Assembly (NCBI GenBank): GCA_002269645.1 | Contig: NIVC01001199.1 | Location: 124,001-188,000 of the forward strand | DNA from: Macrostomum lignano | Taxonomy: Eukaryota | DNA: 64,000 nucleotides | Direction: 5' to 3' | Shown here: one piece after another, positions 1 through 64,000 of the stretch | Numbering within the stretch: the stretch's first letter is position 1 | How the letters are laid out: each line of letters opens with the position of its first letter | Position numbers and translations under genes: made by a program | The notes under the pieces: generated by a model | Database searches by the model: none | What the model saw: only the letters and a program-made list of their open reading frames with translations | Told to the model about the DNA's origin: nothing

Positions 1-136
1 CAATGTGACCCTCATGTGACTGTGCAATGTGACCCTCATGTGACTGCAATGTGACCCTCATGTTACTCTGCAATGTGACCCTCATGTGACTGTGCAATGT
101 GATCCTCAGGTGACTGTGGAATGTGACCCTCACTTG
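1..136. repeat. ~24-bp tandem repeat (CAATGTGACCCTCATGTGACTGTG), runs off window edge
   Basis: Directly visible tandem copies. Confidence 0.9.
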
Positions 137-365
137 TAAAAACCACAATCCAAAACAAAAAAGATTGAACACATTTTGTTAATAAAAAATACTGATCACT
201 TGAATATATATTTATTATTCTACTATGATGGAAATGATTTCGGCAAACAATTTAGCTACAAAGACTAAAAATCAACAGATAAAACGGTCAATTAGAGACT
301 ACTACCAACTGTCGAATGAGTAGTAAAACTAGCACATATAGGCAGAAATATGCAGAATAAAGGCA

Positions 366-3300
366 TCAAATGCTAAGCATCGGAGTCAAGCCAACCAGTC
401 GCATAGCGGAGGCCAGCACCGACCGGGTCGAGTTAAACAGCGCCAATCGGCCAATCGCGCCGCTATCTTTGGCGCATGTCAGCACGGGTAGGACACGCAG
501 ACAGGCATTTGCGCGCGACACCAATCTATTAGTGTAGGCCACTAATACGCATGGCTCGTACGTTAGAAAGGCTTCTAGAGCCGTGTCCGGATAGGCTAGC
601 AATTGCTCGGCCAGTTCGTTAGCCGCTGTAGCAGCCTTGGGCCCAACTAAATTCAATGCCAGATCGATACTACTGCCATCGTCTGGGCTGCTGATACCGG
701 CTTTGGCTGCTTTGCTGGCGAGGCTGCACAGCCTGCAAGGGTTTGGGGCTGGTTGCTTTTTTCTCTCACCAGAGGTCTTCAGGGGCTGATGCTACTGCTA
801 TCCCTTGGGTCTTCAGGGCTGATCCTACTGCTATCCCCCGGGTCTTCAGGGGCTGATGCTACTGCTATCCCTTGGGTCTTCAGGGCTGATCCTACTGCTA
901 TCCCCCGGGTCTTCAGGGGCTGATGCTACTGCTATCCCCCGGGTCTTCAGGGGCTGATGCTACTGCTATCCCTTGGGTCTTCAGGGGCTGATGCTACTGC
1001 TATCCCCCGGGTCTTCAGGGGCTGATGCTACTGCTATCCCCCGGGTCTTCAGGGCTGATCCTACTGCTATCCCCCGGGTCTTCAGGGGCTGATGCTACTG
1101 CTATCCCCCGGGTCTTCAGGGGCTGATGCTACTGCTATCCCCCGGGTCTTCAGGGGCTGATGCTACTGCTATCCCCCGGGTCTTCAGGGGCTGATGCTAC
1201 TGCTATCCCTTGGGTCTTCAGGGGCTGTTGTTACTGTCTGTTCACCGGGTCTTCAGGGGCTGATGCTACTGCTATCCCCCGGGTCTTCAGGGGCTGATGC
1301 TACTGCTATCCAATGGGTGTTCAGGGACCCTGCTACATATCTACCCGGCCCATGACCGTCAGGTAAGCTACTTCTGTTCTCTCAGTCATTTAATCGCACC
1401 TGGCATGGCAGTACTGAGCGCCAACAGCCGAATTATCGCTGTCCCAGCTGAACTTAACCGGCTGCAGCCGGCGCACTCGCATCATCTCCATGGCAACGAC
1501 GCTGGCGGCTAGCCTATCAGCAATCGATGAAGCGTCGGACCCGTCGATTCGTCGATTTGGCGACGCTTTCGATCTTTCGAGCATCCTGGCTTGGCCAACG
1601 TCGAGTATGTCGCGGAGCAGTACCACTCCGCCGGAGCCGCTCCGCCTGGTGCTCATGCCTTCCACTCGGCCGAATTCGACGTGCATCGGCCAGGGTGACG
1701 GATTGGCCAGGTCCGGACGGCCCAGGGCGGTCAGGGCGCGGCCAAGACGGTCAAAGTGCAGCCGCTGGGCCGATTCGACAACGTAGTGGGCGCGTCCACA
1801 GCCCAGATTGTCGGCTCTGCATTGGATAGAATAGATTTTCTAAGGCTATTGAAACTTTTCTAAGGCTTAGACTTTTCAAATACTCGTAGCTATTAAATAC
1901 GGGACGCTTCTAAATACGCTCGTTTTCTCTTATTCTCTTATTATTTCATCAGAATAGAAAAAGGAGCCGATAAGGTAGGGAGAGGGGAAGGAGACAGAGA
2001 GGAGGGAGAAGAGCTGGGAGGAGAAGAGAGGGGGAAGGGAAGGAGAGGGGGGAGAAGAGAGGGGAAGGGAAGGAGAGGGGGAGGGAGAAGAGAGGGGAAG
2101 GGAAGGAGAGGGGGAGGGAGAAGAGAGGGGAAGGGAAGGAGGGGGAGGGAGAAGAGAGGGGAGGGGAAGGAGGGGGAGGGAGAAGAGAGGGGAGGGAAGG
2201 AGAGGGGGAGGGAGAAGAGAGGGGAAGGGAAGGAGGGGGAGGGAGAAGAGAGGGGAAGGGAAGGAGGGGAGGGAGAAGAGAGGGGAAGGGAAGGAGGGGA
2301 GGGAGAAGAGAGGGGAAGGGAAGGAGGGGGAGGGAGAAGAGAGGGGAAGGGAAGGAGGGGGAGGAGAAGAGAGGGGAGGGGAAGGAGGGGGAGGGAGAAG
2401 AGAGGGGAAGGGAAGGAGGGGGAGGGAGAAGAGAGGGGAGGGAAGGAGAGGGGGAGGGAGAAGAGAGGGGAAGGGAAGGAGGGGGAGGGAGAAGAGAGGG
2501 GAAGGGAAGGAGGGGGAGGGAGAAGAGAGGGGAAGGGAAGGAGGGGGAGGGAGAAGAGAGGGGAAGGGAAGGAGGGGGAGGGAGAAGAGAGGGGAGGGAA
2601 GGAGAGGGGAGGGAGAAGAGAGGGAAGGGAAGGAGGGGGAGGGAGAAGAGAGGGAAGGGAAGGAGGGGGAGGGAGAAGAGAGGGGAGGGAAGGAGGGGGA
2701 GGGAGAAGAGAGGGGAAGGGAAGGAGGGGGAGGGAGAAGAGAGGGGAGGGAAGGAGAGGGGGAGGGAGAAGAGAGGGGAAGGGAAGGAGGGGGAGGGAGA
2801 AGAGAGGGGAAGGGAAGGAGAGGGGGAGGGAGAAGAGAGGGGAAGGGAAGGAGGGGGAGGGAGAAGAGAGGGGAGGGAAGGAGAGAGACTGAAAGAGCTG
2901 GAGGCGATAAGGTAGAAGGGAGATAAGAAGAATTTAGCGAGTCTTACTCATGTGCAGCAATAACAATTTACTAGAAAGCTATCACAACACAAACAAGCGC
3001 ACCTATCCAGAGCAGCCAGCAGGTCTCTGCCAAAGTACAGCGAGCTGCCGTCCCGCTTCTGCACCACAGCCTCGTCGTCGGCGCTGTCGGCAAGCCGGAG
3101 CAGTTTGGCTCCGTCCGGCGCCGCAGCTAACAGGCCGCGCCGATCTAGCAGAGCCAGCAGTTTGCCAGTCTGCTTGGCATAATCGGACTCGAACTCGAGC
3201 CGGTCAAAGCTGACTGACAGGCGCCGATAGCAGGCGTCCAGTTCGGCCAGTGAGTGCCGTTTGGCTAAGCGCCAAAGCCGCATAGCTTGCGGCTCGCCGG

Positions 3301-4681
3301 ATTCTAAACGGGCGTAGGCGGATTCGACCGCTTCGGCTGGCAGTTCGGTGCCGGCCCTGGCGTACACGGACTGCATGTGCTGCACCGCCAGCCGGCTGAC
3401 CTGCTCTGACACCTGCGCGTGCGGGACAGGCGACACTATCTGCGACATCAGCTAAAGGCTCCAGTCTCCGCCATCACCTAAGGGTTCCAGTCTCCGACAT
3501 CAGCTAAGGGTTCCAGTCTTTCCGACATCACTTAAGGGTTCCAGTCTCTCCGACATCACCTAAGGGTTCCAGTCTCTCCGACATCACCTAAGGGTTCCAG
3601 TCTCCGACATCAGCTAAGGGTTCCAGTCTCCGACATCAGCTAAGGGTTCCAGTCTCCGACATCAACTAAGGGTTCCAGTCTCCGACATCAGCTAAGGGTT
3701 CCAGTCTCCGACATCAACTAAGGGTTCCAGTCTCCGACATCAGCTACGAATTTCATTCTCCGACATCAGCTAAGGTTTTCAGTCTCCGGCATCACCTAAG
3801 GGTTTGAGTCTCCGACATCAGCTAAAGGTTCCAGTCTCCGACATCAGCTAATGGCTCCAGTCTCCGACATCACCTAAGGGTTCCAGTCTCCGACATCACC
3901 TAAGGGTTCCAGTCTCCGACATCAGCTAAGGTTTTCAGTCTCCGACATCAGCTAAGGGTTCCAGTCTCCGACATCAGCTAAGGTGTTCAGTCTCCGACAT
4001 CACCTAAGGGTTCCAGTCTCCGACATCAGCTAAGGTTTTCAGTCTCCGACATCAGCTAAGGGTTCCAGTCTCCGACATCAGCTAAGGTTTTCAGTCTCCG
4101 ACATCAGTTAAGGGTTCCAGTCTCCGACATCAGTTAAGGGTTCCAGTCTCCGACATCAGTTAAGGGTTCCAGTCTCCGACATCAGTTAAGGGTTCCAGTC
4201 TCCGACATCAGCTAAGGGTTCCAGTCTCCGACATCAATCAGGAATCAGTCTCCAGCATTATTTCAAGAATAATGCTATTCCATAAGGCCCCAATATCCAG
4301 CAGGCTTACCTGTTGATCATCCTCCGACCCAAGCAGCTCAGGCCGTCCAAAGCTCTCCATCCCAGCCAGCAGCAGGGCGAACTGCCTGCCCCAATCGCCC
4401 AGATAATTAATCCCAATAACCCGATGCCCGAATGCTCTATTAATCTGCACCACAAAATTGCCCAACACCGTGGCTCGAAGATGACCAGCGTGCAAAGGTT
4501 TGGCCACATTGACCGAGCTGAAATCCACAAACACTGGCGCCGATTGCGGCCCCGGCTGGGGCAGCTGGCATCGCGCACCGCGCCATTCAACGCTGACAGG
4601 CTGGGCCAGGCCGTAGGCGGGTCCGGCTCGGATTACAGCCGAAACCGCATCGCTGACGCGCTTGGCTACCGGCGCCGACAT
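366..4681 (-). CDS. RARS2: Arginyl-tRNA synthetase, mitochondrial type (4 exons: 4681-4310, 3412-3003, 1816-1400, 732-366; ~521 aa)
   Basis: Class I HIGH region FSSVNVAKPLHAGHLRATVLGN, INYLGDWGRQF, KRDGSSLYFGRDL, KMSKS-equivalent GMSTRR, QYCHARLCS and C-terminal RLALFNSTRSVLASAMRLVGLTP. All introns are GT-AG with matching phases (0,2,2). The joined CDS is 1566 nt with no stop. The exon 2 acceptor could alternatively lie 12 nt further in. Confidence 0.93.
773..1312. repeat. 33-34-bp minisatellite in RARS2 intron 3
   Basis: GGGTCTTCAGGGGCTGATGCTACTGCTATCCCCC, ~15 copies. Confidence 0.95.
1985..2890. repeat. ~30-bp pure-purine minisatellite in RARS2 intron 2
   Basis: GGGAGAAGAGAGGGGAAGGGAAGGAGGGGA-type units. 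Confidence 0.95.
3445..4236. repeat. 26-bp minisatellite in RARS2 intron 1
   Basis: CAGCTAAGGGTTCCAGTCTCCGACAT, ~30 copies. Confidence 0.95.
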
Positions 4682-5297
4682 TCAATGTAAAATTGATATT
4701 AATTTAGAGCTAATATTCGCTCAGCTTACAGAAAGTAGAAATAAGGACATTTATGTCGTTCTTAAAGAAAAATAATAATGAAAATTAAAAAATGGCGGTG
4801 CAAGTATTCGAAAGTATGTTATTATTTACTAGAGTCGCTACAGATAAAGAAATTAAAGGATTATAACACACAGCCTAATACGTGAACTTTAGAGAATGTT
4901 CCAGTTGCTTTAATTTATTTTATTGTCTAATGTTTCCGCCCAAAGCACAAACACAGATGTATAAAAGTGCAGAAAAAATAAACAGAAAAAACGGAAAGCA
5001 CATATCGCAAAACAAAAAATAAAAAACATAAATTTCTACAATTTGTGCAGGCAAGGTAAAAAAACTATTAAAAACGGTAGGACTAGATTACATCATATAA
5101 GATTTTAAGGCACATAGTTTGGACTTCGACAATATGTCACTAATGGCATGGCAAAAGTTGTTAGAAATCGTGCCAATATCTGTCAGATATGGTGCCAATA
5201 TCTTCTAGACATGGTGTCAATATCTGTTAGATATAGTGCCAATATCTTTTAGACATGGTGTCAATATCTGTCAGATATAGAGCCAATGTATGCTACA

Positions 5298-6632
5298 TAG
5301 GGTGCCAGATCAATTATCAAATCGACAGGGTGCCAGATCAATTATCAAATCGACAGGGTGCCCAGATCAATTATCAAATCGACAGGGTGCCCAGATCAAT
5401 TATCAAATCGACAGGGTGCCAGATCAATTATCAAATCGACAGGGTGCCCAGATCAATTATCAAATCGACAGGGTGCCAGATCAATTATCAAATCGACAGG
5501 GTGCCAGATCAATTATCAAATCGACAGGGTGCCAGATCAATTATCAAATCGAAAGGGTGCCCAGATCAATTATCAAATCGACAGGGTGCCCAGATCAATT
5601 ATCAAATCGACAGGGTGCCCAGATCAATTATCAAATCGACAGGGTGCCCAGATCAATTATCAAATCGACAGGGTGCCCAGATCAATTATCAAATCGACAG
5701 GGTGCCCAGATCAATTATCAAATCGACAGGGTGCCCAGATCAATTAAACAGGGTGCCCAGATTAATAAGACAGGGTGCCCAGATCAATTAAACAGGGTGC
5801 CCTGATCAATTAAACAGGGTGCCCAGATCAGTTAGACAGGGTGCCCAGATCAGTTAGACAGGGTGCCCAGATCAGTTAGACAGGGTGCCCAGATCAGTTA
5901 GACAGGGTGCCCAGATCAGTTAGACAGGGTGCCCAGATTAATAAGACAGGGTGCCCAGATCAATTAGACATTGTGCCCAGATCAATTAGACAGGGTGCCC
6001 AGATCAATTAAACAGGGTGCCCAGATTAATAAGACAGGGTGCCCAGATCAGTTAGACAGGGTGCCCAGATCAGTTAGACAGGGTGCCCAGATCAGTTAGA
6101 CAGGGTGCCCAGATCAATTAGACAGGGTGCCCAGATCAGTTAGACAGGGTGCCCAGATCAATTAGACAGGGTGCCCAGATCAATTAGACAGGGTGCCCAG
6201 ATCAATTAGACAGGGTGCCCAGATCAATTAGACAGGGTGCCCAGATCAGTTAGACAGGGTGCCCAGATCAGTTAGACAGGGTGCCCAGATCAGTTAGGCA
6301 GGGTGCCCAGATCAATTAGGCAGGGTGCCCAGATCAATAAGACAGGGTGCTCAGATCAATTAGACAGGGTGCCCAGATCAATAAGACAGGGTGCCCAGAT
6401 CAATTAGACAGGGTGCCCAGATCAATTAGACAGGGTGCCCAGATCAATTAGGCAGGGTGCCCAGATCAATAAGACAGGGTGCCCAGATCAATTAGACAGG
6501 GTGCCCAGATCAATAAGACAGGGTGCCCAGATCAATTAGACAGGGTGCCCAGATCAATTAGACAGGGTGCCCAGATCAATTAGACAGGGTGCCCAGATCA
6601 ATTAGACAGGGTGCCCAGATCAATTAGGCAGG
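5298..6632. repeat. Minisatellite switching from a 28-29-bp unit to a 22-bp unit
   Basis: CAGGGTGCCCAGATCAATTATCAAATCGA, then CAGGGTGCCCAGATCAATTAGA. Confidence 0.95.
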
Positions 6633-7255
6633 GTACCAATACTTATCGGATTCGAATTTGATGCTGCCAAATATTTGTGCTCGACTACAGCAAATCGAAC
6701 TTCTACGATGGACACAATAGAAAGTCATAATAAACTTTCTTTTTAATTCCATACCCAACGTGCATAAAAGGTCAATAATATAAAATAAAGGCTCAATAGG
6801 CAGACTATGCATACTAATCCATCATGATCAGACAATATATTTAGCGTGAGATTACGTAACAACAGTACAAAGCGTGTGTACTCATGGCGCCAAAACATAA
6901 AACTGAAATCTGAAATCTATCGCATACCTACCTACCTACCCACATACAGACAACTCATTTTTAGTATATAGGATATATTGTAATACGTGCGATATTCAAT
7001 TGCACTTTAAAATTCTTTGTAATAGGTCCTAATTTGAAACGAGCATAGAAAACACGGTTAAACAGCGCACGTCAGGTACGTTCAGGTAGTCAATAAGACA
7101 AAACAAATGCGCAAACCAACTTTTGGCCCGCATTGGAGGAATTTGAATACGGAAATCCTATGTCTCTTAGCTCGTAATTAATCCTAACGGACATGACCTT
7201 TCCCGATGAAAACGGTACTCCGGCCAAGAAGCGTCTCGGAGTCACTTGCGTCGCT

Positions 7256-7560
7256 CCAGGTAATAATAATAATAATAATAATTGATTACACCTGCCATAA
7301 ATTGATTACACCTCCCCTTCAGATGCGCGCGCGGCGCATCTGAAGGCTGCGTACTGGACTGGGGGGGGGGGTTGACACACCCTCTCAATCACCCCAGCCA
7401 ATGCTGGCACCCATTTTACAGCTGGGTGAACTGAAGCAATGCAGAGTTAAGCGTCTTCTTGCTCAATCACACAAATAGTTTCGAGTCGGTCGAGAATCGA
7501 ACCCAGGACCTTCCAGTCATGAGTCCGACGCTCTAACCACTAGGCTACAACCCCCAGGTA
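7256..7560 (-). mobile_element. tRNA-derived SINE with CORE-like central domain, (ATT)n tail and candidate 7-bp TSD CCAGGTA
   Basis: Minus strand: GGGGGTTGTAGCCTAGTGGTTAGAGCG (A box), GGTTCGATTC (B box), CORE-like ...GAGCAAGAAGACGCTTAACTCTGCATTGCTTCAGTTCACCCAGCTGTAAAATGGG, hairpin at 7316-7346, (ATT)n tail. CCAGGTA occurs at 7256-7262 and 7554-7560. A second copy is at 59674-59970. Confidence 0.85.
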
Positions 7561-7915
7561 GCACTGTGCAGGAAACACAGGTAAAATAGGAAAGAAGTGA
7601 CACTAGACGACTCTAAAACGACAAGATGTCACGGTACAAGTCATCAAAGAGTCGCCAAAAAGTAAATTTGAGGAGTTTTATTATCTGCGACTCTGAAAAT
7701 ACTCTGGGGCCGTAGACTCGTATCTGAGGCGTGCTGGAGTCGCTGCAGAATTGCATCTCGCATTTACTACAGCTCTATTTGGTCTACTTGAGTTAGTAGA
7801 AAGTTAAGCGCTAACAGAAGCCTCTCCGTCGCATTGCAGTCGTTTGAGTCGTTAAAATCGACTTCTGCAGCCTTGATTTACAGTAGTACTCAAATTCAAA
7901 AATTGCCCCGGAGGC

Positions 7916-10900
7916 TCAGACATAGTCTCCTCCGCGAGTCCCGGCTATTACAGTCTGAATGCTAACCCCGGACGCGTCGCTATCCATTGTCATGTAGAGC
8001 CGGCCCTCCTCATTGTCGCTATTATTGCCATCTTCATCACTAGAATCCGCCGCATAATTATTGTTGTCCTCTTCATCTTCAGCATCATCTACGGATAGTA
8101 AGCGAAGATTAACACCGGAGCGCAGCAGTCTGGGCGTCCGCTCGGCCGATTCTAAATCGCTGCTCCGCACGCTAGCCGAATCGTCGCCTAAATCGTCGAG
8201 ATTTCCGTCGTCGTCCTCTTTAGTGTCTACTCTGCAGGCAACAGCAACAGCGACAGGAGCCTCTGAGTCGGCTACAACGCAGTCGGTGATGGTCTCGCAC
8301 GATGACGATGTTGAATAATTGCCTACAGACGACCGGTTGTTAAGATCGCCCCTAGCAACTGGCACAGACGGACCTGTTGAATTGGACATTGCAGCCGCAA
8401 TGCACGCGAAATTAACTCGCGGCCTGGGCAAAATATCGTCGAACGGACGCCGGCGACCGGCTTCCTCATCCGGGAACAGGTAGTAGCAGTAGCCGAACAG
8501 GTCCGACAGGGGCCGGTTGGCGGGAGCGGGCGCCGCGCCGGAGCGCCGGTAGCCGCCGCCGGAGCTGCTTAACTCAGACAGAGATGAGGAAGCCACCGAT
8601 GCTAAAGATAAGGATTCGGGCGTTGCTATGGGCGCCTGGCCGTTCGAATACGGCATACTGGACGCTGACGGTGGCAAGCCGAAATTTCGAAGCACGGAGG
8701 CTGGCACAGTGTGCGAATGCGGCATCATCGACAGCAGGGCGGAGGCCGAAGCTGCCGCCGGTTCGGCTGTCGAGCTGATGATCATTTTGTCACCTGCGGC
8801 GGCGCCGTTGGAATCGATCGGCGCACCCATAATCGACGAAGAAAGAAGGTCGCTATCGATATCCGACTCTACCGACATTTGAGACGGCGACGAAGCCAAA
8901 TTGTTTTGCTGAACAATTGAATAATTTCTTTTGTCCTCTGTCTCGCTGCCGGCCCCGCAGTCTGTCTGAATCACTAGGCGTCGTTCGATCGAGGTCGCAG
9001 CAGCAGCGAAACTTTGCGCCGCTGGACGAAGTGTGCCTGGAGAGCCGCGCGGCGACGGCTGCAATCTGTCGTAGTCGGAGAGGACGGCGGCCAAGGCGAA
9101 CTGGGCGTAGCCAAGCGAGTGATCGCGCAGCATAGACGGAGAGGAGAGTATCTGTAGAAATGGGTAAACGGCATGAGCAACTATGACAGTCTCTTCAGGC
9201 TAAAAAGCCTCGTCACCTAATTAGTATTGAATAATTCTAACTTGCCTCGTCAAAATCGGTGCCGTCGGCTTTCAAAGCGTGAAACACCGGCTTGCCGTCG
9301 GTATTTCGAGCACGGACTACGTGCAGCACCCGGCCTGGCAACTGCAGAGCCGGATACGTCCTCGGCGACGCCGAGTCGGATGACGACATTGCGGCGTTGG
9401 TGTCGGCCAACTCGTCTCCAGGCGACGCATTCAGGGTATCCTCTGACTCTTGCAGTTGCTTGTGACGGCTATTGCAACAGCAGAGAGACAAACGGCGGCT
9501 GGCTGAAATTTATAGGAGAAAACCGCCCACTTCACTCCCTGATGACTCGGACACACCCACCTCCCACCCTGGAGACTCGGACGCACCCACCTCACCCAAC
9601 GACTCGGACACGCCCACCTCACTCCCTGATGACTCGGACACACCCACCTCCCACCCTGGAGACTCGGACACGCCCACCTCACTCCCTGATGACTCGGACA
9701 CGCCCACCTCACTCCCTGATGACTCGGACACGCCCACCTCACTCCCTGATGACTCGGACACGCCCACCTCACTCCCTGATGACTCGGACACGCCCACCTC
9801 ACTCCCTGATGACTCGGACACGCCCACCTCACTCCCTGATGACTCGGACACGCCCACCTCCCTCCCTGATGACTCGGACACGCCCACCTCACTCCCTGAT
9901 GACTCGGACACGCCCACCTCACTCCCTGATGACTCGGACACGCCCACCTCCCTCCCTGATGACTCGGACACGCCCACCTTCCTCCCTGATGACTCGGACA
10001 CGCCCAACTCACTCCCTGATCAGTGAGATCCTTACCAAGCCAATGTCCGCCAATGACGCTCCACCGGTGCGCTCGGCAGCCATTCAGAAGCCGCACCATT
10101 CTACGACGCAGCGTCGCAACCTGCGCCAAACCCAGTCGAGCGACGGCATCCCGTCCGATGACAACGGCGGTAGAGAACCGTCTGGCTAGCGTGGCCGCCT
10201 CCCGGCCGAGTAAACCACCGGGCGGCGCCAGAGCCGTTACGCGCGATCGGCTGGCCCAAGCCTCGCCGCGCGCCAGCGCCATCAAAGTGAGTATGACCGC
10301 GGCGCCGCCGCCAACGCCATGACCGGTGAGCATCACTTCAACGAAGCTCGACTCAACGTTTACATCGCCGGCAGCAGCCGCCGCAGTCTCCAGTACGCGA
10401 TGGCGCGCCAATTCGGCGCCTAGTTGAATAGCGGCGCCAATTGACCCCGCGTGGCCCAGCCACTCGGCGCCGCCGTCAACGCCGGCCGGAAGCGGTATCG
10501 GCGCAACTCCGCTCTCCAGCTCGCTCATTGAAGGCATCCTCAGCGTACTACTAGCGCTAGTAGTAGTAGACGAAGCGACAGTAACGCTTGGCGCTACAAC
10601 TACAAAAATATTCCGCGTGAAAGCGTCGTAGCCGGCAAAACAATTGCGGCTGGCGTAGGTTAACCGAAAGCGGGCGTCGCTAACGCCTTGTCGATTTAAA
10701 CTGTGCCGAACTGCGCCGGTGACGCTACGGTTGCCATGACAACAACAGGCTTCGGCAACCAGTATTAGCTTGGCGCAGTACAAAGCCAATTCAATTTCGA
10801 TTTGTCGGTCGGATTGGCCAAGTTGAAGAATCGCGTGGCCGAGTAGATAGGCCGGCCGGACATGTAGTCCAGCACGCGCTTGGAGCCCTCCTAGGTTCGG

Positions 10901-13900
10901 ACGGAGGATTAAAAGTACAAACAAATTACTCATAATACCTGGCGACAAAGCAATACTAAATTTTTTAGAAAATCTTACTTAGACTTCATTTTCAAGCCTC
11001 TTATCCTTGGCGCAATAAAAGTTTGACGTCTGAGAGCAACTATGAAGGCTATATAAAAACCAAAACTTAGGCCCTACAAAAGCCACGACAAAGGCCCTAT
11101 AAAAGCAACAGAAGGGTCCTAAAAGCTCACGCTAAGCTCCGATCGTTGCCGAAGGCGCTGTTGCCTTCGCAGCAGCACCAGGCCGGCGGCCAGGTCGGAG
11201 GCCACCAGATTCAGATCCGCGAACAGTGGCGTCAGTCGCAGCGCCGCGTCGGTCAGGCCGAACGGCAACGACGACGAAGTCGATCGTGAGGTAAACGGTG
11301 GGCAGCACAGCTGACGACGGCGTATGGACGTCGGCGGGGGCGGTGGAAGCGGTGGCAACTGGCCAGGCAGCTTCTTGTTGCTGTCGCAGCTGCCAAACAT
11401 TGCAGGCGTGCGGACGGGCGGGGTGATTGTGAGAACACTGATGACATGGATTGTAGCAACCACTGTTCTATCTTGTTTCTGTCTGTCTGTCTGTCTGTCT
11501 GTTTGTATGTCAGCAGAAGACTTTCTAATCGCACATTTCTCTCAACTCTGCATAGGAAATGACAATAGTTTCTTGAAATAGACTAACTTATCCCCGTCGG
11601 CGTCAATCAGGTTGTCATGGTAACAGCTGCGACTATCGATGAGCTTCTTTCCGCGGCGGTCATGTTTTCGCGCGCCCAACCGACGCCAGCGGCAAGAGTC
11701 GCAGCCGAGCCGATGCAGCAGGCAGATCAGAGCGCCGGAAATCAGCAGAGCCACTGTCCAATCGATTGCAGATACGGCTGACAGGAGAAGAGAAAAAACA
11801 GCGGGCGGTTGATTCACTTACTTACAGTAGAACCATACGCGTTTGAATGATAATTTGGAGGTCATATCAAATCTTGTCAAAGATATAATATTTCACGATT
11901 TTTTTCAATCTGAACCACCCCTCCTCTCATTCTCAATATTACCCTCTTCTCACTCTCAGTGTCTATCTCACCCTCTTCTCACTCTCAGTATCCATCTCAC
12001 CTTCTTCTCACTCTCAATGTCTATCTTACTGTCTGCTCACTCTCAGTGTCTATCTCATCCTCTTATGAGTGTCAATCTCAGCCTCTTCTCACTCTCCATC
12101 TCACCCTCTTCTCCCTCTCGGTGTCTATCTCACCCTCTTCTCACTCTCAGTATTCATCTCACCCTCTTCTCACTCTCAGTATTCATTTCACCCTCTTCTC
12201 ACTCTCAGTGTCTATCTCACCTTCTTCTCTCTCGGTGTCTATCTCACCCTCTTCTCACTCTCAATGTCCATCTCACCCTCTTCTCACTCTCAGTGTCTAT
12301 CTCACCCTCTTCTCACTCTCAGTGTCTATCTCACCCTCTTCTCACTCTCAGTGTCTATCTCACCCTCTTCTCACTCTCAGTGTCTATCTCACCCTCTTCT
12401 CACTCTCAGTGTCCATCTCACCCTCTTCTCACTCTCAGTGTCCATCTCACCCTCTTCTCACTCTCAGTGTCTATCTCACCCTCTTCTCACTCTCAGTGTC
12501 TATCTCACCCTCTTCTCACTCTCAGTGTCCATCTCACCCTATTCTCACTCTCAGTGTCTATCTCACCCTCTTCTCACTCTCAGTGTCTATCTCACCCTCT
12601 TCTCACTCTCAGTGTCTATCTCACCCTCTTCTCACTCTCAGTGTCTATCTCACCCTCTTCTCACTCTCAGTGTCCATCTCACCCTCTTCTCACTCTCAGT
12701 GTCCATCTCACCCTCTTCTCACTCTCAGTGTCTATCTCACCCTCTTCTCACTCTCAGTGTCTATCTCACCCTCTTCTCACTCTCAGTGTCCATCTCACCC
12801 TCTTCTCACTCTCAGTGTCTATCTCACCCTCTTCTCACTCTCAGTGTCTATCTCACCCTCTTCTCACTCTCAGTGTCTATCTCACCCTCTTCTCACTCTC
12901 AGTGTCTATCTCACCCTCTTCTCACTCTCAGTGTCTATCTCACCCTCTTCTCACTCTCAGTGTCTATCTCACCCTCTTCTCACTCTCAGTGTCTATCTCA
13001 CCCTCTTCTCACTCTCGGTGTCTATCTCACCCTCTTCTCACTCTCAGTGTCTATCTCACCCTCTTCTCACTCTCAGTGTCTATCTCACCCTCTTCTCACT
13101 CTCAGTGTCTATCTCACCCTCTTCTCACTCTCAGTGTCCATCTCACCCTCTTCTCACTCTCAGTGTCTATCTCACCCTCTTCTCACTCTCGGTGTCTATC
13201 TCACCCTCTTCTCACTCTCAGTGTCTCTCTCATCCTCTTCTCACTCTCAGTGTCTATCTCACCCTCTTCTCACTCTCAGTGTCCATCTCACCCTCTTCTC
13301 ACTCTCAGTGTCCATCTCACCCTCTTCTCACTCTCAGTGTCCATCTCACCCTCTTCTCACTCTCAGTGTCCATCTCACCCTCTTCTCACTCTCAGTGTCT
13401 ATCTCACCCTCTTCTCACTCTCAGTGTCTATCTCACCCTCTTCTCACTCTCAGTGTCTATCTCACCCTCTTCTCACTCTCAGTGTCTATCTCACCCTCTT
13501 CTCACTCTCAGTGTCTATCTCACCCTCTTCTCACTCTCAGTGTCTCTCTCACCCTCTTCTCACTCTCAGTGTCTATCTCACCCTCTTCTCACTCTCAGTG
13601 TCTATCTCACCCTCTTCTCACTCTCAGTGTCCATCTCACCCTCTTCTCACTCTCAGTGTCTATCTCACCCTCTTCTCACTCTCAGTGTCTCTCTCATCCT
13701 CTTCTCACTCTCAGTGTCTATCTCATCCTCTTCTCACTCTCAGTGTCTCTCTCATCCTCTTCTCACTCTCAGTGTCTCTCTCACCCTCTTCTCACTCTCA
13801 GTGTCCATCTCACCCTCTTCTCACTCTCAGTGTCCATCTCACCCTCTTCTCACTCTCAGTGTCTCTCTCATCCTCTTCTCACTCTCAGTGTCTATCTCAT

Positions 13901-15000
13901 CCTCTTCTCACTCTCAGTGTCTCTCTCATCCTCTTCTCACTCTCAGTGTCTCTCTCACCCTCTTCTCACTCTCTGTGTCTATCTCACCCTCTTCTCACTC
14001 TCAGTGTCCATCTCACCCTCTTCTCACTCTCAGTGTCCATCTCACCCTCTTCTCACTCTCAGTGTCTATCTCATCCTCTTCTCACTCTCAGTGTCTATCT
14101 CACCCTCTTCTCACTCTCAGTGTCTATCTCACCCTCTTCTCACTCTCAGTGTCCATCTCACCCTCTTCTCACTCTCTGTGTCTATCTCACCCTCTTCTCA
14201 CTCTCAGTGTCCATCTCACCCTCTTCTCACTCTCAGTGTCCATCTCACCCTCTTCTCACTCTCAGTGTCTATCTCACCCTCTTCTCACTCTCTGTGTCTA
14301 TCTCACCCTCTTCTCACTCTCAGTGTCTATCTCACCCTCTTCTCACTCTCAGTGTCCATCTCACCCTCTTCTCACTCTCAGTGTCTATCTCACCCTCTTC
14401 TCACTCTCAGTGTCCATCTCACCCTCTTCTCACTCTCAGTGTCTATCTCACCCTCTTCTCACTCTCAGTGTCTATCTCACCCTCTTCTCACTCTCAGTGT
14501 CCATCTCACCCTCTTCTCACTCTCAGTGTCCATTCTATTCTCAACCTGACGCGCGAGTATATATTGTCAATCTGCAGACACTAAGAGTCTCTAACAGTCT
14601 CCCCGTCAAAGCTACATGTAGCAAAGCCTCATCAGCCCAGCCGGCGCTTACCAGCCAATAGGCGCACAGACACTGATCGATCAGAACAGTCCTTTAGCTG
14701 GGAAATCTTCTCCGGCAAGTGTTGAAGCAGCGACCAAGGCAGCAGTAGCAGTGCAAGGACTGGCAGGCTGATCAGATGCCAGGCAATTTCCAATACTAGG
14801 AGAACTGCAATAAACAGCAGAGTCAAGTAGCCAGCATACACAAAATGCGCATAAATTAGATTATGGGGAATACTTCTGGGCGGAATAGACAGCAAAACGG
14901 CTAGATAGATGAATAGATCCAGGCTAGAAATGCTCGAGGCCCAGCCAAGGAGAACCAAGGAAAATCTAGAAGAGCAACAACTCTTCCCCGACTCAAACAT
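7916..15000 (-). CDS. sn1-diacylglycerol lipase-like (lipase class 3, 4-TM N-terminus) protein, probably catalytically dead; exons ~15000-14652, 11777-11588, ~11466-11131, ~10892-10036, 9502-9246, 9151-7916
   Basis: DAGL-family motifs in order: VRLL|AAVSAIDW (TM3), LFADLNLVASDLAAGLVLLRRQQR, WLGHAG, GHGVGGGAAVIL, APPGGLLG, VIGRDAVARLGL, LQLPGRVLHVV, FDE|ILSSPSMLRDH. Phases match at 14652/11777, 10036/9502 and 9246/9151. The junctions around 11466-10892 are not fully resolved, and the start ATG at 15000 is inferred. Confidence 0.85.
9520..10022. repeat. 30-bp minisatellite in DAGL-like intron
   Basis: GACTCGGACACGCCCACCTCACTCCCTGAT, ~16 copies. Confidence 0.95.
11905..14535. repeat. 29-bp minisatellite (~2.6 kb) in DAGL-like intron 1
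   Basis: TCTCACCCTCTTCTCACTCTCAGTGTCTA; the source of the spurious 800-900 aa ORFs. Confidence 0.97.
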
Positions 15001-15439
15001 CCAATTTTCAGACAACTATAGGCCGACTGCAAGTTCTTGTGTGTGCAGCCTACAGTTGTCAAAAAACTGGGATGGCTATGGACGGGGGGAAGAGTTGCAA
15101 CTCCAGGCTCTGGTTCAACATGGGATGCGGTATGCAAATCATTTCAAGCGCAACGCTGGCGGGCAAGAAGAGGGAATTGGAAAGTCGGGAGGGCAGCAGA
15201 TGCACGCGAATCTATCTTCTATCTATAAGAGTACTAATTCGGATCAGCGGTGCTCAAACATAACTAGTGGAGGATGGCTGCTCACTTCCTAGACCAAATT
15301 GTGATACTCGACAGTCAGTCTGTGACTGATAAGCAACTTTCTGCTGTCCAATCTCTCTTATCTTCTCTCCCATCGTCTTACTTGCCTCCTCACCCTGTCT
15401 CCCCACTTCTACTCTCTCAATACGCTATCTCTCAATACC

Positions 15440-16625
15440 CTCACTAGCTCACCCTATCCTCTACTCTCTCACCCTATCCTCTACTCTCTCACCCTATCCT
15501 CTCTACCCTCTCACCCTATCCTCTCTACTCTCTCACCCTATCCTCTACTCTCTCACCCTATCCTCTCTACTCTCTCACCCTATCCTCTACTCTCTCACCC
15601 TATCCTCTCTACTCTCTCACCCTATCCTCTACTCTCTCACCCTATCCTCTCTACTCTCTCACCCTATCCTCTACTCTCTCACCCTATCCTCTCTACTCTC
15701 TCACCCTATCCTCTACTCTCTCACCCTATCCTCTCTACTCTCTCACCCTATCCTCTACTCTCTCACCCTATCCTCTCTACTCTCTCACCCTATCCTCTAC
15801 TCTCTCACCCTATCCTCTACTCTCTCACCCTATCCTCTACTCTCTCACCCTATCCTCTCTACTCTCTCATCCTATCCTCTACTTTCTCACCCTAACCTCT
15901 CTACTCTCTCACCCTATCCTCTACTCTCTCACCCTATCCCCTCTACTCTCTCACCCTATCCTCTACTCTCTCACCCTATCCTCTCTACTCTCTCACCCTA
16001 TCCTCTACTCTCTCACCCTATCCTCTCTACTCTCTCACCCTATCCTCTCTACTCTCTCATCCTATCCTCTACTCTCTCACCCTATCCTCTACTCTCACCC
16101 TATCCTCTACTCTCTCACCCTATCCTCTCTGCTCTCTCACCCTATCCTCTACTCTCTCACCCTAACCTCTCTACTCTCTCACCCTATCCTCTACTCTCTC
16201 ACCCTATCCCCTCTACTCTCTCACCCTATCCTCTACTCTCTCACCCTATCCTCTCTACTCTCTCACCCTATCCTCTACTCTCTCACCCTATCCTCTCTAC
16301 TCTCTCACCCTATCCTCTCTACTCTCTCATCCTATCCTCTACTCTCTCACCCTATCCTCTACTCTCACCCTATCCTCTACTCTCTCGCCCTATCCTCTAC
16401 TCTCTCACCCTATCCTCTACTCTCTCACCCTATCCTCTACTCTCTCACCCTATCCTCTACTCTCTCACCCTATCCTCTCTACTCTCTCACCCTATCCTCT
16501 CTACTCTCTCACCCTATCCTCTACTCTCTCACCCTATCCTCTACTCTCCCACCCTATCCTCTCTACTCTCTCACCCTATCCTCTACTCTCTCACCCTATC
16601 CTCTACTCTCTCACCCTATCCTCTA
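15440..16625. repeat. 20/22-bp pyrimidine-rich minisatellite
   Basis: CTCTCACCCTATCCTCTACT with +CT variants. Confidence 0.95.
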
Positions 16626-17179
16626 ATTTCTTACCGTACCATCTCTGCTCTCTTTCTTCTACTCTTTTTTCTCTCTACCTCTACTCATTTATCTTTTCAA
16701 CCCTCCCTTCTTCACAAAAAAATCTTTTTTAGTCCCGTCTTTCAACCTTCCACGTTCCTCAGCAACGATGTAACCTAAGCAAACGGTTTTTCAGGGCGGC
16801 TACCTTCGCCATTTCGCTTATTACTAGACGCGGGCAAAGCAGCTTTCCCAGGAGCTTTCTCTGACCGTGTCCTAAACTGTGCCAACCCAACCCCTTACAC
16901 CCGCAGCAGAGGCTGGCTGGCTGCTGGCTGACCCGCGGGATTCGAAAGAAGCCACAAACAAGCAAATGAGGAAGAAACTGCAGAGGGGAACATTTGACTG
17001 GCTACACACTTTCCCTTTGCGATTCGCTTTTGTCCTCGGCTACATCCGCCGGCAAGTCCAACACTGGCCATGTCTACACCCCAGACTTCTGTGGAGACAT
17101 TTGGGGATAGAGCGACAAAGGATTGAGCAACAGAGCAATCATACAGATGGTATGGCCAAAACGGATACTAAAAACTAAA

Positions 17180-17249
17180 TGCAGACAGGCAGACAGGCAA
17201 ACAGACAGACAGCAGACAGACAGACACTAAGACAGACAGACAGACAGAC

Positions 17250-17283
<34 letters not shown>

Positions 17284-17333
17284 CAGACAGACACTAAGAC
17301 ACAGACAGACAGACAGCAGACAGACACTAAGAC

Positions 17334-17412
<79 letters not shown>

Positions 17413-17452
17413 TAGACAGACAGACAGACAGACAGACAGCAGACAGACACTA

Positions 17453-17487
<35 letters not shown>

Positions 17488-17490
17488 AAG
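17180..17490. repeat. (GACA)n microsatellite with CTAA interruptions
   Basis: Directly visible. Confidence 0.95.
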
Positions 17491-18109
17491 GCACTGTCTG
17501 TTTATCTCGGTGTCCATAGACAGCCGCTAAGGGAGACACTAATACAGACACAAAGGCAGACGGGCATGAAAATAATGAACAGAATAATAAAGTAGTATAA
17601 CTTCTATTAGCTAAGCGAGCTACAGTAGATATATTCTGACCAGAATTTGCACACCAAAACCCAGTAGCATCAGGGCAGAGCTACACCCGCCAGTGCCGCA
17701 GTACACAGTGGACTAAAACAGAGCAAGTATAGACTAGTTTCCCTTATAAGTCTGGTGTTTTTCTCAGCCGCAGAGATGATTGAAAGGCGGATCTCGGGAT
17801 GAAACTGGATAAATTTATTCGAAACTAAAAAGCCGCCCAAACCCCCTTTGGCTTGCGAGACTTCTTAGAATTTCAATCAGGACCGGTGAACGACTGGAAA
17901 TGAAAAGTTCGGCTTGCGCTAGTCGTTATTTACACGTAGAAACGGAAGAACTCAATAAATACTGACTCGGGTAAAAAGTATAGTGTCAATTCTGCTGCTG
18001 TACTTGATTAACTTTGCAAAGTAGACGCGTAGACTAATTTATATATGTGGTATTATACATATATGGTAATCCTACACAGTACACAGTAATATACACATTA
18101 CTATTAGAG

Positions 18110-19310
18110 GATGAAGAGGGCGTAGAGAAAGAGAGTGATACAACGGTATGAAGAGAGAGGGTGTGAAGAAAATAGGAAGAGAGGATGTGGAGGGTACAGG
18201 GAGTGTGTGAAGAGGGTAGAAAGAGAGTGTAGAGGTAGATAGGGTGTGAAGGGATAGGGGAAGAGGGTGTGAAGGGGGTATGGAAAGAGGGTGTGAAAGG
18301 GTAGGTAAAGAGGGTGTGAAGGGGTAGGGAGAGAGGGTGTGAAGGAGTAGACGGAGAGAGTTGAGAAAGGAGTAGAGAGAGGGTGTGAAGGGAGTGTGAA
18401 TGGGTTAGGGAGGGTGCGAAGGGGTAGGGAGAGAGGGTGTGAAGGGTTAGGGAGAGAGGGTGTGAAGGGGTGGGGTAGGGAGGGAGGGTGTTAAGGGGTA
18501 GGGAGGAAGGGTGTTAAGGGGTAGGGAGGAAGGGTGTTAAGGGGTAGGGAGGAAGGGTGTTAAGGGGTAGGGAGGGAGGGTGTGAAGGGGTAGGGAGGAA
18601 GGGTGTTAAGGGGTAGGGAGGAAGGGTGTTAAGGGGTAGGGAGGAAGGGTGTTAAGGGGTACGGAGGAAGGGTGTGAAGGGGTAGGGAGGAAGGATGTGA
18701 AGGGGTAGGGAGGAAGGGTGTGAAGGGGTAGGGAGGAAGGGTGTTAAGGGGTAGGGAGGAAGGGTGTGAAAGGGTAGGGAGGAAGGGTGTGAAGGGGTAG
18801 GGAGGAAGGGTGTGAAGGGGTAGGGAGGAAGGGTGTGAAGGGGTAGGGAGGAAGGGTGTTAAGGGGTAGGGAGGAAGGGTGTTAAGGGGTAGGGAGGAAG
18901 GGTGTGAAGGGGTAGGGAGGAAGGGTGTGAAGGGGTAGGGAGGAAGGGTGTGAAGGGGTAGAGAGGAAGGGTTTGAAGGGGTAGGGAGGAAGGGTGTGAA
19001 GGGGTAGGGAGGAAGGGTGTGAAGGGGTAGGGAGGAAGGGTGTGAAGGGGTAGGGAGGAAGGGTGTGAAGGGGTAGGAAAAGAGGGTGTGAAGAGGTAGG
19101 GAAAGAGGGTGTGAAGCGGTAGGGAAAGAGGGTGTGAAGGGGTAGTCAGGGAGGGTGTGAAAGGGTAGGGAAAGAGAGTGTGAAGGGGTAGTCAGGGAGG
19201 GTGTGAAGGGGTAGGCAGGGAGGGTGTGAAGGGGTAGGAAAAGAGGGTGTGAATGGGATAGGAAAAGAGGGTGTGAATGGGATAGTGAGTGTGTGAAGGG
19301 TTAGGGTAGA
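18110..19310. repeat. 23-bp G-rich minisatellite
   Basis: GGGTGTGAAGGGGTAGGGAGGAA. Confidence 0.93.
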
Positions 19311-19829
19311 GAGTAGTGCATTAAATTAAATAGACTTTCCGCGTTAATTTTCTACATTATCGATTAGATTACTAGACTGTCTATACCCAGTATATGCACT
19401 TTCAAAAGTCCAGTTAAAAGACCAACGAAGACTAGCCTCGCCCTATCTGATAATATTCGTAAGAGAGAAAAAGAAATAATTGGTCTGCAATGGGCCGAAG
19501 AGTTCGTTTGGCGGCAACTCGCACGCACTTCGACTGCAACAATTAGTAGTATGGAAGCCTTTGTATAAAGATGGACATGAAAAACCCTCTCTGATTAACA
19601 AATTGACCTACTTAATGCTTTTGGCGGTTAGCAATTGTTTTTAAACTAGACAAAGACATGGCATGACTAAATTCATATAAAATTCAAGGAAAACAAGGAA
19701 AAATATGGACAAAAATGATCGGCCAGAGCGATACAGAAAGCTGAAAGACAGATTAGAGAAAAAAATTAGTAAAATATATAAAAAGAGCTAGACGCTGGAA
19801 AAAGAGTGGGAGAGCAACAAGAGACATGG

Positions 19830-20320
19830 CTCGCAAGATACACACCAGGAGACAGAACGAGAGACACGGTGAGACACAAAAAGAGACACGCAGGAAATAC
19901 AAGAGACACACAGAAAAGACACAAGTAGACACACAGAAGACACAATAAGAAACACAAGAGACACAGAGGAGACACAAGAAGAGACACAAGAGACACAAGA
20001 GGAGACACAAGAAGAGACACAAGAGACACAAGAAGAGACACAAGAGACACGCAGGAGACAGAAGAGACACACGGGAGACAGAAGACACATGGGAGACAGA
20101 AGAGACACACGGGAGACAGAAGATACATGGGAGACAGAAGAGACACACGGGAGACAGAAGACACATGGGAGACAGAAGAGACACACGGGAGACAGAAGAC
20201 ACATGGGAGACAGAAGAGACACACGGGAGACAGAAGAGACACACGGGAGACAGAAGACACATGGGAGACAGAAGAGACACACGGGAGACAGAAGAGACAC
20301 ACGGGAGACAGAAGAGACAC
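19830..20320. repeat. 18/20-bp minisatellite
   Basis: GGGAGACAGAAGAGACACAC alternating with GGGAGACAGAAGACACAT. Confidence 0.9.
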
Positions 20321-20324
20321 TCAC

Positions 20325-20707
20325 ACAGCCTGGTCTTCACCAGCCGAGTCATGGCCGTGCCACATCGATGCCATCGACGCCCCAGACTCCGCGTATCGCC
20401 AGCGACGCCTTTCTCGTTGTCGTTATCATCGTCAACGCAGCAGCAGCAGCAGCATCGCCAACAACTGGCAATCACACAGGCTGCTTCTAGTAGACAGCAA
20501 GACAGCAATAACAATATTCTGAAGCCAACTGTAGCAGCAGACACAATTGCGGCAATTTTGCATCGGGAAACAATTAGCGACTCTCCTAGACTCGATGGGG
20601 TTGTTGCATTGCTCCCGGCAGCAGCCAGATAGGAGTGGGAGTGGTACAAGCTGACATGCCGTTGCGGCGACGCTAACAGCGATAGAAGCGACGAAAGTCC
20701 AGCTAGC
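20325..20707 (-). CDS. Orphan exon candidate: hydrophobic segment followed by poly-Cys string (SCWRCCCCCC) and acidic patch
   Basis: Strong acceptor TTTTCTTTGATCTAACCACAG at 20708, donor GTGAGT after 20325, open frame between them, GC-rich non-repetitive sequence flanked by satellite. Partner exons were not identified. Confidence 0.4.
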
Positions 20708-21644
20708 CTGTGGTTAGATCAAAGAAAAAGCACCAGTATGAGTAACCATAGACTCGAATTGCGAAACCTAATTTAATTTTCTAACTAATAAGAATAAGAA
20801 ATAACATTGTCGATTGAACAGAAGTGTCAAATTAAAACAGTCAATTTACATAGTGAACTTCGTTCATATAAACAAAGTTAAAGTATCGCCTTTGGCAACA
20901 CCGTGCCACCGCCAGCGCTGACAGCAGTTCTGCTTGAGCGTTACCAAACGATAAAACCATAGACACAACATTATTGCCCCATTAATCAAGCCTACCCCTC
21001 GACATTTGGCAATCTGGCTTGATCTATGCGACAATTAGTGCCACTTAGTGTCAGTCAGTCAGGTCAGCGAAACCCCAAACTGTAACGATTAATATTCACA
21101 GAGTGAAGCCTGAAAAACACACACAAAAACACAGATTTGCCAGTGCCTAAATTGTGTTGACGCTAATACTTCAAACCTATTATTCTATTAGCACTACAAT
21201 AACCACCATATGCCAAACAGATGCTGACGGACAGGACATTAATAGCTATGCACTTTACGGGGAGGGGCAGTCAGCCATATGCACTCTTATTCTATGCGAC
21301 AAATCTCATACCCTGACAGTTGACCAGCAAGCCAGGTGGCATGTTAAAAAAAACGCTCATTCCATTCATCAAGGTAAACAATGCCACTAACAAGATGGAT
21401 GGATGGATGGGTTTATCCGACTGACTGCAGCAATTAGGAAGGTCGCTAACACACTGGCACAGAGAAAAATCAGGCCCAAAATGGGATGCTCGGTTGAAGG
21501 AAAATCGAAGTCTCTATCAGGAAATTTTGCCTAAAAGCAAAAAAGCTAAGATATAAAAACAGCTCTTTAACTGTCCGTCAGTATAGCCTAAACTGTCTAC
21601 AGGTGTTTAGCACCCGGAAACATGACTTAGCATCATAGTCAGCA

Positions 21645-21830
21645 CTCCAATCATTCATCTTAGTACTTTAAACACTTACCTTGGCACTCTTAATCATTCA
21701 ATTTGGCACTCCAATCATTCAACTTGGCACTCCAATCATTCAACTTAGCACTTCAATCATTCAAATTGACACTCCAATCATTCAACTTGGCACTCCAATC
21801 ATTCCACTTAGCACTCTTCAATCATTTACC
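21645..21830. repeat. 21-bp degenerate tandem repeat
   Basis: CACTCCAATCATTCAACTTGG. Confidence 0.8.
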
Positions 21831-22789
21831 TAAGCACTATAACAAGCAACTTAGCACTCCTATAAGCCTAATTAGCAGTCAAATAAGTAAAGTCAGCAAA
21901 ATCTCGATATTCTAAAAAGCATGATTTTCAAAGAAAATGTAAAGACAGTTTAAAAAACCTATCTAGGGCTGAGTTTCTCCGATAAAGATTATAATTAGTG
22001 CATAAAAAATTCTTCAAGACTTTTTTATCGAGTGCACTCAACACAGTGAGTGGCAGCAGCAGAGGCCTGCACCCTCATCGAGCTCATCACGATGCGTGCG
22101 TGATTCAGGGCCACGGGGAAAAGACAGGAGAATCTGTCCTCCACAATTTCGCCTCGCTCCCTCTCAGCTCTTTCCCCTAGCTTGAAGATTAGGCTCGGCA
22201 AAGCTCGGCTTAGCGCAGAATGCACACACACACACTCGAGAGTACTTGCTAGCGCCTAGTAGGCAGGCGGGCAGGCTGGCATAGCGGGCTAAGCTAAGAA
22301 CAAACTAGCCATAATAACTACTACATCCAGCTTATGCCACTGTATGTAGAGATCAATAAAAATAACTAATCGAGAATATTTATTACTAGCAGAATAAGAT
22401 ATTGAATAGGATTGCCCTCTATCCAGCCTCTAGCTAGCATAGGGTTTCAGCGCAATAACCACCATATAAGGAGATCTAGCTAGCCTACTGCGAATAAATC
22501 CAAGCTTTCACTTTGACATCGAATTCAAAGTCTACAGAGATTCTTTGGCAAATTCTGCGTATTTCAACAAAATATGCTAGATTGAAATTGAATCAACTAT
22601 ACATTAAATTTGTGCTAAATCTTAATTAATCTATTGATTTCTGCTGCATTTGTATAATTAATTGAGTTTTAATAGTAATTAAGCACTGCTGCACTCATAG
22701 TGATGGCGTGGTATTGATGAATGCATAAACAGACAGACAGACAGACAGACTATTGTCTGTGTTGCTTTTGAAGAGAGAGAATGATAGAG

Positions 22790-23160
22790 AATGCAGAGGG
22801 GGAGGACTGATGGGGAGAAAGAGGAGAGCAGAGGAGAGGTAGAGAGAGACGAGAGAGAATACAAAAGATAGAGGGAAGGTGAGGGAGAGAGAGAGGGGAG
22901 AGAAGAGGGGAGAGAGAGAGGGAGAGAGGAGGGGGGAGAGGGGAGAGAGGAGAGGAGAAGAGGGGGAGAGGAGAGGAGAGAGGGAGAGGGGAGAGGGGGA
23001 CAGGAGGGGGACAGAGGAGAGGGGAGAGAGGAGAGTGGAAGAGAGGAGATGGGGAGAGAGGAAAAGGGGGAGAGAGGAGGGGGAGAGATCAGGAGAGAGA
23101 AGAGGGGGACAGAGGGAGAGAGACGAAAGTGGAGAAAAGAGAGGGGGAGAGAAGAGGGTG
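22790..23160. repeat. GA-rich low-complexity tract
   Basis: Nearly pure purine tract. Confidence 0.85.
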
Positions 23161-23864
23161 AGATTAAAACTGTCTAAACGTTGAAATTGAAACAATATAA
23201 TACTTTTTGCTCCGAATGTTTCACGCGGTGGTCGCCACCGGGACAGAGAATGTGTGTGTGAGAATTGAGAAAGCACTGCTCGAGGCGAAGTCAGTGCTAG
23301 GCTAGCTAGCAATTCCTTGCGAGTATAAAACTGGGGGGAGAAAGAGAGGAAAGAAAGTAAAACACAAGGCCAGGACTAAGACTAGTGTAATAAGGTGGGT
23401 CTAATGCAGGAATTGAGTTCCATATGGATTATTTTTGAAGCAACGAATTTCCTATCTACTCAAAGCTATACTCAAGTCGTTTATTTCTATGGGGGACGAG
23501 TGTAAGGGTATAATAATGCCGCGTGTAAAGTACTAAAGTATGTCGATCTAGAGTTATTGCAATAAGTCTGCAATGGCATCTTGACTCTGAAGAATATGAC
23601 TTTACTTTTAGACTATACAAAATCACGATTGTGGCATCCTGATTTTGGACCCGCGATGCCAAAATGTCATCAGGAATTTTCTGCTGTTCCCCCTCCAACC
23701 CTCGTTAGCTGGTGGAAATAAATGTCTTGTTTCCTGAAAAGTGTAGACTGCGGAGCTAAATTGGTGCTAATGTTTTTTTGCCACATGCCGCCCGCAAAGC
23801 CTCTCCATCCGGCCATCGGGACCTTTGAAACTTCACAATAGCAATCCGGCCCGCTCAGGATTTG

Positions 23865-25110
23865 CGTCTCTTCTCTCCTCTTTTCTCTACTTTCGTCTCA
23901 TCTCATCTCTCCTCATCTCCTCCTCTCCTCTCTCATCCCTTCTCTCTCATTTCTCTCCTCTCTCATTTCTTCTCTCCTCTCTCATTTCTTCTCTCTCCCC
24001 TCTTTTCTCTACTTTCGTCTCATCTCATCTCTCCTCATCTCCTCCTCTCCTCTCTCATCTCTCTCCTCTCTCATTTCTTCTCTCCTCTCTCATTTCTTCT
24101 CTCCTCTCTCATTTCTTCTCTCCTCTCTCATTTCTTCTCTCCTCTCTCATTTCTTCTCTCCTCTATCATTTCTCTCCTCTCTCATTTCTTCTCTCCTCTC
24201 TCATTTCTTCTCTCTCCCCTCTTTTCTCTACTTTCGTCTCATCTCATCTCTCCTCATCTCCTCCTCTTCTCTCTCATCCCTTCTCTCTCATTTCTCTCCT
24301 CTCTCATTTCTTCTCTCCTCTCTCATTTCTTCTCTCTCCCCTCTTTTCTCTACTTTCGTCTCATCTCATCTCTCCTCATCTCCTCCTCTCCTCTCTCATC
24401 TCTCTCCTCTCTCATTTCTTCTCTCCTCTCTCATTTCTTCTCTCCTCTCTCATTTCTTCTCTCCTCTCTCATTTCTTCTCTCCTCTATCATTTCTTCTCT
24501 CCTCTATCATCTCTCTCCTCTCTCATTTCTTCTCTCCTCTCTCATTTCTTCTCTCCTCTCTCATTTCTTCTCTCCTCTCTCATTTCTTCTCTCCTCTCTC
24601 ATTTCTTCTCTCCTCTCTCATTTCTTCTCTCCTCTATCATCTCTCTCCTCTCTCATTTCTTCTCTCCTCTCTCATTTCTTCTCTCTCATTTCTTCTCTCT
24701 CATTTCTTCTCTCCTCTCTCATTTCTTCTCTCCTCTCTCATTTCTTCTCTCCTCTCTCATTTCTTCTCTCCTCTCTCATTTCTTCTCTCCTCTCTCATTT
24801 CTTCTCTCCTCTCTCATTTCTTCTCTCTCCCCTCTTTTCTCTACTTTCGTCTCATCTCATCTCTCCTCATCTCCTCCTCTCCTCTATCATCTCTCTCCTC
24901 TCTCATTTCTTCTCTCCTCTCTCATTTCTTCTCTCCTCTCTCATTTCTTCTCTCCTCTCTCATTTCTTCTCTCCTCTCTCATTTCTTCTCTCCTCTCTCA
25001 TTTCTTCTCTCCTCACTCTCTCATTTCTTCTCTCTCCCCTCTTTTCTCTCCTCTCTCATCTCTTCTCTACTCTCTCCTCTCATCTCCTCTCTGCTCCGTT
25101 CCCTCTCTCT
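23865..25110. repeat. 19-bp CT-rich minisatellite with higher-order variants
   Basis: TTCTTCTCTCCTCTCTCAT, with a recurring CTACTTTCGTCTCATC block. Confidence 0.93.
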
Positions 25111-26773
25111 CTTCCTCGCTCATCTGGCCCGCCGCCATGAGCTGGATTATCCATCTGGCCCTGAGGCGCTAAGATATTACGAGCTCAAGGCATAGAAATG
25201 ACAATACACTTCTTCGTCATCAATGATATCGACAAAAAATCAAAGCCCAGAATACTGATACTCACTGCAACAGATGACAAGCCAGCAAGGCAATGGATGG
25301 CAAGGTCAAATCGTCCGAGCTGAAGCAGCACAACCGATTGAATAGTACTAGACCTGGCATAGTACTAAACCTTGTCAAGTGGCGGGCGCGTTAGCTGGTG
25401 GCATTTCCGCCGTACAGGAAAGTCAGCCTCGCATTGGACCCCAGGCTGTAAAAATGATAATAAAATAATACTAAATGTTGGCCAGATTACCGAGTAAAAT
25501 ATTATTAAAGAATTGATGAACAGGGAAATAAAGAATATTTTAATTCCCTATTTTTTATTACAGACAAGCTGGCAAAGAGGCGAAACAACACAGAAAGATC
25601 TATGCGGTGGTACACGGTATATATAAGCAGATATATCTTTGGCTATATTTGCCTAGCGACAAGGTGACGGACGCTCCTGCGCACAAGTAGTCCGCCCTGG
25701 AATAACCCCTTCCCCTCCACCGCAAGTAGGTTGGGGTGGGATAGGGAGGAAGCCAAGCAAAGCGGATTGGCCTACGACAGGAAGGGAGACAGAGGAGGGC
25801 TGCTGTAGCTAGCCAGCCTGTATTGGGGATTTGCACTGCACTGCAATAGACGCGTATAGCGAGAGGCCAAGGGAGCCAAGAAGAGTCAGTTGCGTATGTC
25901 GTATTAAAAACCAACAATAAAGCAGCCAGCCAATGACGACGCAAGACGGAGAGAGCTTACAGAATTTCTCTACTGTAATCCTTTGCCCTGCGTCTCATAC
26001 ATTGTCCCTATTCCCTTACTACAGAGGTGGGGGGGGGGGGCTAGGAGCTACGCTGCAACGCTGCAGTACAAGTCGCCTACACAACAGCGTCAATTAGCAA
26101 TCGCCATGCACTGGTTATAACCTCTTTTGCCGGCGGGCTGGGCCAGGTCACACAGGCCGAAAATCAAAAGAGGCGGCAAAACTAAAAGGATGAGACGAGT
26201 GGACAATAAATTACCCCCACCCTCCCTCTTTCTGCTGCTACCCGTGCCTTCTAATCACCAGAAGGTCTAAGTAGAGAGAAGCGACCTCGAGGTCACATAC
26301 GCTAATACTTCCCGTCACCCTCCCAAATCCTCAGACTGTGCAAGCGCCAACGCATTGGTCAATAAACGAGTCCCTGAAGCATTTTAACTGAACTGAACCC
26401 ACTTGTGAACATTCATTGACGTTTAAAAACATTAATTTATTTCACATGTACTTTGCCAGTTTTTTCAAGTTTTGATCGAACTGTCACGACTTCTCCATGG
26501 TGCAATAAGATTACCGGTAGTGAACTTGTATTGTAGCTTGTAAAATCCAAATCATTTTATTAGGGAATCTACAGTCTGTTCCGGTAGTAAATCAGATTAG
26601 GCGAAGGAATCAAGCTATAGCTCGTAAATACAACCCGACCCGATTGTGCCAAGAAAAACAGCAATATGATTGTCTTTTTATAATCTGGGCACGCGGACTG
26701 CTTTTGTCAACTTAAAGATTTAGAAGTAGCACTATTAAAGCGCAAGAGAAAAAAATACGAGCTATTTCGCAAG

Positions 26774-27272
26774 TGCTAACCCACCAATCCTTCAGGTAGA
26801 ATGGCTACTGCTAACCCACCAATCCTTCAGGTAGAACGGCTACTGCTAACCCACTAATCCTTCAGGTAGAACGGCTACTGCTAACCCACCAATCCTTCAG
26901 GTAGAACGGCTACTGCTAACCCACCAATCCTTAAGGTAGAATGGCTACTGCTAACCCACCAATCCTTCAGGTAGAATGGCTACTGCTAACCTACCAATCC
27001 TTCAGGTAGAATGGCTACTGCTAACCTACCAATCCTAAAGGTAGAATGGCTACTGCTAACCTACCAATCCTAAAGGTAGAATGGCTACTGCTAACCCACC
27101 GATCCTTCAGGTAGAATGGCTACTGCTAACCCACCAATCCTTCAGGTAGAATGGCTACTGCTAACCCACCAATCCTTCAGGGAGAACGGCTACTGCTAAC
27201 CCACCAATCCTTCAGGTAGAATAGCTACTGCTAACCCACCAATCCTTCAGGTAGAACGGCTACTGCTAACCC
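26774..27272. repeat. 35-bp minisatellite
   Basis: TGCTAACCCACCAATCCTTCAGGTAGAATGGCTAC, ~14 copies, no unique spacers. Confidence 0.95.
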
Positions 27273-28049
27273 ACAGATTTCTCAGAGAGAATTTCAACAA
27301 TGTAAACCTATCTCCAACTGAAATATGAAACATAAGTACATCAAATTTCCATGCCATTTTCAGCTGAAGCACCAGCCAACCAGAGGTCAAGTGACGCTAC
27401 AGGCAGACACCCAGTCTGATGGAAATGCATGGATAATGCTACACGAGAAAGTGCATGAAATATGGAGAAGATTCCGAAAATTGGGCCTAGATATCCCCCA
27501 GACAGTAGTGATCAAATCAATACAAGAAGCAAGCTTAAAATCTCACCACCTCTTGAGCTATCTTGAATAATGTATTGCTCTCTTGGGCAATCCCTATAGG
27601 CTACTGTATGCCTAACATATTCCATTGCTTAGAAGGCTTAGCAGACGTGCAAATATAATGTTCAATTCAATGATCTTCAGTATACAGAAAAGAGATGAAT
27701 CGTGCGTAATACGTCATATATAGGATTAAGATTAAATGCAAAGTAGCTTAAAACTTCATTCTCAATCTGAACTGGGTAGATATATGGACTAATGCATGCT
27801 TCATTTGCTACTGCCAAACCCAAGCTGGATTAACAGAATATCATGGGATTATTCAAGTAAAAAAATCGGCATCTATCAAGCAGGCTATTAATATTATATA
27901 AGCACCAAACGAATGCTGAGTATGACAGTCAGGAGATAGGTAATGAGATGGAAATTCTTGGGTCGATATGTATCGAAGTAGGAGTAATTCACTACCATTG
28001 GGATACCAGAGAATCAGCCAGGACTGCACCGCGTAGTGCACGAGAACTT

Positions 28050-31000
28050 AACTACTGTTAGTAGAATGACAGATTTTTCTGCAAATAGGTTAAGATAAAA
28101 ATTAAAATTTCAGCAAGAAATAAAGTTTAGCAAAATATATAAAAGTATACTTTATACTTTAAGTATACTTTTTACTTAAGTATACTTTTGTATGTAAGTA
28201 TACTTGTAATTTCAATTTGAATGCAAATCATTTGAGCTCTACCACTTGCCAGCCTATATCTTGGTGCATAATTGAGTTTGGTATAATAGCTGACTAGCAG
28301 CAGCACAATGCTTTATTAACTCTATAAGCACACCAAATGCTGCATACAGATTGTCAACTTTTCCTATATCCTATATAGGAAAAGTTGACATTGTTTGCTA
28401 GAGTATAAATCCATAAAGAAGTGCTATTTTATGTATGAAATCATATCTGTAGTATTTATTTCAAGTTCAGTAAATAAATTGATATATATTTAGAAAAAAA
28501 TCAATAGACATATTAATACTATTTTTTGCAAAGTAGTTTAATTTCGTCTTAGAACTCTTCTAAAAGATTTGCATTATCGAAATAGTACAAAAATATATAG
28601 CATATATGAAAGATTGGCACCCTTTGACTTAAGAAGTAAATATACAAAATTAAATAAAAAATTACTAGTATACCTACTAAAAACTACAAAGGCTTAAGTG
28701 CCAATACTAAATAATAATTACAACTAGACCAAGCTAAAATCTACTTGCTACCAAAATGACTAGCTTGCTATCAAAGCAACTGCCATTGTCAGCAAACTAA
28801 TTATAATATATGCACACTAGGTCTTATTATAATACTTTTCCAAAAACCTATATATGTATACTAGCCTAGTAACTAGGAGCTTTCAGAAAAAACTAGATAT
28901 ATTAAATACTTACAAATTTTAGATGAACCAAGCCACATCAATACATTTTTTCAACAGACAGTAGAATCCAAATGAGCCTAGATTTTTTATTTGAGCTTAA
29001 ATCAAGTAACTTAATAATAGGCTATCATTAGACTATATAATTATTATAATATATTAAACATATTTTACTATAAAATTTATAAGGGCCTAAACAATGCAAT
29101 AAGTAGAGGTATTTAATAATATAAAGGCTATAAATACTACATTTAAAATAATAATAATAACACTTGTATTAATTAGATGACAAGGCATTTAACCAAAATA
29201 ATACAGTCACTGTATGCTTGCTATTTACCCAAAATTACATTAATTTTGTTAACATTTCTGTCATAGGTATTATTAAGAAAATAACTTATAAACTAATAAT
29301 ATAAATGCCTTTGATAACTAGAATGACCACTTATTGAATTTTTTGTGCTAAGAAAAATGTGTCAAAAAATTAACTTGTAATCATCAAAATGTCTATTTGC
29401 TATCAAAACATGTCACAATAATGACTTGTCATTAAAACCCCAATTGCAGTCTCTGGCTATTTTTACCTTGGTTGCCCAGCATTTCTTGGGGCACAATCCA
29501 ATTGGCTTATTTCTTAATAGCCCAATCACTAAGTGTCCTTGCCAGTGGCAATGAACATATCTAAAAATAACCCTACTTTCTTTCCAATTATTTTGACCCT
29601 TGGCCCTGGTTCAGGGGGTGTACCTAGAGTGAATTAGAATTCTAGACTGCAGTATGGCTAGATTAGGACTTGAGCCTTTTGGTTGCACCTGCCCTGCAGA
29701 AAAGATGACCATTCACAAAAGTGTACAATAGAGCCCAGTTGATGCTAGCCCTAAGGCTGAGCCTCTGAGGTTGTGTGATCCTCCACCATGTTATCTCCCC
29801 ATGCTTTTATCCCTTGGTTTTATCTTGGCACTTGAGCCACCCAATTATTTGGAGTTTATTGATCTTGCCTCAGTGTTCTCATTTGCTCCCTTGGTCCATC
29901 TGCTGGCTCCTCTGGTTGTTTCCCTACTTTTGTGTCTCGGCTCTCATCACTGACATTAGATTAGAGTCTTGGGATAGATGTTTGTCCTGAATCAGGGAAT
30001 ACTAGCTGAGTCTAGGTTCCTCTTGATCCTTGTGCCCCTTTCCTAACTCTTTGGCTTGGCCTTATTAGAGCTGGATAGCAAAAAAGCCTTGAGGCTTGCA
30101 GCCCTATAGGAGGATTGCATCCTGGCTTACCTGATAAGAGACTCGCCCATCGCAATAAGCTTCAAGACTTGCTCCAATTTAAAGCCTTTTCTGTAGAATT
30201 TGTGGTTTCCCACTCTCAGATTGCTTTCTAAAGACTCTAAGTTTTTTAGCACACACACTTGGGTTTGGTTGTTGGTGGTAGCTTGGGTGGACTTGGTCCT
30301 AGCACTGTCCCTGATTCCATTGTAGGTTGGCGGTGTCTTAGTCTATAGGCTTGGGTTAGTAGCATTCAATAGTTCTACCAGGCCTTGAGTCCTAGTCCCA
30401 ATTATGGGGCACTCAGGCTTTGACTCCTGGTAGAATATCCTCCTTATAGATCCAGTGGCAGAGCCCTGCTATAAGGGCTGATCCATGGGCAACAATGCTT
30501 CCTATCCTTATTTAACAACAAAACCCTAATTGCAGCCAACTCTACCTTATTATAGTCCCTAATTGTCCCTTTGCCTGTTCTTTACATACATAGTTTATAA
30601 GTCATTTCTATTTTTAAAACTCATTCACCATGGCACTGTTGCTAGCAAAGAAAATCAAAAACAAAATTCATGCATAAGAAAACTGTTATATTTGTTTTGT
30701 TTTTCCAACTGATATGCATTGTGTGCAGTCAGTAAATAAAAACAAGTGTTGTTTTACTTAGCACTTTCTAGAAAATTAGAATACATTATTATATTTATGT
30801 TTGCGTTTATTTCTATCAAATCTTATTATACACCAGTAGTACCATTTTTCAATCCCTGTTGTACTGTCGCACAACAAGCCAAAATTTTAATTAATATTCT
30901 GTCATACATAGACATCTTTCTGCACTATGGATTGAATGCTTGCCAAGCCAAAATGCATGCTAGATTCTGGCATGAATAATGTCTTTTGGAATATATAGAA

Positions 31001-31600
31001 TTGGAGTAGACCTAGCCTATCTAATCCTAATTAACTATAATGTAGGCCTAGTCTTAACAATAATGATTTTAGATAATGGGAGAAAAATGTGCAAAATATA
31101 GTGAGAAATTCTATAAAAAAATAAATATGAAAAAATATAGAAGGTTATGGAAGTGAGGAAAAGTAATACAAAACTCTTATTATTCTATTACCCTGAAAAA
31201 ATTCCATTAGGCCTGCTAACACTAATACTAGGCCTACAGATCAATGGACAATGGGCCATTTCTTAATAATAATAGAATGTGCCCAACACTGTGCATTCTA
31301 GATACATAATCTCCACAAGGACTTCTAGACTAGTCTAGAGACTTAGTCTAGAAGTCCTTGAATCTCCATTGAGGCAATAATAGGCCTATTGTCATAGGCT
31401 ACTTATAAATCATAATTGATACTTGTAGTAATGAAAAAGATTATCCTAATTATATGCTTCCATGCTAGCATTGAGGTAGGTGTAGTGTTCAGTCGTTTGT
31501 AGGTGATATGTCTGGTGACATTCTGAAAAAAATTCTTTATTTTAAAAATTAATAATATGAATATGAATATGAGCAATATTAAACTATTATGTGACAATGT
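28050..31600 (-). mobile_element. Heavily C-to-T-decayed element with gag-like remnants (probable old retroelement)
   Basis: About 10 CpG counted by eye in 3.5 kb. One minus-strand frame (30340-29400) contains PPTYNG, YVHCHWQGH and KIARDC (zinc-knuckle-like remnants), interrupted by stops. Confidence 0.45.
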
Positions 31601-32662
31601 CATTCCGTCCGCATTTCAGCACTGTACACAAAAACTAGGCAGGTAAGGCAAGCTTGCAGGCATTGCATGTGCCGCGTAAAAAAAGTTGTTGACCAGCCGG
31701 CGTCGGCGCGTGGGTAACAAATTCGAAAATTGGAATTTAGTTAGAATCTTTCTACGAAGTGAAGCGGCTTAACGATGTGTGTTTATTTAATTCTTGAAAA
31801 TTATCTGCAAAGTGTTTTTTGAACCTAAAAGTACTTGAAGTTTTTATACTTTTACGTAAAATTGAGTTAGAAATGAAACTATTTTTATCTATGGAAAACA
31901 AACTAACATTTCAACTGGTGCAACATTGAATCTTTTAAATTTCTGATGCCGGACTCTGTCTGGGATTGAGACTAGTCTTTTACCAATGCTTGGCTTTTAT
32001 ATTCGTTTATAAGTTAAAAACGAAGCCCACAAGAAGTAAGCAACCTTTTTCTCTATTGATAAGGGGTCCATTTTTTCCTAGATTAATGGTGTGCTTCTTT
32101 CTCTGTGCGACGGTACGAGTACAGCTTCAGCTTTATATTATTGCGTTTGCATCCACTCAGATACTTCTAATGTTTAAAAAGCTTTTATTAGTGTTATTCA
32201 TTTTCTGAATTTAAAGTAGGTTTCCTTGATTGAGGGCTAGGAATGATCCGTTCTCTGTATACTCGTATGTCATTTAAGGATGAGTGGATGACTTAACGGA
32301 CCTGAAACTTCGTTTCTTAAAAAAACATTTCGGTGGTTGAATTTTGCGCGAAAAATACGCAGCGGTAACAGGAACTTACGTTAATAAGTTTGCAATAACT
32401 GTTTATTTTCGGCGCTAAAATAGAAATAGTTTTATCTTGGAGGCAGATCGAATGTTCAAGCATAACACTCTTGTTTGATTGCTCCATTGATTTTGTAACG
32501 AATGATGCTTAAAAAGCGACGTTTCCTGTCCTTCTGCTTAGTCTTAAGTCGTCCTTGATACCATCAGTGTTAATTTATATTATAGCTTTTCAAACTTTTT
32601 CATTTCTTCAAAGGTTGAGCTGAGCTGTTAAACTTGTTCGAGCTGTTGAGTAGTAGTTTTAC

Positions 32663-32834
32663 CAGGAGAGGATCCAGGGGTGGTCAAGGGGGCCATGCCT
32701 CCTCAGCCGTCGCCAAAAAATTGGGCCATACTTTTTGGCTGGTAACTATCCAAGGCATTTTTTTCGAATGTTGGGTAGTAATTGCTTGGTTTAGATTACC
32801 CCCACCCTTCAAAAATTTTCTGGATCCGCCCCTG
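32663..32834. mobile_element. hAT-type MITE (172 bp)
   Basis: TIRs CAGGAGAGGATCCAG / CTGGATCCGCCCCTG; 8-bp TSD AGTTTTAC (32655-32662) / AGTTTTAA (32835-32842), 7/8 match. Confidence 0.75.
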
Positions 32835-33871
32835 AGTTTTAATTCACTTGCCTTGTTCTAATTTTTAATGATTTGATTTGAATTCATTTGATTAATCTTT
32901 ATATTTGTAGGTCCCTATATTAAAACTAACAGTGAGTGTGAAAGAGAAATGTTGAATTTGATTTTTTGCTTAGTAGTTCATCTTGTAAAATATTTTGTTT
33001 AGCAAAATTCAATCTAGCACACCTATATGACATTCTTCAGCAAAAATATGCAAAGTGAGCGCAAGTCAAGTGAACACTTTGTCAACCATCAAACTTTGGA
33101 AGAGCCAAGCAAGCGCAGGTTTGTGTTGCTCACATCGGGTCAAATTCACAGCTCCCTCTTGGTTGCAAAATTATGCTGCTCACAGAAAAGCACTAGCTTG
33201 TTCATCTCGCATGGTGTGCTTGCTTTTCTTTTTGGTGATTGGGAAGTATGCTAGTATTTACTGTCTCGATCAATGCTACTTTACTAAACGTCTTTTGCAC
33301 TTCACTGCATGTATAGAGACGCTGCTCATGGACAATATTAGACCTAAAATATAGCACAACTACTATTATTGTCAAAGCTACACTTAGCTCAAATCGAAGG
33401 TTTGACCGAAAGGACGACCAAATTGAATGTAGAATGTGATTGGTCAGCATTTTGATGTTCACTAAAGAACCCTAAAATTGTAGCAGTTTGAATTACGGGG
33501 ATACTGCATGTTCAAATATCCAACATTATCTGATTGAAGTAGTATAACTGGGGATGTGAAACCATGTTCGCTTCTTTATTTTGTTTAGCTACTTTAAATT
33601 TCATCGCGCAAAAAATATCGCTGTTAGATACGAGCTGGGCGTGTATCCTACGCTGGTTGGATTTTTTCCTTCCCATGCATGGCTTTGCTCGCATATAGGC
33701 TATTAATTAACCCAATTGACTCGGCAAATATACACATGAGACTCCCTATCACCTGCTTATTGAATTCAGGTCTACCTGCCTGCATTTGGATGGATGCATA
33801 GAAGGAATATATACAATTCTAATGTGACAATAGAGCTCAGATTCAGAATAGCCAACCCAATTGCTAGGGGT

Positions 33872-33885
33872 GTTGCTATGGTAAC
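33872..33885. promoter_or_regulatory. RFX X-box motif
   Basis: GTTGCTATGGTAAC fits the X-box consensus GTHNYY-AT-RRNAAC and lies ~420 bp upstream of the first identified CCDC154-like exon. Confidence 0.6.
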
Positions 33886-34303
33886 AGAGAGAGAGAGAGA
33901 GAGAAGCGACTCCCCAGCTGCTCTTATGTTTCAGCCATTCCATCCTCTCTCCTCCCTCCGCTCTGTGAGCACAACGGTTGTGCAGCAGACTTGCTACATT
34001 CCAAGTCTTTCCCAATCGTTAGTTCTCGTCTCCGCACCGATTCCCCATCAACTGTTCCTCTCCATCGCCCATCCCCAAAACCCCTTTGGGGTAAACGCTT
34101 CTTTTATAAACTATAACGACATTGCGGAGCCGAGAGCGCTACTCCAAAACAATCGACAAGCGGAACTCGCATGCCTTTCATGCTTTGGTATTTTTTCGCT
34201 AGTCTACGAGGAAGACTAAGACAGAATGTAACGGTCCTCCGGCTCAATAGTAACTATATAATATAGTTTCTATTAAGTATACTAAATGACATTCTACTAT
34301 CAG

Positions 34304-41008
<6,705 letters not shown>

Positions 41009-42759
41009 GAATGTGGGAGCTACATCCTAAAATCCGAAACAGACATACATTATTTACATTTACAGTCATACGATATTTAGCTTTTTGCAATCCTTTGTGC
41101 AATAGAAGCGATCTATTTTTGCGGCTCTATAAAAAAGCATATTGATTTTATGGTTATTTAGCTAAACAAAATATTTGAGGCAGCCAAAATTTTTCTGATT
41201 ATTTTGCTGTCACAAATCTTTACAAATATAAGTGTAAATATATTTGCTTTTATGCTATAATTCGTCCTTTTCGTCATAATATACGGGTATTTAATGTACT
41301 GAATATATCTGATATTGATCACTAATTGCAATACGAGGACTGCACTGTAGTAACAATACTGTAGTTAACTATATGTAGTATATACATAATTTTACTGGCT
41401 GTTGTCCTTGGTGCAATATTATAAATTTGAAAGAAAGATTAAATATTTTGATTTTAAATGTTATCTTGATATCTATATTTTTACGACTATTTACGGAAGT
41501 TTAGTTGGTTTTTTAATAATGCTTTGTTATAATATTTTAGTCTCAGTAGGTGTACTTACTTATCAGTCTTTTCTTTTATTTATTCGTTTGTTTATTATAT
41601 TTAGTCGGATGAACATATTTTAGCTGCATTCACGTACCTACCCAACTAGTTTTTATACATCTACTTTATATGTGCATCGTTACGAAGTTTAGTTTCTTGC
41701 ATTAGCTAATCTGTTTGTTATAATAAATGTTGTACACCGGTACATTTACTATCTGTTGTGTATGAGTGTGCATATGCATGTGTGTGACACTGAAGCTTGG
41801 GCTATACTCGTATGAATATTACTGTCTATGGTATAAATACACGTGACGGCCTAGAGAGACGGCCATGCCCTCTGAGCTTTAGTTTCATCAGACCGCGCGC
41901 TATAGAAGATATAACCCTCTCGGCTTCGCGATATATAACACTATCATTGAATTTTTTAAACAAAACACAAAACAGTGAGTTATTTTGTCTCATATGTATA
42001 CCATTTATATACCATTTATTGTATTCTCTGGTGGTGCAGGCACAAAATTTGGCTATATATTAATCTGAAAAATATTAAATAAATATTATTTATGCGGGCG
42101 CATCTCTGGCTTTGCGGTAACTATATGGTCGGAATAATGAGCAATTCTCGATTTTTTTCTGCTATTTTTTTACTGACGGAACACAAATATTTTATTATCA
42201 ATATTATTATGCGATATTAACTTCATCTCCTGCTCAGACAGGTGTCACACTGTATTTTAAGTGTAGCATATTAGACACTCAAATTAGAGTAAATTTACTC
42301 AAAGTAGCAACTACAAATCGACAGAGATAGAGATAGTCATTCATCTGTTCACAAATCGAAGTGAATAATAATAATTATTATTGTATACTATTAGCGTCGA
42401 TTAACAACTTTAGAATTGGAACAAAAAAGTGGTTGATAGAAAAATTAAAGTAGAAGAAGCGTTTGGACTTTACTTTTTTTAGCCAGAGTTCGACAAATTC
42501 GGTTCGGTATTGAGAGGAATTGTTTCTGCAACTGCAACACTTCCGGAAGCTGACGCAGGTTAATAGCTCGAATAGTTAGCTGATATAAAATTCAGATAAT
42601 TTTTTAAGGACAAAAAATACTCGTACATTTACATGCATTTATGAACAAATACATTAAGGCCGTAAGCGGATATTGTTGTTTGGTTGATTACGATTCTGAA
42701 ATTGTCGTCTGACAGTTGTCCTCAGATGCACTCAAAAGATTACGGTCGACTTGTATTTT

Positions 42760-43260
42760 TCGACTCTGTGGGGACTGTCTGCAGATTCTGTGGCAACTGT
42801 CTGTCTGTACAGATTCTGTGACAAATGTCTGTCTGTGCAGATTCTGTGGCAACTGTCTCTCTGTACAGATTCTGTGACAAATGTCTGTCTGTGCAGATTC
42901 TGTGGCAATTGTCTGTCTGTACAGATTCTGTGGCAACTGTCTGTCTGTACAGATTCTGTGGCAACTGTCTGTGTGTACAGATTCTGTGGCAACTGTCTGT
43001 CTGTGCAGATTCTGTGACAACTGTCTCTCTGTACAGATTCTGTGGCAACTGTCTGTCTGTACAGATTCTGTGACAAATGTCTGTCTGTACAGATTCTGTG
43101 GCAACTGTCTGTCTGTACAGATTCTGTGACAAATGTCTGTCTGTACAGATTCTGTGACAAATGTCTGTCTGTAAAGATTCTGTGACAAATGTCTGTCTGT
43201 ACAGATTCTGTGGAAACTGTCACATTCTGTGGCAACTGTCTGTCTACAGATTCTGTGGGG
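42760..43260. repeat. 28-bp minisatellite
   Basis: CTGTCTGTCTGTACAGATTCTGTGGCAA. Confidence 0.93.
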
Positions 43261-43412
43261 ACTGACACCATTAAAAAACGTGTCCAGTATTTTTCGACCT
43301 GTTTCTTCTGTCCTGTAGATTTTCAGCGCAGATGGTGAGAAACATAAAAATTTAAACGAAAGCCAAAAATGAAGAATGCAATTTGTGGAATTCGGTCGTT
43401 CTACTCCCATCA

Positions 43413-43853
43413 TTAGTCGCTGTCGCTGTTGCACAGGCCGGCTCCCACGGCATGCACCGGTGACAGGCCACACTTGCGAAAGGCGTCCTTGGCGCATGCT
43501 AGGCAGCTTCGTTGGGTCTGGCAGGACATCAAGGTGCCCGACAGGCAGCCCAGCTGCCGGCTGTCGCTTGTCGCAACCGACCGAAAAATTGCCGCAGAAA
43601 CGGAGCTCAGAGCCGAACCGGCGGATTTGGAGCGGCAGACGGCGGCAGCGAACTCCGAGACCTGACGGAGGCTGCAGGTGCGGAGGCCACGACTGACGCA
43701 TTCCAGACAGTCCCTGCCGCCGCTTTGCTGCAGCTTGCAGCCAGTTAAAACCGGCTTCAGGCAGCCCAGCTGACCAGGCAGATTCGACTGGCTGACGGAT
43801 GCAGCCAGGGGGAGCCTGGATAGCAGCTGAAGCAGAGCCAGCACTGCGACCAT
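43413..43853 (-). CDS. Putative secreted cysteine-rich protein with two tandem 6-Cys repeats (146 aa, single exon)
   Basis: ATG at 43853, hydrophobic N-terminus MVAVLALLQLLSRLPLAAS, 12 Cys spaced C-x7-C-x9-C-x2-C-x7-C-x12-C and C-x7-C-x5-C-x2-C-x7-C-x12-C, each repeat starting QLGCL. GC-rich island between two satellites; AG acceptor 2 nt upstream of the ATG. Confidence 0.7.
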   Translation of the reverse strand: MVAVLALLQLLSRLPLAASVSQSNLPGQLGCLKPVLTGCKLQQSGGRDCLECVSRGLRTCSLRQVSEFAAAVCRSKSAGSALSSVSAAIFRSVATSDSRQLGCLSGTLMSCQTQRSCLACAKDAFRKCGLSPVHAVGAGLCNSDSD

Positions 43854-43904
43854 CACTGTTGAAGTGCGGCGACACAGCTGGGATGAGACTGCTGCGGCCG
43901 ATTG

Positions 43905-44510
43905 CAGCCGGGTGATTCACAAAGACAACTATCCGTAATTCTAGCAACCATCCGTGATTCACAAAGACAACTATCCGTAATTCTAGCAACCATCCGTGAT
44001 TCACAAAGACAACTATCCGTAATTCTAGCAACCATCCGTGATTCACAAAGACAACTATCCGTAATTCTAGCAACCATCCGTGATTCACAAAAATATCCAA
44101 AATTCACACAACCATCCGTGATTCACAAAGACAACTATCCGTAATTCTAGCAACCATCCGTGATTCACACAAATATCCAAAATTCACACAACCATCCGTG
44201 ATTCACACAACTATCCGAAATTCACACAATCATTCATGATTCACACAATCATCCGTCATTCACACAACTATCCGAAATTTACACAATCATTCATGATTCA
44301 CACAATAATTCGTGATTGACACAATTATCCGTGATTCACATCATTCGTGATTCACACAATCATTCGTGATTCACACAATAATTCGTGCTTCACACAACCA
44401 TCCATAAAAAACCCAATCATCTATAATTCACACAATCATCCGTAATTCACACAATCATCTATAATTCTCACAATCATCCGTAATTCACACAATCATCCGT
44501 GATTTACACG
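43905..44510. repeat. 42-bp minisatellite decaying into a ~20-bp subunit
   Basis: GTGATTCACAAAGACAACTATCCGTAATTCTAGCAACCATCC, then GTGATTCACACAATCATCC-like units. Confidence 0.9.
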
Positions 44511-45033
44511 ATTAATAATCTGCATTTTCTGAAAATCCAAGTGCAGAATTAAACTCAAAAAGCTTACCCTTCATAGCGTTGCCAACAGTTTCACACATTT
44601 CTTGTATTGTTTAATTTGCTCTGCAGAAGTTTTCACTGTAACAAAATTAAGAAAGTGAATAATAATCAATAGCTTAGTATCGATCGATGCCTTTCGATTA
44701 AGTCAAGAATTGAGTCTTTATCAAAGCACTCCCACATCAGATATTGTTACGAAAGTTGTAACAATGTTTCTGCAAATTTTACCATAAACTATGGCAAGAA
44801 ACGAGGTTTTATTAAAAAAGGCTTATAGTTATATTATAGTTAGCATAAGCGTGTTGAAACGGACCCACACACTGCAATTGTCTATGGCCGACTTCAATAA
44901 ATAAAACTCGTTTGCATATAAGTATTTTGTTTGACCCAATTAGTTAGGCCATTTGACACACTCAGAACCTGACCAGCTGGATCCAAGAAAGAAAAAAAGA
45001 AGAAAAGAAAGACGGACGGAGAGGTAGTTAAGG

Positions 45034-45370
<337 letters not shown>

Positions 45371-45664
45371 GGTGGTTGACTGGATGGTAGCCGGGAGAGA
45401 AATAAAATTAAAAAGCCCAAAATCCACCTGATTCGATGCAGAAAAGAGTGTCTTCGACACTTGACGGGATCGGCTCAGCCCGCCGTAGTCCAGAGCCGTT
45501 GCCGTCGCGCGTGCTTAATTTCATAGAGGCATCCAAAGCGCGTCTAGAGTCAGCAAACTACTGGTCCCTCCACAGGCTCCACGGCTTCTTTCACCGATTC
45601 ACGATATAATACTGAATCATTCTGAAAAAAATCCTTTAGCGATGATACTTAGTACGTATTCTTA

Positions 45665-45943
45665 GTACGAGCTACGCACTTCCAACACGAAGAATCACAG
45701 GACATAGTTTAGATCGCTCTTGCTCATGTATTGAAGATCTTTCAGAACCATCTTGTTCGTCACACTCCCATTTGCCCAATGCTGCTTCTTCAGTTCATGC
45801 CGGGCACGGAAGGTGTTTACCATCCATTCGCATTTCTTCTTCGTCGTTACTGGAGTCACTGCGTCCATTGCATCAAAGACATCCTGCTCAGTCATAGACG
45901 CCGCATTCGGTTCAGCAGAACAGATTTCATTGGCTAAATCCAA
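45665..45943 (-). pseudogene. Crypton-like tyrosine-recombinase (DUF3504-associated N-terminal region) fragment
   Basis: TTKKKCEWMVNTFRA...DLQYMSKSDLNYVL*FFVLEVR resembles the T..WAV..F..W...M...ELN..L..FV.EVRK pattern of Crypton-A/KCTD1/ZMYM proteins. It has an in-frame stop and no catalytic domain follows. Confidence 0.6.
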
Positions 45944-46354
45944 TTCTAGATTCTTGATTTAGAATTCCTTGGCTGACCATCCGGCAGCTTAAAATTTTAA
46001 ATCGACTACAGCTAAGCCTACAGCTGCTCTCAATTTAGTAGCTAATGCGTATATTGCAATAAAAAATTAAATTTAAGACATGCTCAGCACACGTATAGTA
46101 GCGGATGCCAAATTCATCAAATTCATCGAATCGATGCTGAATTCATTTCTTAGTCCAAAATGTTAAATTTCAGTCCAGAAAAGGTTTTTCCGCGTTACCC
46201 TTACCCTTAGGCTGAGGGAGGCTGAGACAGTCTTCTGCTTTCCTACTTACAATAATTGCATATTGCAGTAGTTCAAAAGGTAAGTCCTATCTTATTTTAA
46301 ATTGTTTTCGCCAAACTGACAACAATCCGTACTACTGGGACAGTCCAAAAAGCT

Positions 46355-46381
46355 GACAGACAGACAGACAGACAGACACTA

Positions 46382-46418
<37 letters not shown>

Positions 46419-46421
46419 CTA

Positions 46422-46482
<61 letters not shown>

Positions 46483-46485
46483 CTA

Positions 46486-46542
<57 letters not shown>

Positions 46543-46693
46543 CTAAGACAGACAGACAGACACTAAGACAGACAGACACTAAGACAGACAGACAGACACT
46601 AAGACAGACAGACAGACACTAAGACAGACAGACACTAAGACAGACAGACAGACACTAAGACAGACAGACAGACACTAAGACAGACAGACACTA

Positions 46694-46734
<41 letters not shown>

Positions 46735-46945
46735 GGCAGACAGACAGACAGACAGACAGGCAGACAGACAGACAGACAGACAGACAGACACTAAGACAGA
46801 CAGACACTAAGACAGACACTAAGACAGACAGACAGACACTAAGACAGACAGACAGACAGACAGACAGACACTAAGACAGACAGACAGACAGACAGACAGA
46901 CACTAAGACAGACAGACAGACAGACAGACAGAAACAGGCAGACAG
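46355..46945. repeat. (GACA)n microsatellite with CTAA interruptions
   Basis: Directly visible. Confidence 0.97.
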
Positions 46946-47974
46946 TACACCAGGCACTAAAGCAGACAGAAATTAAGACATACAGACACGACACGGATAC
47001 TCAGAATGACACAGACTGCCGGAGATAGATTGAGGATGCGCATTGAAGCTGTTCGGAGATATAATAGAGAAGAACACAGCGATGTGATTGAGAATTCAAT
47101 AGAATGAAGAGTCGACTATAGGGCAGATAAAAAAGACTGCACGACCCACCCGGGGGGGGGGGGGCTGCATTGTGAGCGGCAACGGCTGGCTTTGATTGAG
47201 TGGGCCCGGTCGGCGCGGAGCAAGTCAACAGTAAAAGCCGAAGATCTGAGGATCCGAGAATTTTCTGAATGTGGAATATAAAGGATTGAACTTTGCCGGC
47301 CAACCTCTCGGTGAGCTAGTAAGTGTGAAGGCGGCAAGCGAAGGGCCCGGAAGTGACTCTATAGAGTTGCGTTGCTGAGTGGCCGGAGTTGTCAAGTAGT
47401 GCGGAAAACCGATTTAACAGTCGACGTTGCTCTGCAACTCTCAAATGACCTTCCATGTAACAAAACACGTGTGTAACGAGTCTCTGCCACTTAACTTCAA
47501 AATTTTGTAGGCAACTCAACTAATCGCTTCAAACTGGGACATTAGAAAAGAAAATAATCAAAGGCATTGGTTTGAAAGCCGCGTAGTTTGCCGTTGTGTA
47601 ATACAATCTCGACAGTTACATCTACAATATTTAGAATTTATAAGACAACTCTCAAAACTACCCCCACAACAGTTAAACAAAATGAGTGTTTACGAACTAA
47701 AGCAATTACTTAACTACCAAATTACCTATCATTTCAAACAGTCTTTTAGGAGTTAAAGAATAATGCCCCATCATATTCCTTTGTGGGTACAAAAGTTTCC
47801 GGAAAATCATTCAAAAAATTATAAAATTTTACCATTGACATGATCATCATCTAAAAAATACTGAATGCCTCGTTTAGGCTAACTGAAACTCTACTCCGTA
47901 CAGTTGGTTTATATTGACTATCTCTTGAGAGTGAACTGAATAGCTGGTAATTACATGTAGCAGCACCTCAAAGG

Positions 47975-48185
47975 GGCCGCTTAGCCAAGCCCCAAGCCCT
48001 CCGCAAGAGCCATAAAATCCCTCACCGGACACAAGCACCACTCCGCTTAGCCCATCCCCAAGCTCTCCGCCAGAGCCATAAAACCCATCCCCAAGCCCTC
48101 CGCCAGAGCCATAAAACCCATCCCCAAGCCCTCCGCCAGAGCCATAAAACTCCTCACCGACACCGACACCACCAGCTCTCACCGG
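47975..48185 (-). repeat. Inverted relative of the 38955-39275 repeat
   Basis: Reverse complement contains GTGTCGGTGAGGAGTTTTATGGCTCTGGCGGAGGGCTTGGG. Confidence 0.8.
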
Positions 48186-48920
48186 ACTCTACGTTCGGTC
48201 TACGACTTTTTCGTAGCTCCCACTTGGCGCCGCGTTTACGTCGCGGAGGGGAAACACGCCCAATGGGGGTGTACGAAGAGCGCCATGTAAAGTCAAGCAA
48301 TTACACTTCTCCCCAAAAACGAAAAAGCTCAAAAATGCGGATTAAAAGGATAAGGATTAAGGAATAAAACATGAAAAGTAAAAATACACTTGGCTCAGTT
48401 CGCAGCAGCAATTACGCGTTAAACTCTGTAGCTGATAGGCTTGTCCTTGGCCGCTCTTGGGTGCGGCCTCTCCGCAATGCCGCGCTCTGGCGAGGCGGCG
48501 CCAGCGTCGGCTTCCGGTGGCGGGTCCTCGGCCACTGTCAGAGGCCGAATGTGCGTCAGTCGCCTTGCCGCAGGATGTAGGAATCGCCTAGCTTGTCGGT
48601 GACGGTCCAGGGTTCGAGCTCGAAAGGCGTCTGCGTTTTCGTGCGTCTCGTCTACTTGCGGAGAACCGCCGAACCCGGCTCGACGCTGGCCGCCTTGGCC
48701 CTCCTGGAGCGGTTGAAACCTGCTGCCATCTGCTTGGCCGCGTGACGCTTTGCAAGGTCGGCTCGGTCGTGCTGCACGGGCTGCGTTGGTTGAATTGACG
48801 GGAGGCCGTCGTTGAGAGCTCGGCCCATGAGTAGTTCAGCTGGTGCTACGCCGGATGCCGAGTGCGGAGTGACGCGATGAGCGAGCAGCCAGTCGTCTAG
48901 TGCAGTACGCCAGTTGCGTC
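48185..48920 (-). mobile_element. Ty3/Gypsy LTR retrotransposon remnant: integrase C-terminus, polypurine tract and start of 3' LTR
   Basis: WRTALDDWLLAHRVTPHSASGVAPAELLMGR, continuing in frame through TAG/TGA stops (KTQTPFELEPWTVTDKLGDSY). PPT GGGGAGAAG at 48314-48306 is followed immediately by TGTAAT (LTR start, 48305). Confidence 0.8.
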
Positions 48921-51512
48921 CTTCCGCTTCAGCATTCCGGGCTTCTGCACTATCCGCAAGGACCGTAAAACCGCCCGCTGCGACCCGAACGTTAAAGGCG
49001 GCGGCCTGCTCTTCTTTATCCGGCAAGTCATTCCGTTCAATAAACCCCGAGGATGGTCTGGCGGAACCACCGAAGGCTGCAGAATTTCGATCAGCACCTC
49101 GGCCAGACAAAAACTTGTCATCTCCAACATCTGCAGCACAAGCTCAGTGCCTGGTCGACTGGTGCAACTCCGTGGACTACCGCATCCTGAACTCAGGGGA
49201 ACACACTTAAGTTGACAGGCGCACCGGACGGGCTAGTGCTCCCGATCTCACCATCGCTAGTCAATCAGTGGCCGACCTCTTTAAATGGCAACCGCTCACC
49301 GAGCTCGGCTCCGATCACCAACCCATCCTGGTGATTGTCCCGGAATCCCGTGAAACCCTGAGCACTGCGCCTCGCTTCAGCTGGTCTTGGAAGAAAGCGA
49401 ACTGGACTGCTTACCAGACCCTGCTCTCCGAGGACGCCGACCGCCTCAATGGCGGCTCCATTAAGAAACAGATTGCCAGGCTCTGCTCGGGCATGCTTAA
49501 AGCAGCCAAATCTGCTATCCCGCTAAAAAAAGTCTCTGCCAAAAACAAGCCATACTGGGATGAAGAACTTACTGAACTTCGCGACACTCGGAACCGGCTT
49601 TGGGAATCTGGCGCCCATCCTGGTGAGTGGCTCGAAAAAAGTCACGAACTGTCCAAACTCTGTACCGAAAAGAAAGCCGAATTCTGGAAGGAGTACATCA
49701 ATAAAATGTCCGACTCTGCCGACCCAAAACAAGTCTGGAGGACTGTCAAGTGCCTCAGCAACGGCAAACAACAAGCTCCTCCCAACGAATCTCTCGTTGT
49801 TGATGGTCGAGAACTGCGCACGGACAAGGAAAAGGCTAACGCCTTTGGCCGCTATTGCGAAAACATCAGCACTCTGAAACACTCGGCGGTGGACCGCAAG
49901 GTCAAAGTGGCCACGTCCCGTCGCCTGGCCCACTACTCCACCGACGACAACCTTTAATGCCGTGACTTCACCCCTGGTGAGCTGAAACGGGCCATTGGCA
50001 AACTTGACCCAAGCAAAAAATGTGGGCCCGACGAAATCGAAGCTGCCTTCTTCATCCACCTGCCGGACTCTTGGATGACGGCCTGGCTGGCCGTCTTCAA
50101 CCGTTGCTGGCGTACCGGACACTTCCCTGGAGTCTGGAAAAAGGCCGTTATCGTCCCCCTGCTAAAGGACGGAAAGGACCCCAAAGACCGCGGTAGCTAC
50201 AGGCCTGTCAGCCTCACCTCCATCTGCGGGAAGATCCTCGAACGGCTTATCCTCGATCGCCTCTTTCGCTGGCTCGAGCTCCACCACAACATCATTCAGC
50301 CCTGCCAAGCCGGTTTTCAACGTAGTCGCGGCTATGAAGAGCAAATCACCCGCCCCGTTCAGTCTATTCAAGATGAATGGGAGAAACACCCGCACTTGAA
50401 AACTGTGGCCGTCCTCATCGACTGCTCTCGCGCCTTCGACCGTGTTTGCGCGCTCGCCTTATTGGTCGCATGATGGACGAAGGTTCACCAGCTTTCTCGA
50501 AGGCAGGCAGATCGCTGTGCGGGTCGGCTCCTCGCTTGGGAAATGGCGCAGACGGAGGGCGCCGTCAGCTCGCCTGCCCTCTTCCTCATCGATGTTAATA
50601 AGTGGTCCGGTCACACCGTGCCTCTCGTTGACTACAGTGGCATTGCAGACGATCTCGCCCTCTGGAGCACGGGCCGGAACCTCCCGGAAATCCAGGCTCG
50701 CCTCCAATCCGCCCTGCAGCTCGTCGAGTAATGGGCCGCTCATCTGCGTATCGACATCAACCCTTCTAAAACTGAGGGATGCCTCTTCTCTCGTGACAGA
50801 TCTGACCGTCAACGCAACCTCAGCCTCACCCTCCGGGGCCAACAGATTCCTTTCAAGCAGGAGATTAAGTTTCTCGGAATCTGGATTGACCAATGTCTGC
50901 AATTCGAAAAGCAAACTGACTCCGTCCGGGAAAGAATGCTTCGCAGAGCTGCCATTCTTCGTGCCCTAGCCCACCGTGAATGGGGCTGGGATCGCAAGCT
51001 GCTGCTGCGAGTCTACCGGGCTCTTGTCGAATCCATCGTGTGGCACGCCGCCGCGGCCTGGACGCCCTGGCTATCTGCGACCCCAGCCCAGCGTGAGGCC
51101 CTCCGGGTTGTCACTGGTTTCCCCCGCTCGACACCGGTAGAGGTCATCTACCTCTTGAAAGAGGTACCTCTTGAATTTTCTCTTCTATTCTCCCCCCGCT
51201 TATTTATTATCAAGAGGAGGCCCTTTAGGACCTCCTAGTCTCGCAGGTCCGCGCCGGGCACTGTCCTGCATCGATCTACTACCGCAACCGCACTGGCATT
51301 GAGGTCGGGGGCAACTGCCGTCTTTGCGCGGAAGAGGTCGATCGGTACCACCTTCTCAACTGCCCGGCCCTGGACGTCCAACGCCGTACTCACGGCATTA
51401 CCGAAATGTGTCAACTCGCTCGCGCAGACGTAGTGGCGCTTCTCCTTGGGGCCATCGGTTGGTGTCCCCTTTAGGAGAGGCTCACCGCATACAACAACAA
51501 CAACAACAACAC
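48917..51512 (+). mobile_element. Decayed, 5'-truncated non-LTR retrotransposon (APE endonuclease + RT + C-terminal CCHC, I/Jockey-group-like) with (CAA)n tail
   Basis: FSIPGFCTIRKDR...GGGLLFFIR and PDLT...LGSDHQPI (APE); WKKAVIVPLLKDGKD...SYRPVSLTSICGKILER, DCSRAFDRV, IADDLALW (RT); CRLCAEEVDRYHLLNCPAL (~51315-51375); (ACA)n at ~51490-51510. Multiple frameshifts, stops and deletions. Confidence 0.9.
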
Positions 51513-53329
51513 CACCAGCTACACTCAACTCAGGCATTATTTCTTCACAGGCTGATTTAATTTGGTTTATATTATAAGCAGCGTTCGTTCTCTAAAGCTA
51601 ATATTCTTAAAGCCTGTCAGCCCGCCCGTCTGTCTGTCCTGTAACGACTCCAGAATATAATAGCTCATTGTGTGCATCCCTGTCACCAGTCAGCCGGATT
51701 GTTAGGAGTTAGGAGATTATTTTCTTTTTCTTCACCCGCTAAAAAGAAGGCCCATTCATACTCTTGAGCCGAAATCGACTTTTCTATTCATATCAAGGCC
51801 GGTATTTTCAAAATATTCCGGCGACCTGAGAGTGCAAATCCCTTCAAGATGAAATGGTGACCAGTCGAGATGATCAGTCTGCCTGCTTATGTAGAGTCTA
51901 AAGTGGCCCAAGTTTTTATGCATTTTCCAATCCCGCGCTTTGTACAGTTTTTCATTGGCAGATTTCTTTTTTTCGGCGCTTTCTACTGCTTCACTGCATG
52001 CTGCATGCTCCTTCCCATTGTCATTTAAAACGAATTTTAAATGATTTTTGTAGCAGCTCTCACTCCGAAGCCTCGAGGAAAATCAGAACACTTTTTATTA
52101 AATCCTGGCCGACTGCCGGCTTGCAAAGTCGGGTAAAAATGGTTTTCTGCTCACGCATAACTGCTTTTTAGATTTTCTCTATTGAAGCTTTTGTCAAACT
52201 TGTTCATTGTTCTGCGTCATTGTTTTAGACTTTTTTTAGCCCAGTACGCTTGTTGTTTGTGGCAGCGACTATGGCTTCGGTTTGTTTGTTTATTCTATAT
52301 GCAACTCTGATGCAAATTTTTTCACGACTGAGGTCATGGGGTCTGCATGGTCTAGCTAGAGGCGCTGCCCTAACGCTCTTGTGCCAAACACCAGCGCCAA
52401 GTACTTAGAAGAGAGCAGTGGAGCTCTAATACGGTTTGACAGTGGAGATTCAGGTGAACAATTTGATGGCTTGATGAAGGACATTCTATTCTGCGTGAGC
52501 TCCACTTTACTAATTGGCCCATTAGTGTGGCCGTTATTATGCTACAGTATGTGGAATTACTTACTTTAGATGTACTTTACCGTTACCATTAGTGTGGCCG
52601 TTAGTATGCTACAGTATGTGGAATTACTTACTTTATTAGATGTACTTTACCATCGCTAACGACCGTTCTGTGCATCATAGAGGTGGCAAAATTTAAACAA
52701 GAAACTCCGTCTGCTCGGAGAGAACTTGATTCTTTTTTCCATCGCGCCAAAAAAGTTCCGTCAGGCCAATGCTGGAGAACAAATCCATCTAGAAGTCGTG
52801 TCAGTCAGAGCAAACTGTGGGGGGGGATTGCTAGAAGAGCGCAGCTTTGTACTTAACGCAGAGCTCTATGATGTGGGGATCAACTTCGATGTAATAATTA
52901 ATACCATCAGTGTAAGCAGCTTTCAAGTCTCTGAGCTCCCTTTTGTCCTTTATTTATTCACTTCACGTATGCCTTCCTTCGTGTCAGGATTCGGATTCCT
53001 GCGCCGCGTTTTCCAGACGTACAGCTCAGACAGAGATATGGCTACTCAATTTTTATTATTATTTTAGATTAGAAAAAGTAAGCACATTTGAATACGAAAT
53101 AGTAGCGCAAAGAAATAATAATAATGTTTAGTAAGTTTAATAATAATTAAAAATATTCTGGCAAGCAACGCGAGTTAGTGCAAAGTACAAGACAATTTTA
53201 AGTCCAAACAGTTGTATATCGTTACCACCTTCAGATAACTGTTTTGTTAGTAGGCTTTTGACCATAGATATTTTTCGCCGCTAGAGAGGATGCAGAGGCA
53301 CAGAGAGTCCGTTGTGGTGTGGGGGTGAA

Positions 53330-53566
53330 GATCTAACCATAGAAATTCTAACCATAGACATTCTAACCATAGACATTCTAACCATAGACATTCTAACCAT
53401 AGACATTCTAACCATAGACATTCTAACCATAGACATTCTAACCATAGACATTCTAACCATAGACATTCTAACCATAGACATTCTAACCATAGACATTCTA
53501 ACCATAGACATTCTAACCATAGACATTCTAACCATAGACATTCTAACCATAGACATTCTAACCATG
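53330..53566. repeat. 15-bp minisatellite
   Basis: CTAACCATAGACATT, ~16 near-perfect copies. Confidence 0.95.
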
Positions 53567-53920
53567 GACAAATTTCCTTGAATTAAACAGCCCTACTAAC
53601 AATATTTCTATTTTAAAGATATTTTAAAATATCTTTTATAATATTTTATATTTATTTTTATTTTTATTTTTATTTTTATTTTTATTTTTATTTATTTATT
53701 TATTTATATTTTAAAATATTTTAAACTTCGTGATTTTTCTATATCTCTTTCTATATCTTCTATTTCTCTATCTGTCTATTGCTAAATTTCTATGGGATTT
53801 ATTCATAGTTTGCTTGTTTAGTTAGTTTTGCAGGTGGGTTTGGGCGTTACCCAGGTCGGCAGGGTCGGCAAGGGCGGCACACGCGAGAGGCAAACAAAGC
53901 AAGCAAACAGCACGCGATAG

Positions 53921-57655
<3,735 letters not shown>

Positions 57656-58339
57656 CTGGGGGTGTTGCATAAAGGCGTGTATGATGGTGGAGTGCGCAAA
57701 GCGAAAGTATTCCGGGTATTCCGGGAAATCGATAAATGACGGAAATGTTAAAAACACGTTGCCCAGTGAACTTTGCATACTTGCCAGGTAAAATTTGATG
57801 CTGAAAAGTCTTTTTAATCCCTAATAAAACTTCAAAAACACAGTTCTATACTTAAAGAGCTGCTTTTATTCTTCAAAATGAAAGCACTTGATTGACAAAG
57901 TCCCCCTTTCTTAACTCAACACAGCCTTCACGATGCCTTATGGAGTTTTACCTCGAAAAAATCATTGGACTTCTTTTATTGCACTTGACTTTGCTCCTTT
58001 CTATAGCCCTTGCGAATCTTACGAGTTACTTGTGACTATTCTCTATACATGTAGCTATACGCTTGTGACATGACAGATTCAAAAGTACCACGTGGGGGGA
58101 TGACGATTGATTTTGTCTGGCCAAGTAACCGAATTAAGTCTGCTGGAGAAGAAGCTGCTCCGCGGTCTGCGCAGCCACTGGCCATCCATGGGAAAGGCCG
58201 AGTGCTTGGCCAAACTTCAAATTGTCCACCGAATTTGCATTCTGCCAGTTTAACCCGGGGTTCCGCTGAAGCCCGGCGTCCCCTGAGACTTGAATTGATC
58301 AACCAATCATTCATGATACAGTTTCTCACGCACTTCAGC

Positions 58340-58726
<387 letters not shown>

Positions 58727-59673
58727 ATACATACAGGCCCGCGACCTGCACTTTTACTCTGAGAGAAAGCGCGCACGTCAGTATATAGTACCCAATGCTA
58801 TCGTCTATTTATCATTTATCATTTTTGAGATAATTTTTGTACAAGGAGATAAACACTCTGAAGAATGGATGCTGAGCCAGCTGTCGAGATTTATCCTAGT
58901 GGCAGATGTAGCAGCATCTGCTGTTCTATTTCGATCATCAGTACGCCTGTAACTTTCAGCCCATTGCACTGAGTCGTGTGGCATCTTTGAATAACTTTCT
59001 ATAAATTTCCAACAGTTCAGAGGAGAAAAAATAGCAATATGAAAAGGAATAAAATAGAACTATAGACGTGACAAAGTCAGTTATTCACTGCATGAATTGT
59101 CTGCTTGTCATAACAATTTTTTGTGTCAAATTGAAAACAGCACAGCTATTTTAGGAATAAACACACTTATAGTTACGGATTTTTTCCACTCAGACTCAAC
59201 CGAAGACGTTATCACGTGTAAATAATAGTTATATGCAGCTGTCATTTCCCAAATCTTTCAGCACAAACTTTGCAGGAAGTTTGCAGCCATTGAATTTTGG
59301 CAAAACAGTCTTTTACGGCGTTAATTAAAGCAGAAATATTTCAAGAAAATACTTCCGCTAAAAGCATGCAGAAATGAATTGCTTTTTATGGTTCTGAAGA
59401 CTGAATAAGAATAAGCCAAGCTTGGCGAAAGCAAATGGCTAAAATTTCTCCGGTGACCTGGCAAGAAAACAAGGGTAGAGTACTTTTTTAGCCAGACGAA
59501 AACTTTGTGGAGACTCAACTGGTTGAGTTGTTTTGCTTCAGGGCCTTCTGAATAGTAATGTTCTGTTTTATCTAGTAAATCATGTAATACGAACGCATGT
59601 GATGGGTTGAATCAGCTGTTTAAATTGTGATGTTTCAAGCGCGTTTCTACACATTTCTATCCGTAATAGCATA

Positions 59674-59970
59674 GGGGGCTGTAGCCTAGTGGTTGGAGCG
59701 TCGGGCTCACGACTTGAAGGTCGGGGGTTCTAACAATTTGTGTCCTTGAGCAAGACACTTAACTCTGCATTGCTTCAGTTCACCCAGCTGTAAAATGGGT
59801 GCCAGCATTAGCTGGGGTAATTGAGGCTGTGTGTGGCGACCCCCCAGTCCTTGGACTGAACAGCCGTACGCAGCCTTCAGATGCGACACGCAATAGCTGC
59901 GGCTGAGCTGTCGGTTGCACATCTGCCCATTAGGGCAGGTGTTTTCAACTATTAGTATTATTATAATTAC
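59674..59970 (+). mobile_element. Second copy of the tRNA/CORE-like SINE
   Basis: Near-identical A-box head and CORE-like block (59739-59805) to the 7256-7560 copy, in opposite orientation. B box is damaged; tail GGCAGGTGT...ATTAGTATTATTAT. No TSD seen. Confidence 0.8.
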
Positions 59971-60721
59971 CCATCATGTACTGGTTTTTGACAATCTGCC
60001 CCTGATCAGCCCTTTGTGTGATGCACTGTTGACCCCGATCACGGCCCATGTGTGATTGAAACACACGCGCTGAGAAAGCAAAACACAATTTAAGCAACCT
60101 ATGCTGCTTCTCTCCATTATATATTTTTAAAACTAAGACAGTAACTTACCAGTTGTCCATCGATTGTTATCGGGTATTAATATTATTTTTTTGTTTATAA
60201 TGGCAGCGATTTTTCTGTATTGCAATCTTATCTGTAGCAACGCGAGTCAATATTGATCTGCATTGTCCTATCTGCTAATATTAGCTTTGGCTGGTATCTC
60301 TGGGCGCTTAAAGTCTAACACTGGGTTCCCATGACGCATATCCCATGCTAGGATTGGCGAGGGATAAAATGGGAGAAAGGGGAACTGGGGTAGGCTACGG
60401 CCTGAGGGCCAATGAATGACAGTTGACTTTTCTACGCTCCTATACAGAGCTTCTGGACCTGGTAGTGGAAATGCTGCAACAATCAGTCATCTGGGATTTA
60501 ATTTTTTTGCCAAACCCATTCATTGTTTTGAGAAAGCTTTAAAATATTGGCCGTTAGAATAAATCATTTTAAATTGAAGGCATAAATTCAATCAAAAAAT
60601 TAGCTACCTGTAGAAAAATGAACAATTGTAAGCCATGGGGCTGTCCTACCCCACTCACACTCGAGCGATTCACACTCACGAAGGCCAACCTCCTAAGGCT
60701 CACAGAGTGTACATGCCTGAC

Positions 60722-61444
60722 CAGGGGCGTCGCCATGGATTTTATGGTGGGGGGGGGGGGGGGTGGACAAAGCCTAGAATTTTTCATGCACATGTACATG
60801 ACTAAAATTTCTACATGTACATTATTTTCAGAATTGGTGTCCTCAGCGCTCATTTTAGCGCCGCAGGCACTCATTTAACTCACAGTAAGATAAGTATTCT
60901 ATATTATACATTTAGTATAGGTGGACTAGCGCACAACCCCCCTTGGGGGTGGGCCTGAATTCATTTATAAGGCAATAATTTTGGCGCCACAGGCACTCAT
61001 TTTAGCGCTGCAGGTGGTACCAGTATGTTTTGTCACCCGGAACAACAACAACAACAACAACAACAGAGTACGCTGCCAGATCACAAAAGCAGCGTCAGAT
61101 GGCGCGCTTCAAAGCTTGGGCGCGAACAAAAGCCGCACCGCCGGCAGAGTCCGGGGCGCCGGCGTCAGCCAGCAGACAGTCGACGTAGCGCCGAGTCCTC
61201 GCCTGTCCCCGCCGGTAGGGTGCCTGCAACGTAAGTAGCAGCACCTCCTGCACCGGCTCCGGGCAGTAGGCCTCGGCGCGGATGACGTGGCCTGCCAGCT
61301 GGAGTCGCCGACGGCGCAGCAGATCGCTAGGACGGGCCAGGCCGGAAGCAAAATGATTGACTTCCATAATGGGTCACAAGGAGGGGTGGGGGGACCAAGC
61401 ATTAGCCTGTCCCCCCTGCCCCCCCCCCGGTGGTGACGCCCCTG
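60722..61444. mobile_element. hAT-type MITE with nested LINE fragment
   Basis: TIRs CAGGGGCGTCGCCA / TGGTGACGCCCCTG (13/14); 8-bp TSD TGCCTGAC (60714-60721) / CGCCTGAC (61445-61452). Confidence 0.8.
61041..61375 (-). mobile_element. 5'-truncated RTE-clade LINE 3' end with (GTT)n tail
   Basis: LRRRRLQLAGHVIRAE...VLL...RRGQARTRRYVD is typical of the RTE ORF C-terminus. Short 3' UTR with GACGCTGC/GCAGCGTA stem; 8 x AAC at 61041-61064. Confidence 0.75.
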
Positions 61445-63354
61445 CGCCTGACGATTAGAAAGTCAGGACCGCTGTACACCGCTGTTGCTCAAGGCGTTAC
61501 GCCAGGATGCCAAGATGACTTTTGAGTGACGCCACTTGCGACACGCGACGCAGAATTTGGCTGGGTGAGGAGGGATTGGGAAGAGCGGATGGCGAAGACT
61601 GGATGGATTGAAGCTTCCGCCCGGTTTTCATTGTTTCTTTTTTCAAGCATTTTTAATATCGAAATGGTTGGCCAGTTGGCAGATGCTGGTTGAAAGACAC
61701 TGCTCACTGGGGCAAAGGGTGGTGAAATTTCAATGTTGCTGAGAATATATACGCATGTTTACAGAAAAAAATTGCACCTTCGACTGCAAATCTAATTAAA
61801 ACGAAAATGAATACATAAACTATGTATACTATGTAAACTATATAAACCAAATGTTATTAAAGCTCACTTAGAATACGCAGCAAAGTTCACAAGAACTTTA
61901 TATAAATGGTTAATGATGGGAAAACTCAACGAGAAGAGAGCGTCACATACAGGGCCTATTTTTGACTAGCTATCTTGTTACAGTCGAGTTCCGAGGCAGT
62001 ATACAGCATGCCGCCGCCTTTAATAATAGATTCCCTGTCAACAAGCTCCTACTCAGCAAGCGCGCCATGATTTTAGTAAAGCCCACGAGACAGTTGCCTT
62101 AGCCACTCTGTCTGCTCGATGCCCAATCAATTCAGGGATTAGTTTCTGGGACAAGCCTCAACCCCGCAAGGAATTGAGCTCATAGAGAATTCCTCTAAGC
62201 CAACACCCTGCTGTGGCAAGCGGACACTAAATTTGCTCTCAAATCCTATATACTAAAAATGAAAATCTTGCTTGCTTGCTTGTAATCGATTACAGAAAAA
62301 ATTTTCACTGAAGCTAACATTTGCTATGCTCCAGACAACTTCTCAGAACTTAATTACAATTGAGTCTAGACTTGTTGAATTAGAAATTTCCAAGAAATCG
62401 CTAAAGCAAAATCTCAAAAACAGAAGTTCGTCATGTCAAAGCGATGCTAAATTTAAAATAATCGGGATTCGACCGCATAAAAATGGCTAAAATTGGCAAA
62501 GCTTGCAATGCTGTTATGCTGTTATGCGTACAAAAATCAAAAGTACACCCACGCTGCGAGGAATGACGCAGAACCTGACACTGTCTTTTTGTCTGAAAAT
62601 GATTTTTCCTTGCTGCCAACCTCGTCTCGGATCTCCGGCAGGAAGCGTCTCCCTTCCTAGTAGCGGATTTAGCCCAGGACTTTATAAGCTATCTGTATCA
62701 ATGATTCCGCATAGATTTCTGAGAGGTTATCAAATTCGATTTAGTCAACGTAACGCCTTTGGCGGCTACATCGTCACGTGATTAGCATGACAGCTTCAGG
62801 CGGAATTTCAACTCGAACACAGAGGGCATTTTTCTCCAAGCAGTGTTCTACAAATAAAAGTGCATTGAGAATAAATTACTGCGATATTAGATGTAGTTGA
62901 AATAGGGCCTATAGGGTCACCTGGGTATGAGAGAACACGGTTGGCCTAGCAACTATTCTGGCGGAACAGATTACAAGTAAATCATGTATTGATTTTTGGG
63001 GTTATTCCTGACGACTCTCCCATAGCAGCCATGGGGATTTACATTCACTCGCCGGACAAAATCAAGCACTCAGAAATGTGTTAGGTACGGGTAACGATTT
63101 ATTTAATCAGTGCAGAAAAATGCACACAGCTTTTAGGCTAAGAGGCATTCTTTTCTGTTGCTACAGAAAAGCCTTTGGGGTAACAGCTGTGAATCTAAGC
63201 CGGCGGATATTTCACACTTTCTAACTGCGAGCTCAGAGAGCGGTGGCGACTGCTTACCTGTACGATTTTGAAGACTCGTCACGGTTTCATGTATCCATTC
63301 TCTCTCTCTCTCTGAACCCGATTCGATGGCGCTAGGCTTCCCTTCTCAAATAAT

Positions 63355-64000
63355 CAGTCTCTCCGCTCCCCATCAATTCCTGAATCTGCTTCTCCGCTAG
63401 CCATCAATCCTTGAATCTGCCTCTTCGCTCCCATCAACCCCTGAATCTGCCTCTCCGCTCCCATCAACCCCTGAATCTGCCTCTCCGCTCCCATCAATCC
63501 TTGAACCTACCTCTCCGCTCCCATCAATCCTTGAATCTGCCTCTCCGGTCCCCATCAATCCTTGCATCTGCCTCTCCGCTCCCATCAATCCTTGCATCTG
63601 ACTCTTCGGTCCCCATCAATCCTTGCATCTGCCTCTCCGCTCCCATCAATCCTTGCATCTGCCTCTTCGGTCCCCATCAATCCTTGCATCTGCCTCTTCG
63701 GTCCCCATCAATCCTTGCATCTGCCTCTCCGCTCCCATCAATCCTTGCATCTGCCTCTTCGGTCCCCATCAATCCTTGCATCTGCCTCTCCGCTCCCATC
63801 AATCCTTGCATCTGCCTCTCCGGTCCCCATCAATCCTTGAATCTGCCTCTCCGCTCCCCATCAATCCTTGCATCTGCCTCTTCGGTCCCCATCAATCCTT
63901 GCATCTGCCTCTTCGGTCCCCATCAATCCTTGCATCTGCCTCTCCGCTCCCATCAATCCTTGCATCTGCCTCTTCGGTCCCCATCAATCCTTGCATCTGC
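63355..64000. repeat. 30/31-bp minisatellite, runs off window edge
   Basis: CCCATCAATCCTTGCATCTGCCTCTCCGCT / ...CTCTTCGGTC. Confidence 0.95.

Follow-up and report, generated by a model that had tools for sequence, protein, structure and literature searches.

A diacylglycerol lipase alpha-like gene of Macrostomum lignano without the catalytic serine, a candidate pseudoenzyme

Introduction

The locus described here raises the question of what a diacylglycerol lipase (DAGL) gene encodes when its catalytic residue is absent: a protein maintained for something other than catalysis, a decaying duplicate, an enzyme with another mechanism, or a sequencing artefact. DAG lipases make 2-arachidonoylglycerol and shape diacylglycerol signalling, and the serine-hydrolase mechanism of GxSxG hydrolases relies on a Ser nucleophile. 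An initial annotation, made from the letters of the sequence alone, had proposed an intact and spliced but inactive DAGL paralogue. A search of the available literature combining "diacylglycerol lipase" with "pseudoenzyme" returned no description of a dead DAGL, and residue numbers for the DAGL triad or for phosphorylation sites were not found there either. Macrostomum lignano is a laboratory model for which transgenesis is established (review).

Locus and exon structure

The window, that is, the whole stretch of 64,000 nt analysed here, was 100% identical to M. lignano NIVC01001199.1 (assembly Mlig_3_7). The studied interval (10036-10900) agreed to within 10 nt with one minus-strand exon (10890-10036) of a gene resembling DAGL-alpha. 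This gene extends from 7916 to at least 15000, and probably as far as 25360. Its GenBank locus is BOX15_Mlig033520g1, a name without a match in the literature search, and its 3' part is annotated as PAA70905.1 (hypothetical protein). PAA70905.1 matched the window translation under the splice sites derived here. However, because a one-base shortfall at 10801-10803, described below, splits the open reading frame (ORF), it begins at an internal Met (10537) and leaves out the membrane domain as well as the initial third of the lipase domain.

The probable first coding exon (25267-25360, minus strand) encodes MPGLVLFNRLCCFSSDDLTLPSIALLACHLL, a conserved DAGL N-terminus, followed by a GTGAGT donor. 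It was detected by tblastn with the N-termini of 10 DAGL-alpha proteins (E down to 1.4e-5) and by a profile of 34 DAGL N-termini (E 4e-8 at profile positions 1-30). For the junction from 25360-25267 to ~15000, canonical-looking acceptors were out of phase and one weak acceptor (AAGAG/T) was in phase. An ORF at 20649-19753 (minus strand), considered as the missing membrane exon, resembled one only loosely and had no significant profile match. The exon at 14652-15000 (minus strand; donor G/GTAAGC) encodes hydrophobic helices of the transmembrane type according to a hydropathy scan (...FSLVLLGW..., YLTLLFIAVLLVLEIAWHLISLPVLALLLLPW), and its 5' limit lies at the ATG at 15000 or at an acceptor within a few bases of it. 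This exon was identical to the N-terminal part of P0001 and P0002, two models from the older ML2 assembly, and P0001 confirmed the junction from 14652 to 11777, which reads ...VRLLAAVSAIDW. The 2874-nt intron between these positions is filled by a 29-bp tandem repeat of ~90 copies (11941-14530; Tandem Repeats Finder). A 48-nt intron just 5' of 11777, with a donor-like TACT/GTAAGT at ~11825, was also considered and ruled out, since P0001 joins 14652 directly to 11777.

The exon at 11588-11777 (minus strand; acceptor TGTCAG, donor GTTAGT) covers the final hydrophobic helix and leads into the cytosolic linker; its junction ...DADGD-N-CDSNKK agreed with P0001. The conserved DAGL linker exon (11131-11389, minus strand) reads RRRQLCC...FADLNLVASDLAAGLVLLRRQQ, was matched by tblastn with the active paralogue and other DAGLs, and has a phase 0 donor (AGC/GTGAGC). 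The studied exon (10036-10890, minus strand) encodes the linker end and most of the class-3 lipase domain, comprising the altered RGT and GHSLG motifs and the triad Asp, and is bordered by the acceptor ACCTAG/GAGGGC at 10891/10890 and the donor CTTG/GTAAGG at 10036/10035. A 30-bp tandem repeat of 16.7 copies (9524-10020) fills the 533-nt intron 3' of it; this repeat is open in all frames, and consequently a mechanical ORF of 505 aa runs through it. The exon at 9246-9502 (minus strand) encodes the strand ...LQLPGRVLHVVR...TDFDE along with a variable insert; the intron after it is of the GC-AG type (donor GAG/GCAAGT), and PAA70905.1 uses the same junctions. The last exon (7916-9151, minus strand) encodes ILSSPSMLRDH with the triad His and then a tail of ~390 aa, ending at the stop codon at 7918-7916. 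All five introns had workable splice sites and in-phase junctions.

The Mlig_3_7 annotation was made with transcript evidence and TransDecoder only. PAA70905.1 includes the GC-AG junction, as a model based on transcripts would more readily do than one predicted ab initio, and from this junction and the annotation method we infer that the gene is expressed as RNA. That the gene is spliced, as had been proposed, was supported by this transcript-evidence-based model, which uses the same junctions.

Catalytic residues

To check residue placement, the protein was aligned by MAFFT with 122 homologues, each at least 400 aa long. Direct reading of the minus strand gave V-M-L-T-G-H-G-V-G-G-G-A for the nucleophile elbow, with G-H-G-V-G at 10310-10324 and its central Gly encoded by GGC (10318-10316). 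In the nucleophile column, all 122 homologues had Ser and only the M. lignano protein had Gly. The RGT oxyanion-hole motif was replaced by A-P-S (10586-10594, minus strand) within FVVVAPSVTV, followed by ASSTTTSASSTL; R, G, and T/S were present in these columns in 115, 117, and 116 of the 122 homologues, respectively. The triad Asp (GAT, 10148-10150, minus strand) was kept in VVIGRDAV and the triad His (CAC, 9119-9121, minus strand) in SPSMLRDH, and these columns held D in 121/122 and H in 118/122. The initial annotation had reported this same pattern of loss and retention, and both the direct reading and the alignment bore it out. Of the two kept residues that it named, the Asp of GRD lies in its interval, but the His was found two exons downstream of the studied exon at 9121-9119.

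The elbow also carried a change from L to V (L in 120/122 others) and a change of the Ala of the next G-A-G to Gly, indicating a cluster of substitutions and not one altered base. No Ser, Cys, or Thr stood in for the nucleophile in T-G-H-G-V-G-G-G. GHGVG was likewise found in A0A1I8FS10, a gene model of ML2, which was built from the same PacBio reads and hence represents a second assembly but not second data. In addition, 15 of 48 strongly conserved columns were mismatched in the M. lignano protein, against a median of 2.5 and a maximum of 11 in the others and 3 in the active paralogue. Because the Ser nucleophile and the oxyanion-hole motif are absent from the encoded sequence, the protein should not be able to hydrolyse DAG by the serine-hydrolase mechanism of its family.

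Reading frame across the studied exon

The exon 5' of the studied one ends in phase 0 and continues into it in the frame EGSKRVLDYMSGRPIYSATRFFNLANPTDKSKLNWLCTAPS (followed by a stop codon), and the lipase part (IEIELALYCAKL...) lies in a different frame from the N-terminal exons. The assembled ORF stops after ...KSKLNWLCTAPS. The change of frame falls at an A-run (GAC AAA TCG; 10801-10803, minus strand), 5' of which the frame reads ...NPTDK and 3' of which IEIELALY... is read in another frame. Both frames of the studied exon were homologous to DAGL, and two older M. lignano models read NPTD[K/R]IEIELALY straight through (NPTDKIEIELALY in P0002 and NPTDRIEIELALY in P0001), indicating that the window is one base short at this site. 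Exons from 15000 to 7916 total 3146 nt, which leaves a remainder of 2 on division by 3. The whole reading frame had been described as intact, but this shortfall splits the ORF inside the very interval for which the description was given. An alternative acceptor that would bypass the frameshift (GCCAAG/CTA, ~10779) was ruled out as the main form by the DAGL homology of both frames and the continuity of the older models.

No stop codon was found in the 751 codons after the frameshift site or in the 296 before it. The other frames contained 34 and 34, and 12 and 11 stops, and shuffles gave a mean of 25 with a minimum of 15.

Mlig_3_7 was polished with Illumina (Pilon) and RNA-seq reads, and the missing base may therefore be real. 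On the other side, the ML2 models P0001, P0002, and P0004 contain many indel-type frame breaks that are absent from the newer assembly, which suggests that indel errors are common at this locus. Either the consensus is in error here, the genome being polyploid with near-identical copies that are difficult to assemble, or the lesion is confined to this copy.

Relationship to other DAGLs and predicted fold

An exhaustive HMMER search yielded 550 matches, and the named top matches outside Macrostomum were DAGL-alpha proteins of Lingula, Glandiceps, sea urchin, and scallop (E 1e-29 to 1e-24), in line with the initial assignment as a DAGL homologue. A word-index protein search returned only the ML2 fragments P0001 and P0002, with no orthologues, extra copies, or RNA-derived fragments, and also missed PAA70905.1 itself; a look-up of P0001 and P0002 by exact product matched neither to a contig. 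In a neighbour-joining tree, the protein fell within the clade of those DAGL-alpha proteins with the active M. lignano DAGL as its nearest neighbour, a sister relation with a bootstrap value of only 57%. Its terminal branch was the second-longest of 107, and its mean Kimura distance to the others was 1.49, compared with 1.14 for the active copy. Excess divergence of such a branch is also expected under relaxed selection. The N-terminal half of the domain was the most degraded part (identity, 0.23 vs 0.33 for the active copy). The segment around the His was conserved to the same degree in both copies (identity to outgroups, 0.50 vs 0.52).

The Pfam profile PF01764 (Lipase_3) matched at 22.7 bits, marginally above the cut-off of 22 and over profile positions 63-135 only; the active paralogue scored 31.8 bits and Lingula DAGL-alpha 50.7 bits. 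The AlphaFold2 model had a pLDDT of 72 and a pTM of 0.72, with 85-95 in the core, and the position of the nucleophile was flanked by a strand (155-161) and a helix (163-177) with a pLDDT of 83-93. With this predicted fold, Foldseek retrieved EDS1, PAD4, SAG101, and the Rhizomucor and Rhizopus lipases (E 1e-5 to 1e-4). A sequence search of the PDB with E values up to 1 gave no match. The class-3 lipase fold (alpha/beta-hydrolase, fungal-lipase type) is thus predicted to be kept.

C-terminal tail and the active paralogue

Two short motifs were recognised in the tail. The first, APIATPESLS (8606-8635, minus strand), is the same as the motif of Lingula DAGL-alpha, and a regex census found motifs of this type in ~30 retrieved DAGL-alpha-type proteins. 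The second, GYCYY(L) (8480-8494, minus strand), is common to the DAGL-alpha of a hemichordate (P0007) and a sea urchin (P0009) and to several further homologues; its spacing from the first motif was similar in those DAGL-alpha proteins and the order was kept. Each motif occurred once in the six frames of the window. Their significance is based on the census and on this uniqueness in six-frame scans, BLAST with either motif alone having given E values no better than 0.05 to 5. Inspection of the tail by eye revealed no PPxxF motif, the Homer-binding consensus. The tail of DAGL-alpha is longer than that of DAGL-beta and binds Homer proteins (10.1101/2025.04.17.649373). Tail motifs and an open frame would also persist in a recently dead pseudogene.

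The active paralogue, which the initial annotation had recommended looking for, was found elsewhere in the genome as an ordinary DAGL with GHSLG and RGT (PAA53202.1, PAA51934.1, and PAA89490.1). Its sequence (P0161/P0017) contains VVAIRGTLS and LLTGHSLGAG and stops 25 residues past the His. Neither tail motif was present in any frame of its 26.9-kb locus. The dead copy shares with it the strings MSGRPI.S.TRF, LTGH, GLAQ, and SPSMLRDH, and the two are 47-58% identical across the C-terminal half of the domain. In contrast to the dead copy, the active DAGL has RGT, GHSLG, and all other conserved residues (3/48 mismatches), a Pro/Glu/Ser-rich repeat insertion in the regulatory loop, and no alpha tail.

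Discussion

Taken together, these findings suggest, with a probability that we put at roughly 0.55, that this DAGL-alpha-derived gene of M. lignano is an expressed, non-catalytic pseudoenzyme that is maintained now or was until very recently. The gene is a fast-evolving paralogue of DAGL-alpha. It has kept the Asp and His, hydrophobic helices, a long alpha-type tail with two motifs, the class-3 lipase fold as predicted, and, on its probable first exon, the N-terminus (MPG..F......SDDL). The Ser nucleophile (GHSLG to GHGVG) and RGT (to APS) have been lost, together with the majority of conserved residues in the N-terminal half of the domain. On this reading, the product would be shaped like a DAGL and anchored in the membrane, and its tail and fold surface would be what makes it useful. 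We infer as a last step that it could scaffold or regulate lipid signalling, perhaps jointly with the active paralogue that has no tail. The open frame, the intact splice sites, the tail motifs, and the conserved His segment can be regarded as indirect signs of constraint, as far as these are visible in the sequence.

The same locus could also be a young, decaying pseudogene, a redundant DAGL-alpha duplicate that lost its catalytic residues under relaxed selection and then acquired a frameshift, with residual transcription but no function; we consider this a serious possibility, although we incline to doubt it. The one-base shortfall despite Illumina and RNA-seq polishing would be expected of such a copy, as would the highest divergence of all sequences at the conserved columns (15/48) and the second-longest terminal branch among 107. 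The copy number points the same way, only one annotated copy being present in its 90% cluster compared with three GenBank entries for the active gene. Moreover, the M. lignano genome is reported to be a recent polyploid, in which decay of redundant copies is expected. However, only a single lesion was found in ~1050 codons in spite of the deep divergence, the 751 and 296 codons on its two sides being free of stops, and all splice sites are intact while short tail motifs have been kept exactly. As to the lesion itself, two other gene models are continuous across the site, at a locus where indel errors are common.

Two further readings concern catalysis. The protein might still be an enzyme with a non-canonical mechanism, in which water activated by the Asp-His pair or another nucleophile would act, possibly on another substrate. 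This would accord with the retention of the Asp and His, with a His region that matches the active paralogue in conservation, and with a fold that is predicted confidently around the active site. Nevertheless, dead alpha/beta hydrolases commonly retain Asp and His, the elbow offers no Ser, Cys, or Thr in place of the nucleophile, the oxyanion-hole motif is gone, and degradation is greatest (0.23 vs 0.33) in the N-terminal half, where the rest of the pocket is formed; we therefore regard an unconventional enzyme as very improbable. That the Ser codon is a sequencing or assembly artefact, the real gene having AGC, GHSVG, and an active lipase, can practically be dismissed: GGC is one transition from AGC, but the neighbouring L-to-V and A-to-G substitutions and the disappearance of RGT and of other conserved residues are independent of that base, the ML2 model also reads GHGVGGG, and Pilon polishing with Illumina data corrects substitutions well. 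The initial annotation had likewise argued against a single sequencing error, a judgement reinforced by the several changed neighbouring residues and by A0A1I8FS10.

If the gene is indeed a maintained pseudoenzyme, a more specific proposal would be that the Macrostomum lineage split the functions of DAGL-alpha, so that the tail-less copy performs the chemistry and the dead copy, which supplies the regulatory and targeting tail, positions or tunes the active lipase in the role of a scaffolding or regulatory subunit. We consider this unlikely as it stands; if true, it would constitute a lipase/pseudo-lipase pair analogous to ATGL with CGI-58 within the 2-arachidonoylglycerol pathway. RNAi is routine in M. 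lignano.

Among the 122 representative homologues, the catalytic Ser was lost only in the M. lignano protein. If maintained, the gene would identify the tail motifs, along with the C-terminal half of the fold, as parts of DAGL-alpha whose function does not depend on catalysis; if it is a decaying duplicate, it would be an ordinary by-product of polyploidy. Either way, PAA70905.1 lacks its N-terminal part because a one-base problem in the assembly truncated the ORF call, and ~380 codons upstream of it are without annotation.

The closest known system is DAGL-alpha itself (DAGLA; Lingula XP_013421661.1), with which the protein shares the N-terminus on its probable first exon, hydrophobic helices, the linker ...DL.VVPSD..AGL.LLR, the class-3 lipase domain, the PPGG, GKD, and SP.M..DH blocks, and a long tail with the APLA.PE.LS and GYCYY motifs. 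It differs from DAGL-alpha in lacking the Ser nucleophile, RGT, and the TDL block and in having 15 of 48 near-invariant columns changed. The best structural matches of the predicted fold were EDS1, PAD4, and SAG101, plant proteins whose lipase-like domains act via protein-protein and small-ligand binding and not by hydrolysis, SAG101 being without the triad. This likeness is at the level of the fold only (11-16% identity), and these proteins differ in being soluble plant proteins with an EP domain. In ABHD5/CGI-58 and the neuroligins, as in the M. lignano protein, the nucleophile Ser is replaced (by Asn in ABHD5 and Gly in neuroligins) and the fold is kept. These belong to other alpha/beta-hydrolase families, and their function and conservation are experimentally established, whereas the M. 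lignano protein is known from its sequence. The role suggested above for the M. lignano protein resembles that of ABHD5, which regulates an active lipase.

Loss of the catalytic motifs

The initial annotation described a DAGL-like protein lacking its catalytic Ser, and this was borne out. In the exon at 10890-10036 (minus strand) of the DAGL-alpha-like gene, hereafter the dead copy, the nucleophile elbow reads GHGVG (10324-10310) with a Gly codon, GGC, at 10318-10316. As had also been claimed, the RGT motif is lost, its position being occupied by APS (10594-10586) followed by a Ser/Thr-rich stretch, and the triad Asp (codon 10150-10148) and His (9121-9119, in the last exon) are kept. In class-3 lipases, the Ser of GxSxG is the nucleophile and RG[ST] contributes the oxyanion hole.

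An exhaustive HMMER search yielded 550 homologues; of those retrieved, the 122 with a length of 400 aa or more were aligned. The nucleophile column was Ser in all 122 and Gly in the dead copy only. The RGT columns held R in 115, G in 117, and T or S in 116, and the Asp and His columns were conserved in 121 and 118, respectively. The dead copy was mismatched at 15 of 48 strongly conserved columns, against a median of 2.5 for the other homologues, none of which exceeded 11. These mismatches were concentrated in the region that begins with the AAYGW block, takes in RGT..TDL, and ends at the elbow, and the PPGG, G[KR]D, PPG, and M..DH blocks were retained. The loss of Ser and RGT is real, and for this family it is striking.

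AlphaFold2, given a 40-sequence alignment, modelled the domain with a pLDDT of 72 and a pTM of 0.72; the core was confident, and a strand-turn-helix surrounded the Gly at the nucleophile position. Foldseek matched the predicted fold to class-3 lipase folds, ranking the lipase-like domains of plant EDS1, PAD4, and SAG101 first and the Rhizomucor and Rhizopus lipases next. A PDB sequence search with the protein gave no matches.

Gene structure and surroundings

The window is eukaryotic DNA with introns and a great many tandem repeats. Its positions 1-20537 agree at all 20,537 bases with GenBank scaffold NIVC01001199.1 (Mlig_3_7, GCA_002269645.1), and proteins encoded near the lipase exon are 100% identical to M. 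lignano entries. Homology and two older gene models of the ML2 assembly (P0001 and P0002) placed exons on the minus strand at 15000-14652, 11777-11588, 11389-11131, 10890-10036, 9502-9246, and 9151-7916 (the last, stop included). A putative exon for the conserved DAGL N-terminus (MPGLVLFNRLCCFSSDDLTLP...) was located at 25360-25267 (minus; tblastn E 1e-5, profile E 4e-8). Between it and the next exon, an ORF at 20649-19753 (minus) encodes an N-glycosylation-like SNAT site, a hydrophobic helix, and a CCCCCC run; it showed a loose likeness to the N-terminus of the active paralogue described below and no significant profile match.

The donors and acceptors of the five introns were GTAAGC..CAG, GTTAGT..CAG, GTGAGC..TAG, GTAAGG..CAG, and GCAAGT..CAG. 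The unusual donor GTTAGT (intron 11587-11390, minus) and the GC-AG intron (9245-9152, minus; donor GAG/GCAAGT) are both backed by existing gene models. Tandem repeats occupy the whole of two introns, at 11941-14530 (29 bp, about 90 copies) and 9524-10020 (30 bp, 16.7 copies). Long, highly regular repeats of this kind (unit length 19-35 bp) fill introns and intergenic DNA in the window, for example also at 15448-16653, 18241-19289, and 23868-25091; many are open in all frames, so that mechanical ORFs as long as 913 aa arise that do not represent genes.

The next gene downstream encodes arginyl-tRNA synthetase (4681-366, minus; Pfam tRNA-synt_1d and DALR_1, scaffold annotation). A0A1I8FS10, an ML2 model that also reads GHGVG, bears a misleading name because it fuses this gene with the DAGL-like one. 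Two ORFs matching 7tm_1, at 57699-57229 (minus; Pfam positions 1-84, E 5e-15) and 55258-53924 (minus; 86-260, E 1e-26), are probably the two parts of a single rhodopsin-family GPCR gene, separated by an intron of about 2 kb. Fragmented reverse-transcriptase ORFs at 49268-50969 (plus) and 48652-49110 (minus), with RVT_1 at 50075-50470 (E 8e-11), are split among multiple frames and resemble the decayed remains of a non-LTR retrotransposon. At 35267-38425, long ORFs overlap on both strands, partly over an apparent further short-unit repeat; the plus-strand ORF is Arg/Glu/Leu-rich and coiled-coil-like in appearance, and 35267-35935 had no Pfam match.

A frame break in the lipase exon as assembled

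The reading frame, annotated initially as wholly intact, is broken in the Mlig_3_7 assembly. Ending in phase 0, the exon just before leads into the lipase exon as EGSKRVLDYMSGRPIYSATRFFNLANPTDK..., after which this frame reaches a stop; the lipase part lies in a different frame. The upstream frame matches the active paralogue (ADVQAFMSGRPILSSTRFL), and P0001 and P0002 read NPTD[R/K]IEIELALY uninterrupted across the site. Judged by these sequence comparisons, both frames are real coding sequence, and the window is therefore one base short in the A-run at 10801-10803. With one base restored, an open frame of 1048 codons runs through the exons, starting at the 15000 ATG. P0001 and P0002 share their last residue (...GVSDARF), 45 codons past the frameshift, where Mlig_3_7 is still open; this could reflect a contig end, another indel, or a model artefact.

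The missing base also accounts for the GenBank annotation. For the gene's 3' part, GenBank lists a hypothetical protein, BOX15_Mlig033520g1 (PAA70905.1; 664 aa), which UniRef calls 'Fungal lipase-like domain-containing protein'; because of the missing base, its CDS (10537-7916, minus) starts at an internal Met, the first past the shift. Presumably, TransDecoder chose the longest ORF that remained downstream of the shift. About 380 upstream codons, covering the membrane helices, linker, and first part of the lipase domain, have no annotated CDS. The last two splice junctions, including the GC-AG one, are exactly those in PAA70905.1.

Mlig_3_7 was assembled from PacBio reads with Canu and then polished by Pilon with Illumina and RNA-seq reads, which argues that the missing base is a real lesion. 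Alternatively, the base may have been lost in assembly: M. lignano is a recent hidden polyploid with near-identical copies, P0001 and P0002 differ at the very base concerned (K versus R), and collapsing variable copies into one consensus might remove a base at such a site. In ML2, which was built earlier from these PacBio reads, the locus shows many frame breaks (P0001, P0002, and the further model P0004) that are absent from Mlig_3_7.

Pseudoenzyme or pseudogene

The most likely reading, to which we assign a probability of about 0.55, is that the dead copy is a non-catalytic pseudoenzyme derived from DAGL-alpha. Its main rival, less probable but serious, is a young pseudogene. Decay would fit the longer terminal branch of the dead copy in a neighbour-joining tree (0.369 versus a median of 0.217), its greater mean distance to the others (1.49 versus 1.14 for the active copy), and the lower conservation throughout its catalytic domain. 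Against decay, no stop was found on either side of the frameshift (751 codons downstream, 296 upstream), whereas the other frames held 34/34 and 12/11 (shuffled controls, mean 25, minimum 15), no lesion besides the missing base was detected, and every splice site is usable. Furthermore, in the tail, the C-terminal region after the triad His typical of DAGL-alpha, two short motifs persist, correctly ordered and spaced and each occurring once in the six frames of the 64-kb window: APIATPESLS, which Lingula has in identical form, and GYCYY, common to homologues from a hemichordate and a sea urchin and to several others that are unnamed. Conservation around the His matches that in the active paralogue. 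The annotation pipeline took only transcript-supported models, so spliced RNA of the dead copy very probably exists. However, a recently disabled gene would look no different in its open frame and motifs, and no orthologue or second DNA copy was retrieved for measuring selection.

An active paralogue without the tail

When an active paralogue was sought elsewhere in the genome, a conventional DAGL was found (PAA53202.1, PAA51934.1, and PAA89490.1) with the motifs VVAIRGTLS, LLTGHSLGAG, GKD, and SPSMLRDHLP. Neighbour-joining trees placed it beside the dead copy, but bootstrap support for this pairing was just 114 of 200. A tandem PEA[VN]QST repeat of about 14 units is inserted in its regulatory-loop region, between RGT and GHSLG (locus L001, NIVC01003114.1, gene 10001-16905), and the unit count differs between the annotated copies P0017 and P0161.

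The active paralogue stops 25 residues past the His, and neither tail motif was present in any frame of its 26.9-kb locus. The tail of DAGL-alpha, longer than that of DAGL-beta, binds Homer proteins (preprint 10.1101/2025.04.17.649373), and DAGL-alpha is bound by CaMKII, which phosphorylates it on two serines (PMC8503962). From the sequences, M. lignano appears to carry the alpha-type tail on the dead copy only and the chemistry on the tail-less copy only; on the basis of this separation, we infer that the functions of DAGL-alpha may have been divided between the two by subfunctionalisation. Dead paralogues are familiar among alpha/beta-hydrolases, ABHD5 and the neuroligins being examples.

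Follow-up and report, generated by a model that had tools for sequence, protein, structure and literature searches.

The Er-family pheromones of Euplotes are small secreted proteins with six cysteines in about 40 residues, three disulfides and an up-down-up three-helix bundle. Attractin of Aplysia, which is secreted, helical, about 58 residues long and active outside the body, likewise contains six cysteines in three disulfides; it consists of a two-helix hairpin with its own Cys framework and a conserved motif. Saposin-like proteins (saposins, NK-lysin and amoebapores) are also secreted and helical, harbor three disulfides, are often cationic or membrane-active and sometimes occur in tandem within a precursor. 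Their domains comprise about 80 residues and four or five helices, and have a different Cys pattern. A further disulfide-held helical scaffold is that of the alpha-hairpinins and vicilin-buried peptides, which are disulfide-stapled helical hairpins; the plant alpha-hairpinin has two helices and four cysteines in the arrangement CX3C-Xn-CX3C. In Macrostomum lignano itself, 76 prostate-limited transcripts have been reported that encode putative seminal fluid proteins (Mlig-pro1-76). Many of these products are small and signal-bearing and have neither a BLAST match nor a domain: 31 of the 76 lack a BLAST match, and a signal peptide is carried by 38 of the 65 for which an ORF was identified (PMC5977470).

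The gene compared here with these systems is located in a window of 64,000 nucleotides, by which we mean the whole stretch of DNA that was analysed. Positions 33413-54598 of the window are 100% identical to contig NIVC01001199.1 of the free-living flatworm M. lignano (assembly GCA_002269645.1). The gene occupies 43413-44598 on the minus strand and corresponds to BOX15_Mlig010537g1 (also g2; Mlig010537 in the following), whose product of 157 aa (PAA53550.1 and PAA70906.1; A0A267DW57 in UniProt) is labeled "hypothetical protein" in GenBank. In a preliminary description of this DNA, made from the sequence alone, a 146-aa ORF had been reported at 43413-43853 on the minus strand. Translation of this region yielded 146 aa followed by a TAA stop, in exact agreement with that description. 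The deposited model has an additional 5' exon and a start 11 codons upstream, so that the 146-aa ORF represents exon 2 of the 157-aa product (Table 1). In-frame ATG codons are present at Met1 and Met9, both in exon 1, and at Met12, and a signal-like core is retained from all three starts. The gene model is already in GenBank and hence not new.

Table 1. Features of Mlig010537 and its surroundings, in positions of the window.
Feature	Position	Strand	Description and basis
Candidate SL addition sites in the 5' leader	44621-44641	-	TTACAG 44641-44636 and CTGCAG 44626-44621; match to motif [T/C]TNCAG
Exon 1, coding part	44568-44598	-	31 nt, ATG TGT GAA ... AAG G, encoding MCETVGNAMK and the first base of Val11; GenBank product mapped, sequence read
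Intron	43856-44567	-	712 nt, GTAAG...CAG; annotation and sequence
Exon 2, coding part	43413-43855	-	443 nt including TAA stop at 43413-43415; contains the 146-aa ORF
Predicted signal peptide, exon-2 portion	43794-43855	-	Core VMVAVLALLQLL, c-region SRLPLAAS/VSQ; hydropathy scan
Module 1	43635-43772	-	QLGCLKPVLTGCKLQQSGGRDCLECVSRGLRTCSLRQVSEFAAAVC, C-7-C-9-C-2-C-7-C-12-C, residues 28-73; Cys scan, alignment
Linker	43557-43634	-	26 aa, RSKSAGSALSSVSAAIFRSVATSDSR, Ser/Ala-rich, basic, pI about 11.7; pLDDT <50 in full-length model
Module 2	43431-43556	-	QLGCLSGTLMSCQTQRSCLACAKDAFRKCGLSPVHAVGAGLC, C-7-C-5-C-2-C-7-C-12-C, residues 100-141; Cys scan, alignment
28-bp minisatellite	42775-43221	.	16 copies, ~190 nt past the stop codon; bounds the 3' UTR or sits inside it
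Arginyl-tRNA synthetase	369-4681	-	
Class-3-lipase-like ORF	9434-10978	-	
Coiled-coil-like ORFs	35-40 kb	+	
LINE endonuclease/RT fragments	49.2-51.2 kb	+	
Rhodopsin-type GPCR	53.9-57.7 kb	-	

The borders of the intron were compared with the splice motifs of M. lignano, in which cis donors read GT[G/A]AG, cis acceptors CAG and spliced-leader (SL) trans acceptors [T/C]TNCAG (PMC8629364). The donor (G/GTAAG, at 44567) fits the cis-donor motif. The acceptor (ttcaaCAG/TG), with its AG at 43857-43856 and thus two bases upstream of the exon-2 ATG, fits the CAG cis motif. It had been suggested that this AG might serve as a cis- or trans-splice acceptor. Its role as an acceptor and the cis rather than trans assignment both agree with the transcript-derived annotation; caaCAG also misfits [T/C]TNCAG. 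Judged by motif match, the two hexamers located 5' of exon 1 (Table 1) are candidate sites for trans-splicing. No AATAAA was found between the stop codon of Mlig010537 and the 28-bp minisatellite.

RNA-seq and transcript assemblies (StringTie/TACO together with a de novo transcriptome) were the sole basis of the GenBank annotation for this assembly; a novel transcript without overlap with the earlier de novo transcriptome was dropped if it fell below 0.5 RPKM (PMC5730564). That Mlig010537 is transcribed thus rests on the way in which the annotation was produced, namely by a transcript-only pipeline. In exact-sequence look-ups the protein was recovered on two NCBI contigs only and in no independent transcript assembly, and for the 146-aa version nothing was on record.

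The two six-Cys repeats of the preliminary description, with Cys spacings of 7, 9/5, 2, 7 and 12, were both recovered exactly. In the numbering of the 146-aa ORF, the cysteines are found at positions 31, 39, 49, 52, 60 and 73 in module 1 and at 103, 111, 117, 120, 128 and 141 in module 2. To characterize the relation of the two modules, the N-terminal half of the protein was aligned with the C-terminal half. The Smith-Waterman score was 90, compared with 28.0 ± 5.6 (maximum 54) for shuffled sequences, and none of 5000 shuffles reached 90. With Cys recoded as Ala a score of 60 was obtained, against 28.5 ± 5.5 and again 0 of 5000 shuffles. Protein identity between the modules is 41% and DNA identity in the codon alignment 55.6%, and all six cysteines are kept at this nucleotide identity of 56%. 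The similarity is not confined to the modules: it runs slightly upstream of QLGC (SVSQSN.. versus SVATSD..) and downstream of the last Cys (C-RSKS versus C-NSDS), and the end of the linker (SV.TSDSR) aligns with the residues ahead of module 1 (SVSQSNLPG). As the similarity extends beyond both module ends, nearly the whole mature coding segment was duplicated within one exon.

As no other species supplies a sequence for comparison, Mlig010537 provides a clean case of an orphan gene for which the internal duplication by itself permits coding status to be argued. Between the modules, identity was lowest at the third codon position (20/42), compared with 27/42 at the first and 23/42 at the second. 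By the method of Nei and Gojobori, dN was 0.55 and thus below a dS of 1.27, which is saturated. For analysis of codon usage, a codon table was compiled from other ORFs of the window, most of which have Pfam-supported domains (1,881 codons in total). In the annotated frame the codon-usage log-likelihood amounted to +34 bits; none of the other five frames exceeded +4 bits. GC3 was 0.74 and exceeded GC1 and GC2, as it does in the neighboring genes used for the codon table. Overlapping plus-strand ORFs of 78-106 aa were considered as the true gene and rejected, with log-likelihood ratios of at most +4 bits and stops present. Selection at the protein level, which had been deduced from Cys conservation amid diverged residues, is supported by the highest divergence at third positions, by dN < dS and by codon usage specific to the annotated frame. 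Taken together, the transcript-only annotation, the GTAAG...CAG intron, the +34-bit frame and dN < dS identify Mlig010537 as a transcribed protein-coding gene. The repeat score, the codon positions and the codon usage are signatures of an old duplication under protein-level constraint.

A signal-peptide-like start had also been noted, and a hydrophobic N-terminal core was indeed detected by hydropathy analysis at residues 9-23 of the 157-aa protein (VMVAVLALLQLL; mean Kyte-Doolittle value 2.5). However, the annotated Met1 start gives a long n-region without net charge, which counts against a signal peptide. According to the -3/-1 rule, the predicted signal peptide would be cut after AAS or SVS. 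In a hydropathy scan of the whole protein no second hydrophobic segment was found. The hydrophilic C-terminus (NSDSD) contains no hydrophobic segment, for which reason a membrane or GPI anchor was rejected, and together these features suggest classical secretion without such an anchor. The product of Mlig010537 is therefore probably secreted, as judged from its primary structure. The predicted mature protein comprises about 126 residues (12.9 kDa, pI about 8.9, net charge about +6 at pH 7), is rich in Ser (20), Leu, Ala, Gly and Cys, and contains neither Trp nor Tyr. Proteolytic cleavage of the linker, which had been considered possible, is not supported, as the linker harbors neither a dibasic nor an R-x-K/R-R convertase site. 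Release of the modules by proteolysis was rejected for lack of a dibasic or furin-type site.

To obtain a view of the fold, the protein was modeled with AlphaFold2. The full-length model, computed without an alignment, was all-helical and of poor confidence (pLDDT 49), module 2 being its best part (pLDDT 64-75) and the linker being predicted as disordered. For a single module, a two-row alignment with the other module as the sole extra row was used as input; this yielded a pLDDT of 74.9 and a pTM of 0.55, with helices at residues 2-17, 21-35 and 42-52. Two features of the sequence agree independently with the module model. A single indel (alignment columns 19-22) distinguishes the modules, and it overlaps the loop that is predicted between helix 1 and helix 2 (residues 18-20); the invariant non-Cys residues L5, L8 and L12 are spaced i/i+3/i+7 and would lie on one face of helix 1. 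The Pro and Gly within "helix 1" of module 1 count against the model. The helical domains proposed in the preliminary description agree with the AlphaFold2 predictions, and at moderate model confidence we infer a three-helix fold for each module. Judged by the antiparallel register of the predicted helices, and by positions only, the disulfides would pair C1-C5, C2-C3 and C4-C6.

In gross architecture, the predicted module resembles the Er pheromones of Euplotes, by analogy rather than by membership. The Cys spacing differs, and neither a sequence match nor a Foldseek match to these pheromones was obtained at E<=10. Moreover, Mlig010537 has two tandem modules per chain and no obvious processing sites, and it stems from an animal and not from a ciliate. 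Compared with attractin, the Cys framework is likewise different and the attractin motif is absent, and no PDB sequence or fold match was obtained. The spacing 7, 9/5, 2, 7, 12 is unlike that of Euplotes-type or attractin-type frameworks. By Cys framework and motifs the protein falls outside both types, and no chain of either type was among the matches in the PDB, which is assumed to contain structures of Euplotes pheromones and attractin. The saposin models of Pfam gave no match at E<=10 and no saposin-like protein was matched in the PDB. The alpha-hairpinins and vicilin-buried peptides are likewise helical and disulfide-held, but have four cysteines and CX3C motifs where the Mlig010537 module has six cysteines and CX2C. 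On the basis of the models and by analogy, the three-helix pheromones of Euplotes would be closest in architecture, with attractin, the saposin-like proteins and the alpha-hairpinins more distant. The protein did not qualify for any of these families in the tests that were applied. With the Mlig-pro1-76 proteins the species is shared (PMC5977470); however, Mlig010537 has no in situ hybridization (ISH) pattern on record and no sequence relative in the M. lignano proteome.

The preliminary description had recognised no family, and the same result was obtained in searches of Pfam, of PDB sequences and, with the AlphaFold models, of PDB structures. In Pfam-A, no family was matched at E<=10 by the 146-aa ORF, the 157-aa product or either module alone, and this includes saposin B, PSI, ShK, EGF, Kazal, WAP and insulin; an enzyme or other domain was not detected by Pfam either. 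Among PDB sequences, phmmer with the protein and hmmsearch with a two-module profile gave no match at E<=10. In Foldseek searches against the PDB, no match had an E-value better than 6.0 (module) or 6.2 (full-length model), which is a weak test given the low to moderate confidence of both models. The only compact alignment was to the N-terminal peptide of Jug r 2 (9q1l_C; 34 columns, rmsd 1.0, TM 0.59/0.80). As a relative, this hairpin was rejected, since the match is not significant (E-value 9.3, probability 0.25).

Larger sequence collections were equally void of relatives. A word-indexed search of 5.8 billion clustered proteins returned the protein itself only, and zero candidates when the module alignment was used as query. 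An exhaustive HMMER search of 1.84 billion representatives returned the protein itself and one translated tandem repeat, which was matched in seven weak stretches and was dismissed as spurious. Of 76 matches to degenerate patterns in JGI metagenome contigs, none was confirmed by tblastn. No true paralogue was detected by tblastn or by a Cys-pattern regular expression in the window and the sister locus; the only other match to the Cys pattern, at 19921-20049, is a translated repeat array and not a paralogue. A full-text literature search gave no mention of Mlig010537. It was also absent from the supplements of M. lignano papers that were searched, in which the large expression tables were covered in part. 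The preliminary description had named the joint lack of transcript or peptide evidence and of homologues as speaking against it; homologues are indeed lacking in the collections searched, whereas the gene model is transcript-based.

The gene is embedded in minisatellites. Its intron is largely occupied by a 19/38/42/80-bp minisatellite at 43912-44509, a TAGA array lies upstream and the 28-bp minisatellite lies downstream (Table 1). Such a setting is typical of the M. lignano genome, 15% of which is tandem repeat (PMC5730564). A second genomic copy with an identical protein is present on NIVC01003067.1 and matches base for base over positions 42649-44809 of the window, both minisatellites included. 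Given that the genome is partly polyploid (PMC5730564), this copy either arose by duplication very recently or is a haplotype that has been retained. Being identical across the gene, it is uninformative on selection. An operon or cluster context was rejected, as the neighbors are unrelated and the nearest upstream gene on the same strand is located ~9 kb away.

We consider it somewhat probable (roughly 0.6) that Mlig010537 is a genuine transcribed two-exon gene whose lineage-restricted product functions outside the cell as a disulfide-stabilised binding protein without enzymatic activity and most likely forms part of a gland secretion. The N-terminal signal peptide of about 31-33 residues would direct the product into the ER and the secretory pathway. 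The mature form would consist of two tandem three-helix modules of ~45 residues, each probably locked by three disulfides, with a flexible Ser/Ala-rich linker between them. Such a stable two-domain protein, once secreted, would act outside the cell by binding and have no enzymatic activity. The modules arose long ago, when nearly the entire mature coding segment was duplicated in tandem within the gene, and both copies would since have been kept under protein-level constraint. Everything that is said here on biological role we infer from such features of the gene and its predicted product, and the list of possible functions in the preliminary description (pheromone, toxin, antimicrobial or seminal-fluid protein) is a guess.

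Several other explanations have to be weighed against this reading. Mlig010537 could be non-functional, an ORF that exists by chance because the transcribed island is GC-rich and poor in stops and that was called coding by TransDecoder. This might be suspected from the opposite strand of the same island, which carries several overlapping ORFs (78-106 aa), and from the lack of homologues in the databases searched. Such an origin is very improbable in view of the six cysteines common to both modules despite only 56% nucleotide identity, the third-position divergence, dN < dS and frame-specific codon usage, and the location of the predicted signal peptide exactly at the N-terminus. If the gene is genuine, its product might be a reproductive secretion, either a seminal-fluid protein of the prostate gland cells or one made in the female tract or shell glands, with fast evolution under sexual selection rendering its homologues unrecognisable. 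This possibility is of low probability: a small orphan protein with a secretion signal would suit the prostate-limited class, yet Mlig010537 is absent from the complete Table S11, which maps ISH primer pairs to the transcriptome and thereby carries earlier ISH annotations over to it (PMC7336406). This carry-over we take to include the prostate/seminal-fluid screen. Owing to its absence from Table S11, no ISH or reproductive-tissue pattern is on record for Mlig010537. A role in defence, in which a cationic, disulfide-stabilised helical protein from epidermal, pharyngeal or gut gland cells would bind microbial surfaces, is unlikely. The net charge of about +6 at pH 7 and the pI of 8.9, the strongly amphipathic helix 2 of module 1 (muH 0.71) and the predicted secretion of a compact, Cys-rich protein would suit an antimicrobial. 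However, there is no likeness to saposin-like or other antimicrobial families, the gene is single and not part of a multigene family, Trp and Tyr are lacking and the charge density is only moderate. The gene is also absent from the supplements of a paper on the knockdown of intestine-enriched genes in M. lignano, which is weak evidence.

Two further readings appear doubtful. As a signaling ligand or pheromone, each stapled three-helix module, or the tandem pair, would bind a receptor in the manner of the Euplotes pheromones or Aplysia attractin. In size, in the presence of six cysteines per ~45 residues and in the predicted up-down-up helices the protein resembles these water-borne signals, but its Cys spacing is different, the PDB yielded no sequence or fold match, dibasic sites that would free the modules are absent and neither paralogues nor an allelic series were found. 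The idea that the protein has a structural role in a secreted matrix (mucus, rhabdites, eggshell or adhesive), where disulfides between molecules and a Ser-rich linker that may be O-glycosylated would build up material, finds some backing in the composition (Ser (20), Leu, Ala, Gly and Cys), in the Ser-rich linker and in the tandem-module build that is common in matrix proteins. It has to be set against the very small size with two modules only, the lack of a similar protein in the databases searched, the M. lignano proteome included, and the even number of cysteines per module, which favors pairing within the module. It is also conceivable, though hardly to be expected, that Mlig010537 founds an undescribed, Macrostomum-restricted fold family of tandem, triple-disulfide three-helix modules that serves this reciprocally mating hermaphrodite as a social or sexual signal outside the cell. 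Such a signal might be a cue received by contact or through the water, or a component of the ejaculate that manipulates the partner, and would be convergent with the helical pheromones of ciliates and molluscs.

The sequence family, the Cys framework and the probable fold are undescribed, and the general kind, a small disulfide-rich secreted helical protein, is familiar. Mlig010537 is one among many uncharacterised lineage-specific secreted proteins of flatworms and touches no major open question. If real and secreted, it would extend the disulfide-rich secreted proteins by a Cys framework that is new and by a small helical fold that is probably new as well. Only a proven role as a mating signal or seminal-fluid effector, or as an antimicrobial of a new class, would raise its value sharply. 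As M. lignano offers transgenesis, RNAi and ISH, the role of the protein would be quickly testable.

Minisatellites are extraordinarily dense across the window (1-64000), for which TRF gave 68 rows, most of them with a period of 14-42 bp. A strong strand skew (GC skew up to ±0.7) is seen in many of these arrays, and long spurious ORFs arise from them in all frames. Several minisatellites are housed in introns of real genes. The arginyl-tRNA synthetase exons are broken up by G/A-rich and 26-34-bp minisatellite arrays, and between the exon pieces of the rhodopsin-family GPCR, which comprises at least two exons (53924-57747), an ATAG microsatellite at 56642-57102, which runs to 115 copies, was found together with a 22-bp minisatellite. 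The endonuclease-RT and RVT_1 pieces of the LINE-type element occupy different frames, indicating that this element was degraded by frameshifts. For the coiled-coil-like ORFs at 35.2-40.3 kb on the plus strand, no Pfam match was obtained.

Neighboring genes and elements in the window
Feature	Position	Strand	Description
Arginyl-tRNA synthetase exons	369-4681	-	tRNA-synt_1d and DALR anticodon-binding domain
Pure CTA trinucleotide array	40255-40509		~84 copies, directly 3' of coiled-coil-like ORFs
Non-LTR (LINE-type) element fragments	49211-51235	+	Endonuclease-RT piece, RVT_1 piece
Rhodopsin-family GPCR	53924-55279 and 57229-57747	-	7tm_1, E=1e-26 and 2e-15

Within the gene itself (BOX15_Mlig010537g1), both six-cysteine modules open with the same 15 nt, CAGCTGGGCTGCCTG, which encode QLGCL (window 43758-43772 and 43542-43556). 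These starts match at synonymous sites too, whereas the remainder of the modules is only ~56% identical in DNA. Codon bias could account for the identity of the 15 nt, as could a small conversion tract or a constraint at the nucleotide level.

The sister locus L001 (NIVC01003067.1), a second genomic copy of the gene that encodes the same protein, carries a 4,545 bp LTR retrotransposon (L001:12659-17203) with a Pol ORF of 1,219 aa containing RVT_1, RNase H and integrase. Its two 187-nt LTRs are 100% identical to each other. At the same site in the window, ~1.5 kb downstream of the gene, only one 187-nt copy is present (41754-41940), representing either a solo LTR left after LTR-LTR recombination or a collapsed assembly.

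When both loci were compared, 2.1 kb including the gene (window 42649-44809) aligned to L001 without a single base difference. This stretch takes in two minisatellites, a class of sequence that is normally hypervariable, while its flanks diverge by 0.2-0.6%. Taken together, the identity of the 2.1 kb, minisatellites included, and the divergence of the flanks suggest that the two copies of the gene arose very recently by duplication, were made alike by gene conversion or are haplotypes retained in the hidden-polyploid genome of M. lignano.
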